Of a stretch of DNA of 64,000 nt, positions 1 through 64,000 are shown piece by piece. Position 1 is the first letter of the stretch. Each line of letters opens with the position of its first letter. The notes beneath the pieces are model-generated. The model was not told the DNA's origin, ran no database searches, and saw only the letters and a list, made by a program, of their open reading frames with translations. This DNA comes from Squalus acanthias (lineage: Eukaryota): positions 153,886,001 through 153,950,000 of the forward strand of contig CM059431.1 in assembly GCA_030390025.1 (NCBI GenBank), in the 5' to 3' direction. The position numbers and the translations under genes were made by a program.

Positions 1-1824
1 GAGAAAAAGATTAGTGAAATCAAGTTAGTTCCCTTGCAGTCAGAAGCGGGGTAAGTTATAATGGGGAACAAAGAAATGGCAGACCAATTAAATGCATATT
101 TTGTTTCTGTCTTCACAAAGGAGGACACAAATAACCTCCCAGCGATGTTGGAGAACATAGGTTCTGATGAAAGGGTGTAAGTGAAAGAAATCAGCATTTG
201 CAGGGCAATGGTGTTAGGGAAATTGATGGGATTGAAGGTCGATAAATCCCCAGGGCCTGATAATCTACATCCTAGGGTACGTAAGGAAGTGGCCGTGAAA
301 TAGTAGATGCATTGCTGATCATCTTCCAACATTCGATGGAATCTGGAACTGTACCCATGGATTGGAGGGTAGCTAATGTTACCACACTATTCAAAAAGGG
401 TGGCAGAGAGAAAGCGGGGAATTACAGACTGGTAAGCCTGACATCGGCAGTTGGGAAAATGCTAGAGTCCGTTATAAAGGATGTAATAGCTGAGCACTTG
501 AAAAACAGTGACAGGATCGGACAGAGTCAACATTGATTTACAAATGGTAAATCGTGCTTTACTAATCTACTGGAAATTTTTGAGGATGTAACTGGGAAAA
601 TAGATAAAGGAGAACGAGTAGATGTGGTGTATTTGGACTTACAAAAGGCTTTCGATAAGGTCCCGTTTAAGAGATTAGCGTGTAAATTTAAGGCACATGG
701 GATTGGGGCAAGGTATTGACTTGGATAGAGAACTGGTTGTCGGACAGAAAGCAGTGAGTAGGAATTAATGGTTCTTTTTCCGAGTGGCTGGGAGTGACTC
801 GTGGGGTACCGCAGCGATCGGTCCTTGGAACCCAGCTATTCACAATATACATTAATGATCTAGTTAAGGGAAATACATGTAATATCTCCAAGTTTGCAGA
901 TGGCACAAAGCTGGGTGGGCGTGTGTTCTGCGAGGAGGATACCGAAAAACTCCAGGATGATTTGGACAGGTTGGGTAGGTGGGCAGAAGCGTGGCAGATG
1001 CAATATAACGTGGATAAATGTGAGGTTATCCACTTTGGCGTCAAAAACAGAAAGGCAGACGATTATCTGAATGGCAATAGTTTGGGAGAAGGGGAAGTGC
1101 AACGAGACCTGTTTGCCCTTGTGCACAGTCGCTGAAGGTAAGCATGCAGGTGCAGCAGGTGGTGAAGAAGGCAAATGGTATGTTGGCCTTCATAGAGAAA
1201 GTGTTTGAGTGTAGAGATAGGGATGTCCTGCTGCAGTTGTACAGGGCCTTGGTGAGACAACACCTTGAGTACTGTGTGCAGTTTTGGTCGCCTTATCTGA
1301 GGAAGGATGTTCTTGCCAGGGAAGGAGTTCAGCGATGATTCACAAGGCTGATAGCTGGGATGGCTGGAATGACATATGAGGAGAGATTGGGACGATTGGG
1401 TTTATACTCGCTGGAGTGTAGAAGAATGAGAGGGGATCTCATCGAAACACATACAATTCTGACAGGTCTGGACAAACTAGATGCAGGAAGAATGTTCCCG
1501 ATGGTAGGAGAGTCCAGAAACAGGGGTCATAATCTAAGGGTAAGGGGTAAGCCATTTCGGACATAAATGAGGAAAAATTTCTTCACCGAGAGAGTGGTGA
1601 ACGTGTGGAATTCTCTACCACAGAAGTTAATTGAGGCCAATTCATTAAATATATTTAAGAATGAGTTAGATATATTTCTTAAAGCTAAAGGTATCAAGGG
1701 ATATGGGGAGAAGGCAGGTACAGGGTACTGAGTTTGGATGATCAGCCATTATCTCATCGAATGGCGGAGCAGGCTCGAGGGGCCGAATGGCCTACTCCTA
1801 CTCCTATCTTCGATGTTTCTATGT
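1..1824 (+). mobile_element. CR1 LINE, degraded ORF2 (RT region) plus 3' UTR; cut by the window start
   Basis: ORF fragments 312-536, 794-1135, 1144-1338, 1360-1566 give CR1 RT motifs ([35 protein letters not shown] for KFADD, HLEYCVQFWSP); several stops; CR1 3' motif GGCCGAATGGCCTACTCC and short tail. Confidence 0.95.
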
Positions 1825-2333
1825 TAGCAGCATTTTCCCAACAACAGATGTTAGGCTAACTTGTTTATAGTTTCCTTCTTTCTGCCTCCCTCTTTTCTTT
1901 AATAGGGGTGTTACATTAGCGGTTTTCCAAACGGCTTGGACCTCTCCAGAATCCAGGGAATTTTGGTATATTGCAACCAATGCATCCACTATCTCTGCAG
2001 CCACTTATTTTAAGACCCTGGGATGCAGGCCATCTGATCGAGGGAAATTAACGTCGTTTAGTCCCATTATTTTACCCAGCAATATTTCCCTAGTGATAGT
2101 GATTGTCTTTAGTTCCCCACTCCCTGGTCACTTGATTTTCCATTATTGGGATGTTGTTAGTGTCTTCTACAGTGAAGACAGATGTAAAATATTTGTTCAG
2201 AGTCTCTGCCATTTTCACGTTCCCCATTATTAATTCCCCAGTCTCAGCCGCTAATGAACAACTTTTACTTTAGCTACCCTCTTCCTTTTGATATACCTGT
2301 TGAAGCTCTTACTATCTGTTATAATGTTTCTTG
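1825..2333 (-). mobile_element. CR1 LINE internal fragment
   Basis: ORF 1819-2004 (EIVDALVAIYQNSLDSGEVQAVWKTANVTPLLKK) is the CR1 pre-RT region. Confidence 0.88.
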
Positions 2334-2335
2334 CC

Positions 2336-5300
2336 AGCATTCGTAACAAAATAGACGAGTTAATGGCACAAATAACTACATATGGTTATGATATTGTGGC
2401 CATTACAGAAACATGACTGCAGGGTGACAATGCCTGGGAATTAAACATACCAGGTTATTTAACGATCAGGAAGGACAGGCAGGAAGGAAGGGGAGGTGGG
2501 GTGGCAATGTTAATAAAGGAAGGGATCACTGTAATACATAGTAATGATATTGGGTCAAAAAATCATGATAATGAAACAGTTTGGGTGGAGATAAGGAATA
2601 ATAAGGGGAAAAAAACACTAGTGGGCGTAGTCCATAGGCCTCCAAACAGTTGCAACTCTGTTGGACGGAGTATCAATCAGGAAATAGTTGAGGCATGTAA
2701 TAAGGGAACATCTATAATTATGGGGTATTTTAACTATCATATTAATTGGACAAATCAAATGGGGCAGGGCTGCCTTGAGGATGAGTTCATTGAGTGTATT
2801 AGGGATGGGTTTCTTGAGCAGTATGTAACTGAACCGACCAGGGGGCAAGCAACCTTAGATCTGGTCCTGTGTAACGAGACAGGATTAATTAAAAATGTCT
2901 TGGTAAAGGATCCCCTTGGAATGAGTGACCATAACATGGTTGAATTCCATATTCAATTAGAGGGTGAGAAGGTTGGATCTCAAGCAAGCGTGCTAAGCTT
3001 GAATAAAGGAGACTATGAAGGTATGCGAGCGGAATTGAGTAGAGTGGATTGGGAAAATAGATTAAAGGGTAACACGACACATGATCAGTGGTGTACATTC
3101 AAGGAGTTATTTTACAACTTCCAAAAAAAAAATATTCCACTGAAAAGAAAAGGGTGTAAAAGAAAGGACAGTCATCCGTGGCTAAGTAAAGAAATTAAGG
3201 ATAGTATTCGACTAAAAGCAAGGGCATATAAGGTAGCGAAATCTAGTGGGAGGACAGAGGATTGGGAAAACTTTAAAAGGCAGCAACAAATAACAAAAAG
3301 ATTGATTAAGAAAGGGAAGATAGATTGTGAAAGTAAATTAGCAAAAAATATAAAAACAGATAGTAAGAGTTTTTATAGTTATATAAAAGGAAAAAGGGTG
3401 GTTAAAGTAAATGTTGGTCCCTTTAAGGATGAGACCGGGAAATTAATGGTGGGAAATATGGAGATGGCAAAAACACTGAATGAATATTTAGTATCAGTCT
3501 TTACAGTAGAGGACACTAAGAATATCCCAACACTGGACAAACAGGGGGCTATAGGGGGAGAGGAGCTAAACACGATCAAAATCACTAAGGAAGTGGTACT
3601 CGGTAAAATAATGGGACTCAAGGCGGATAAATCACCTGGACCTGATGGCTTACATCCTAGAGTCTTGAAGGAAGTGGCGGTAGGGATTGTAGATGCATTG
3701 GTAATAATTTTTCAAAACTCCCTGGATTCCGCTAAGGTCCCGGCAGACTGGAAAACTGCTAATGTAACACCCTTATTTAAAAAGGGCAGTAGACAGAAGG
3801 CTGGTAACTATAGACCGGTTAGCCTAACATCTGTGGTAGGTAAAATTTTGGAGTCCATTATTAAGGAAACAGTAACAGGACATTTGGATAATCATAATTT
3901 AATACGACAAAGTCAGCATGGTTTTACGAAGGGGAATCATGTTTGACAAATTTGCTGGAGTATTTGAGGAAGTAACATATAGAGTGGATAAAGGGGAACC
4001 AGTAGACGTGGTGTATTTAAACTTCCAAAAGGCATTTGACAAGGTGCCACACAAAAGATTATTGCTTAAGGTAAAAAATCACGGGATTGGGGGTAATATT
4101 CTGGCATGGATAGAGGATTGGCTATCTAACAGAAAGCAAAGAGTTGGGATAAATGATTCATTCTCAGACTGGCAATCAGTAACTAGTGGTGTTCCACAGG
4201 GGTCAGTGCTGGGTCCCCAACTCTTTACAATCTATATTAACGATTTGGAGGAAGGGACCAAGTGTAACATACCAAAATTTGCAGATGATACTAAGATGGG
4301 AGGGAAAGTAGTGAGTGAGGAGGACATAAAAAACCTGCAAGGGGACATAGACAGGCTAAGTAAGTGGGCAGAGATTTGGCAGATGGAATACAACACTGGA
4401 AAGTGTGAGGTGATGCACTTTGGCAGGAAAAATCCTAGAGCAATTTATTATCTTAATGGCAAGAAACTGGAGGGTACTGAAGTGCAAAGGGATCTGGGGG
4501 TCCTGGTGCACGAAACTCAAAAGTTTAGTATGCAGGTGCAGCAAGTGATTAAGAAGGCAAATGGAATGTTTGCTTTCATTGCTAGGGGGAAAGAATATAA
4601 AAATAGGGAGGTATGGCTTCAGTTGTACAAGGTATTGTTGAGACCGCACCTGGAATACTGCATACAGTTTTGGTGTCCTTACTTAAGGAAAGACATCCTT
4701 GCTCTCGAGGCAGTGCAAAAAAGGTTCACTCGGTTAATCCCGGAGATGAGGGGGTGGTCATATGAGGAGAGGTTGGGTAGATTGGGACTCTACTCATTGG
4801 AGTTCAGAAGAATGAGAGGCGATCTTATTGAAACATATAAGATTGTGAAGGGGTTGGATCGGGTGGATGCGGGGAGGATGTTCCCGATGACGGGTGAGAC
4901 TAGAACTGGGGGACATAGTCTTAGAATAAGGGGCTGCTCTTTCAAAACTGAGATGAGGAGGAACTACTTCACTCAGAGGGTGGTAGGTCCATGGAATATG
5001 CTGCCACAAAAAGCTGTAGAAGCTACATCATTAAATAAATTTAAAACAGAAATAGACAGTTTCCTCGAAGTAAAGGGCATTAAGGGTTACGGGGAGCGGG
5101 CAGGAATTTGGACATGAGTCTAGGTTCGGATCGGTCATGGCCCTGTGGGTAGTGGAGCGGGCCCAGGGACCGTGTAGCCTGATTCTGCTCCTATTTCGTG
5201 TGTGCAATTCTGTTAGATGCAGGAGATGGTTCTGTGATAGTAGATAGTAGATTGGCGGTTAGGATCAGATCAGCCATGATCTTACTGAATGGCGGAGCAG

Positions 5301-5357
5301 GCTCGAGGGGCCGATTGGCCTACTCCTGCTCCTATTTCTTATGTTCTTATGTTCTTA
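2336..5357 (+). mobile_element. CR1 LINE, nearly complete ORF2 (APE endonuclease + RT), young, with doubled 3' UTR
   Basis: ORFs 2501-3946 (481 aa; EPTRGQATLDLVL, SDHNMV) and 3918-5117 (399 aa; [14 protein letters not shown]) joined by a frameshift near 3935; in-frame TGA near 2415; (TTCTTATG)n tail near 5335-5357. Confidence 0.97.
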
Positions 5358-7394
5358 CTCTCATAATTCATCTTCTCTCTCTTTATTATTTTTTTCGTCA
5401 TCCTTTGCTGGTTTTTGAATATTTCCGAAACCTCTGTCAGCACTAGCTTGAAATATTAAATCGGGACCAAGAGGAAAATGCTCCTACAAAAATTCTGCTT
5501 TGCACGGGCCCTGGTATTAGCCCTCTATACACAGTGAAAGAAAATCTGCCTCTACTTCTCTAAGAAAAAGTAGCAGGTGGATTTGACAGCAGCGCATGGA
5601 CATCCGGTGAGATTACTCTTTTTGATGAAATTATATATCCGCCAGCATTTAAATTTAACCCAGTCATCCTCAAATTGTGTTTCGAATCTCTTCTCTTTCT
5701 GTTGTGCATTCCTACTTATCTGAGACTGTTAACTCATATCTACGCCGGTGAGGTAAATTATATTCTAAATGGTACAGAAAGTTTCAGAGTTTACGTCGTG
5801 TCCCCATGAAAAATTTTAGATTTAATCTTGGTTCAACCACAGCTGTCCGTTTGCTTCCTTTTATAAACTTTCTATTACGCCTGAAGTTCTGTTTAACTCA
5901 ATCCCTCTAACAGCGGTCCTTAAAGTGACCGCTGCAGACCGCCACAAAAATGTGAGTTTAAAAAAAATAACTGAGCTTGGAGCCAATAATGTCAGGAGTA
6001 TTCCTCCAGGCTGCACATTTAAGGCTCGTGCCATTGCCGGACAGTACTTGCGATTACCTCGCTCCCTCGCCCGGTCGTGTCATCCCTCCTTCTAACAATC
6101 GTCGACGCCCTCTCCCTTCTAACGGCCCTTTCCGTCCTTCTATCGGTCACTCACCCTCCTCCCTCTTTAATAATCCATCCTTCCCGATCACTTCCCGCTC
6201 TCCCAGTCGGCCTAAACGTGACCGACGAAATTCAAATCATCATCGCCGCCAAGGTGCCTGGGAAAGCACTTGGCCGGTATAATATAAACGAGACACGAGG
6301 CCCAAATAACGCATGTACCTCAGGCCTACAGTTTACGGCACGGGGATAGATGCCGCCGGAATTGTTTTCGTGTAATGTTGCAAAATTGCTGAAAGCCAAT
6401 CGGCAGTACTAGCGAATGAAGTCAATGTAAAATAAAATAAGGAGAGATGTTGAAGACGCTGCCCATTCGCTTTAGAACTTTTAAATTATCACGCAGTCAC
6501 AATTACAGCTCCCCCCCTGCCCAGTTAAAGCCATTTGACGCGAACCAATTTCCTGAGCATTGTCGATAAATTGAGTGATTATGATACAAACACTCACGCT
6601 GCAGTGACGTAATGATGATGCATTATCTGCATGTATTAACCATTTATTCTATTACACCAGAGTACAAATTAGAAGATCCATAAAAGCATTAGCAGATAGG
6701 TAGTTGTAAATGTAAACATAATGATAAATAATAGATAGATTTATAGTTAGAAAGACAGAGAGTTAATATATTCAGAATGATTATGAATTATTTGATTTTA
6801 CCTCTTGGTTTTAGGAATTATTTTAATGCAGTGGAAGAGATTTCTAACTACATCTACCAAATAATCGTCAGCTGTTGTAAATATTGCTGCCAATCAGAAC
6901 TCTGACGTTGTATTTGCATCCTCGCCTCTAGTGGTTAACTGTTGCATTGCATTTCAACGGACACTCCAAACTTCAATCCTATTCAGTTTCGCCCGCCATT
7001 TTCCAATTTTCTTTCCGGTTCCATCTGTCTTGGCTCCGGAATTTGCGACTCTTCATCTATTTAAACTGATATTTAGTCTGAAGCATTGGAAGCAAAATTT
7101 ACCTATGCTCCCAGCTTTCCTGTGTCTCCGGGACAAACATTTATAGATTATACATCAACTGTTCAGCGATTCCTGCTACCACTTCTCAGAGCTGTCTCAT
7201 CAGATGTGTAGGACTTTTAATTTAATAACTCTCTCATCCCGATTATACAATTGTTTGTGAACTTAAAGAGGAAAACAGCTTTTTGGAACATTTCGACACC
7301 AATTTTAAATAAGTCATCCTTTCAAACACCTTATTGCTTTTGTTGTTTTCGCTTTTGCTATTATAATAGGCATCACGATTTTTCGCTACCATAT

Positions 7395-9627
7395 ATGCAA
7401 TGGAGAAGGATAGGGCCATACGGCAGGGCAGGGTTTATAATTGGGGGAGGGATAATTATGATGCGATTAGGCAAGAATTAGGGAGTATAAGATGGGAACA
7501 GAAACTATCAGGGAAAGGCACAAACGAAAAGTGGCGCTTTTTCATGGAGCAATTACTGCGTGTCCTTGATAGGTATGTCCCTGTCAGGCAGGGAGGAAAT
7601 GGCCGAGTGAGAGAACCATGGTTCACAAAAGAGGTTGAATGTCTAGTCAAGAGGAAAAAGGAAGCGTATGTAAGGATGAGAAAACAAGGTTCAGTTGGGT
7701 CGATTGAGGGGTACAAGGTAGCAAGGAATGAGCTAAAAAAAAGAGCTAAGGAGAGCTAGGAGTGGGCATGAGAAGTACTTGGCGGGTCGGATCAAGAAAA
7801 ACCCCAAGGCTTTTTACTCTTATGTGAGAAATAAAAGAATGACCAGGGTGAGGGTAGGGCCGGTCAAGGACAGTAGTGGGAACTTGTGCATGAAGTCAGA
7901 AGAGATAGGAGAGGTGATGAATGAATACTTTTCGTCAGTGATCACCGAGGAGATGGGCCATGTTCTTGAGGATGAGCGTGTGATAAAGGTGGATAGGCTG
8001 GATGTGGTAGATGTTCTGAGGGAAGATGTTTTAGCAATTTTGAAGAACCTGAGGGTCGATAAGTCCCCTGGGCCAGATGGGATATATCCTAGGATTCTTT
8101 GGGAGGCAAGGGAGGAGATTGCAGAGCCTCTGGCTTTGATCTTTGGGTCCTCACTGTCCACGGGGATGGTGCCAGAGGACTGGAGAGTGGCGAATGTTGT
8201 TCCTCTCTTCAAGAAAGGAAATAGGAATGACCCTGGTAATTATAGACCGGTTAGTCTTACTTCGGTGGTTGGTAAGATAATGGAAAAGGTCCTGAGGGAT
8301 AGGATTTATGACCATTTGGAAAGGGGCAACTTAATCAAGGATAGTCAACACGGATTCGTGAAGGGTAAGTCTAGCCTAACAAATTTGATTGAATTCTTTG
8401 AGGAGGTAACTAAGTGTGTAGATGAAGGTAGAGCAGTTGATGTCGTATACATGGATTTTAGTAAGGCGTTTGATAAGGTTCCCCATGGTCGTCTCATGAA
8501 GAAAGTAAGGAGTTGTGGGATAGAGGGAAATTTGGCCGATTGGATAAGTAACTGGCTATCTCATAGAAGGCAGAGGGTGGTGGTGGATGGAACATTTTCG
8601 GACTGGAGACCAGTTACCAGCGGTGTGCCACAGGGGTCGGTGCAGGGTCCTCTGCTGTTTGTGATTTTTATCAATGACTTGGAGGAGGGGACTAAAGGGT
8701 GGATCAGTAAATTTGCTGATGACACCAAGATTGGTGGAGTAGTGGATGAGGTGGAGGGCAGTTGTAGGCTGCAAAGAGACATTGATAGGTTGCAGAGCTG
8801 GGCCGAAAAATGGCAGATGGAATTTAACCCTGATAAGTGCGAGGTGATTCATTTTGGTAGGGCAAATTTGAATAAGGATTACAGGGTCAACGGCAGGGTT
8901 CTGAGGAACGTGGAGGAGCAGAGGGATATGGGGGTTCATATCCACAGATCTCTGAAGGTTGCCACTCAAGTGGATAGAGCAGTAAAGAAGGCCTATGGTG
9001 TGTTGGCGTTTATTAACAGAGGGTTTGAGTTTAAGAACCGTGAGGTTATGCTGCAACTGTACAGGACCTTGGTGAGACCACATTTGGAATATCGTGTGCA
9101 GTTCTGGTCACCTCACTATAGGAAGGACGTGGAAGCATTGGAAAGAGTGCAAAGGAGATTTACCAGGATGCTGCCTGGTTTGGGGGGGACGTCTTATGAG
9201 GAAAGATTGAGGGAGTTGGGGCTTTTCTCTTTAGAGCGGAGGAGGATGAAAGGCGACTTAATAGAGGTTTATAAGATGATGAGGGGGATAGATAGAGTGG
9301 ATGTTCAGGAGACTATTTCCTCGGGTAGAGGCAGCTCTTACAAGGGGGCATAACTATAAGGTGCATGGGGGGAGATATAGAAGGGATGTCCGAGGTAGAT
9401 TCTTTACTCAGAGAGTGGTTGGGGTGTGGAATGGACTGCCTGCTGTGATAGTGGAGTCGGACACTTTAGGAACTTTCAAGCGGTTATTGGATAAGCACAT
9501 GGAGCACACCAGAGTGATAGGGAGTGTGATAGCTTGATTTTGGTCTCGGACAATGCTCGGCACAACATCGAGGGCCGAAGGGCCTGTACTGTGCTGTACT
9601 CTTCTATGTATCTATGTATCTATGTAT
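7395..9627 (+). mobile_element. CR1 LINE (HER1-like subfamily), 5'-truncated ORF2
   Basis: ORFs 7400-7759, 7779-9353 (524 aa RT with FADD) and 9301-9537, separated by frameshifts; 3' end GGCCGAAGGGCCTGTACTGTGCTGTAC plus (TCTATGTA)3 tail. Confidence 0.96.
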
Positions 9628-10052
9628 AGTACCAATATTCCCAATTTCAACCTGCATGTTTAGAACTTTATCTCGATTTCTCGGCAAATTACCCCCTATT
9701 CTACTTTAGGGTTAACATTACTGCATATGCCGATAATCCTGATAATTTCGGATCACTTTGCTCATCACGTTCAAAAAATCATAGCAAGATACAGCGCATA
9801 AGGAGGCCATTCGTCCCGTCTGGCTGTATGAAAGAGTTATCCAATTTGTACCATTCCAGCTGTCATGCCAGTTTGTTAATTTTCTACCTGATGTAATGGC
9901 CAACAAACATCTGTAAAGTATATTGGGAAACAAAAAACCGTGAACTTCTCCCGATAATTTAAGCTACTCGTACGTAAACTTTGCTGGGAACCGCGTGGAA
10001 ATGTGTCTAATCGCAATACAACTGGGTGATTTAATGAAGATTTTGTTTTCAG

Positions 10053-10224
10053 CAAATTAGACAACTTGCGGGAAAGAATCGCAGAGTTGATGCTGCTAAA
10101 CTCCTTCTCGATATGGTGTTAGAAAAAGGAGAGAGGGCAAAAAGTAAAATGGGTGACGAGTTTCAGAAACGGCAAAACATCAATCCAAAGCTGAAAGCAC
10201 TATTGGAAGCAATACAGAGATCAG
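10053..10224 (+). CDS. Isolated coding exon, CARD/death-fold-like, of an elasmobranch NLR-type gene
   Basis: Acceptor ttttgttttcag| and donor |gtacag; 172 nt, open in phase 0 to phase 1: QIRQLAGKNRRVDAAKLLLDMVLEKGERAKSKMGDEFQKRQNINPKLKALLEAIQRS(G). LLDMVLEKGERA resembles the CARD helix motif LLDxLxxKGxxA and, from memory, the N-terminal exon of shark NACHT-LRR proteins. Confidence 0.75.
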
Positions 10225-11044
10225 GTACAGCAAAATAGTTCACTGACATTAGATATGACTTTAAAAGCAATCCTTAGATATCATATACATAGCAGACTGT
10301 AAAAGCTAAATGCGAGGGGCAGATTTTCATAGGGGTAATCTCGTTAATTCGATATTTTATGATCACGACAGTTATTCATTTTGTTCTTGAAATGTGCAAT
10401 TACTTTTCATAATATCTTCAAAAGAAGGTTATTTCAGATGGAATGAAGGCACCAATTAGATATTTGATCCAACACTAGTTTAAGAGAAAATATCGTTTTT
10501 TTTAATAAATTGCAGAGCTCATGTTTTTGACCCTAATCAGTGCACTAGTATCAAATTTGCACTCGGCACATATCAGATCACACTATTTGTTAATAATATA
10601 CAGAAAACATTTTATATTATGTTTTAAAGTTTCCAAATATAACAAATCTCCAGTGTAGGAGAATTGCTTTTATACAAAAGCGTCTGTATCAATGACGAAG
10701 ATACTCAAATGACGTAAAGGCTGTGCTTAATCTACATTGCTGTAAGGTCGTTTTCAATTGCAGAGTGCAAAGCCTAGGTTAGAGTAATACATCCTGTTAC
10801 CATTGCCACTCTGCTCCCTAACAGTTGATCAGTTTGAGGCATTCCTCTTTACATACAGTGCTATATTTCTTAAAGTTATTTGTTACTTTTCAAAAGAATT
10901 GACTGCATCTTCCGCAAACCAAAGCCAAAAAATTGCGAATCTCAATTTAGAAATTGACGAGATCCCACAAAACCCGTTTTCACGATGGACTGGAATTGCA
11001 CATCCATTCTGTAGTCCATTGTTTGCAATGCGTTCTAAATACAG

Positions 11045-11225
11045 ATATTAGGAAATGCAGAAGAGGCTTTGGCTCTTTCCTATAGAAAAAAAGGCCCAAG
11101 GATGACATAATACAGGTTTTTATAGTCATGAGCCATTTCGGTAGGGCAGACGTAGAGAAGATGTTTCCAATTCTTGGGAGTCCAAATCCAGGGGCCACAA
11201 ATTTAAGATAGTCACGAATAAATCC
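11045..11225 (+). mobile_element. Old CR1 3' fragment
   Basis: Degenerate CR1 C-terminal sequence (GTAGAGAAGATGTTTCCA..GGGGCCACAAATTTAAGATAGTCAC). Confidence 0.65.
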
Positions 11226-12004
11226 GGGTATTTATATTTTCTAGGTTTATAACCTCTCTAAGTGTCTCTAGTTAATCAATTATCTCCGTCCTATCTATGT
11301 TAAATGTTCTCATTGAATTTTCAATCTCTACTTGAATCGTCATGTCCACATCGTCAGTCTCTTTGGTAAAAAACTGAGGCAGAGTATTGGCTAGAATGTT
11401 CTTGTTTTAAAACGGAATATAGGTCTCTTGAACTCTTTGGAACACGTGTTTTAATATTTCACACTGAAGTTCTATCTCTGTGAAGTTTTTTTACAGCTTG
11501 CGTTCACTAGTTTTATCCTCATCCTCTCAGGATTAGCTTTCTTCCAATTAATTACTTCGGTTGTTCTCTTGCTTTTGATTCTCTCAGTCATTATCTTAAA
11601 ACGTATTACGTTGTGATCTATGTTGTTTGGATGCTCTCCTATATTTACTTCTCTTATCTTCCCATTACTAGATTCAACAGTATTCCTCCTTCGTTGGGGT
11701 TCTTATGTAAACGATACGAAAGAAGTCCTGTACACTGTAAAATCTCTATCTCCATTTTTCATTTCACGACCTCACTTTTGCAGTTTATGGGGAGAGGGAG
11801 GCTGTTCGTTCAAATCTCCCGTGATTATTATTTTATACATATTGCTCATTTCATAGATCTGACTGAATATTTCTCCCTCCACTACCCATACACTGTTCGG
11901 TGCTCTGCAGAATATCCGGTTAGCATAATTTATCGCATATTATATGTATTATAATTATTACTACTTGCAGTAATATAAATCAATAATGCTACCTTTTCAA
12001 AAGG

Positions 12005-13320
12005 AAAGTGTCGAATTTCGCTGCAGATACTGACCGAGATTTTGCGGGGGGTTAGCGGGCGGAATCGTGGCAAGTCGGGTAGGAAAATGTTTTTTTGAAA
12101 ACGGATCGCGAATCCGCTGTCAACCTGCCACAACACGCCTTTACCACATTCGGGTCTGTCATATGAGCAGTCCCGAGACTCGGGGGACACAATTGAAATA
12201 ATTAACATCTAGTTAACAGATGGTTAACAGGATTTCCTTTTACTTACTTTTTGACCTTAACTGCATGACGACGGGAAACACGCTATTCGGGGACCACGTC
12301 TGTCAACCTGAGGCGTGAGTTCAGTCGCCATTGCTCCAGCTGATTATTTGCTAGCTTCAAATGTACAGTAAAGGATCCTACCTGTCAGATCATCACTTTC
12401 CTCAGGCAGAAGCTGTTTCTCAGTCTATTTCCAGCGCAGATTCAGCATGTTGCAGTCTTTTCAGTCTCCATCCAATCTCATCTCATTTGGCACAACTCTG
12501 TCATCATTGACAGAATGCTTCTGTCATTTCTACTTCACCTGCCAGCTATACCTTCAACATGGTTGCCCTTTATACTGTCTCAACTTGGTCCTCAGAAACC
12601 TACGACGATCAGTCCCAACACCAGGAGCACCAGGCACACCAGCAGCACCAACTCCAACACCAAAACTATCCTTTAGCACCTGATGCTGCACAGGACCGAG
12701 TGCATCAGAACTCGAGTACAGTGCTGCCTTTGGAGGCCAGGGATGGCCTCAGCATGGCCACAATTACTTCACTTGAGCCTGTGCACCCTCGCTGCCACTT
12801 GATACACTAGGTTGGCACCAACCCCACACTTACACAATAAATCATCCCTACAATGTCAAAGCCATTATTTCCACACTCACTAGCATTGCGGGGGTACCGT
12901 AATGTCTCACCATTCACTGCAACTGAATAAGCCACTTCCAGTTTTGCACAAATAAAGATCTCAATATTTGACTGCACATTAACAGAAACTTTACATGATC
13001 AATGGATAAAATACCCAAGTGGCTACCCTTGTCTGCTGTTATTTGGTATGATTTCATTTGGGAGAGCATGAATGTGAGGGGTGACTAGTAAATGGGGATG
13101 TGATAACGTAAATTGAGAGAGAGAGGGTTAGGTGGATGTGCAAGTTATGTTGGTTCGAGTAACATTGTGCAGGAGTAGGGTTGGGCAGACAAAATTATGG
13201 GAATGTGATCAGAGGCACAGCAGGGTGAAGGCGAGTGTGGCTTTGTTCTAACGTTTGTTTATCTAATGGGGTCGTTGAACCGTTTTTGGCACTGCACCCA
13301 TGACCTCCTGACGATATCTA
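12005..13320 (-). mobile_element. Degraded PIF/Harbinger element with Myb/SANT-like gene remnant
   Basis: Minus strand 13320-13264 translates to ..IVRRSWVQCQKRFNDPIR, matching the RTxxQCxKRFxDL signature of Harbinger Myb/SANT-like proteins; GC-rich terminus-like sequence near 12010-12200. Extent is approximate. Confidence 0.55.
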
Positions 13321-13417
13321 GCCTATCCAACCCCATCATAATCATGTACACCCCTTCAAATCACCCCTCAACCTCCTTTGCTCTAATGAAAACAAATCCA
13401 GCTTCTCCAAAAAGTCA

Positions 13418-15085
13418 GTTACTCCCACAGTGCTGTTAGGGAGGGAGTACCCGGAATTCGATCCAACGACGATGACGGATCGTCGATATACTTCCATGTC
13501 AGGATGGTGTATGGCTTGGAGGCGAACTTGGAGATGGTGTTGTTCCCATGCGCCTGCTGCCTTGTCTTTCTAGGTGGTGGAGGTCGCGGGTTTGGAAGGT
13601 GCAGCCCAAGGAGCCTTGGCGAGTTGCTGCAGTGCATCAAGCGGGCTGCTTTGTCCAGGATGATGTCGAGTTTCATGAGTGTTGTTGATGCTGTATCATT
13701 CAGGCAAGTGCTGAGTATTCCATCACACTCTGTACTTCTGCCTTGTAGATGGTGGAAAGGCTTTGGGGAGTCAGGAGGTGAGACACTCGCCGCAGAATAC
13801 ACAGCCTCTGACCTGCTCATGTTGCCACAGCATTTATGTGGCTGGTCCAGTAAAATTTCTGGTCAAAGGTGACCCCCAGGATATTGATGGTGGGTCACTC
13901 GGCGATGGTAATGCCGTTGAATGTCAAGGTGCGTGGTTATACTCTCGCTTGTTGGAAATTGTTATTGCCTGGCAATTAGGTGCCGCCAACAGTACCTGCC
14001 ACTTATCAGCCCAAGCCGCAATGTCGTCCAGGTTTTGTTGCATGCTGGAATGGACTTCGTTATTATCTGAGGAATTGCGAAAGGCATGGAAAATTGTGCA
14101 ATTATCAGCGAACATCTCCGTTCATTACGTTATGTTGCAGGGAAGCTCATTGATGATGCAGCTGAAGATGTCTGGGCCTACGACACTTCCCTGAGGAATT
14201 CCTGCAGCGATGTCCTGGGGCTGTGATGATTGAACACCAACCACAACAAACATTTTCCTTTGTGCGAGGTATAACTCTAGCCAGTGTAGAGTTTTCCCCC
14301 GATTCCCATTGACTTCAGTTTTATCACGGTTCGTTGATGGCACACTCGGTCAAATGCTGCCTTGATGTCAAGGGCAGTCACTCTCACCTCACCTCTGGAA
14401 TTCAGCTCCTTTGTCCATGTTTGGCCCGATGCTGTAATGTGATCTGTAGCCGAGTTTTCCTGGTGGAACCCAAATTGGACTTCAGTGAATTGGTTATTAG
14501 TGAGAAAGTGCCGCTTGATCGCACTCTCGACGACATCTTCCATCACTTTGCTGATGATTGAGGTTAGACTGATGTGGCGGTAATTAACCGGTTTGTATTT
14601 GTCCTGCTTTTTCCGGACAGGACATACCTGGGCAGTTTTCCACATTTTGGGATAGATGCCAATTTTTTAGCTATACTGGAACAGCATGGCCAGAGGCGCC
14701 GCCAGTTTTGTAGCACAAGTCTTCGGCATGACAGGCGGGATGTTGTTGGGGCCCATAGCTGTAACCAATGCGCTCTGCCGTTTATTGATATCACGTGGAG
14801 TGAATCAAATTGGCTGAAGACTGTCTTCTGTGATGGCTGGCAACTTAGGAGTAGGCCGATCCGATATCGATCATTTACTCGACACTTCTGCCAGAAGACG
14901 GTCCTTTACGCATCAACTTTGTGTTCTGCACTCACGTGCTGGGATCCCCCATAATTTGAGGATTGCGATATGCATTGATAAACATAGTTGTTTAAGGGTT
15001 CAACTCAATTCACGGCTGGATGTGGCAGGACTGCAAATCTTTGATCGGATCTGTTGATTGTGGGATCGCTTAGTCCTGTCTATAG
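13418..15085 (-). mobile_element. L2/CR1-superclade LINE, RT region (distinct from the CR1 family here)
   Basis: ORFs 14277-14645 (WKTAQVCPVRKKQDK..NYRHISL, DIKAAFDRV), 14125-14343 (GIPQGSVVGPDIFSCIINEL), 13924-14115 (FADN..QQNLDDIAAWADKWQV). Confidence 0.88.
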
Positions 15086-15089
15086 GACG

Positions 15090-16450
15090 CTGTTTTGCAG
15101 TGAACAGCACCATCCGCTGTATATGATCTACTTTGACCTCACAAAACCGTCAACCGTGAGAGATTATGGCGTGTCCTCCTCCAATTCATCTGCCCTCAAA
15201 ATGTTGTCACCATCCTCCGCTTGTTCACGACGACATGCAAGCCGTGATCTTGAACAACGTATCCACCACAGATCCAATTCAAGTACGGGTTCAAACAAGG
15301 CTGTATCATCGCACAAACGCTGTTCTCGATCTTCCGGCTGCAATGCTCCAACTCATCCTCAGTAAGCTCCACGCTGGAGTTGAGCTAATCTACAGAACAA
15401 ATGATGAAACTGTTCAACCTCCGTCGCCTCCAGTCCAGATCCAAGGTTTACCCAACCTCTGTCATCGAATTACAGTATGCAGACGACGCTTGCATCTTTG
15501 CACACTCTCAGGTTGAACTCTAATCCATCGTCATCACCTTCACTGTAGCGTACGAGAGCATGGGCCTTACACTAAACATCCGTCACAAAAGGTCTTCTAC
15601 CAACCTGCCCCCCACCCCCCGACACAGTACAGCTCCACGATTATCATAGTGGACCACATTCCATACCTCGGGAGCCTACTGTCAACAAGGGCAGACGTCG
15701 ATGACAAAGTCCAACACCGCCTTCAGTGTGACAGTGCATCCATCGGTCGCCTGAGGAAGAGAGTGTTTCAAGAACAGGACCTCAATCCCAAAACCAAGCT
15801 CATGGTCTACAGAGTAGTAGTGGTACCCGCTCTCCTGTATGCTTCAGAGACATGGTCCATCTACAGCAGGCACATCAAAGCACTGGAGAGCTACCAGCAA
15901 CGCTTCCTCCGCATGATCCAACAAATCCATTGGCAGGATAGGCGCAGAAACGTCAGTGTTCTCACTCAGGCTAACATTCCCAGCAACGAAGCTTTGACCA
16001 CACTCGAGCAGCTCCGATGAACGGGCCACATCGTCCACATGTTCGATACGAGACTCCCAAAGCAAGTGCTCTACTCGGAGCTCCGACACGGCAAGAGAGC
16101 CCCAGGTGAGCAGTGGAAACGCTTCAAGGACACCCTCAAATCCTCCTTGAATCAGTGCAACATCCCCACCGATACCCTGGTATCCCTGGCCCAAGACCGC
16201 ACAAAGTGGAGGGGAAGCATCTGGGATGAGGCCAAACACCTCGAGCTCTTCGCCAGGAGCAAGCAGAAGCCAAGCGCAAACAGCAGAAGGAGCACACGTC
16301 AACCCAAGCACTCCACCCACCCGCCCCTTCAATCACCATATACCCCTCCTGTGACAGAAACTCTAGGTCCTGCATTGGAATCATCAGTCACCTGAGAACA
16401 CATTTTTAGTATGGAGGCAATTTTTCCTCGGTTCGCAGGGACTGCCTAAA
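15090..16450 (+). mobile_element. RTE-clade LINE, 5'-truncated, nested in the L2-like LINE
   Basis: ORFs 15649-16020 (YLGSLLS..TKLMVYRVVVVPALLYASETW) and 16039-16395 (RLPKQVLYSELRHGKR..RFKDTLK); 3' end GGGACTGCCTAA. Confidence 0.9.
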
Positions 16451-16461
16451 AATTTTGTTTT

Positions 16462-17200
16462 TGCATACATATAGTCCTATGCTGCAGCTTCCCCAGTTTG
16501 GCACCTCATTTTTTGGTACGCCTGGTGCGGCTCCCAGCATGCTCTTCTACACTCCTCATTGAACAGGCTTGATGGTAATTTTAGAGTGAGGGCTATGCCG
16601 GGCCATGAGGTTACAGATTGTGGTGGAATGCAATTCTGCTGCTGCTGATGGCCTCATGGAGGCCCAGTTTTGAGCTGATCGATCTGTTCTGAATATATCC
16701 CATTTAGCACGGTGGTAGTGCTACACAACACGATAGATGGTATCCTCAGTGTGAAGGGGGACTTCTTCTCCACAATGACTGTGCTGTGGTCACTGCTACC
16801 ATTAATCTCATGGAGAGATGCATCTGTGGCATGCAGCTTGGTGATGACAATTTCAAGCAGATGTTTCACTCGTGTTGGTTCTCTCACCACCTGATTGGCA
16901 GTTATATCATTCAAGACTCGTCCAGCTCAGTCAAGTTGGTGCTTTCGAACCACTCGGTGATAGACATTGACGTTCCCCACCCATAGTACATTCCGTGCCA
17001 TTGTTACTCTCTTTGATGTTTAATTTGGAACAGTACTGATTCATCAGTTGAGGGAGGGCGGCAGGTGGTAATCAGCAGGACGTTTTCTTGACCTGAATCC
17101 ATGAGACTTGTTGTCCGGAATCAATTTTGGTGAGTCCCAGGACCAATCCTTCCCGACTGTGCTGCCTCCACAGATGGGTCTGTCCTGCCGATGGGACAAG
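16462..17200 (-). mobile_element. L2/CR1-superclade LINE endonuclease region (5' part of the 13418-15085 element)
   Basis: ORF 16654-16914 (QVVREPTR..SSDHSTVIVE) is APE-type; minus strand near 17195 reads LSHRQDRPICGGS. Confidence 0.82.
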
Positions 17201-17202
17201 AA

Positions 17203-17410
17203 GTGTAAGGACGGTGTTTTCATTCGCTAAAGGAAATTAGTGAACCAGATTACTTTTTACGACAATCCGATAGTTCCATGCTCACTGATATTAGCTTTTT
17301 ATTTAATGAACTGATTTTAAATTCCCCAGCTCAAACTCAAGTCTCTGCATCATCAGTCCAGGTTTCTGGTTTACTTATCCAGTAACGTAAACACTATGCT
17401 GCTGATCCCG
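17203..17410 (-). mobile_element. tRNA-derived SINE-like head abutting the L2-like LINE
   Basis: Reverse complement begins GGGATCAGCAGCATAGTGTTTACGTTACTGG and is clearly homologous to the heads at 27530 and 39285. Confidence 0.7.
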
Positions 17411-17681
17411 GTATTGAATTTATTGGTGACCATATTATATTTATGATAATTGAACGCATTGTCAGCAGTAGCTTGTACCAGAGCCCACAGCACATCATTG
17501 TGGGTACAAATCAACATTTTAATTCGGTACAATTGGTTCAGCGAATACCTGAGCACGGAAGGTTCCTGCGATCTTTCCTTTGTTAGAAGGGAAAAGCTAA
17601 ACTTTTCCGGAGAAACACATATCAAAATCATCTTGGTTAGACGACACTTGAAGTACGGCGCACATTTATGGTGCTCATATT

Positions 17682-18422
17682 GGCCCAGAAATTGATCTCG
17701 CTCTGTTCCCGCGGGGGTAAGGCTTTCCCGCGGTCTCTCACCTCGCTTGTGCTTTTTCAGATCCAGCTCGCACGAACTTAATGTTCTAGTGATCAGCTGG
17801 GCAGTGCTTGCGTATCCCAGCGGCGTAGTGAATTCGTGCGAGCTGTGAGATCACGTGACTCAGTTAGAGCCAATGGCAGCACAACATCTTCCATTCATAA
17901 GTTTCACTTGAGTGCAGTGAAATCTATGAATCTTACAACCCCCCAAAAAAACAGCTAAACCTCAATTAAATTAAAAAAAACCTTCACATTAATAAAATAA
18001 GTATAGTTAATTAAATTAACCATTTTAAATAAAAAATTAAATTTTTGAAAAAATTTAAAATCTTTTAAAAAGTTATAAAAAAAAACTTATCTGTCTTTAA
18101 ATTCTCTAAAAAAGATATACCTGTTAAAAAAAATTCAAAAAAATACTTAATTCACTACTTACCTTCTTAAAAGTGGGTCTTACTCCTCCTTTTTACATTT
18201 CTAAAATCTTCAGTACTTACCTGCGCGTCCAAAGCATGAAGTGCACAGCGTGCGCGCAGCCTGTAGCGCGCACGCGATGCACCGAGGAACCGCCCCCTTT
18301 TCAAAAGAGCAATTGCCGGTTTTCAGCGCATGCGCAGTGCATGCAGAAAACCGGCAATTGGAGTGGGAATACGCGAGAGTACGCAGTGCGTACTCTCGCG
18401 TCGGGGGATCAATTTCTGGGCC
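17682..18422. mobile_element. Non-autonomous PIF/Harbinger-type element (MITE), complete copy A
   Basis: Perfect 16-bp TIRs GGCCCAGAAATTGATC / GATCAATTTCTGGGCC; 3-bp TSD ATT at 17679-81 and 18423-25; AT-rich interior; two hairpins at 18310-18360 and 18371-18401. Confidence 0.9.
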
Positions 18423-18675
18423 ATTGTTTCCTGATAGATCGATTATCAATCTATCGATAATTTCACGAATTATTGACTGTAATCGATTGAGAGTTCTCGA
18501 TCTATTAAAGATTCCCAATCCTTTCGCTGATCCCAATCCAGTGAATGAGACAGCAATTTGTTGGTCCAGGCCTGGCGGGGGCCACAGTGGGGTCGCTCTG
18601 GCTGCCCGTACCAGGGAGCAGGGACCACCTGGTGTATGCTTGAGTCCATTCCCGACCGGGGGCATCGCAAGATAT

Positions 18676-19560
18676 AATCATAGAATCATACAAATTTAAA
18701 GCACAGAAGGAGGCCAATCGTCCCATCTTGTCCCTGGCGACCGACAAAGAGTTATCCATCCTAATCCCACGTGACAGGGCTTGGTCCGTAGCCTTGTAGG
18801 TTATTGCACTTCAAGTGCATATACTAGTACTTTTTAAATGTGATGAAGCTCTCTGGTTCTAACACTTTTCAGGCAGTGAGTTCCAGATCCCCACCAACCT
18901 CTGTGTGGAAACATTTCTCCTCCAATCCACTCGAAACCTGCGTCCAATGACTTTAAATCTATGCCCCCTGGTTATTGAACCTTGTGCTAAGGGAAATAGA
19001 TCCTTCCTATCCACACTATCTCGGCCCATCATAAATTTATACACCTCAATTACGTCTCCCCTGAGCCTCCTCTGTTCCTAAGAAAACAACCCCAGCCTCT
19101 CCAATCTTTCCTCATAGCTAAAATTCCCGAGACCAGGCAACATCGACGTAAATCTCCTCTTGACCCTCTCTAGTTCAATCAAATCCTTCCTGTAATGTGG
19201 TGACCAGATGTCAACGCAGTATTCTAGCTGCGGCGTAACTAGTGTTTTAGACAGTTCAAGCATAATTTCCCTGCTCTTATATTCTATGCCTCGGCTAATA
19301 AAGGCAAGTATCGTGTATGACTTCTTAACCACCTTATCTACCTGTCCTGCTACCTTCAGTGATCTGAGGACATGCACTCCAAGATCGCTCTGATCTTCTG
19401 CACTTCTCAGTGTCCTACCATTTAATTTGTATTCCTTTGCCTTGCTGGCCCTCCCCAAATGCATTACCTCAATCTTCTCCAGAGTGAATTCCATTTGCCG
19501 CTGCTCTGCCCACCTGACCAGTTCATTGATATCTTCCTGCAGTCTGCAGATTTTTTCTTG
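18676..19560 (-). mobile_element. CR1 LINE 3' fragment
   Basis: ORFs 19078-19494 and 18859-19044 are CR1 C-terminal; ATCATAGAATCATA tail. Confidence 0.9.
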
Positions 19561-19986
19561 ATTGCAATATAATTAAATATCAAGGGCTGCGTATAACGGG
19601 CAGCTGATCCGATCCGATACCGACAGTTTTTCTCCACCGCCCGAGACGAATTTCCAGCCTATTGTTTTTTTTAGCGATCAATAAGCATATCCTCATTTAG
19701 TTGGGATGGTATCCTTTTGTTTTGGTGGCACCTGATGCTTATTTTGCATCTTTTTATTTTGATGGCACCATCGCATATGCCTACAAGGGGCATTTGTGAT
19801 GGTTTTTGTTGCGTGATCCTGGTGAAACCCACTGTGACACTTATTGGTTCATCAAAAAGGCCCAAATCTAGTAATGTTTCCCATCCATTGCTGTTTCATT
19901 TAGAAGTGAGCGATCTCGAGCCTATTTCAATTGGATTTTGGACTGTCCCTGTGCCTGTGGCTTCTCTCGGTCACTTTCTCAGCGGC

Positions 19987-20470
19987 TAAGAACATAAGAA
20001 CATAATAATTAGGAGCAGGAGTAGGCCGAGCGGCCCCTCAAGCCTGCTCCACCATTCAATAAGATCATGACTGATCTTTTACATCAACTCCATCTTACCC
20101 ACTATCTCCATTTCCCTCGATTCCCTTAGTGGCCACAAATCTATCGAACTCAGCCTTGAAAATGCTCAACGACTGAGCATCCACAGCCCTCTGGGCTAGA
20201 GAATTGCAAATATTCACAACCGTCTGAGTGAATACATTTCTTCTCATCTCAGTCGTAAATGGCCGCCCCCTTCATCCTGAAACTATGACTCCTAGTTGTA
20301 TATCCTCCAGCCAGGGGCAACATCCGCTCAGCATCTAACCTGCTAAGCTCTCTAAGAATTTCATACGTTTCAGTGAGATCACACCTCTTCTTCCAAGCTA
20401 CAGAAAATATAGGCCTATTCTACACCATGACTACTCAAAGGACATCCCTCTTATCGCAGGAATCAGTCTA
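19987..20470 (-). mobile_element. CR1 LINE 3' fragment
   Basis: (TAAGAACA)n tail followed by AGGAGCAGGAGTAGGCC, the reverse complement of the CR1 3' motif. Confidence 0.85.
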
Positions 20471-20519
20471 GTAGAAGGGAAAACGAGACTGAATTGTGTC
20501 ACCATTCCCTGCGAAATTG

Positions 20520-21880
20520 TACCTGTCGAGACTCAGAGTACTCTCGGCTAATGGGCGAGGCAGATGCAAAGCTTGCCCTGTGTTTTGCGGAGGGCGAGAG
20601 TACCATGTGCTATGTAGAGTGTCAGATTACCTTGTGATGATATGTAGAGGTTAATAGTACCTTGGGTATAAAAAGGAAAATAGTACACTGGTATATTGGC
20701 CTGAAGAGTCTAGGAGTTCTCTGGTTTATTGGGCCTGTAGAGGTTCAGAGTGCCCTGGGCTATAAAGAAGGATAACGTACCCTGAGCTATTGAATCTGCA
20801 GAGTGTCAGATTTCCCCGGGGCTATTGGATCTGTGGAGGATGAGAGTGCCCTGGGTTATATAGACGTTCAGATTACTTGTGCTATTAGGCCTATATATTC
20901 TCAGACTACCTTTGGCTATGCAGTAGGTCAGAATTCCCTGGGCTTTTGCGCATGTACTGTGTCGTAGTTCCCTAGGAAATTGAGGCTGTAGTTCGTCAGC
21001 TTTTGGGGCAGTAGAGACTCAGAGTACCCTTGGATATTGAGTCTGTAAAGGATCAGAGCGCCAACGTGCAATGGGCAATGATAAGGTTCAGTGTACCCTC
21101 AGCTACTGGACTGATAGTGAACTGGAAAGCATTGCTTGAAAGGCTGGTGGATGAAGACTGAACAGTAACATTCAAAAGAAAATTGGAAAAATACATGAAG
21201 GAAAGCAATTTCAGGGCTATGATGAAAGAAAAGGTGAGTACGACTAATTGGATAGTTCTACAGAAGAGCTGGCACAGGCACGATGGGCGGAATTGCCTCC
21301 TCTGTATTGGCCCTGTAGTATTTCAGAGTACCCTAGGCTATGAAGTGTTCAAAAGCATTCTGGGGTATATAGAGGACTCCCTTGGCTACTGGGCTGTATA
21401 GACGGCCAGTCTAGCCTGAGCAAATCAGTGGTTCAGTCGTCCTGGGCTATTGCTCCTGCAGAGGAACAGCCTGCCCTGGGCAATACAGAAGGTCAGAGTA
21501 TCTTCTGCTATTGGGCCTGTAAAGGGTCAGAATGCTATGTGCTGTTGGGCCTGCAGAGGTTCCGTTTAACTTCTGCTATTGGGCCTGTAGAGTGTCAGAG
21601 ATTCCTGTGCAATTGGGACTGTAGTGGCTCAGAGCACCCTGGATATTGGGCCAATAGAATGTCAGCGTTCCCTGGGCTATTGGGTCTTGGGTGGGTCAGA
21701 GTACCTTGGGCTAGGCATCGACTCAGCATATCCATGGCTACTGGGAATGCTTAGGGTTAGAGTACCCCGGGCTATGTCGAGGATAAGATTCCCTGGCCAA
21801 TGAGCATGTGGATGCTCAGTCAACCCTGAGGCTATTGGATATGCAAGGGTCAGAGTATCCTGGGCTATTGGCTTCCTGGG
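20520..21880 (+). repeat. Degenerate ~34-bp minisatellite array 1
   Basis: Recurrent GTCAGAGTACCCTGGGCTATTGGGCCTGTAGAGG-like units plus shorter ~22-bp variants; interrupted by a CR1 3' fragment near 21120-21305. Confidence 0.9.
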
Positions 21881-21903
21881 ATGTTACATCTCTAACTTTT
21901 ACC

Positions 21904-21940
21904 AGTTCTGATGAAAGGTCTTCGAGCTGAAACGTTAACT
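21904..21940 (+). ncRNA. Minimal type I hammerhead-ribozyme-like motif in a Penelope pseudo-LTR fragment (about 21881-22000)
   Basis: AGTT CTGATGA A AGGTC TTC GAGCT GAAA CGTT AACT: stem I AGTT/AACT, core CUGAUGA and GAAA, stem II with one G-G mismatch, palindromic ACGT stem III. Confidence 0.65.
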
Positions 21941-22384
21941 TTGTCACTCTCTCCACATTTGCTGCCTGACCTGCTGAGTATTTCCAGCATTTTTTGATTT
22001 TCTTCACCATATCATTGTTCAGTTCCTTGCAGAGTAATTCCATGGCATCAGTGAACTCTACCGCTCTACAAACTAAATTTTCAATAGTTTTATCAATATG
22101 TATCAAAAGATTATTACAAATCAAATTATTCATGTAAAAATAATGGCAAAATGCATGCCTTTCAAATTGGGACGGAATTATATCCGCCCATCTCTGGAAT
22201 AACTCCTCTTCACTTGAGGACATCAACTTCGTGGAAACATTCTTGTCTCTGAGTCACACCGTGCACAGTTCCATCACCAATCTCAGCGAGCTGAGACCTG
22301 AACTCCGGCTCTGAATTCTGTGATAACATCCAACGGCAACAGTAGAAGCATTACCGGGACTTGCTGGCATTAAAAAATGGGAGC

Positions 22385-22776
22385 AGTGTTTATGATCTAA
22401 TGTCGTTGAATATAGTGTTCGTTCCGGAGGGTTGTGAAGTGCCTAATCAAAAGATGATGTACCATTCCGCGACCTTCCGATGAGCATCATTGGCCGAGCA
22501 CAACGAGGTCACCGTGGGATGGAGAATTATAATGGCAAGCCAAAAGGAAGCTCAGGGTCACGCTTGCGGAGTGAACAGAGGTGTTCAGCAAAGCGATGAT
22601 TGATTCTGCACTGGTCTCCCCACTGCAGTGGAGACCACGTCGTCATCAGCGAATACAGTATAATAAATTGAAAGAATTACTAGTATATCGCTGTCTAACC
22701 TGAATGGAGTACTTCGGTCCCTGGACAGTGGTAAGGGAGGAATGGAAAGGACAGGTGTTGCATCTCCTGCGCTCGC
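22385..22776 (-). mobile_element. Penelope-like element, GIY-YIG endonuclease fragment (degraded)
   Basis: Minus-strand translation RRCNTCPFHSSLTTVQGPKYSIQVRQRYTSNSFNLLYCIR**RRGLHCSGET..RFAEHL..HRKVAEWYIIF*LGTSQPSGTNTIFNDIRS*. Confidence 0.88.
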
Positions 22777-22903
22777 TTGTGGTTTCTTTTCTCTCTGGAG
22801 CACATCCCGAAAATGTTCAAAAATTGGCCTGATTAAATAGAGTATCACCTACAAAATATACACAACACAATTGCATCAAACAATCTTCATGTTAAGTAAT
22901 CAT

Positions 22904-22991
22904 TTATTCTGTAATTACAGTCAAATGACCCGATACACTGACCGACTTCAGATTTGTCAGTCCTTCTGCAGAGAATTAATTGTGAGTCAAA
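22904..22991 (-). pseudogene. NLR terminal LRR-cap exon
   Basis: tttttcag|T LTHN*FSAEGLTNLKSVSVSGHLTVITE*; premature TAA at 22978-22976, natural stop at 22906-22904. Confidence 0.8.
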
Positions 22992-23235
22992 CTGAAAAAT
23001 ATTAAAATAACGAAAAAAAATTATCGATACGGAGTCTACTCTTCCGTTCACTGTGAGTAGCAATATTATTAAATTCATTCAAAATAAATGTGTTTACACA
23101 TGCGAAGGAGATTAATTTTCCACAAAATAATGATATAATTTTCCCCATATCTGGTCTATTCAAATTAAAATAACGAAAATACATTTTACACGTGAAAGAA
23201 CATTTAAATATTAAATAGGTAACTCGGAAACTCAC

Positions 23236-23427
23236 CTGATTTCCTTGAGATTAGCTCTACTCTGGATGAGATGGCGCAATGCCGGAACAGAATTATCAGT
23301 CAGTCTGTTGGCCCGTTCGCCATCCTGATTTTCGTTCCTCAGATCGAGCTCGATGAGTGAACCATTTTCACGGAGGGCAGAAACCAGATTTTCCACACAA
23401 TGATCTGTGAGATCGTTAGATTTTCAC
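23236..23427 (-). pseudogene. NLR LRR exon (192 nt)
   Basis: ctgcag|G TGA(stop) KSNDLTDHCVENLVSALRENGSLIELDLRNENQDGERANRLTDNSVPALRHLIQSRANLKEI AG|gtgagt. Confidence 0.9.
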
Positions 23428-23691
23428 CTGCAGTGACCGAAAAATAAACAGAAATTATACAAGACGCTCACACATTAAAAACATCACCACTTGCTAATAA
23501 TTACTGTGAAATTTCAGAAACACGGGAGAAACCTTTTGATATGTGCCTTTTTTTCCTGTTTCTAAATTATTTTCATCTTAATGTTAATTGAAAAGTGAGC
23601 TGCCTGATCATCATTAACACACTAATTAGAATTATTATAGATGAATAACTTTCCAGTTGTGCTGTTCTATATATTAACCGTAATTACTCAC

Positions 23692-23778
23692 TCCAATCTC
23701 GGAATGTTACCATCACTTTTATTCAGAACGGCAGAGAGCCGTTTCACTCCCGAATCTCCCAGTTTATTCTCATTGAGT
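23692..23778 (-). pseudogene. NLR LRR exon (87 nt)
   Basis: LNENKLGDSGVKRLSAVLNKSDGNIPRLE; donor gtgagt; acceptor reads tttcg instead of tttcag. Confidence 0.9.
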
Positions 23779-24624
23779 CGAAACACAAATAACCAAAATC
23801 AATAATTGATAGGTAGCAATGCAACAGATAGGAAATATTCGTAATTAAATAATGTATTTAACGTGGACACTTTGGATATCCAAGACGCGAATATAAGACC
23901 CGTAATTCAAATTCAATTTAGTTATAGCGCATGCGGTCAAATCAGTGACAATCACAAAGTGTACTTGTTTTATCGGGAAGTTACTCTAATGCCCGTGGTC
24001 ATGATTTAAACATACATTATAAAATTATTACATTTAATGTAGTCACTGTGTGGTTAGCAGATTAATTGCTGTAAATCGTAGCCTGCAATGAAGAGGAATC
24101 CACGACATATGTCTCTCACAGGACGGTTCTCTTCATTAATTGGAGAATTTAGGGTAAAATTAGAGACCGTCTCTTTGATCTTGTCTCTATTTTAGGAAAG
24201 TTATCTATCTGATGCATTGAGGTTCACAAATGCCCTTAAATCATCCCCAAGTCTATTGGAGAATCCACTGATGGGGATTGTAACAGATCGCTCGAATGTG
24301 CATCAGAGCGGGTGGAGTGATATTCCCTCTCACTTTCCTTCCCTCCGGACCTCTGATGATGCCGTGGCGCAGCAGTGCGGCTGGAGAGAGTACTCAGAAT
24401 TTGAGCAATCGCAGACGCGAACCCACATCTAACTGTTTCATTTGGCAGCATTGACCTCAAAAACAACATTATTGATTAGGCAAATCTGATCTGATCGAGG
24501 AATTGGGAATTTTAGAAAAGTACAGTTAAAACTCGCTTATAAATTATTCAAACTGCAAAACATAACAATGTTATTTGGTTACAGTTTAAAATAAAACAGA
24601 TATTTTGTCACTGACAATGTGGAA

Positions 24625-24915
24625 TTGGCACAAGGTTCAGTAAGCAGAGGACACCGATTTAACGTAATTGGCTAAAAAGCCGGAGGTGACATGAGGGAAA
24701 CCATTTATGGAGCTAGTTGTTAGGATCTGGAATGCCCTGCCTGAAAGGCTGGTGGAATCAGATACAGTAGTAGCTTTCCAAAGGGAATTGTATAAATACT
24801 TGTAAGGGATAAATATGCAGGGCTATGGGGAAAGAGCAGGGGGGTGGGACTAATTGGATAGCTCTTTCAAAAACCGGCATAATCACGATGGGCTGTACGA
24901 TTCTGTGAATCTATG
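24625..24915 (+). mobile_element. CR1 3' fragment within an NLR intron
   Basis: CR1 C-terminal/3' UTR sequence (GATCTGGAATGCCCTGCCTGAAAGG..GGGCTATGGGGAAAGAGCAGGGG). Confidence 0.8.
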
Positions 24916-25276
24916 AAATGGTAACCTTCTACGAAGAGCGATCTAATATATAATGATTAAAGGGTCGGGGAATATATCTTACTGATTAATCCGGATTCTC
25001 CGGTGGTGCGAAGAGTGCGCTGGATTCCAATGTAATGTTGCCAACATCCAATCTGATCTAATTAAATGAGCAGCGCAGCAATTTCAGGCATTACCCGAAC
25101 AGACACTCCGGTGCCGTCTCTTACGGTTCCATTTAACCCAGCAGATAGTGGAATGAGAGAATGTGTTCATTAATTGATCGAATTGAGTTAATGTTGTTGC
25201 TTTTAACTAATATTATCCCACGTGCCAGTAAAACAGTAGTTGTTGATAATGCTATTTAACGTATTCAGTGAATTAA

Positions 25277-26991
25277 CTGAGTATTTTACATTTGTGTTGC
25301 ACGAGCTCCAACTGATGGATACCTTTATCTTGTATCTCACAGGTGCTGAGATTCAACTCTTCAATCACTTCAAGGGCCATTAGTGCGTTTGTCAGAACCG
25401 CACAGTCAGAAGGTATAAGAGGACACAGTGTGAATTCCATTGTCTTTATCGGTGTTAATGCTGCCTTCATCCGTTTTATTTCTCCAAATTCAAGAAAATA
25501 ATGCAATATCAGTAAGAATGTCCTTTGGCTTTGCCCATCTTCCAGGTTCTGAACACGTCTTTTGACTTTTTCCGTGAGCAAATGCGACACACACGGGAAT
25601 GCTTGAGAAGGAATTTCCCCCAATTTTCTATCAAGCTGATCAGTTGAATTCCGTGAGGAGACACCGACAAGAAAACGAGAAAAATATATTGAATCTCTCG
25701 TCAATGCACGTGTAGCCTTCATTGAGCAATCGTGTCACACCATTTCCTGGTGTGCTAAGACTTTCCATAAGTGCAGCGACAAAGTCATGCACGACGGAAT
25801 GAGTGAGTGTCCAGACAAAACTACACAGATGTTCATCTCGAATCTCCATCATAAACGTAGAGATAAAGTTGGAAAGTTCGAGTCTGTGGCGATTGATTTG
25901 CTTTTCATTAAACACAATGTTTTTTTTTGCAACTCCCTTGTACGCTAACTCGCCGAGTTTCAGCAACATGTCTTGAGCGGTTTCTGCGTCACAGCCGCAT
26001 CTCTCGAAAAGGCTTGTGACGTACGCGCAGAAAACCTGTGTGCTGGTTGTGACGGACAATGGTCTGTCCCCCGCTCCTTGTACCCGGTGTGACTCTAAAA
26101 ATGAAGCGAGGAGCGAGCAGTACAGAGGATTATAGCACATGGTGTACATTGTCTCATTCTGCTCAATGTACTCGATTATATCTTTCGCAAACTGTTCATC
26201 TACAAAATAACGGCCGACGTATTGTTTTATTTTCTCAGAGGTGAAACCCAGAATTTCCACCGTTGGAAATAAGTGTGCCTTTCCCAGTGACTTCAGTTTC
26301 CATGGCCGGCTTGTGATCAGTACTGAACAGCCTTTCAGTAAGTGTCCCTGTATGAAGCAGCGCACGATGTCTGACACTTCACTGCAGCAGTCGGGATCGA
26401 AACATTGATATTGGGGGTCGTTGTTTCTCTGAATTTCGGTGAAATCGATAGTAAAATTTGTCTAAATAATCAAATATAAAGAATATATTTCCGGGTCCTT
26501 TCCACAGAAGTTCCAACTCAGTTTGGAAGTCGGAGTAGGAATCCAGGATCAGGCTAGTTAGACATGTTTTTCCTTTTATTAAATTCAATTTTCTAACCTT
26601 AAAAGGAAAGACAACTTTAATCTGTTTGTATATTTTCCCTGCAGCCCAATGATGGATTATCTTCTGTATCATGGTGCTTTTCCCAATTCCCGTGGCCCCA
26701 ATTACCACGGTTGTCCCAGAACTGCCTGTTTTCGTGAAACTCAGCAATTGATTCAGGTGAATTTCTTCTCGTTCATTCTGGACGGTTTTGATCTGTAATT
26801 CTTTATGCTCTCTACCTCGGGCCTTCAGTTCATTTTCTACGAATCTCCGCTCACGCAGGGAAGCAACACGCGTTACTTTAGTTTATTTTTCATCCAGAAA
26901 AAATCTTCGAAATCTTTTTTTCCTACAGTGGTTTTGAATGTCATCTTCACATTTTCTTTGTGGAGAGTGTCTTTGTGCTGCAGTTCTATCT
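25277..26991 (-). pseudogene. NLR large exon: NACHT NTPase and helical domains
   Basis: Walker A GATGIGKS, Walker B-like FFIFDYLDKF, sensor VLITSRP, EILGF, CYNPLYC, THSVVHDFVAA; frameshifts near 26900, 26452 and 25682; TAA at 26885-26883; exon ends CTCAG|ttaatt without the expected GT. Confidence 0.93.
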
Positions 26992-27529
26992 CTTGAATAT
27001 GAACAACGTCATTGGTGTAGTCCTTGTAATTCAAGAGATAAATATTTGACAGATCAGTGATATGAAGGAAAAACTAATCATCATGAAACAAAAAAACTAG
27101 AAAGATTCTGACCAATGAGTCAGCCATTCATTATTTTAAAGTTTAGTGCACAGACACTCTGAGCAAAAAAGACAATATCCGTACACATCATACATTTCTG
27201 AAGTATAAGGACAATGCATTATAAAGCAAGCTTGAGGATTGTGGGTCGTTTGCTTTTGGATTTTCAGCTTCTGGTAATGAAGATTTCTAAATTACGAGAA
27301 AAATAGCAAACGTCAATATTGGTAAATTATTGTCATTTTATGTTCACAGGTCAATAAGGGTTATGAACGACCCCTGGTTTCGTCATGTAATAAACGATGT
27401 TTGAAGTCACGGGTCTGGTCAGCAATCGAGTTCATTCATTGCTTTCTAATCCTGGGGGTTCCGTTTGTTCTGATTCTGCTGCTCAGTGCTTTTACGGTCA
27501 GAAACGTTTTACTGACCAGCACATGAGAT

Positions 27530-27707
27530 GGGAAAGGTATCATAGTGGTAATGTCACTGGGTGAGTAATCCGGAGGGCATGGACTAATGATCTAGAGACG
27601 TGAGTTCAAATCACACTACAGCAACTGGGGAATTTAATTTCAGTTAATTAAATACATCTGGAATAAAAAGCTAGTTACAGTAATGGTAACCATGAAACTA
27701 TCGGATT
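27530..27707 (+). mobile_element. tRNA-derived SINE-like head
   Basis: A-box-like TAGTGGTAATGTCACTGG and B-box-like GAGTTCAAATC; runs directly into L2-like LINE coding sequence. Confidence 0.75.
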
Positions 27708-29222
27708 GACCTCGTCCTCGCCAACCTACCTGTCGCAGATGCATCTGTCCGTAGCAGTGACGAAGATCCCGTCTTCACACTGAGAACACCCACCGTGCTA
27801 AATTCAGAATAGATCTAGCAGTTCAAAACTAGGCACCCATGAGGCAGCAGCCGAATTGTAACCTGGGGACGCTGCAACACAGGACTACATGAATGCATGC
27901 TTAAAAGCGGAAGCAGCATGCTGTAGACAGGGATAAGAGACCCCGCATTCAACGGACTTGATCGAAACTCTGCAGCCCTGCCACATCAAGTCATCAATCA
28001 ATTAACAGGAAGTGGACTGAATAGCCCCAACCTAGATGGTGGAGCCCATCACGTGAGTGCGAAAGCGAAGGCTGAAGCATTTGCAACCATCTTCAGCCAG
28101 AAGTGCTGATTGGATGATACATATCGATCGACTCCTGAGATCTCCACCATCGATTCACTACACGCTGAGCGCTCTGGATACAGCAAAGATTATGGGACCC
28201 GACAACACCCCGGCTATCAAGCTGAAGACATGTGCTCTAGCCAAGCTGTTCCAATACAGCTACAATAACTGGCATCTATCCGACGATGTGGCAATTAGCC
28301 CAGGTCTGTACTGTCCAAAAAAACCAGGATAATTACCGCCCCATCAGTCTACTCTCAATCATCAGCAAAGTGATGGAAGGTGTCATCGGCAATGCTATCA
28401 AGCAGCACTTACACGCCAATAACCTGCTCACTGATGCCCAGTTTCGGTTCTGCCAAGACCCACTCGGCTCCCGACCTCGTTACAGCCTTGGTCCAAACAT
28501 GGACAAAGGTGCTGAATTCTAGAGGTGAATTGAGAGTGACTGCCCTGGGCAGCATTTGACCGAGTAGTAAAACTGAAGTCAATGGGGAGGGGGCCGGTAA
28601 TCTCCACTGGATGGAGTGATACCTAACAAAAAGGAAGATGGTTGTGGTGATTGAAGCTCAATCATCACAGCCCCAGGACATCGCGGCAAATGTTCCATAT
28701 TAACGCAGTCTCCTGTGCCGAATCTGCTTCATCAATGAACTTCCCTCCAACATAAAGTCAGAAATGGGGATATTTGCTGGTGACTACACAGTGTTCAGTG
28801 CCATTCAAAATTACTCAGATATTGAAGCCGTCCATGCCCGCATGCAACAGGACCTGGACGACGTTCAGGCTTGGGCTGATAAGTGGCAGGTAACATTCAC
28901 GCCACAGAAGTGCCAGGCAATGACTATCTCCAACAAGCGAGAGTCTAACCACCACCCCTTGGCATTCAACGGCATTACAATCCTCAACCTTCAACATCCT
29001 GGGGGTCACCTTTGACCAGAAACTTAACTGGACCAGCCACATAAATACTGTGGCAACAAGAGCTTGTCAGGGCTAGCTATTATGCGGCAACTGTCTCACC
29101 TCCTGATTTCCCCAAGCGTTTCTACCATCTACAAGGCACAAGTAAGGAGTATGATGGAATACTCTCCACTTGCCTGGATGAGTGCAGCTCCAACAACACT
29201 GAAGAAGCTCGCAACCATCTGT
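27708..29222 (+). mobile_element. L2/CR1-superclade LINE, internally deleted
   Basis: ORFs 28286-28522 (WQLAQVCTVQKNQDNYRPISLLSIISKVMEG) and 28764-29015 (FAGD..QQDLDDVQAWADKWQVTF); same family as 13418-17200 but opposite strand. Confidence 0.88.
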
Positions 29223-29228
29223 TGAACA

Positions 29229-29530
29229 ATTTTTTAAATTATACTTAATTAACCACTTACCTTGTTGAAAACGGCTCCTGCGCCTCCTTTTTATAAGCGT
29301 AGGTTCTTCACTACTTAACCTCCCGTAGAAACCTGAAAAAAAATCTAAGTTCGCTGCATGCGTGCAGCCTCTACCGCACACGCGGTTCACCTAGGAACCG
29401 CCCCCTTCACCAGACCGGAAGTTCCGGTTTCCGGCGCATGCGCAGTGCATGCAGGAAACCGGCACTTCGGGACGCATGACGGGTGAGTATTCACGATGTA
29501 CTCACCCGAGAAGGGCCGAATTTTTGGCCC
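29229..29530. mobile_element. Harbinger-type MITE right end, copy B
   Basis: Shares GGAACCGCCCCCTT, the core GCGCATGCGCAGTGCATGC, two hairpins and a GAATTTTTGGCCC terminus with copy A. Confidence 0.8.
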
Positions 29531-29561
29531 AGTAATTCAGGTTTAGTATCAAAGGGGGGAA

Positions 29562-30832
29562 TGTAAGCTTCGCAAAATCCGCCAGAAACTCGAACAGAAA
29601 CCTAAGTGTAGTGATTTGAGGTAAAACCCTCAGTTTTGGACATTTTTAACGATCAGGGAAGAAAACCCTGAGGAAAATGACTTTTTGAATCTTACTGCTG
29701 GGAAAGACACCTTTCACAGACACCGACAGACTGCGGAGGGGCGTGGCCAGGCAGTGGATACCTTTGGGGATTGGGGCTCAATTAAGCTATCTGGGAATGT
29801 GTTTACACTGCCATTCTACCAAGGAGGAAGAGACGAAACCCAAAAGCCTCACACAGACATCGAAATATGAATAAACCAAGATCTCTTTTGAAATTCCCAG
29901 GCCCACACAGGATGCCAGGGGCCTGCAATCAATAAAACTTTTAGTAACCCGATTTACTTAATCAAAAACCAATTAACCAGGTATCCACAGGACAGATTTA
30001 AAGCCCGCCAAAAAACCCAGGACAATGGGGACAAGATTTGGCGCGTAGATAAAGGCTTTGCCTAAATCGGAAACTAACTTCACATGTTTAACACCAAGTT
30101 AAAGCCATCGGAACTGACAAGCCCGCCAAAACTAAGAGAATGGACTAAACAGGGCTCATTTGAAATCTAAAGCAAACCGTTTTAGTAAGGGGTTTTGGGC
30201 GCGAAAAAGACAGTATCATTGGTGCCTAATGTCCCAGGACTCGCTCTCTCTGGACTCGCTGACAAAGCTGGCACAGCTCTCTCTCTTTCTCAGCTCTGCT
30301 CCAGCAAAGACATCACGAGGCTCGAGGAGGAGGAGGAGGAGGAGGAAGGAAGGGCAACAATTTCACAAACAGACCATCACACAGTGAAAACAGAGCAACT
30401 GCCTCAGTGACCATCGGACACCTCGCAGCAACAAGGGCCTGATGAAACCTGTTACTCAAAAGACTCTAAAAACCCTGTCAAGGATTCGTTTGGTGAGCAT
30501 TATCCCTGATCTCCTGAAACCAAAACCTAGCTAGATAGTGGGATTTTTGGGAGGGATAAGGTTTTATTTGTTTGGTATATTGTCTATTCTCCCTCGCCTG
30601 TACCGTGTGTTCCCCAACCTGTGTTTAAGTATTACGTGTGTTTTAAGTTTGTTACCTTTTTCTTTTAATAAAGTCAAAATTCTTTCATCAGAACCTGTTG
30701 TCTACTGCATTTTTTTCACAACCCCTAAATAAGTCCAAAGTCTAGGAACCAGGGGAGTGAGAGCGATTCGAACCGCTCACTGAGTCAGAGGTGCAGGCTG
30801 AACCCAGTATCACACCCTACACTTTTTTCACA
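29562..30832 (+). mobile_element. LTR of an endogenous retrovirus or LTR retrotransposon (3' LTR, preceded by a PPT)
   Basis: AAAGGGGGGAA polypurine tract immediately before TGTAAG; ends TTTTTTCACA; AATAAA near 30667. The right boundary is inferred from the CA end only. Confidence 0.7.
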
Positions 30833-30926
30833 AGTACCGAATCGAATTCCATTCAGTGTAGAATTACAGCTGATATTTTACCAATATCTTCTTCTTCTTA
30901 GGCAGTCCCTCGGAACCGAGGATGAC

Positions 30927-32687
30927 ATAAGAACATAAGAACATAAGAAATAGGAGCAGGAGTAGGCCAATCGGCCCCTCGAGCCTGCTCCGCATTCAAT
31001 AAGATCATGGCTGATCTGATCCTAACCGCCAATCTACTATCTACTATCACAGAACCATCTCCTGCATCTAAAAGAATTGCACACACGAAATAGGAGCAGA
31101 ATCAGGCTACACGGTCGCTGGGCCCGCTCCACTACCCACAGGGCCATGATCGATCCGAAACTAGACTCATGTCCAAATTCCTGCCCGCTCCCCGTAACCC
31201 TTAATGCCCTTTACTTCGAGGAAACTGTCTATTTCTGTTTTAAATTTATTTAATGATGTAGCTTCTACCGCTTTTTGTGGCAGCATATTCCATGGACCTA
31301 CCACCTTCTGAGTGAAGTAGTTCCTCCTCATCTCAGTTTTGAAAGAGCAGCCCCTTATTCTAAGACTATGTCCCCTAGTTCTAGTCTCACCCGTCATCGG
31401 GAACATCCTCCCCGCATCCACCCGATCCAACCCCTTCACAATCTTATATGTTTCTATATGATCGCCTCTCATTCTTCTGAACTCCAATGAGTAGAGTCCC
31501 AATCTACCCAACCTCTCCTCATATGACCACCCCCTCATCCCCGGGATTAACCGAGTGAACCTTTTTTGCACTGCCTCGAGAGCAAGGATGTCTTTCCTTA
31601 AGTAAGGACACCAAAACTGTATGCAGTATTCCAGGTGCGGTCTCACCAATACCTTGTACAACTGAAGCAATACCTCCCTATTTTTATATTCTATCCCCCT
31701 AGCAATGAAAGCCAACATTCTATTTGCCTTCTTAATCACTTGCTGCACCTGCATACTAACCTTTTGAGTTCCGTGCACCAGGACTCCCAGATCCCTTTGC
31801 ACTTCAGTACTCTCCAGTTTCTTGCCATTAATATAATAAATTGCTCTAGGATTTTTCCTGCCAAAGTGCATCACCTCACACTTTCCAGTGTTGTATTCCA
31901 TCTGCCAAATCTCTGCCCACTTACTTAGCCTGTCTATGTCCCCTTGCAGGCTTTTTATGTCCTCCTCACTCACTACTTTCCCTCCCATCTTAGTATCATC
32001 TGCAAATTTTGATATGTTACACTTGGTCCCTTCCTCCAAATCGTTAATATAGATTGTGAAGAGTTGGGGACCCAGCACTGACCCCTGTGGAACACCACTA
32101 GTTACTGATTGCCAGTCTGAGAATGAACCATTTATCCCAACTCTTTGCTTTCTGTTAGATAGCCAATGCTCTATCCATGCCAGAATATTACCCCCAATCC
32201 CGTGATTTTTTTCCTTAAGCAATAATCTTTTGTGTGGCACCTTGTCAAATGCCTTTTGGAAGTCTAAATACACTATGTCCACAGGTTCCCCTTTATCCAC
32301 TCTATATGTTACTTCCTCAAAGAACTCCAGCAAATTTGTCAAACATGACTTCCCCTTCGTAAAACCATGCTGACTTTGTTCTATTAAATTATGATTATCC
32401 AAATGTCCTGTTACTGTTTCCTTAATAATGGACTCCAAAATTTTACCTACCACAGATGTTAGTCTAACCGGTCTATTGTTACCAGCCTTCTGTCTACTGC
32501 CCTTTATAAATAAGGGTGTTACATTAGCAGTTTTCCAGTCTGCCGGGACCTTAGCGGAATCCAGGGAGTTTTGAAAAATTATTACCAATGCATCTACAAT
32601 CCCTACCGCCACTTCCTTCAAGACTCTAGGATGTAAGCCATCAGGTCCAGGTGATTTATCCGCCTTGAGTCCCATTATTTTACCATT
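30927..32687 (-). mobile_element. Young 5'-truncated CR1 with uninterrupted RT frame
   Basis: C-terminal ~500 aa of ORF 31167-32909; TSD ATGAC at 30922-26 and 32688-92; very similar to 3603-5357. Confidence 0.96.
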
Positions 32688-33072
32688 ATGACTTGCTTCC
32701 ACAGTAAAAATGAGTTCGCAGGTGACTGATGAGTCCAATGCGGGACCTACAGTCTCTGTCACAGGTGGGGCAGACGGTGGTTGAAGGGGCGGGTGAGTGG
32801 GGTGCGTGGGTTGACGAGCACTCCTTACGCTGTTGGGTGCTGGACTTCCGCTTGATCCCGGCGATGAGATTCGAGGTGTTCGACGACTTCCTGGATGCTT
32901 CTTCTCCACTTTGTACGATTTTGGGCCAGGGATTACAGGGAGCCTACTGTCAACAATGGCAGACGTCGATGACGAAATCCAACACCGCCTTCACTGTGCC
33001 AGTGCAGCCTTCGGTCGCTAGAGGAAGAGAGTGTTTGAAGACAAGGACCTCAATCCCGGCACTAAGCTCATA

Positions 33073-33358
33073 GTTATGATTTGGCTATGATAAATTGACC
33101 CTCAGTGTTAGGGGGGGATTAAATATGTGGGGTTACGGGGATAGGATGTGATATGTTAGGGGGAATTAAATACGTGTGGTTACGGGGATAGGGTGGGATA
33201 TGTGTCGGTGCAGGCTCGATGGGGATTCTGTGTGAGGAAGCAGGGATAGGGTACTGGATTTGCATGATCAGCCATGATCGTATTGAATGGTGGAGCAGGC
33301 TCGACGGGCCGAATGGCCTACTCCTGCTCCTAGTTTCTATGTTTCTATGTTTCTATGT
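33073..33358 (+). mobile_element. HE1-like SINE 3' part fused to a CR1 3' end
   Basis: GGGTTACGGGGATAGG duplicated segment and GTCGGTGCAGGCTCGATGGG, then the CR1 3' motif and a (TTTCTATG)3 tail; interrupts the RTE. Confidence 0.7.
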
Positions 33359-34288
33359 ATCTGCAGAGCAGCATTGATACCTGCCCTTCTGTATGCCTCA
33401 GAGTCATGATCCATGTACAACAGGCACCTCAAAAAACTGGAGAGGTAGCATCAACGCTGCCTCCGCAAGATCCTGCAATTCAATTGGCAGGATAGGCGCA
33501 CCAACATCAGTGTTCTCGCTCAGGCCAACACCCCAGCATCGAAGCTTTGAGCACGGTCGATCTGCTCCGATGGAGTGTCATATCGTCCGCATGCCCGAAA
33601 GTAGACTCCCAAAACAAGCGCTCTACTCGGAGCTCCGACACGGCAAGACAGACCAAGGTGGGCAGAGGAAACGGTTCAAGGACACCCTCAAAGTCTCCTT
33701 TACCAATATATACCACCCTTACTGACATTGATTCTGCCTTTCCTTTTTTTTTAACAAATCCCACATCTTTTCAATTTCCCTTTGCAGTTTCCTCTGGTCT
33801 TAATAAGTAACTGTACTCCACATTTTCGCAACATCTGCAAATTCCAATCATGATATATAATCAAGTTAGTAATAGATTAGAATAGTGGCCGCAGAACTGA
33901 ATCCTGCGAGGCAGCACCACTACTTTCAACAACTTGTTTGCAGAACAATACTTGGACGTTGACGGTAACTTCAATGCAATTTTCAAGTAACTTCAAGATG
34001 AGTGTATCCGGTAAGTAAAAATACACTAATATATCCTTTTAGGATATATATATGTATAGAACACATACATATTTGAGTGCCGGTGCCCCACAAGATCAAG
34101 CTGTCCAACAGCTTCTCGACCCTCTCTTTGCAGTCAGTCACTAGTCTAAAGTTAATTTGCAGAAGAGACGCATTTTACAGCTTGGATTTGTGAAAGATAT
34201 ATCATGCCTGACAAATACGATTTACATTTTTTGAGGAGGTGACTAAATTAGTGGACAGGGGTACGTGAATGGATGTTATTTATATGGA

Positions 34289-37282
34289 CATAAGAACATA
34301 AGAACATAACAACATAAGAAATAGGAGCAGGAGTAGGCTATTCGGCCCTTCGAGCCTGCTCCGCCATTCAAAGAGATCATGGCTGATCATCTGCCTCAAC
34401 TCCATTCACTGGCCCTATCGCCATATCCCTTGATGCCCTTACTAGTCAGAATCTATCGACTTCTGTTTTGAATATACCCAATGACTGAGCCTCCACAGCC
34501 CTGTGGGATAGTGAATTCCAAGGATTCACCACCCTCTGTGTGAAGAAATTTCTTCTCATCTCAGTCCTGGAAGGCCTAAGGTTTCTCTTGAGTCTGTGGC
34601 CCCTGATTCTAAACTCCCCAGCTGATGGAAACATTCTCCCAAATTCCATCCTATCAAGCCCTGTAATAATTTTGTATGCTTCAATGAGATCCCCTCTCAT
34701 TCTTCTGAATTCAAAAGAATTCAGGCATAGTTTACTCAATCACTTCTCATACGACTGTCTCGCCATCCCAGGAATCAATCTCGTGAACCTTCGTTGCACT
34801 CCCGCTATGGCAAGTATCTCCTTTCTTAGGTAAGGAGACCTAAAGTGTACACAGAATTCCAGGATGTGGTCCCACAAAGGCCCTATATAATTGGAGTAAG
34901 ACTTCTTTACTCCTGTACTCAAATCCTCTTGTAATGAAGGCCAGCATACCATTTGTTTTCCTAATGGCTTGCCGCACATGCACATTCACTTTCAGTGACT
35001 CATGCACAAGGACACCCAGGTACCTTTGACCATCTGCATTCCCCAATCTTTCACCATTTAGGAAATACGCTGCCTTTCTGTTTTTTCTACCAAAGTGGAA
35101 GACTTCACATTTATCCACAACATATTCCATCTGCCATGTTCTCGCCCACTCACTGAGCCAGTCGAAATCCCCTTGAAGCATCTTCACATCCTCTTCGCAA
35201 CTGACACTGCCACCTAGCTTTGTATCATCAGCAAATTTTGAAACATTACATTTAGTCCCCTCATCCAAATCATTGATATAGATTTTGAATAGCTGGGGCC
35301 CAAGCATCGAACCTTGCTGTACCCCACTAGTCACAGCCTTCCATTCTGAAAAAGACCCGTTTATCCCTACTCTTTCTTTTCTGTCTGTTAACGAATTCTC
35401 AATCCATGCTGGTGTATTACCCCCAATTCCATGTGCCCTAATTTTGTTCACCAACCTCTTGTGTTGGAACCTATCGAAGGTCTTCTGAAAATCCAGATAC
35501 ACCACAACTACTGTTTCCCCTTAGTCTACTCCAGTAATTACATCCTCAAAGATCTCAAATTGGTATGTCAAACAGTATTTACCTTACATAAATGCATGTT
35601 GACTCTGCCCAATCTAACTATTAGTTTCGAAGTGCCCAGTTATTGCATCCTTTATAATTGATTCCAGCATTTTACCATGGCCAACTTTTCCCTTATACAC
35701 TTCTAGTTTCCTCTGTTTAGATTGAAGACCTTAGTTTCATATTGTACTACATCACTCTCAAGTTTAAAGTAAAATTCAATCATATTATGTTGACTTGTCC
35801 CTAAAGGCCCCTTTACCACAAGATTATTGATTAGCTCTTTCTCACTACACTTAACCAGATGCAGAATAGCCTGTTCCCTGGTTGGTTCCTCCACATACAG
35901 ATCGAGGAAAACATCTCGCATGCATTCCAAGAATTCGTCCTCCACACAATTCGTGGTAATTTGATTTGCCCAGTCAAAATGTAGATTTAAGTCCCCCATG
36001 ATTACCGTATTGCTCATGTTACATGCACTTCTAATATCTTGATGGATACTTTGCCCCACATTACCATTACTGTTTGGTGGCCGATACACAACACCCACCA
36101 TTTTTTCCCGCCGTTTGCTATTTCTTAGCTCCAGCCAAATTGATTCCAGTTCTACATCACGATCTGCCAAGCCAAGATCTTGTATCTCTACCGTACCAAT
36201 ATCGTCCCTTAATCACAGCGCAACGCCACCTCCTTTTACCTTTTTGTCTGTCCTTCCTAAATGTTGAGTAACCTGGAACATTCAGTTCCCAGCTTTGGTT
36301 ACCCTGCAAGCATGTCTCTGTAATGGCAGTTACATCATACCCATTTACTTCTATTAGTGCCATTAATTCATCCACCTTTTTGTGAATGCTACGAGCATTT
36401 AGATACAGTGCCATCAACTTTGCCTGTTAAATATTTTTCTGCAATTTGAACCTCTTTACTGTTGGCCTTTGTTTCTGCTCCCTATTGTTTTGCTGACTAC
36501 TTTTCTAACTTTCACTTCCAGCTTTGTTTCTCTCCGTTTTGGGCCCAGACTTAGGTTCCCAGCACCCTGAAAAATGAGCTTAAATCCTTCCCAACAGCAC
36601 TAGAAACCTGCCGATGTTTATCCCGTCCACCTTGTACACGCCCCACCTTCCCCAGAATCGGTCCCAAAGCCTCAGGAATTTAAATCCCTCCCTCCTACAC
36701 AATCTCGCCAGCCACGCATTCATCTAATCTATTCTCCTACTTATGCTCTCGCTAGCACGTGTCACTGGTCGTAATCCTGAGATTACTAACTTTGAGGTCC
36801 TGCTTTTTAATTTATTTTCTCGCTCTCTATATTCTGCTTGAAGGACCTCGTCCCTCTTTCTACCTATGTCGTTGGTACCGATATGGACCACGACCACTGG
36901 CTGTTCATCCTCCCCCTTCAGAATGTCTGGCAGTGACATCCTTGACTTGTCACCAGGGAGGCAACACACCATCCTGGAGTCACGTCTGCGGCCACAGAAA
37001 AGTCTATCTGTTCCCCTTACGAGAGTATCCTCGATCACTATTTCTCTCCCACTATTTTTCCTCCCCTCCTGTACAGCTGAGGCACTCGTTGTGCCACGGA
37101 CTTGGCTCTTGCTGCATTCCCCTGAGAAACCATCTCACCCAGCAATATCCAAAAAGGAAAATATGTTGGAGAGGGAGATGGACCCAGGTGACTCCTGCCC
37201 TACCTTCCGAGTTATTTTACTCTGTCTGGCAGTCACCCATTCTCTGTCTGCCTATGCCCTCTTTACCTGCGGTGCGACCAGC
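34289..37282 (-). mobile_element. CR1 LINE with ORF1 (SGNH esterase-like), endonuclease and RT; internally deleted
   Basis: ORF 36724-37038 (DTLVRGTDR..MVCCLPG..VVVHIGTNDIG), 36157-36417 and 35703-36170 (APE), 34840-35505 (RT, FADD); (CATAAGAA)n tail. Confidence 0.93.
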
Positions 37283-37289
37283 TCGTTAT

Positions 37290-38405
37290 ACTTCCAGAAG
37301 GCATTTGATAAATTCCCACATAAGAGACTGTTAACTAAAGTAGAAGCCCACGTAATTGAGGACAAATTATTGACCTGGTCAGGAAATTAGCTGACCGGCA
37401 GAAGACACGCAGTAGGAATAATAGGTAGGTACACACATTGGCAGGAGGTGGCTAGTGGTACTGCGCAGCCTGAACTATTCACAGTTTTTATTAACAGTTA
37501 GATGATTGCATAGAATGTCATTTATACAAATTTGGCGATGACACTTCGTAGGCAGTGCAGATGAAAGCATAAAATTACAAATGTATATCGACTGATTAAA
37601 TGTCTGGGTAAAGCTGTGGCAAATCAATTTCAATGCTCGCAAATATGAGCTCATCCACTTTGGACCTAAACAGGACAGAACAGAGCACTTTCTAAATGGT
37701 GAAAAACTAAAAACAGTGGATGTCCACAGAGTCTTAGGGGTCCAGGTACATCGATTATTAAAATGTCATGAACAGGTAAAGAAAATAATCAAAAAGACGA
37801 ATGGAATGCTGACCTTTACATGTAGAGGACTATAGTACAAGGGGTTTAGAAGTTATGCTGCAGCTATACAAAACGCTGGTTAGACCACACCTGGAGTGCT
37901 GTGAGAAGTTCTGGGCACCACAACTCAGGAAGGATATATTGGCCTTGGAGGGAGTGCAGCGTAGGTTTACCAGAATGATACCCGGTCTCCAAGGGTTAAG
38001 TTGCGAGGAGAGAGTACACAAATTAAGGTGGTATTCCCCAGAATTTAGAAGGTTAAGGGGTGATCTGATCGAAGTTTTCAAGATATTAAGGGGAACAAAC
38101 GCGGTAGATAGAGAGAAACTATTTCCGCTGGTTGGGGATTCTTGGACTAGGGGGGCATACTGTAAAAATAGAGCCAGATGTTTCTGGAGTGAATTTAGGA
38201 AACACTTCTACACACAAAGGCTGGTAGAAGTTTGGAACTCTCTTCCGCAAAAGACAAGTGATGCTACATCAATTGTTAATTTAAAGTTTGAGATTGATAG
38301 CGTTTAATAATGCCAATATATTAAGTGATATGGGCAGAAGGCGAGTATATGAATTCGGAGCAGGGTCGAGGTGTTCAATGGCTTAGTCCTGATCCAATGT
38401 TTCTA
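37290..38405 (+). mobile_element. CR1 3' fragment
   Basis: ORF 37855-38307 (LQLYKTLVRPHLECC..RRFTRMIPG). Confidence 0.88.
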
Positions 38406-38409
38406 AGAG

Positions 38410-39120
38410 GTTTGTCTCTGTGCCAATTCGCGCGTGGCTCAGGTAAAAATTAGCTTTTTAATTTGTACCCTAGCTCCTCCAACTTTCTCAGCAGAACTTC
38501 ATCTCTAATTCTACCTGTTTCGCTGGTTCCGATTTAAAACATTACAATTGGAACCTCCCCATCCTGCTCCAAATTCTTATCCAGTCGCGAGGAGATGTCC
38601 TTCATCCTGGCACCGGGCAAACAACAGAGCCTTCTGGACTGCTGGTCATGGCTGCAGAGAGCAGGATCGCTCCCGTGAATTCTACAAGCACCTACAACTA
38701 CCACATTGATTTTCGCTCCCTCCCCCTGCACTGTAAGACCTCCTGTACCACGATACAGTGGTCAATTTGCCCATCTTGCTGTTCAATATTTAATCTCATC
38801 CACACCGGTACCTGTTTGACCAGGACAAAAGCTCAGGCTCCTTCACCACTGCATCTGAGGTCCCCTTACCTGTCTGACTCGCAAGTACATCCTCCTGTAA
38901 GGTCTACTAACCAAATGTGAACCACTACCTAAACTAAGGGCTGTGGCTTTCTATTGGGTCTAAGTGCCATCTCCCCCTGCCTGGCACATCACAATTTCTG
39001 CACCTCAGACTCCAGCTCAACAACTCGAAACCGACGTTTCTCGAGTGACAGAATCTTACTGCAGATGTGGTGGTCCAAGTTCACGCTTCCCGCCACAAAA
39101 TCGCACATGCTGCAGATAAA
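38410..39120 (-). mobile_element. Old CR1 ORF1 remnant
   Basis: ORF 38534-38731 (SRRLCCLPGARMKDISSRL). Confidence 0.7.
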
Positions 39121-39284
39121 AAGGGCAAGCAGCATACTATAGACAGATCTAAGTGATGCTAAACCAATGTATCACATCATATCTCTGTAGCCCTGCAGCA
39201 TTCAATTGTGAATGGTGGTGGATATGTAAACAACTTACGGGAGGAGGAGGCTTCGGCAACTTGCCCATCCTAAATGATGGCGGA

Positions 39285-39805
39285 CGGTAGCATGGTGGTT
39301 ACGTTACTGGACTAGCAATTCAGAGGCCTGGACTATTGATGATCCAGAGTATAGGTAGTTCATATCCCAACAGGGAAGCAGTGGAATGTTAATGCAGTTA
39401 ATTTAACAAATCTGGAATTAAAAAGCTAGTATCAGTAATGGTGACCAAGAAACTACCGGTTTGTCGTAACAACCCACCTGGCTCACTAATGTCCTTTATG
39501 GAAGGTAATCTGCCATCTGGCCAATATGTGATTCGAGAAAGAGAACAAGAGGTAACGTTTCGTCCGAGATGGAACACGTTAGAAATATAATAGGTTTTAA
39601 ACAAGTACAGAGGCAGGGAAAGGTTTATCCTGAAAAGCCCCTCCTCCCCCCCACTGACATTTGGGGACTTGCGCCAAAATTAGGAGAGCTGTCCCACAGA
39701 CTAGTCAAGCAAGAACCCTGTCATAATCATAATCACAGAATCATACCTTTCAGGCAACGCCCCAGATACATCCAGCACGATCCCTGGGTATGTCCTGTCC
39801 CACCG
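39285..39805 (+). mobile_element. tRNA-derived head followed by the start of the L2-like ORF, with a short Penelope-like remnant between them
   Basis: Head CGGTAGCATGGTGGTTACGTTACTGGACTAG.. homologous to 27530; ORF 39569-39832 contains TDIWGLAPKLGELSHRLVKQ (APE N-terminus-like). Confidence 0.7.
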
Positions 39806-42690
39806 CTAGTACCTCCTCCCTCTCAATACTAATTTGTTCAAGTATATCACAATCCCCCTGCCTGAATTCTATGCCTACACCGTCCTTCTCCATAGTGAAC
39901 ACAGATGCAGAATAAGCATTTAAAACCTCACCTACAATTTCCGGCTCTATGCACATATTGCCACTTTGGTCCCTCAAAGGCCATTCCCTTTCCCTGGTTA
40001 TCCTCTTGCCCTTAATATACTTATACAACACTTTGGGATTTTACTTTATTTTGCCCACCAGTGTTTTTTCATGCCCCCTATTCGATCTCATAATTTCTAT
40101 TTTAAGTACCCCCCTGCACTTTCTATACTCCTCTAGGGCTTCCACTGTTTTTAGTCCATTGTATCTGCCAAAAGCCTACCTTCTTTTCTTGATCCATTCT
40201 TGTATATCCCTTGACATCCAGGGTTCCCTGGGTTTGTTGTTCCTCCCTTGACCTTTACGGGAACATGTTGGAGTTGTACTCTCTCTTTTTTCTTTCTGAA
40301 AGACTCCCACTGCTCTGATGAGGCTTTACCGAAAAGTAGCTGATCCCAGTCCACTTTGGCCAGATCCTGCCTTATCATATTAAAATCGGCCTTCCCCTAA
40401 ATTTAGAAACTTTATTTCTGGTCCATCTTTGTCCTTTCCCATGTCTACCTTATATCTCAACGAATTATGGTCACTGTTACCAAAATGCTCTCCTACTGAC
40501 ACTTCTACCACTTGCCCGGTTACATTCACTAGAATTAGGTCCCCCTCTCTTGTAGGACTTTCTACATGCTGGCTCAAAAAGCTCTCCTGGATGCACTTTA
40601 AGAATTCCGCACCTTCTAAGCAGTTCACACTCTGACTATCCCAGTTAATATTTTGGGGAATTTTAAATCCCCTACTATTATTACCATATTATCTCTACAC
40701 TTCTCTGATATGTTCCTACATATATGTTCCTCTATCTCCCCCTGACTGTTTGAGTCATATAGTATACTCGCAGGAAAGTGCTTGCCCCCATTTTGTTTTT
40801 AAGTTCGACCCATATATCCTCATTAGAGGAACCAGCTAAGATATCATCCTTCCTTACAGCAGTAATTGAATCCATGATTAATATTGCGATACCTTCTCCT
40901 CTTTTACACCCCCCGTCTGTCTCGCCTGAAGATTCTATACACCGAAATATTGAGCTGCAAGTCCTGCCCCTCCCTCAACCATGTCTCTGTGATAGCAACA
41001 ATATCATACTCCATGTGTTCATCAACACCTTCAATTCATCTCCCATACTCACAAGACTCCATGCATTAAAATAGATGCCATCCAGCCTTGCGATACTACC
41101 TTGTTCCGTTACATATTTGCTCTGCCTTCCAGGCTGACTGTTTTTTCCTCTATATTTGCTTGTGCATCACTCACTACTATAGCTCCACTCCTTATCCCAT
41201 CCTCCTGCCAAGTCAGTTTAACCACCCCCCAAATTACTAGCAAATGATCTCGCAAGGATGTTGGTCCAGTTCCGGTTCAATGCAACGCGTCCGACTTGTA
41301 CAGGTCCCACCTTCCCCAGAAGCAGACCCAGTGATTCAGGAAACTAAAGCCCTCCCTCCTTCACCAACTCTTTAGCCATGCATTTCTCTGCTCTATCCTC
41401 CTATTCCTATACTCACTAGCACGTGGCACCGGGAGTGAACCAGAGATTACAAACTTTGAGATCCTGCTTTTTAATCTGCTACCTAGCTCCCTAAATTATT
41501 GTTGCAGGACCTCATCCCTCTTTCTACCAATGTCGTTGGTACCAATGTGAACCACGACCTATCACTGTTCCTCCTCCCCCTTCAGAATGCCGTGCAGCCA
41601 TTCAGTGACATCCTTGACCCTGGCACCAGGGAGGCAACATACCATCCTGGAGTCGAGTTGTGGCCATAGAAACGTCTATCTGTTCCCCTTACGATAGAAT
41701 CCCCTATCAATATTGCTTTCCCACTCTTTTTCCTCCCCTCCTGTGCAGCTGAGCCACTCGTAGTTCCACGGACTTGGCTCCTGCTGCATTCCCCAGAGAA
41801 ACCATCTCCCCCAGCAGAATCCAAAATTGAAAATGTGTCGGAAAGGGAGTTGGACCCAGGGGACTCCTGCACTACCTTCCTAGGTATTTTACTTTGTCTG
41901 GCGTTCACCGATTTTCTGTCTGCCTGTGCACTCTTTACCTGCGATGTGACCACCTCGTTAAACGTGCTATCTATGAAGATCTCAGCTTCGCGGATGCTCC
42001 ACAGTGACTCCAGCCGCAGCTCCAGCTTCGAAACGCGGATTTCGAGTAGCAGCAGCTGGAGACACTTCCTGCAGAAATGTTCGCCCTGAACACCTAAATT
42101 GTCCCTGCCTTCCCACATAGCACAGGAGGAGGACTCCACGGTGCTGAGCTGCCTTGCCATGTGCTACCCTTAATTTACTCACTTTACCTCCTTTAAATTA
42201 AAGAATATTAAATACACTAGGGACCTTACTTCCCTTTAAACACTACTTACTCTAAACTAGAGACATTACTTTCACTTTAACGACTGGACTGTAGAAATAC
42301 TCACCAGGTCCTACTAACCAATCAGCTCTTTCCCTGGTTGTGACGTCACTTTTGTAGTTTCGAAGTTGTTGTAAGAACCACTTCGTAAAGGGTAAAAAGT
42401 TAGGAAAAACTAAGTCTAAGCAAGGGAGCACCTCCTTCCACTCCTCACCTAACTCCCTGAGTCACCCAACTCACAGCACTCTGATTAAACCGCAGTTAGT
42501 GCAGCCTCGAACATCAAAGCCTGTTTTTATAGGTCCTGAAACAAAGGAGACTTGCTGAGCCCAGCTACAGGAGAACCAGTTTAATCTTTTTTCCCTAATT
42601 AACTGCCTTCAGCTGCTCTGAAAAGTAGACCTTGTATATCCCTTTATATATAACCTTGCTTAAAGCTGGGACATTTAGATTTTAAACAGT
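39806..42690 (-). mobile_element. CR1 LINE 5' half (5' UTR, ORF1, endonuclease)
   Basis: ORF1 41582-42160 (Cys-rich N-terminus, coiled coil, IGDSIVRGTDR); APE fragments 40380-40628, 40151-40378, 39750-40031. Confidence 0.9.
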
Positions 42691-42704
42691 AAACAGTAAC
42701 AGTA

Positions 42705-44622
42705 AATAGGACAGCCCTCTCAATCCCAGGGATCAACCTACTGAACCTTTGTTGCACCGCCTCCTTGGCAAGTGTATCCTTCTTCAGATAAAGAGACCAA
42801 AACTGTGCACAGCACTCCAGGTGTGGTCTCACCAAAGCCCTGTATAATGGTAGTAAGACTTCCTTATTGTTATACACCAACCCCCTTCCAATAAAGGCAA
42901 ACATACCATTTGCCTTCCTAATTCTGAGCTTGCCTGCATGCTAACTGTTTGCGCATCCTGTACGATGACACCTAATTCGCACTGAACACAAACATTTAAT
43001 AGTTTCTCACCATTTAAAAAATATTCTGTTTTTCTATTCTTCCTAAAAAAGTGAATAACCTCCCACTTCCACACATTATACTTCAACTGCAAACTTATTG
43101 CCCATTCGCATAACCTGGCTCTATCCCTTTGCAGGCTCTTTGTGTCCAGCTCACAGCTTGCTTTCCCATCTAGCTTTGTATCGTCAGAAAATTTGGATTC
43201 GTTGCACTTAGTCCCTTCATCTCAGTCATTGATATAGATTGTAAATAGCTGAGGCCCAAGCAACGATCCTTGCGGCACCCTGTAAACCAGAAATTTGACC
43301 CGTTTAACCTTACTCTATTTTCTGTCCGTTAACAAATCCTCTATCCATGCTAATATATTACCCAAACCACATGAGCCCTTATGTTGCACAGCGCCCCTTT
43401 ATGCGACACTTTATCAAAAGTCTTTTGGAAATCAGAATATACTACATTCACTGGTTCCCCTGAATCTACCCTGCTAGTTACATCGTCAAATTACTCTAAT
43501 AAAATTGTCAAACACAATTTCCCTTTCATAAAGCGATGTTGACTTTGCATGATCATATGATGATTTTTTAATTGCCCAATTACCACTGCATTAATAATGG
43601 ATTCCAAAATTTTCCCGGCTACTGATCTCAGGCTTACTGGCCTCTGTTCCGTATTTTAACACTCCCTCCTTTCATGAAGAGCAAGGTTGCATTTGCTAAC
43701 TTCCAATCCGTTGGGAGCGTTCCAGAAGCTAGGGAATATTGGAAGATCATGGAGTCATAGAGACATAACGGCACAGAAAGAGGTAATTTTGCTCTAGGAG
43801 TCCGCGCCGGCTCTCTGTAGAGCAATCCAGTCAGTTCCATTCCCCCGCTCTATCCCGGTAGCCCTGTAAGTTTATTTCCCTCCAGTCTCCCCTTGAAAAC
43901 ATTGAGTGGCTCTGCTTCCACCACTTCCGTCCACAGCGAATCTCAAATCATCACCACCCGCTGTGTAAACAAGATTTTCCTCAAAACCCCACTGTATATC
44001 TTGCCCAAAACCTTAAATCTGTGCCCCTAAGTCCTTGTACCATGAATTAGTAGGAGCAGCCTTCCAGCCTCTAGCCGATACAAACGCGTCATAATCTTGT
44101 ACACCTCTATCAAGTCACCCCTCAACCTCCTTTGCTCTAATGAAAACAAATCCTGCTTCTCCAACCTGGCCTTGCAGCTAAGATCTCCCTTCTCCAGAAC
44201 CATTCTGGTAAATCTCCTCTGCACCCCATCTCAAGGGCCGTACACATCCTTCCTAAAGTGTGGTGACCAGAAATGAACGCAATACTCCAGTAGTATCCTA
44301 ATCAGCACTTTATAAAGTTTCAGCATAAATTCTCTACTACTTTACTCAATACCTCTATTTATGAAGCCCAAAATCACCTGTCCTTTGTTAACCACTCTCT
44401 CAATATATCCTGCCACCTTCAGGGACCTATGTACGTTAACTCCCAGGTCCCTCTGTCCATGCACACTCTTTAAAACTGTGCCATTAAGTGTATATTGCCT
44501 CTAGCTGTTCCTTCTGCCAAATGCATCACCTCACACTTCCCTGTATTTAAATCCCATCTGCCACTTGTCTGCCCTTTCTGCTAGCCTGTCAATGTCCTGT
44601 TGCAGTCGACTGGTATCATCAT
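42705..44622 (-). mobile_element. Two adjacent degraded CR1 fragments
   Basis: ORFs 42644-42904, 42829-43092, 43634-43840, 44027-44224; a separate 3' tail near 43750. Confidence 0.85.
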
Positions 44623-44623
44623 C

Positions 44624-46678
44624 ACATAGAAACATAGAAACATAGAAAATAGGTACAGGAGTAGACCATTCGGTCCTTCGAGCCTGCACCACCATTCAAT
44701 GCGTTCATGGCTGAACATGCTACCTCAGTACCCCATTCCTGCTTTCTCGCCATACCCCTTGATCCCCTTAGTTGTGAGTGTTATATCTAACTCCCTTTTG
44801 AATATATTTAGCGAACTGGCCTCAACAACCTTCTGTGGAAGAGAATTCCATAGATTCACCACTCTCTGGGTGAAGAAGTTCCTCCTCAGCTCAGTCCTAA
44901 ATGGCTTCCCCTTAATCCTTAGACTGTGACCCCTGGTTCTAGTTTTCCCTACCATTGGGAGCATTCTGCCCGCATCTAATTTGTCTAAACCAGTCAGGAT
45001 TTTAAATGTCTCTATAAGATCCCCCCTCATTCTTCTGAACTCCAGAGGATACAAGTTCAGTTGACCCAATCTTTCTTGATATGTCAATCCGGCCATCCCA
45101 GGAATCAATCTAGTGAACCTTCGCTGCACTCCCTCAATAGCAAGAATGTCCTTCCTCAAGTTAGGAGACCAAAACTGCGCACAATACTCCAGGTGTGGCC
45201 TCACCAAGGCCCTGTATAACTGTAGCATCACCTCCCTACTCCTGTACTCAAATCCCCTTGCTATGAAGGCCATCATTACGTTTGCTTTCTTGACTGCCTG
45301 CTGCACTTGCATTCCCACCTTCAGTGACTGATGTACCATGACGCCCAGGTCTCGTTGCACGTCCCCTTTCCCTAATCTGCCACCATTCAGGTAATAGTCC
45401 GCCTCTCTATTTTTACCACCAAAGTGGATAACCTCACATTTATCCACATTGTACTTCATCTGCCATACATTTGCCCATTCACCCAACCTGTCCAAGTCAC
45501 TCTGTAGCCTCCTAGCATCCTCCTCATTGTTCACACTGCCTCCCAATTTAGTGTCATCCGCAAATTTGGAGATATTACATTTAATCCCTTCGTCCAAATC
45601 ATTAATATATAATGTAAACAGCTGGGGTCCCAGCACCGAACCCTGCGGTACCCCGCTGGTCACTGCCTGCCATTCTGAAAAGTACCCATTTACTCCTACT
45701 CTTTGTTTCCTGTGTGCCAACCAGTTCTCAATCCACGTCAACACATTACCCCCAATCCCATGTGCTTTAACTTTGCTCACCAATCTCTTGTGTGGGACCT
45801 TGTCGAAGGCCTTCTGAAAGTCCAAATACACCACATCTACTGGTTCCCCCCTGTCCACCCTATTGGAAACATCCTCAAAAAATTCCAGAAGATTTGTCAA
45901 GCATGATTTCCCTTTCACAAATCCATGCTGACTTGGACCTATCATGTCGCCACTTTCCAAATGGTCTGTTATGACATCTTTAATAATTGCTTCCATCATT
46001 TTACCCACGACCGATGTCAGGCTGACCGGTCTATAATTCCCTGCTTTCTCCCTCCCTCCTTTTTAAAAAAGAGGGGTTACATTGGCCACCCTCCACTCCA
46101 TCGGAACTGATCCAGAGTCTAAGGAATGTTGGAAAATGATCGTCAATGCATCCACTATTTCCAAGGCCACCTCCTTAAGTACTCTGGGATGCAGACCATC
46201 AGGCCCCGGGGATTTTTCAGCCTTCAGTCCCATCAATTTCCCCAATACCTTTTCCCGACTAATAAGGATTTCCCTCAGCTCCTCCCTCTTACCAGATCCT
46301 CTGACCCCTTTTATTTCCGGCAGGTTGTGTGTGTCCTCCACAGTAAACACCGAACCAAAGTACTTGTTCAATTGATCAGCCATTTCCTTGTTCCCCATTA
46401 CGACTTCCCCTGTTTCCGACTGCAGGGGACCTACGTTTGTTTTCACTAACCTCTTTCTTTTTACATATTTATAGAAGCTTTTGCAGTCCATTTTAATGTT
46501 CTCTGCAAGCTTCCTTTCATATTTTATTTTCCCTGCCCTAATCAAACCCTTCGTCCTCCTCTGCTGAGTTTTGAAGTTCTCCCAGTCCCCGGGTTTGCTG
46601 CTACTTCTGACCAATTTGTATGCAACTTCCTTGGTTTTAATACTATCCCTGATTTCCCTTGTTAGCCATGGTTTGCCA
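44624..46678 (-). mobile_element. Young CR1, 5'-truncated, RT intact apart from one frameshift
   Basis: ORFs 46063-46614 and 44725-46008 (427 aa, FADD); (CATAGAAA)n tail. Confidence 0.96.
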
Positions 46679-46765
46679 CACTCCCAAGTTTGGTGTAATC
46701 TGCAAGTTTAGAAATTCTACTTTGTTTTCCAACAACCAGGTCATTTACATATATATATATATATA

Positions 46766-46806
<41 letters not shown>

Positions 46807-48930
46807 ATATATATAGCAGTGGCCCTCGCACTGACCCTTGGAGAACACCACTGTCTACCATCCTCCGATCTTAAGAAACAGCCATTTACCACAACTCGCT
46901 GTTTTCTGTCTTTAAGCCAATTCCTTATCCAAGCTGCCACTGCCCAACCTATCCCATGAGCCTCAATTTTGTTAACCAACCTTCTATGCGGTACTTTGTC
47001 AAAAGCATTCCGAGAATCCATGTAGACAACACCCATTGCATTCCCTTCATCAATCCTCTCTGCTACTTCATCAAAAAAATCATTTACAAATCCGTGTTGC
47101 CTCTCCTTAATTAGATCAAACCTCTCCAAGTACCCGTAAAATGTTTCCTTGATTATTGTTTCTAATACTTTTACACACCACTGATGCTAAACTGACCGGT
47201 CTGTAGTTACCAGGTTGTCCTTAAACCCTTCATTGAACAATACTGTAACATTTGCCACTTTCCAATCCTCAGGCACATCCCCGCATCTAGGGCAGATTGG
47301 AAAATTATGGCAAGCACATCCGCCGCCTCCTCCCCAATTCTCCGAGTAACCTGGGATGCAAGCCAACTGGACCAGGCGACTGATCCACTCGAAGCATATC
47401 CAGCCTTTCGAGTACATCCTCCCTATCAATTTTCACCCTTCTATTGGTTGTAACTATTTCTCTTCTACCGATATGTTGTCAGCATACAAATCCTTAGTAA
47501 ACACCGATACAAAGTGCTCATTGAGTATTCTTGCCTCTAAGCATATATCATTTTCTTTGTCTGTAGTAGGCCCCACCCTGCCATTTACTATCCACTAACT
47601 GTTTACATGCCAGATGAAGATTTTTGGTTTCCCTGTTATGTTTAACCGCCATTCTACTCTCATATTCTCTCTTTGCCAATCGTATTTTCATTTTCACATA
47701 CCCTCTCAACATATTGTATTTGGTCTGGTACTCCCTTGAAGAATTCCCCTGACATTCATCATACACCCTCTTTTTTGTTTCATCATCTTCTCTATCTCCA
47801 TCGTCATCCAATGAGCCCTTGGTTTGGTTCCCTTACCCTTCCCTCTTGTTGGAATGTACCACGCAGGTACCTGGAACATCTACATAGAACATAGAACAGT
47901 ACACCACAGTACAGGCCCTTCGGCTCTCGATGTTGTGCCGAGCATTGTCCGAGACCAAGATCAAGCTATCACACTCCCTATAACTCTGGTGTGCTCCATG
48001 TGCTTATCCAATAACCGCTTGAAAGTTCCTAAAGTGTCCGACTCCACTATCACAGCAGGCAGTCCATTCCACACCCCAACCACTCTCTGAGTAAAGAATC
48101 TACCTCGGACATCCCTTCCATATCTCCCCCCATGCACCTTATAGTTATGCCCCCTACTTAAAGATCACACATTATTCCGTTACTGTTTTTTGTCAGTCTT
48201 TGATTCCATTTTACCCTTGCTAGATCCGTTTGCATCCCATTGAAGTTAGCCCTATTCAAATTTAGAAGTTCTATACTAGATTATCCCTTGCTCCTTTCCA
48301 TTGCTAATCTAAATCTTATGATACGATGATCACTCGTGCCCAAGTGTTCTCCCACAAAAAATTGGTCAAACTGGCCCACCTCATTCCCCAGCATCAGATC
48401 CAGCAATGTCTCATTCCTAGTTGGGCCAAGAACATATGGGTCAGGTAAATCCTTCTGAATACATTTCAGAAATTCCACCCCCTCCTTTCCCTTTAACCTA
48501 GAATTATCCCAATCGCTTTATGTGTAATTAAAGTCCCCCAATATCACCACCCTATAGCTCTTACATATCTCTGCGATTCCCCTGCAGATTTGCTCCTCTA
48601 CCTCCATTTCTCTATTTGGAGGCCGATAGAATACCCGCAATAGCTGATCATACTCTTTTTGCTCTTCAACTGTAGCAAAATGGATTATGTCCTTCTCCCC
48701 TCAAGAACATCCTCCCTTTCCAAAACTGCAATGTCTTCCTTAATCAGCACTGCCACCCCACCTCCCTTTTTTCCTTCCCTATCTTTTCTGAACACTTTCT
48801 ACCCTTCCACAACATCATATTGCCACACGGCTAATTGTGCTTGTTGCTCACCAAATTTATTCACCACAGTTTTTGCGTTTACGCACATGCATTCTAAACC
48901 CATTTTTGAATTTTTCGTAGTAATTCTTTG
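46679..48930 (-). mobile_element. Old CR1 (endonuclease to RT) with a nested HER1-like 3' end at about 47876-48157
   Basis: ORFs 48281-48478, 47548-47811, 47187-47429, 46767-47129; the insert matches the 3' end of the 7395-9627 element in reverse. Confidence 0.85.
46749..46815. repeat. (AT)n microsatellite
   Basis: About 33 AT units with two CT interruptions. Confidence 0.97.
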
Positions 48931-48944
48931 TCTGCTCCGAACAA

Positions 48945-50178
48945 ATATGGAAAGAGAAAGAGAAAAAGATTAGTGAAATCAAGTGTAGCTCCCTTGCAGT
49001 CAGAAGCGGGGGAAGTTATAATGGGGAAGAAAATAAATGACAGTCCAATTAAATGCATATTTTGTTCCTGTCTTCACAAAGGAGGACACAAATAACCTCC
49101 CAGAGATGTTGGAGAACATACGGTCTGATGAAAGGGAGGAACTGAAAGAAATCAGTATTTGCTGGGAAATGGTGTTATGGAAATTGACGGGATTGAAGGC
49201 CGATAAATCCCCAGGGCCTGATAATCTACATCCTAGGGTACTTAAGGAAGTGGCCCTAGAAACAGTAGATGCATTGCTGATCATCTTCCAACATTTGATG
49301 GAATCTGGGACTGTACCCATGGATTGGAGGGTAGCTAATATTACCCCACTATTCAAAAAGGGTGGTAGAGAGAAAGCGGGGAATTACAGATCGGTAAGCC
49401 TGACATCGGTAGTGGGGAAAATGCTAGAGTCCATTATAAAGGATGTAATAGCTGAGCACTTGGAAAACAGTGACTGGATCGGACAAAGTCAACATGGATT
49501 TACAAAAGGTAATTCGTGCTTGACTAATCTACTGGAATTTTTTGAGGATGTAACTGGGAAAATAGATAAGGGAGAACCAGTAGATGTGGTGTATTTGGAC
49601 TTTCAAAAGGCTTTCGATAAGGTCCCGCATAAGAGATTAGCGTGTAAAGTTAAGGCACATGGGATTGGGGGCAAGGTATTGACTAGGATAGAGAACTGGT
49701 TGGCGGGCAGAAAGCAGAGAGTAGGAATTAATGGTTTTTTTTCCGAGTGGCAGGCACTGACTAGTGGGGTACCACAGGGATCGGTCCTTGGACCCCAGCT
49801 ATTCACAATATATATTAATGATCTAGATAAGGGAATTAAATGTAATATCTCCAAGTTTGCAGATGACACAAAGCTGGGTGGGAGTGTGTGCTGCGAGGAG
49901 GATACTGAGAAACTCCAGGATGATTTGGACAGGTTGGGTGAGTGGGCAGAAGCGTGGCAGATGCAATAAAACGTGGATAAATGCGAGGTTATCCACTTTG
50001 GTGTCAAAAACAGAAAGGCAGACTATTACCTGAATGGCAATAGATTGGGAGAAGGGGAAGTGCAACGAGACCTGGGTGTCCTTGTGCACCAGTCGCTGAA
50101 AGTAAGCATGCAGGTGCAGCAGGTGGTGAAGAAGGCAAATGATATGTTGGCCTTCATAGCGAAAGGGTTTGAGTATAA
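48945..50178 (+). mobile_element. CR1 internal fragment, same subfamily as 1-1824 and 60481-62254
   Basis: ORF 49037-49969 (310 aa RT); sequence from 48960 closely matches window position 1 onward. Confidence 0.94.
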
Positions 50179-50179
50179 G

Positions 50180-50597
50180 TGGTATATCTGTTTGAGAGGG
50201 GGTGGCCACAGGGGACCCTTGCACTACCTGCCTGCACCTCTTACCCTGCCTGGTGGTCACCCATTCACTTCCTGCCTGTATACCCTTTACCTGCGGTGTG
50301 ACCAACTCGCTAAACGTGCTATCCACGACGTTCTCAGAATCGCAAGTTCTCCAATATGCATCCATCCACAGCTCCAGCGCCGCAATGCGGTCTATCAGTA
50401 GCTGCAGCTGGATACACTTCCCACACACATGGTCGTCAGGGACACAGGAAGCGTCCCTCATTTCCCACATATAGCAGGAGGAGCATATCACGGGGCGGAG
50501 CTCTCCTGCCATGACTTACCCTTTAATTTATTAATTTAAATTAAATTAAATGAATCCCACCAATTTCTTTAATTAAATGATATACTGAAGGGCCCTT
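50180..50597 (-). mobile_element. CR1 5' fragment: ORF1 N-terminus and 5' UTR
   Basis: ATG at 50512, MAGELRPVICSSCYMWE..HVCGKCIQLQLL, homologous to ORF1 at 42160. Confidence 0.88.
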
Positions 50598-50972
50598 TCC
50601 CGACACTGGCCTCTGTAAAAACCCACGAAAGTGAGTTTAACCACTCACTGTGCTGCTGCTCTCTCCGCTCCCGACACTGGCCTCTGCAAAAAAGTCCACG
50701 GAAGTCAGTTTAACTACTCAGTGTGCTGCTACTCTCTCCGCTCCCGTATCTGGCCTGTGTAAAAAAGCCGCGAAAGTGAGTTTAAATACTCACTGTCCTT
50801 CTGCTCTCTCCGCTCCCGACACTGGCCCCTGTAAAAAAAAACGCGAATGTGAGTTTAACTACTCACTGTGCTGCTGCTCTCTGCGCTCCCGACACTGGCC
50901 TCTGGAAAAATGCCCACGGAAGTGAGTTTAACTACTCACTGTTCTGCTGCTCTCTCCGCTCCCGACTCTGGC
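50598..50972. repeat. ~72-bp tandem array (5 units plus a partial) with an internal hairpin
   Basis: TCCCGACACTGGC recurs near 50598, 50669, 50742, 50814, 50887, 50960; unit carries AGTGAGT-TTAACT-ACTCACT. Confidence 0.93.
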
Positions 50973-51424
50973 TACTGCCTATTGGTGTCTTGTCCAAGAA
51001 TTCAGAAATCATTAAGATCTAAAAACTCCATCCACCCGCCTTGGTTCTGTAACCATTAATACCATTGCCTAGCTAAAATATCAACATATCAGTTTAGAAA
51101 TGTCCAATTGGCTTAGCCTTAACACGATGTTTTCCGGAAAGAGTTTCATATTTCCATTGGCTTTTGTGTGAATAAGTGCTTTCTGACATCACACCTGATC
51201 GGCGTAGCTTAAATTTTGAGTTTCTGCCCGTTGTTCAGGACTCTCCCACCAGAGGAAGTAGATTTTCTCTATTACAACTAGTCTGTGCGTGTGTTTCTAC
51301 TCCATACGAGTCTCTTCCCATTCCATCTACCTTAACGCACCCTTTCAGCATATTTCTATTTCATGTTCTCTCATGTACTCGACCAGTTGCCTTTTGAAAA
51401 CAAGAAAGTTATTTGCCACCGACA

Positions 51425-54400
51425 CGGCACTGGGCTATTCTGTTTTTAGTGGGTCAGAGTACCCTGGGATATTCGGATTGCAAAGAGTCGGAGTAACGTG
51501 GGCAAAACAGAGGGCCGGAGTACACTGGGCTAGTGGGACTGCAGAGGGTGAGAGTACCCTGGGCAAATAGGCCTACAGTTGGTCTGAGTCACCTCTCTAT
51601 TGGGCCTGTAGAAGGCCAGACTACCTGCCCTAATCAATCTGTAGCGGGTAATAGTACCCTGGGCAATTGCATCTGTAGACGGTCAGAGTTCCTGGGCTAT
51701 TGAATTTGTAGAGGGCTAGGGTAAACTGGGCCGTGTAGAGTGTCGGAGAACATTGGGCTATTGAGTCTCTAAATGGTTAGAATATGTTAGTTCAGAATGT
51801 CCTGGGATATTTGCCTTGCAGACATTCAAAGTACCGGCGGCTTTTGGGAAAACAATTGTTCAGAGTACTTTGCTCTATTGGGCCTGGAGAGGGTCAGAAT
51901 ACTCTGGATATTGGGTCTACAGCGGCTCAGGGCACCTTGGGAATACCGGCCTTTAGAGGGTCAGAGTACCCTGGGATACTGGGCCTTTAAACATTCAGAC
52001 CTCCCTGGGAACAATGGGCCTTCAGAGGTTCAGAGTACCCTTGACTATACAGCGTGTCAGAGTACCCAGGGTTATAAAAAAATCAGATAACACGGAGATA
52101 TTGGTAGCTTAAATCGTCTGTGACCCTTGGACATATGGGAATTTGGAGGAGATGCGTTCCCACAGCAATTGAACATGTAAAAAGAACATTAGAACATAAG
52201 AAATAGTAGTAGGAGTAGGCCAGCTGGCCCCTCGAGCATGCTCCCCCATTCAATAAGATCATGGCTAATCTGATCTCGGCCTCAACTCCACTTCCCTGCC
52301 CGCTCCCCATAACCGTTGACTCCCTTATCGTTCAAAATCTGTCTGTCTCCAGCTAAAATATATACAATGACCAGCCTCAGAGATGAGTATTGAACTATTG
52401 GGCTTGAAAGGGTCAGATTTCCTTGACATATAGGGCCTGTAGAATGACAGAGTACGCTGAGCTGTGCATAAGTTAAGAGCACCCTAGGTTATTGGCCAGA
52501 AGAGTGTCAGTGCAACCTGGGCTAGGTAGAGGGTTAGAGTCCCCCTGTGCTATTGAATCTTTGGAGGGTTTGTGTACAATGGGCTATCGGGCATTTAGTG
52601 GGTCAGAGTTCTTGGGCTATTGTGTCTGTAGAGAGCTAGGGTAAGTTGGTAGCGTAGATTGTCGGACTACCCTAGATGATGGAGTCTGTTTATGGTCCGA
52701 ATAAGTGGGCCATTGAGTCTTTAGATGGTCGAGCATCCTGCGCATTTCCATTTGTAGCCGGTCAAAGTACACGGGGAGTTAGGGCCTACAAAGCTTCAGA
52801 ATGCTTTGCGCTATTGGGTCTATCGAGCGACAGATATTGTGGACACTTGGGTCTATGGAGGCTCAAAGTACCCCGGAATAATGGACCTGCAGAGTGTCAG
52901 TGTACATTGGGATATTGAGCCAGTTGTATGTTAGGGTACCCTCGGCTACGCAGAGGGTTAGAGTAACCTGGGCTATACTGAAGATAAGATTACGATGGGA
53001 TATCGGGCGTTTAGTTCAGAGTATCGGGAAAAATAGGCTTTGAGCCTGTGGAATATCAGCGTACCTGAGATGAATTCAGAGATTCAATCAGTGTAATCTC
53101 TAAAAGACCAGAGTACACTGACCTATAAAACGGGTCAGATAAAACATGACTATTTAACGTGCAGATGGCTAAGAGTACCTGCACCACTGAGTCTGGAGAG
53201 GCTCAGAACAACAGCGATGCTGAATTCTATAGAGGGTCAGACGTCCTGCGCTTTTGATTCTGTAGAGGGTCAAAGTACCCTGGACTATTGACGTTTTAAA
53301 CTCTCAGAGTTGACTGGCTATTGGGACTGAAAAGCTTCAGAGCACGCTGGGCTATTGGGTCTGTATAGGGTCAATGTACCCTGGCCTAGACAGAGGGTCA
53401 TAGTACCTGGGCAATATGCCATGCAAAGTGACATATCAGCTTGGCTATTGAGCCTGTAGAGTGTCAGTGTACTCTGAGCTATTGGTCCTGCAGGTATTCA
53501 GCGTACGCTGGGCTATTGGGTCTGCAGAGTTTCAGAATAGCCTGGACGAAACTGTGGATGAGATATCCGTCAGCTAGTGAGCCTGCAGAAAGTTAGCGTA
53601 CCTGAGCTGTTGGCCTTGTAAAGAGTCAGATTACACTCGGCTACGGAAAGGGTCAAAGTAACCTGGACTATTGAATCGACGGTGGGTCACAGCATTATGC
53701 AGTATTCAGCATTTAGAGGATCAGAGTACCCTGGGACATTTGGTCTGCGAAGGGTTTGTGTGCCCTGGGCTATTGGCCTTTTGATGGTAAGATTTTCCTC
53801 TGCTATTTTATATATAACGAGTCCGCGTCCCCTGGCAATAATACAGCCAGAGTACCTGGGAAATTGGGTATTTAGAGGATCAAAGTACGCTTGGTTATTG
53901 GACCTTTAGAGGGTCAGAATTCCATGGGCTATTGTGTTATTTGAGGTCCAAACTACCCTGGGCTATTTGGCCTTCAGAGGATCAAAGTACCCCGGGCTGT
54001 TGGGCCTATAGAGGGGCAGAGTACCCTGGGATATTTAGTCTGTGGAGGGTCAGTGTGCCCTGGGCTATTGGCATTTAGATGGTCAGTGCTTCCTGGGATA
54101 TTTTAACTATAACGATTCAGCGTCCCGTGACAATAATAGGGTAAGAGTACCTGGGCTATTGAGAATTTAGAGGATCCAAGTACGCTTTGTTATTGGCCAT
54201 TTTGAAGGTCAAATTTCCCTGGGCTATTCTGTTATTAGAGGCCCAAATATGTCTGGGTTATTGGGCTTTTATAGGATCAAAGTACCGGGGCGGTTGGCCC
54301 TATAGAGGGGCAGAGACCCCTGGGAAAATCAGAGGATTAGGGAACCCTGGGCTACTGATCTTTTAGTGTCAAAGTACCCTGGGCTATTGGGCCTTTAGAG

Positions 54401-54608
54401 GATCAGAGCACCCGGGGCTGCAGGGCCTATAGAGGGGCAGAGTACCCTGTGGAAATCAGAGGATCAGAGAACCCTGGGCTACTGGGCTTTTAGTGTCAAA
54501 TACTCTGGGCTATTGAGACTGTAGAAGGTCAGAGTGCACTGAGCTATTGAGCCTGTGATGTTTCAGATTACCCTGGGATATTAGGTCTTCAGAGGCTCAG
54601 CGAACCCT
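51425..54608 (+). repeat. Degenerate ~34-bp minisatellite array 2 with higher-order structure
   Basis: Same unit and orientation as array 1; CR1 3' fragment inserted at about 52183-52380. Confidence 0.92.
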
Positions 54609-54615
54609 TAACTTT

Positions 54616-57600
54616 TAAGAACATAAGAACATAAGAAATAAGAGCAGGAGTAGGCCAATCGGCCACTCGAGCCTGCTCCGCCATTCAATAAGATCATGAC
54701 TGATCTGATCCTAACCTCAAACCTAAAGAACACAAGAAGTAGGAGCCGGACCCGGCCACTCAGCCCCTGAGCCCGCTCCGCCAGCCACAGGGCCTTGACC
54801 GATCCGAACTCAGCCTCATGTCCAATTTCCTGCCCGCTCCCCATAACCCCTAATTCCCTTTACTTCTAGGAAACTGTCAATTTCTGTTTTAAATTTATTT
54901 AATGATGTAGCTTCCACAGCTTCCTGGGGCAGCAATTTCCACAGACCTAAAACCCTCTGAGTGAAGAAGTTTCTCCTCAATCTCAGTATTGAAAGAGCAG
55001 CGCCTTATTCTAAGATTATGACTCCTAGTTCTAGTTTCACCCATCCTTGGGAGCATCCATACCGCATCCACCCGATCAAGCCCCTTCACAATCTTACTTG
55101 TTTTAATAAGATCGCCTCTCATTCTTCTGAACTCCAATGAGTAGAGTCCCAATCTACTCAACCTCTCCTCATATATCCACCCCCTCATTCCCGGGATTAA
55201 CAGAGTGAACCTTATTTGTACTGCCTCGAGAGCAAGTATGTATTTTTGTAAGTTTGGACACCAAAACTGTATGAAGTATTCCAGGAGCGGACTCACCAAT
55301 ACATTGTATAACTGCAGCAATACCTCCCTGTTTTTATAATCTATCCTCCTAGCAATATAATCCAACATTCCGTTGGCCTTCTTGATCACCTGCTGCACCT
55401 CCATGCTAACTTTTTGATTTTCTTGCACCAAGACCCCCAGATCCCTTTGTACTGCAGTACTGTCCAGTTGCTCGCCATTAAGATAATAACTTGCTCTCTG
55501 ATTTTTCCTGCCAAAATGCATAACCTCACATTTTCCAATATTGTATTGCATCTGCCAAATCTCTGCCCACTCACCCAGCCTGTCTGTATCCCCTTGTAGG
55601 TTTTTTATGTCCTCCTCACTTTCTACTTTCCCTCCCATCTTTGTATCATCTGCAAACTTTGATATGTTACACTCGGTCCCCTCCTCCAAATCGACAATAT
55701 AGATTTTAAAGAGTTGGGGACCCAGCACCGACCCCTGCGGAACAACACTGGCTACTGGTTGCCAGTCCCAGAATGAACCATTTATCCCAACTCTCAGCTT
55801 CCTGTTAGATAACCAATCCTCCACCCATGCCAGAATATTACCACCAATCCAGTGATTTATTATCTTGAGCAATATTCTTTTATGTGGCACCTTGTCAAAT
55901 GCCGTCTGGAAGTCTAAATACACTACATCCACTGGTTCCCCTTTATCCACCCTGTACGTTATGTCCTCAAAGAACTCAAGCAAATTTGTCAGACATGACT
56001 TCCCCTTCATAAAGCCATGCTGACTTTGTCATATTAAATTATGTTTAACTAAATGTTCCGTTACTGTCTCCTTAATAATACACTCCGAAATTGTACCCAC
56101 CACAGATGTTAGGCTAACTGGTCTATAATTTCCAGCCTTCTGCCTACTACCCTTTTTAAATAAGCATGTTACATTAGCAGTTTTCCAACCTGCCGGGACC
56201 TTTGCTGACTCCAGGGAATTTTGGAAAATTATTACCAAAGCATCCACAATCCCTACTTTCACTTCCCTCAAGACCCTAGGATATAAGCCATCAGGTCCAG
56301 GGGATTTATCCGCCTTGAGTCCCATTATTTTATGAGCACCAATTCCTTAGTGATTTTAATCGTATTTAGCTCCTCCCCCCTCAGAGCCCCCTTTTTGTCC
56401 AGTATTGGGATATTTTTAGTGTCCTCTACCGTAAAGATTGAAACACAATATTTTATTCAGCATTTTTGCCATCTCCATGTTTCCCAGCATTAACTTCCTG
56501 GTCTCATCCTCTAAGTGACCTAAGTTTGCCTTAACCACCCTTTTTCTTTTTATATAACTATAGAAACTCTTGCTATCTGTTTTTATATTTTTTGCTAATT
56601 TATTTTCATAATCTATGTTCCCTTTCTTAATCAATCCTTCAGTTACTTTTTGCTGTCTTTTGAAGACTTCCCAATCTTCTATCCTCCCACTAATTTTGGC
56701 TACCTTATACGTCCTTGTTTTTGGTCGGATACTATCGATAATTTCTTTACTTCGCCACGGATGGCTGTCATTTCTTTTACACCCTTTTTTCCTCAGTGGA
56801 ATATAATTTTTTTGAAAGTTGTAAAATATCTCCTTAAATGAACACCACTGCTCATGTACCATCTTACCCTTTAATCTATTTTCCCAGTCCACTTTAATCA
56901 ATTCCGCTCTCATAACATCATAGTCTCCTTTATTCAAGCTCAGTACGCTTGTTTAAGAAACAACCTTCTCACCCTCTAATTGGATATGGAATTCAACCAT
57001 GTTATGGTCAGTCATTCCAAGGGGATCCTTAACTAGGACATTATTAATTAATCCTGACTCATTACACATGACCAGGTCCAAGGTTGCTTTCCCCCTTGTA
57101 GGATCAGTTACATACTGCTCAAGAAATCCATCCCTAATAATCTCAATAACTCTTCCTCAAGCCCGCCCTGCCCAATTAGATTTGTCCAGTTAATATGATA
57201 GTTAAAATACCCCATAATTCTAGCTGTTCCCTTATTACATGCCCCAACTATTTCCTGATTAATAATTCTTCCAGCAGAGTTGCAACTATTAGGAGGCCTA
57301 TATACTAATCCCACTATTGTTTTTTTCCCCTTATTATTCCTTAACTCCACCCAAACGTTTCCATTATCCTGATCCTTTGACCCAATATCATTTCTCTGAA
57401 TTAGAGTGATTCCTTCCTTTATTAACAAAGCTACCCAACCTCCCCTTTCTTCCTGCCTTTCCTTCCTGATTGTTAAATACCCTGGCATATTTAATTCCCA
57501 GTCGTTGTCACCCTGCAGACATGTTTCTGTAATGGCCACAAGATCATACCCATACGTAGCTATTTTTTGCAGTAAACTCATCCATTTTGTTACGAATGCC

Positions 57601-58128
57601 ACGTGCATTAAGATAAAGAACTTTCAAATATGTTTTGTGACACTTTGTTCCTGCTTTTTCCTTTTTAAACACTTTACCTTTTACTACATACCTTCTGTCC
57701 CTTCCTGACACGCTTTCCTCTCTCTCCCTGCTCAGGTGCCCAACCCGCTGCCACTTTAGTTTAAACCCTCCCCAACAAAACTAGCAAACACTCCCCCTAG
57801 GACAGCAGTCCCGGCCCTGCCCAGGTGCAGACCGTCCGGGTGTACTTACCCCACCTCCCCCAGAACCGGTTCCAATGTCCCAGGAATTTGAATCCCTCCC
57901 CCTTGCACCATTCCTCTAGCCACGTATTCATTTGAAATATCCTCCTATTTCTACTCTGACTAGCACTTGGCACTGGTAGCAATCGTGAGATTGCTGCCTT
58001 TGAGGTCCTACTTTTAATTTACCTCCTAACTCCCTATAATCTGCTTTTAGGACCTCATCCCCTTTTGTACCTATATCGTTGGTACCTATGTGCGCCACAA
58101 CAGCTGGCTGTTCGCCCTCCCCCTCCAA
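54616..58128 (-). mobile_element. CR1 LINE (partial ORF1, endonuclease, RT, doubled 3' UTR), related to 2336-5357
   Basis: ORFs 57928-58128, 57108-57608, 56416-56937, 56029-56325, 54895-56010 (371 aa RT). Confidence 0.95.
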
Positions 58129-58130
58129 AT

Positions 58131-58810
58131 GTGCGTAGATCCCTGAATGTGGCAGGACATATTGAGAGAAAGGTTAACAAAGCATATGGGATCTCGGGCT
58201 TCATAAATAGTGGTATTGAGTACAATAGAAGAGAAGTTATGCTGAACCTTTAAAAAAGGCTCGTTAGGCCACAACTGGAGTATTGCGTCCAGTTCTGGTC
58301 ACCGCACTTTAGGAAGGATGTGAAGGCACTTGAGAGGGTGCAGAGGAGATTTACCAGAATAGTTCCGGGGAAGGGGTATCTTTGTTACAAGGACAGGTTG
58401 GAGAATCTGGATTTGTTTTCATTAGAGCAAAGGAGGTTGCGGTGTGATTTTATTGAGGTGTACAAACTTATGACGGGTTTGGATAGGCTAGACGGGAAAG
58501 GCTGTTCCCACTTGTTCTTTGTACAAGGTCTAGGGGGCAAAGATTTAAGGTTTTGGGCAAGAGATACAGGGGGAATGTGAGGAAAAACAGTCTTACACAG
58601 TGAGTGGTGAGGACCTGGAACTCGCTGCCGACGGAAGTGGTGAAAGTGGAGACACTCAATGTTTTCAAGGAGAGACTGAATAGGCACTTGGGGAAATAAA
58701 CTTGCAGGGATACGGGGATAGAGTGGGGGAATGGGCCGAACTGGATAGCACTACAGGGAGCCGGCACGGACATGATGGGCCGAATGGCCTCCTTCTCTAC
58801 CAGTATGACT
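58131..58810 (+). mobile_element. CR1 3' fragment
   Basis: ORF 58320-58580 (ALERVQRRFTRIVPG..LFSLEQRRLR); 3' motif GGGCCGAATGGCCTCC. Confidence 0.87.
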
Positions 58811-58814
58811 CTGA

Positions 58815-59767
58815 GTATCACATATAAATCGTACGAAACAGGCGACAGCCGGACCTTCCAGGGGAGCGGAAGCACAACTTAATGATGACACTCCCCTCGA
58901 GGAGGCCGTGCTGGCCGTGATCGGGAGGGAAGTGGAAGACAGTGTCCAAATGCAGAGCCGGGGACATCTCGCCTAGAGGTATGTGACCACTGCAACTTCC
59001 TTGCAGATGAACAACTATTCCTGATCGCGAATCTTCCTAAGCGATCCTCACTCCCAAGCTTCAAATGATCTCATCACACGCATCCTCCAATAGTAGCCAC
59101 ACGCGCTCCACCCTAGCCCTTCCAACTTTATCAGTGCAAGCGCCGACGAGCCAGTCCCACCTCGCCCCGTGGAGCAGGTTGGAGAAGAGCAGCAACCTCC
59201 TCCTCCTCCAGAGGAGAACAGCACGGAGGAGGATAGCGGGGAAGAATGCACTGCGTCAATGGTTACCACTGTCAGAGACACCAGTTCAAATAACGTCACC
59301 ATACACAACATAGAGGCTAACATAGTAAAACTTTAAATACATTTTAAAAAAATCACATTTTTAAAATGACTTTAAAGTAAATTAAATTAACTATTTTAAA
59401 CAAAAATTTACATTTTTCAAAAAAAATTATTAAAGTTTTTTACGGGGCTTAAAATAAACTTACCTTTTTTAAAGTACTGTTAAATGATAAATCAGTGGAA
59501 ATTTAAAAAAAAACTTTTTCCAACTTTTTACCAGGCGCAAGAATTGTTATGGTTTTCTGCGGGCGTAGGGTCTCCAAAAAGCGGAACTCTCCGTCCGCAG
59601 AGGCCCTTCTCCCGGGCAGCAGGAGGATCTGTCAAGAGCTTTCTTGACAGATCGGAAATGCCGGTTTCCAGCGCATGCGCAGTGCATGCCTGAAACCGGC
59701 ATTTCCGATGTCATTACGGGTGCGTACACAGCGCGTAGCCACCCGTAGGTATCGGAATATCCGGCCC
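58815..59767 (+). mobile_element. Harbinger-derived element: putative Myb/SANT-like gene remnant plus structured right end (copy C)
   Basis: Plus strand reads ..GAEAQLNDDTPLEEAVLAVIGREV.. followed by an acidic/Pro-rich tract; AT-rich block; hairpins at 59626-59747; terminus GAATATCCGGCCC|ATT. Confidence 0.65.
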
Positions 59768-60376
59768 ATTATTTTTTTGGCAAAATTACCAGCCTATGCG
59801 CATTTGAATATTATTTTTCTTTTCAATTAACTTTTGTTGATAACTTTAATTTTTGAATCTTCACGAGGTTGGATTACGAGCTATTGACGATTCCAAATGC
59901 TTTCACCGGTGTCAATCCATTAATATTTACCAATCGATTGATGTGTCATTTAAAGTGGCAGACCTCGAGCCCATGTAAACTGGGTTGTGTGCAGCCTTTG
60001 TTCTTTTGGATGAGCCGGTGACTTGCTGAGCGGTTGGATCTTCCAGTGCTAGTCCCAGAATTCCCGAGTATCTCGGGCATTGGGTTCAAGGCCCCTTCTG
60101 CAGTTAATGTCTGCACAGCCGGCCTCACTGTCTAAGAGGGGTGAATATCTGAGAGCTACGGACTGGGCTGATTTTTCCTTATATCCACATTGGGAACCGA
60201 GCCAGGACATAGCTGATTAATTATTTTATGTTAATGTCTTTATTTATTGGAAAGCCTCCTGAACATCAGCAATACGTGTCAATAAGGGACTGTGGGTTTG
60301 CAGCTAAAAAAAAAACAGGTAAAAATATGGAATCCTCACTTGATAGTTAATGTAAAAATTGTTAAAAAAAATGAAT

Positions 60377-62809
60377 GGGCAGGGCTCCAGCGGGGAAATG
60401 CCTCCGATCCGCAATTAAAATCCACGCCTACCTTCTTCCTCGGGATTTACGGAGACTCGCGCTCCTGGGCCTCTGCACATAGGAATTTATAATGGTGAAC
60501 AAAGAAATGGCAGCTCAATTAAGTACATACTTTGTTTCTGTCTTCAAAAAGGAGGACACAAATAACCTCCCAGAGATGTCGGGGAATATAGGGTCTAATG
60601 AGATGGAGGAACTGAAAGAAATCAGTATTTGTAGGGAAATAGTGTTAGGGAAATTGACGGGTTTAAAGGCCGATAAATCCCCAGGGCCTGATAATGTACA
60701 TCCTAGGGTACTTAAAGAAGTGGCCCTCGAAACAGTAGATGCATTGCTGGTCATCTTCCAAAATTCTACAGACTCTGGAACAGTACGCATGGATTGGAGG
60801 GTAGCTAATGTTACCCCACTATTTAAAAAAGGTGGTAGAGAGAAAACGGGTAATTATATCCGGTAAGCCTGACATCGGTAGTGGGGAAAATGCTCGAGTC
60901 CATTATAAAAGATGTAACAGCAGAGCACTTGGAAAACAGTGACAGGATCGGACAAAGTCAACATGGATTTACAAAAGGTAAATCGTGCTTGACTAATCTA
61001 CTGAATTTTTTTGAGGATGTAACTGGTAAAATAGATAAGGGAGAACCAGTGGATGTGGTGTATTTGGACTTTCAGAAGGCTTTAGATAAGGTCCCGCATA
61101 AGAGATTGGCGTGTAAAGTTAAGGCACATGGGATTGGGGCCAAGGTACTGACTTTGGATAGCGAACTGCTTGGCAGAAATAAAGCAAAGAGTTGGATAAA
61201 TGGGTCTTTTTCCGAGTGGCAGGCAGTGACTAGTGGGGTACCGCAGGGTTCGGTCCTGGGACCCCAGCTATTCACAATATATATTAATGATCTCGACGAG
61301 GGAATTGGATGTAATATCTCCAAGTTTGCAGACGACACAAAGCTGGGTGGGAGTGTGTGCCGTGAGGAGGTTCCTAGAAACTCCAGTATGATTTGGACAG
61401 GTTGGGTGATTGGGAAGAAGCATGGCCGATGCAATATAATGTGAATAAATGCGAGGTTAATCACTTTGATGTCAAAAGCAGGAATGCAGATTATTATCTG
61501 AATGGCAATAGATTGGGAGATGGAGAAGTGCAACGAGACCTGGGTGTCCTTGTGCACCAGTCGCTGAAGGTAAGCATGCAGGTGCAGCAGGCGTTTAAGA
61601 AGGCAAATGGTATGTTGGCCTTCTTAGCGAAAGGGTACTAGTACAGGAACAAGGATGTCTTGCTGCTGTTGTACAGGGCCTTGGTGAGTCCACATCTTGA
61701 GTATTGTGTACAGTTTTGATCGCCTTATCTGAGGAAGGATGTTCTTGCCATGGAGGGACTGCAGCGAAGATTCACCAGGCTGATACCTGGGATGGCAGGA
61801 ATGATGCATGAGGAGAGATTGGGTCGATTGGGCTTATACTCGCTGGAGTTTAGAAGAATGAGAGGGGATCTTCTTGAAACTTATAAAATTCTAACAGGAC
61901 TAGACAGACTAGATGCAGGAAGGATGTTCCCGATGGCCGGGATGTCCAGAACCAGGGGTCACAGTCTAAGTATAAGGGAAAAGCCATTTAGGAGTGAGAT
62001 GAGGAGGAATTTATTCACCCAGAGAGTGGTGAACCTGTGGAATTCTCTACACAGAAGGCAGTAGAGGCCAATTCATTAAATATATTTAAGAAGGAGTTGG
62101 ATATATTTCTTAAAGCTAAAGTGATCAAGCGATATGGGAAGAAGGCAGTGACAGGGTACTGAATTTGGATGATCAGCCATGATCTCATTGAATGGCGGAG
62201 CAGGCTCGAGGGACTGAATGGCCTGCTCCTTCTCCTATCTTCTATATTTCTATGACATGCGCAGAATTCCACGTATCGCGTGGGCCGGCAGAACCAACGA
62301 AAGAAGTGAATCCCAATATATGCGTCTGGGGATTCTGCACGACCGGAATCCCCATAAGCATGAATGGGGATGACATAAAAAACATACTGACATACCAAAT
62401 AATTAAAAAATGTTACGTATTTAAAATTAATTTAAATACAATTTAATTAAACATTTTAAACAAATGTTTACTATTTTGAAAAATAATTTTAAACGTTTTA
62501 AATGTGCTAAAAATAACCTAAATTTATTTTACTGGTTTTTTAAAGTTTAAATAATTGAATTTAAAAAAATATTTATTTAAACACTTATGCTGTCAACAGA
62601 ACGCCTTACGCCAGCTTTTACCAGCCAGACGATTTTCACGGGCATTCGCTGGGCAGTAGTTGAGCGAATAACCCAACTCTCTACCCGCGAATGCCCTTTT
62701 CCCGGGAATTATTCGTGGCAGATCGTAAGTTCCGAGTTTTCACGCATGCGCTTCCAGTGCCTACGGGTGTGTACGCGGTCGCTCCCTTAGGCACTGGAAA
62801 ATACGGGCC
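60377..62809. mobile_element. Harbinger-type MITE copy D, split by a CR1 insertion
   Basis: AAT flanks at 60374-76 and 62810-12; right end GAAAATACGGGCC; left TIR match is weak; removing the CR1 restores TCTGCACATGCGCAGA. Confidence 0.7.
60481..62254 (+). mobile_element. CR1, 5'-truncated, with 4-bp TSD
   Basis: ORFs 60492-60866, 60881-61444, 61393-61641, 61750-62064; TSD ACAT at 60477-80 and 62255-58. Confidence 0.94.
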
Positions 62810-63003
62810 AATGTTTTTCCCACCAGTAAATCCCCAAGCAGATCTTTCACCTGCAGCTCCGAGAATTAAAGTGAAGTGTCCCTTTGCTCTGAGACACTTG
62901 TCGTGTCCGGCACCGGCAGTTTCTGTCGCGTAAGTCCCCGCCCAGCGATCGAACAGAATCAACAACATTTCCTCATTGTTTCAAATCAAGCGGCTAAAGC
63001 GAG

Positions 63004-63069
63004 GTATCGCCCTTGCGGAAAGGTTAAGGCGATGACCTAGAATTCAGTATTCGATTCCTGCCGGCTATG
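63004..63069 (+). pseudogene. Degenerate tRNA-Ser(AGA)-like pseudogene lacking the variable arm
   Basis: GGTTAAGGCGATGACCTAGAATTCAGT and TTCGATTCCTGCCGGCTATG resemble vertebrate tRNA-Ser GGTTAAGGCGATGGACTAGAAATCCAT and TTCGAATCCTGCCGACTACG (recalled). Confidence 0.55.
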
Positions 63070-63304
63070 GGCCTCCTCCTTCCCTTTAAAAATAAACAGA
63101 AGGGTCACTATTGTTTTCCAACATAAAGTAATAAATATGGAGCATTTGGTGATACATATGGATAATCTGGTGATAAATATGAGCATTCCCCCCCCCCCTC
63201 ATACTTTAAACAAATCTGTTTGAACATAATTGATCTCTTATCAGTAGTGTGGTTCTTATCGACTCGAACAGATGTCCATTTTATATCTACCACTGCTCCT
63301 TTTT

Positions 63305-63585
63305 AGCAGGCTCGAGGTGCTGAATTGCATCCTGCTATTCGAGTAACGGACACGAGGGCCACATTGGCCTTCGCTTTTTCCTATATATCTTGCTCTAGCG
63401 GCTGAAAGGTCTACTCATGTTTCAATGTAACAGGTTCAAGCGGCTGGATGACCTACTCCTGTTCCTATGTAACAGGCCCGTGGGACCGAATCGATGACTG
63501 CTCTTCCTATGTAACATGTTCGAAGGGTTGAGCGGCCTATTCCCATTCCTGTGTAACATGTCGGTGGAGCGGAATGGCCTACTCT
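63305..63585 (+). repeat. ~42-bp tandem array derived from the CR1 3' terminal motif (about 7 units)
   Basis: TAACA at 63428, 63470, 63512, 63554; consensus close to TAACAGGCTCGAGGGGCTGAATGGCCTACTCCTGTTCCTATG. Confidence 0.85.
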
Positions 63586-64000
63586 GTATGAATGAATACT
63601 TTGCATCTGTCTTCAATAGAGAAGAGGGTGCTACCAATGTAGCAGTAAAGGAGGAGGTAGTAGCGATATTAGATAGGATAAAAATAGATAAAGAGGAGGC
63701 ACTTAAAATGTTTGCAGTCCTCAAAGTAATAAAGTCACCCGGTCTGGATGGGAGGCATCCTAGTTTACTGAGGGAAATAACGGTGGAAACTGCAGAAGCT
63801 CTGACTACATTTTGCAAATGCTCCTTAGATATGGAGGTTGTGGCAGAGGACTGGAGGATTGCAATACTAAACCACTGTTTAAAAAGGGGAGAGGGATAAT
63901 TCGAACAACTACATTCAAGCTAAAGTCGGTAGTGGGAAACATTTGGAATCAATAATTCAGGACTACATTTTTTGGCTTTTGGAAAAGTATGGGCTAATAA
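63586..64000 (+). mobile_element. CR1 internal fragment
   Basis: ORF 63516-63899 (NEYFASVF..KSPGLDGRHPSLLRE..EDWRIA). Confidence 0.87.

Follow-up and report, generated by a model that had tools for sequence, protein, structure and literature searches.

On balance, the hairpins found at one PHIS/Harbinger-type transposon end in the 64-kb window (the whole stretch of DNA analysed) are best understood as a dyad-symmetric control region of fixed spacing, which would be read as double-stranded DNA and would comprise an inward promoter together with protein sites. The geometry, symmetry and motif content of this region are directly visible in its copies. Support comes from a core placed 96 bp from the end, a gap-free module, arms conserved over the linkers, cognate TIR words, the lack of strand bias, splice donors directed only inward, CpG richness and the occurrence of the same 19-mer elsewhere without stems. 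The counterweight lies in the number of copies (four), in ETS words confined to copy B and a GC box confined to copies A and B, and in copy D, which is donorless and has two inward AATAAA.

Element copies and family placement

The DNA of the window is of vertebrate type and rich in LINEs, with reverse-transcriptase frames that are CR1-like. Evidence on the module comes entirely from four copies (A-D) inside the window, none of which is established as a subfamily consensus. Copy A is complete, and copies B, C and D are right ends truncated by LINE sequence.

17682..18422: copy A, complete non-autonomous, non-coding TIR element of 741 bp, bounded by perfect 16-bp TIRs and flanked by ATT at either end
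17679..17681, plus strand: left target-site duplication of copy A, ATT
17682..17697, plus strand: left TIR of copy A, 16 bp, starting with GG
17709..17845: left subterminal inverted pairs of copy A (7 bp at 17709-17733, 13 bp at 17764-17845, a nested pair of 5 bp)
17893..17931: internal 16-bp inverted pair of copy A, 14 Watson-Crick
18407..18422, minus strand: right TIR of copy A, whose inner word recurs in the hairpin-1 arms
18423..18425, plus strand: right target-site duplication of copy A, ATT
29219..29530: copy B, right end only, adjoining a LINE fragment; flank AGT
58813..59767: copy C, right part, adjoining CR1; flank ATT
58815..59318, plus strand: two putative coding exons of copy C (the first to 58978, the second from 59135), separated by a GT-AG intron; one stop codon
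62255..62809: copy D, right part, adjoining CR1; flank AAT

A profile of the four right ends recovered no fifth copy within the window, and a scan of the window for such termini returned just five ends, those of copies A-D. The right ends (18422, 29530, 59767 and 62809) place all four copies in the same orientation, for which the chance is 1 in 8, and three of them lost their left part to LINE sequence. Parts of copy A were also found in 20 of 24 listed sequencing-run rows (shares of 0.15-0.58 in five coded organisms, most of the RNA labels being guesses); these rows were excluded from the evidence for any reading.

The termini had been described in the earlier note as Harbinger-type, which holds for PHIS in the wide sense, given a 16-bp TIR starting with GG and a 3-bp duplication, but not for the strict TWA target. 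A short TIR with a G start is present in copy A, and copies B-D have related ends; the 3-bp target-site duplication is seen as ATT on both sides of copy A, the one complete copy. The right flanks of A-D (ATT, AGT, ATT, AAT) are A-N-T in 4/4 cases (P ~4e-5), as in the duplication of Pangu/Harbinger2. A TWA duplication characterizes PIF/Harbinger, CWG NuwaI and A-N-T Pangu (PMC4482050), the latter being the Harbinger2 of Repbase (PMC12730594). Since their flanks are A-N-T and not TWA, copies A-D belong to PHIS by their ends but do not fit the target of strict PIF/Harbinger; nor do the same flanks fit that of NuwaI/NuwaII (CWG or C|TNA|G).

Coding traces are scarce. No DDE family was detected in the 86 of 166 non-LINE window frames that were scanned, no transposase or confirmed Myb gene in the scanned frames of copies A-D, and no Pfam match at cut-off in those of copy A. 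The first putative exon of copy C resembles what we take to be the tail of a Harbinger Myb-like protein; the 53-aa piece had no Pfam, homolog, representative-library or Atlas match, and because the putative intron is 156 nt long its phase match counts for only 1 in 3. A common binding word at both ends of copy A was rejected, as the top 5-, 6- and 7-mers shared by them lie within the shuffle range; no 9-bp Myb site was found, since no word shared by the ends exceeds shuffles.

Other features of the window were recorded. The segment 12033-13317 is presumably another Harbinger-like element, with a TIR-like end after ACT at ~12033; within it, an ATG frame at 12559 (plus strand) and a Myb-helix-like piece at 13262-13327 (minus strand) are what we assume to be convergent genes, and this element had no Pfam match and is without the 19-nt core. 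A further TIR-like end with a GTA flank lies on the minus strand at 60380-60430. Pieces with NACHT and NOD2-WH (21816-26882, minus strand), together with a weak CARD match below cut-off (10038-10235, plus strand), are predicted to represent an NLR-like gene cluster. A 34-bp tandem repeat occurs in dispersed blocks, and there is one 73-bp array (20640-21740, 51430-54608, 50598-50972).

Conservation and paired changes in the terminal module

The right ends contain an invariant core and several hairpins, of which hairpin 0 had been missed by the earlier note.

18248..18275: hairpin 0 of copy A, 10/10 pairs
18310..18360: hairpin 1 of copy A, 15-bp dyad arms, centre 87 bp from the end
18326..18344: invariant core of copy A, an NRF1-type palindrome (candidate) and a second GCATGC 11 bp downstream
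18371..18401: hairpin 2 of copy A, a 31-bp dyad, centre 36 bp from the end
29418-29468, 29434, 29480-29508 and 29255: hairpin 1, core, hairpin 2 and donor of copy B
29414-29428: inverted ETS-word pair of copy B
59651-59709, 59671, 59716-59746 and 59458: hairpin 1, core, hairpin 2 and donor of copy C
59556-59601 and 59626-59653: extra hairpins of copy C
62640-62696 and 62742-62751: 10-bp pair and half core of copy D
62752-62763: perfect 12-bp arm of copy D, mirror of the TIR-proximal 62788-62799

The identity of the 19-nt core at 18326, 29434 and 59671 was confirmed: these are the sole three matches at up to 3 mismatches, with 0 in 100 shuffles. Its conservation exceeds the background, three-way identity elsewhere being 0.48 and a run of 19/19 having a probability of ~1e-4 after window counting. 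The core is not a loop, as a 6-bp GCATGC/GCATGC inverted pair lies inside it and is unchanged in A, B and C. These three copies can be aligned without gaps over their last 127-130 bp, at 67-69% pairwise identity. In all of them the core begins exactly 96 bp from the end, and shifting the alignment by 1-3 bp lowers the identity to 16-31%. Three-way identity amounts to 19/19 in the core, 11/15 in each of the hairpin-1 arms, 17/31 in hairpin 2 and 8/16 in the TIR; the linkers are identical at merely 1/10 and 0/5 positions. Hairpin 2 spans 31 bp throughout, although its inner part pairs down to a 1-nt loop in A and is broken in B and C. The claim that structure rather than sequence is maintained is therefore not supported, because the arms are also conserved in sequence (11/15 versus 1/10 and 0/5 in the linkers), the spacing is exact and 22/33 pairs are invariant. 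Such joint conservation of sequence, spacing and symmetry would be expected of protein sites on duplex DNA.

The stems pair as had been claimed: 15/15 in A, 14/15 in B (one T.C) and 18/18 in C for hairpin 1, and 15/15 with a 1-nt loop in A and 10/10 in B for hairpin 2. DNA folding z-scores of the modules were -8.8 (A), -6.7 (B), -8.0 (C) and -2.2 (D). Among 18 hairpins of the four copies, picked by hand for pairing, 186/202 pairs are Watson-Crick, 5 G.T, 3 A.C and 8 other. That the stems covary holds for part of them only: two-sided changes occur at 5/33 pairs (2/500 shuffles), three in hairpin 1 and two in hairpin 2, whereas 22/33 pairs do not vary at all. The covariation score was reached in 0/500 shuffles, in a test on n=3 sequences (the A/B/C alignment) with a structure derived from the same sequences. 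Ten of the 26 arm pairs vary, five of them compensated and five broken in at least one copy; that 5/10 variable pairs stay paired throughout has P ~3e-4 to 3e-3 under independent drift, for arms that were chosen for pairing. The symmetry of the arms is kept beyond chance.

The second hairpin had been reported to covary in all four copies. Two-sided changes do distinguish A from B and C, and since the latter share their arm sequence the comparison is one of A versus B+C; in copy C two of its 10 pairs are mismatched. The 12-bp hairpin of D is not homologous to it, but consists of an outer arm extending into the TIR, and the true inner second hairpin of D keeps just 5/8 Watson-Crick pairs. Copy D is also without the second core half and the right arm of hairpin 1, and is 29 bp shorter. 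Hairpin 0 of copy B (29356-29383) has 6/10 pairs, and 3/4 of its mismatches are CpG transitions. Yet the CpGs of the core and of hairpin 1 are intact in the same copy, a contrast for which methylation protection or a subfamily difference are possible explanations.

The inner TIR sequence of a copy is similar to the outer end of its own hairpin-1 arms. When TIR words of length 7, 9 and 11 were compared with arms, the true assignment came out best among 24 each time; the best possible p is 1/24 (0.042), and the margin over the second assignment is 2. The left arm of hairpin 1 and the TIR word form a direct repeat 100 bp apart. Copy C has three occurrences of one 7-mer, alternating in orientation, and as RNA the two pairings open to this word are 1.9 kcal/mol apart. 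All three words together could not be used by one fixed fold, whereas a repeated protein site or templated copying can account for them.

Promoter-like words and the readings of the module

The invariant core contains a word that we take to be a candidate NRF1-type site, as the earlier note had labelled it; the word is present in A-C and has one mismatch in D. By the usual consensus words, ETS words occur in B only and a GC-box word in A and B. Further promoter-like words of copy A are as follows.

18290..18295, minus strand: GC-box word, found in A and B at matching positions but not in C or D
18215..18221, minus strand: candidate inward 5' splice-donor consensus 1
18157..18163, minus strand: candidate inward 5' splice-donor consensus 2

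Exact donor words inward of the core number 4 on the minus strand versus 0.11 expected (0/2000 shuffles) and 0 on the plus strand, a count taken over homologous, non-independent copies for a motif that was noticed before testing. Copy D has no intact donor, and two AATAAA lie on its inward strand. With 17-22 CpG in their last 200 bp, the copies rank among the top 0.6% of 200-bp tiles. NRF1, ETS and SP act as bidirectional motifs in human promoters, where the U1/5' splice motif gives direction (10.1101/2023.06.27.546584); the promoter grammar applied here is derived from human data.

The same 19-mer was found without flanking stems in an unrelated repeat, at 82 of 111 metagenome loci among the matches listed (63 distinct). 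The metagenome loci with the 19-mer number at least 111, and none of the matches listed has the stems, with at most 8/15 pairs. A stemless 19-mer in an unrelated repeat fits a host-factor site, although the match was selected by the query itself. No viral locus carried the 19-nt core, and core plus stems had 0 matches in prokaryote genomes. The metagenome repeat is abundant, AT-rich and non-coding, with the 19-mer ~120 bp from a sharp 3' end; this end looks like that of a rolling-circle (Helentron-type) element.

If the module is a control region on duplex DNA, the invariant core would be the site of a host factor, an NRF1 dimer site with a second half-site one helical turn away, and together with the optional ETS and GC-box words it would serve the autonomous parent as an inward promoter. 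The variable dyad arms and the inner-TIR word might be recognized by the Myb-like protein of the element or by its transposase, the arm and TIR words drifting subfamily by subfamily. Template switching could carry a change in one arm over to the mirror arm. Selection on those master elements that are active would keep the spacing and the symmetry, and copy A, like other short copies, would have inherited the module. For this end we infer binding, transcription and selection on the symmetry.

A tentative alternative, possible but clearly less probable, is that the symmetry arose as a by-product of mutation: selection would act on the core alone or on plain sequence, and GC-rich quasi-palindromes near the end would be perfected again and again by template switching, their pairing unselected. 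The earlier note had named this process as a way of keeping arms matched, and it is indeed a live contributor. In copy D a perfect 12-bp arm mirrors TIR-proximal DNA, the 2-nt bulge of C is gone and a 22-nt deletion adjoins, so that the arm looks like a template-switch event. Moreover, the palindrome of copy A is perfect to a 1-nt loop, copies C and D have private perfect hairpins, the other 5/10 variable arm pairs are uncompensated, and template switching is documented to make, maintain and repair perfect stems (PMC8794818). Taken alone, however, a by-product leaves unexplained the exact spacing across three subfamilies ~32% apart as well as the conservation of arms above linkers, and the match between the hairpin-1 left arm and the TIR word, being a direct repeat, would need two successive events.

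It is also conceivable, though we consider it unlikely, that each subfamily carries a private identity word three times (in both hairpin-1 arms and the inner TIR), co-evolving with its own Myb-like protein, and that the host NRF1 site stands between two of these words. End recognition and promoter control would then be one switch, either a protein clamp around an activator site or a word swapping its pairing partners, in a vertebrate A-N-T (Pangu-like) lineage.

Also unlikely is the proposal that the arms extrude, as a cruciform or as a single-stranded DNA hairpin, when the element is excised, when gaps are repaired or when the DNA is transcribed, and that a protein reads the shape. The stems are Watson-Crick and strand-neutral, with z-scores of -6.7 to -8.8, and the compensated half of the variable pairs, improbable under independent drift, would suit such a structure; in Muta1, restoring the terminal palindrome brought back binding, but not cleavage (PMC5499845). 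Against it, the centre of hairpin 1 is bulged and offset, which would be poor for extrusion, and extrusion would break up the duplex NRF1-type site. Copy D is without hairpin 1, hairpin 0 of B has decayed, and shape alone needs no fixed spacing.

The folding data concern both DNA and RNA. The modules fold at -75 to -107 kcal/mol per 200 nt, with near-equal energy on both strands in A, B and C, and D favours the minus strand by 9 kcal/mol; G.U accounts for 1/99 cells in the A/B/C pair alignment, and Rfam gave 0 matches at gathering thresholds across the window. No feature points to one transcribed strand. A structured RNA from the element (a small-RNA precursor, a switch or a 3' element), as suggested earlier, is very unlikely: the folds are very stable, a consensus fold has compensated pairs, the word of copy C has two alternative pairings within 1.9 kcal/mol and its plus-strand exons are directed at the module, but the structure is disfavoured because of the missing Rfam match, the absence of strand preference in A-C with a single G.U, the 1-nt-loop palindrome and words with two alternative partners, and further by an AATAAA ahead of the module on the plus strand of copy C and by an inward promoter, which would leave both hairpins untranscribed.

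Relation to known systems and significance

Among described families, Pangu/Harbinger2 shares with copies A-D the A-N-T 3-bp duplication, a TIR within 11-40 bp and the GG start (PMC4482050; PMC12730594). No vertebrate is among the 15 host genomes given for Pangu in the accessible text of PMC4482050, which also describes no subterminal dyad module of the kind present in copies A-C. The second ORF of Pangu is without known motif there, whereas copy C may carry a putative Myb-like tail (PMC4482050); such a tail would argue against Pangu.

Zebrafish Harbinger3_DR/Harbinger3N_DR is alike in its short TIR, 3-bp duplication and structured subterminal DNA expected to bind a Myb-like protein, but its target is CWG-centred and not A-N-T (PMC9710019, PMC2836001, PMC3016246). 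The Myb-like protein of Harbinger3_DR binds a subterminal 9-bp motif (PMC9710019; PMC2836001), and according to the accessible text of PMC9710019 DNA binding is demonstrated solely for this zebrafish protein. The repeated 9-bp motif had no counterpart in copy A, and a host-factor core is not reported for Harbinger3_DR in the accessible parts of these sources. Gene orientation is not given in those of PMC9392472 and PMC9179366.

The Harbinger-N12A_XT MITE of Xenopus tropicalis (PMC12676858) is likewise a short non-coding Harbinger with TIRs, palindromic internal repeats and host factor sites. It differs in being 342 bp long and centrally conserved, and compensated arms or fixed end spacing are not described in the accessible text (PMC12676858). 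Muta1 of Aedes aegypti (PMC5499845) has a palindromic terminal motif and subterminal repeats that are read by the transposase, and symmetry aids binding; however, it belongs to the MULE superfamily, with an 8-9-bp duplication and tandem direct repeats in a long TIR (PMC5499845). The CpG-island promoter grammar of NRF1/ETS/SP plus a U1 site (10.1101/2023.06.27.546584) resembles the module in the palindromic NRF1-type core, the ETS and GC-box words and the one-strand donors. It comes from mammalian genes, whereas the candidate promoter words of the module lie at the end of a transposon, enclosed by dyad arms.

That Harbinger MITEs can have palindromic repeats, subterminal or internal, is already known (PMC12676858). 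A description of the dyad end module was not found in a search of the open literature, and the element family may already be catalogued in Repbase or Dfam. An A-N-T lineage in a shark genome would extend the range given for Pangu in 2015 (PMC4482050), a comparison made outside Repbase and Dfam.

For the two-protein Harbinger system, end recognition, the separation of subfamilies and gene expression are thinly known. The module offers natural variants with fixed geometry, through which the question of end recognition becomes testable. It also calls for caution, as compensated stems in transposon ends can arise on the DNA itself and do not necessarily indicate an RNA structure. Provided that the core binds NRF1, promoter-like sites could be spread through the genome by dispersed copies.
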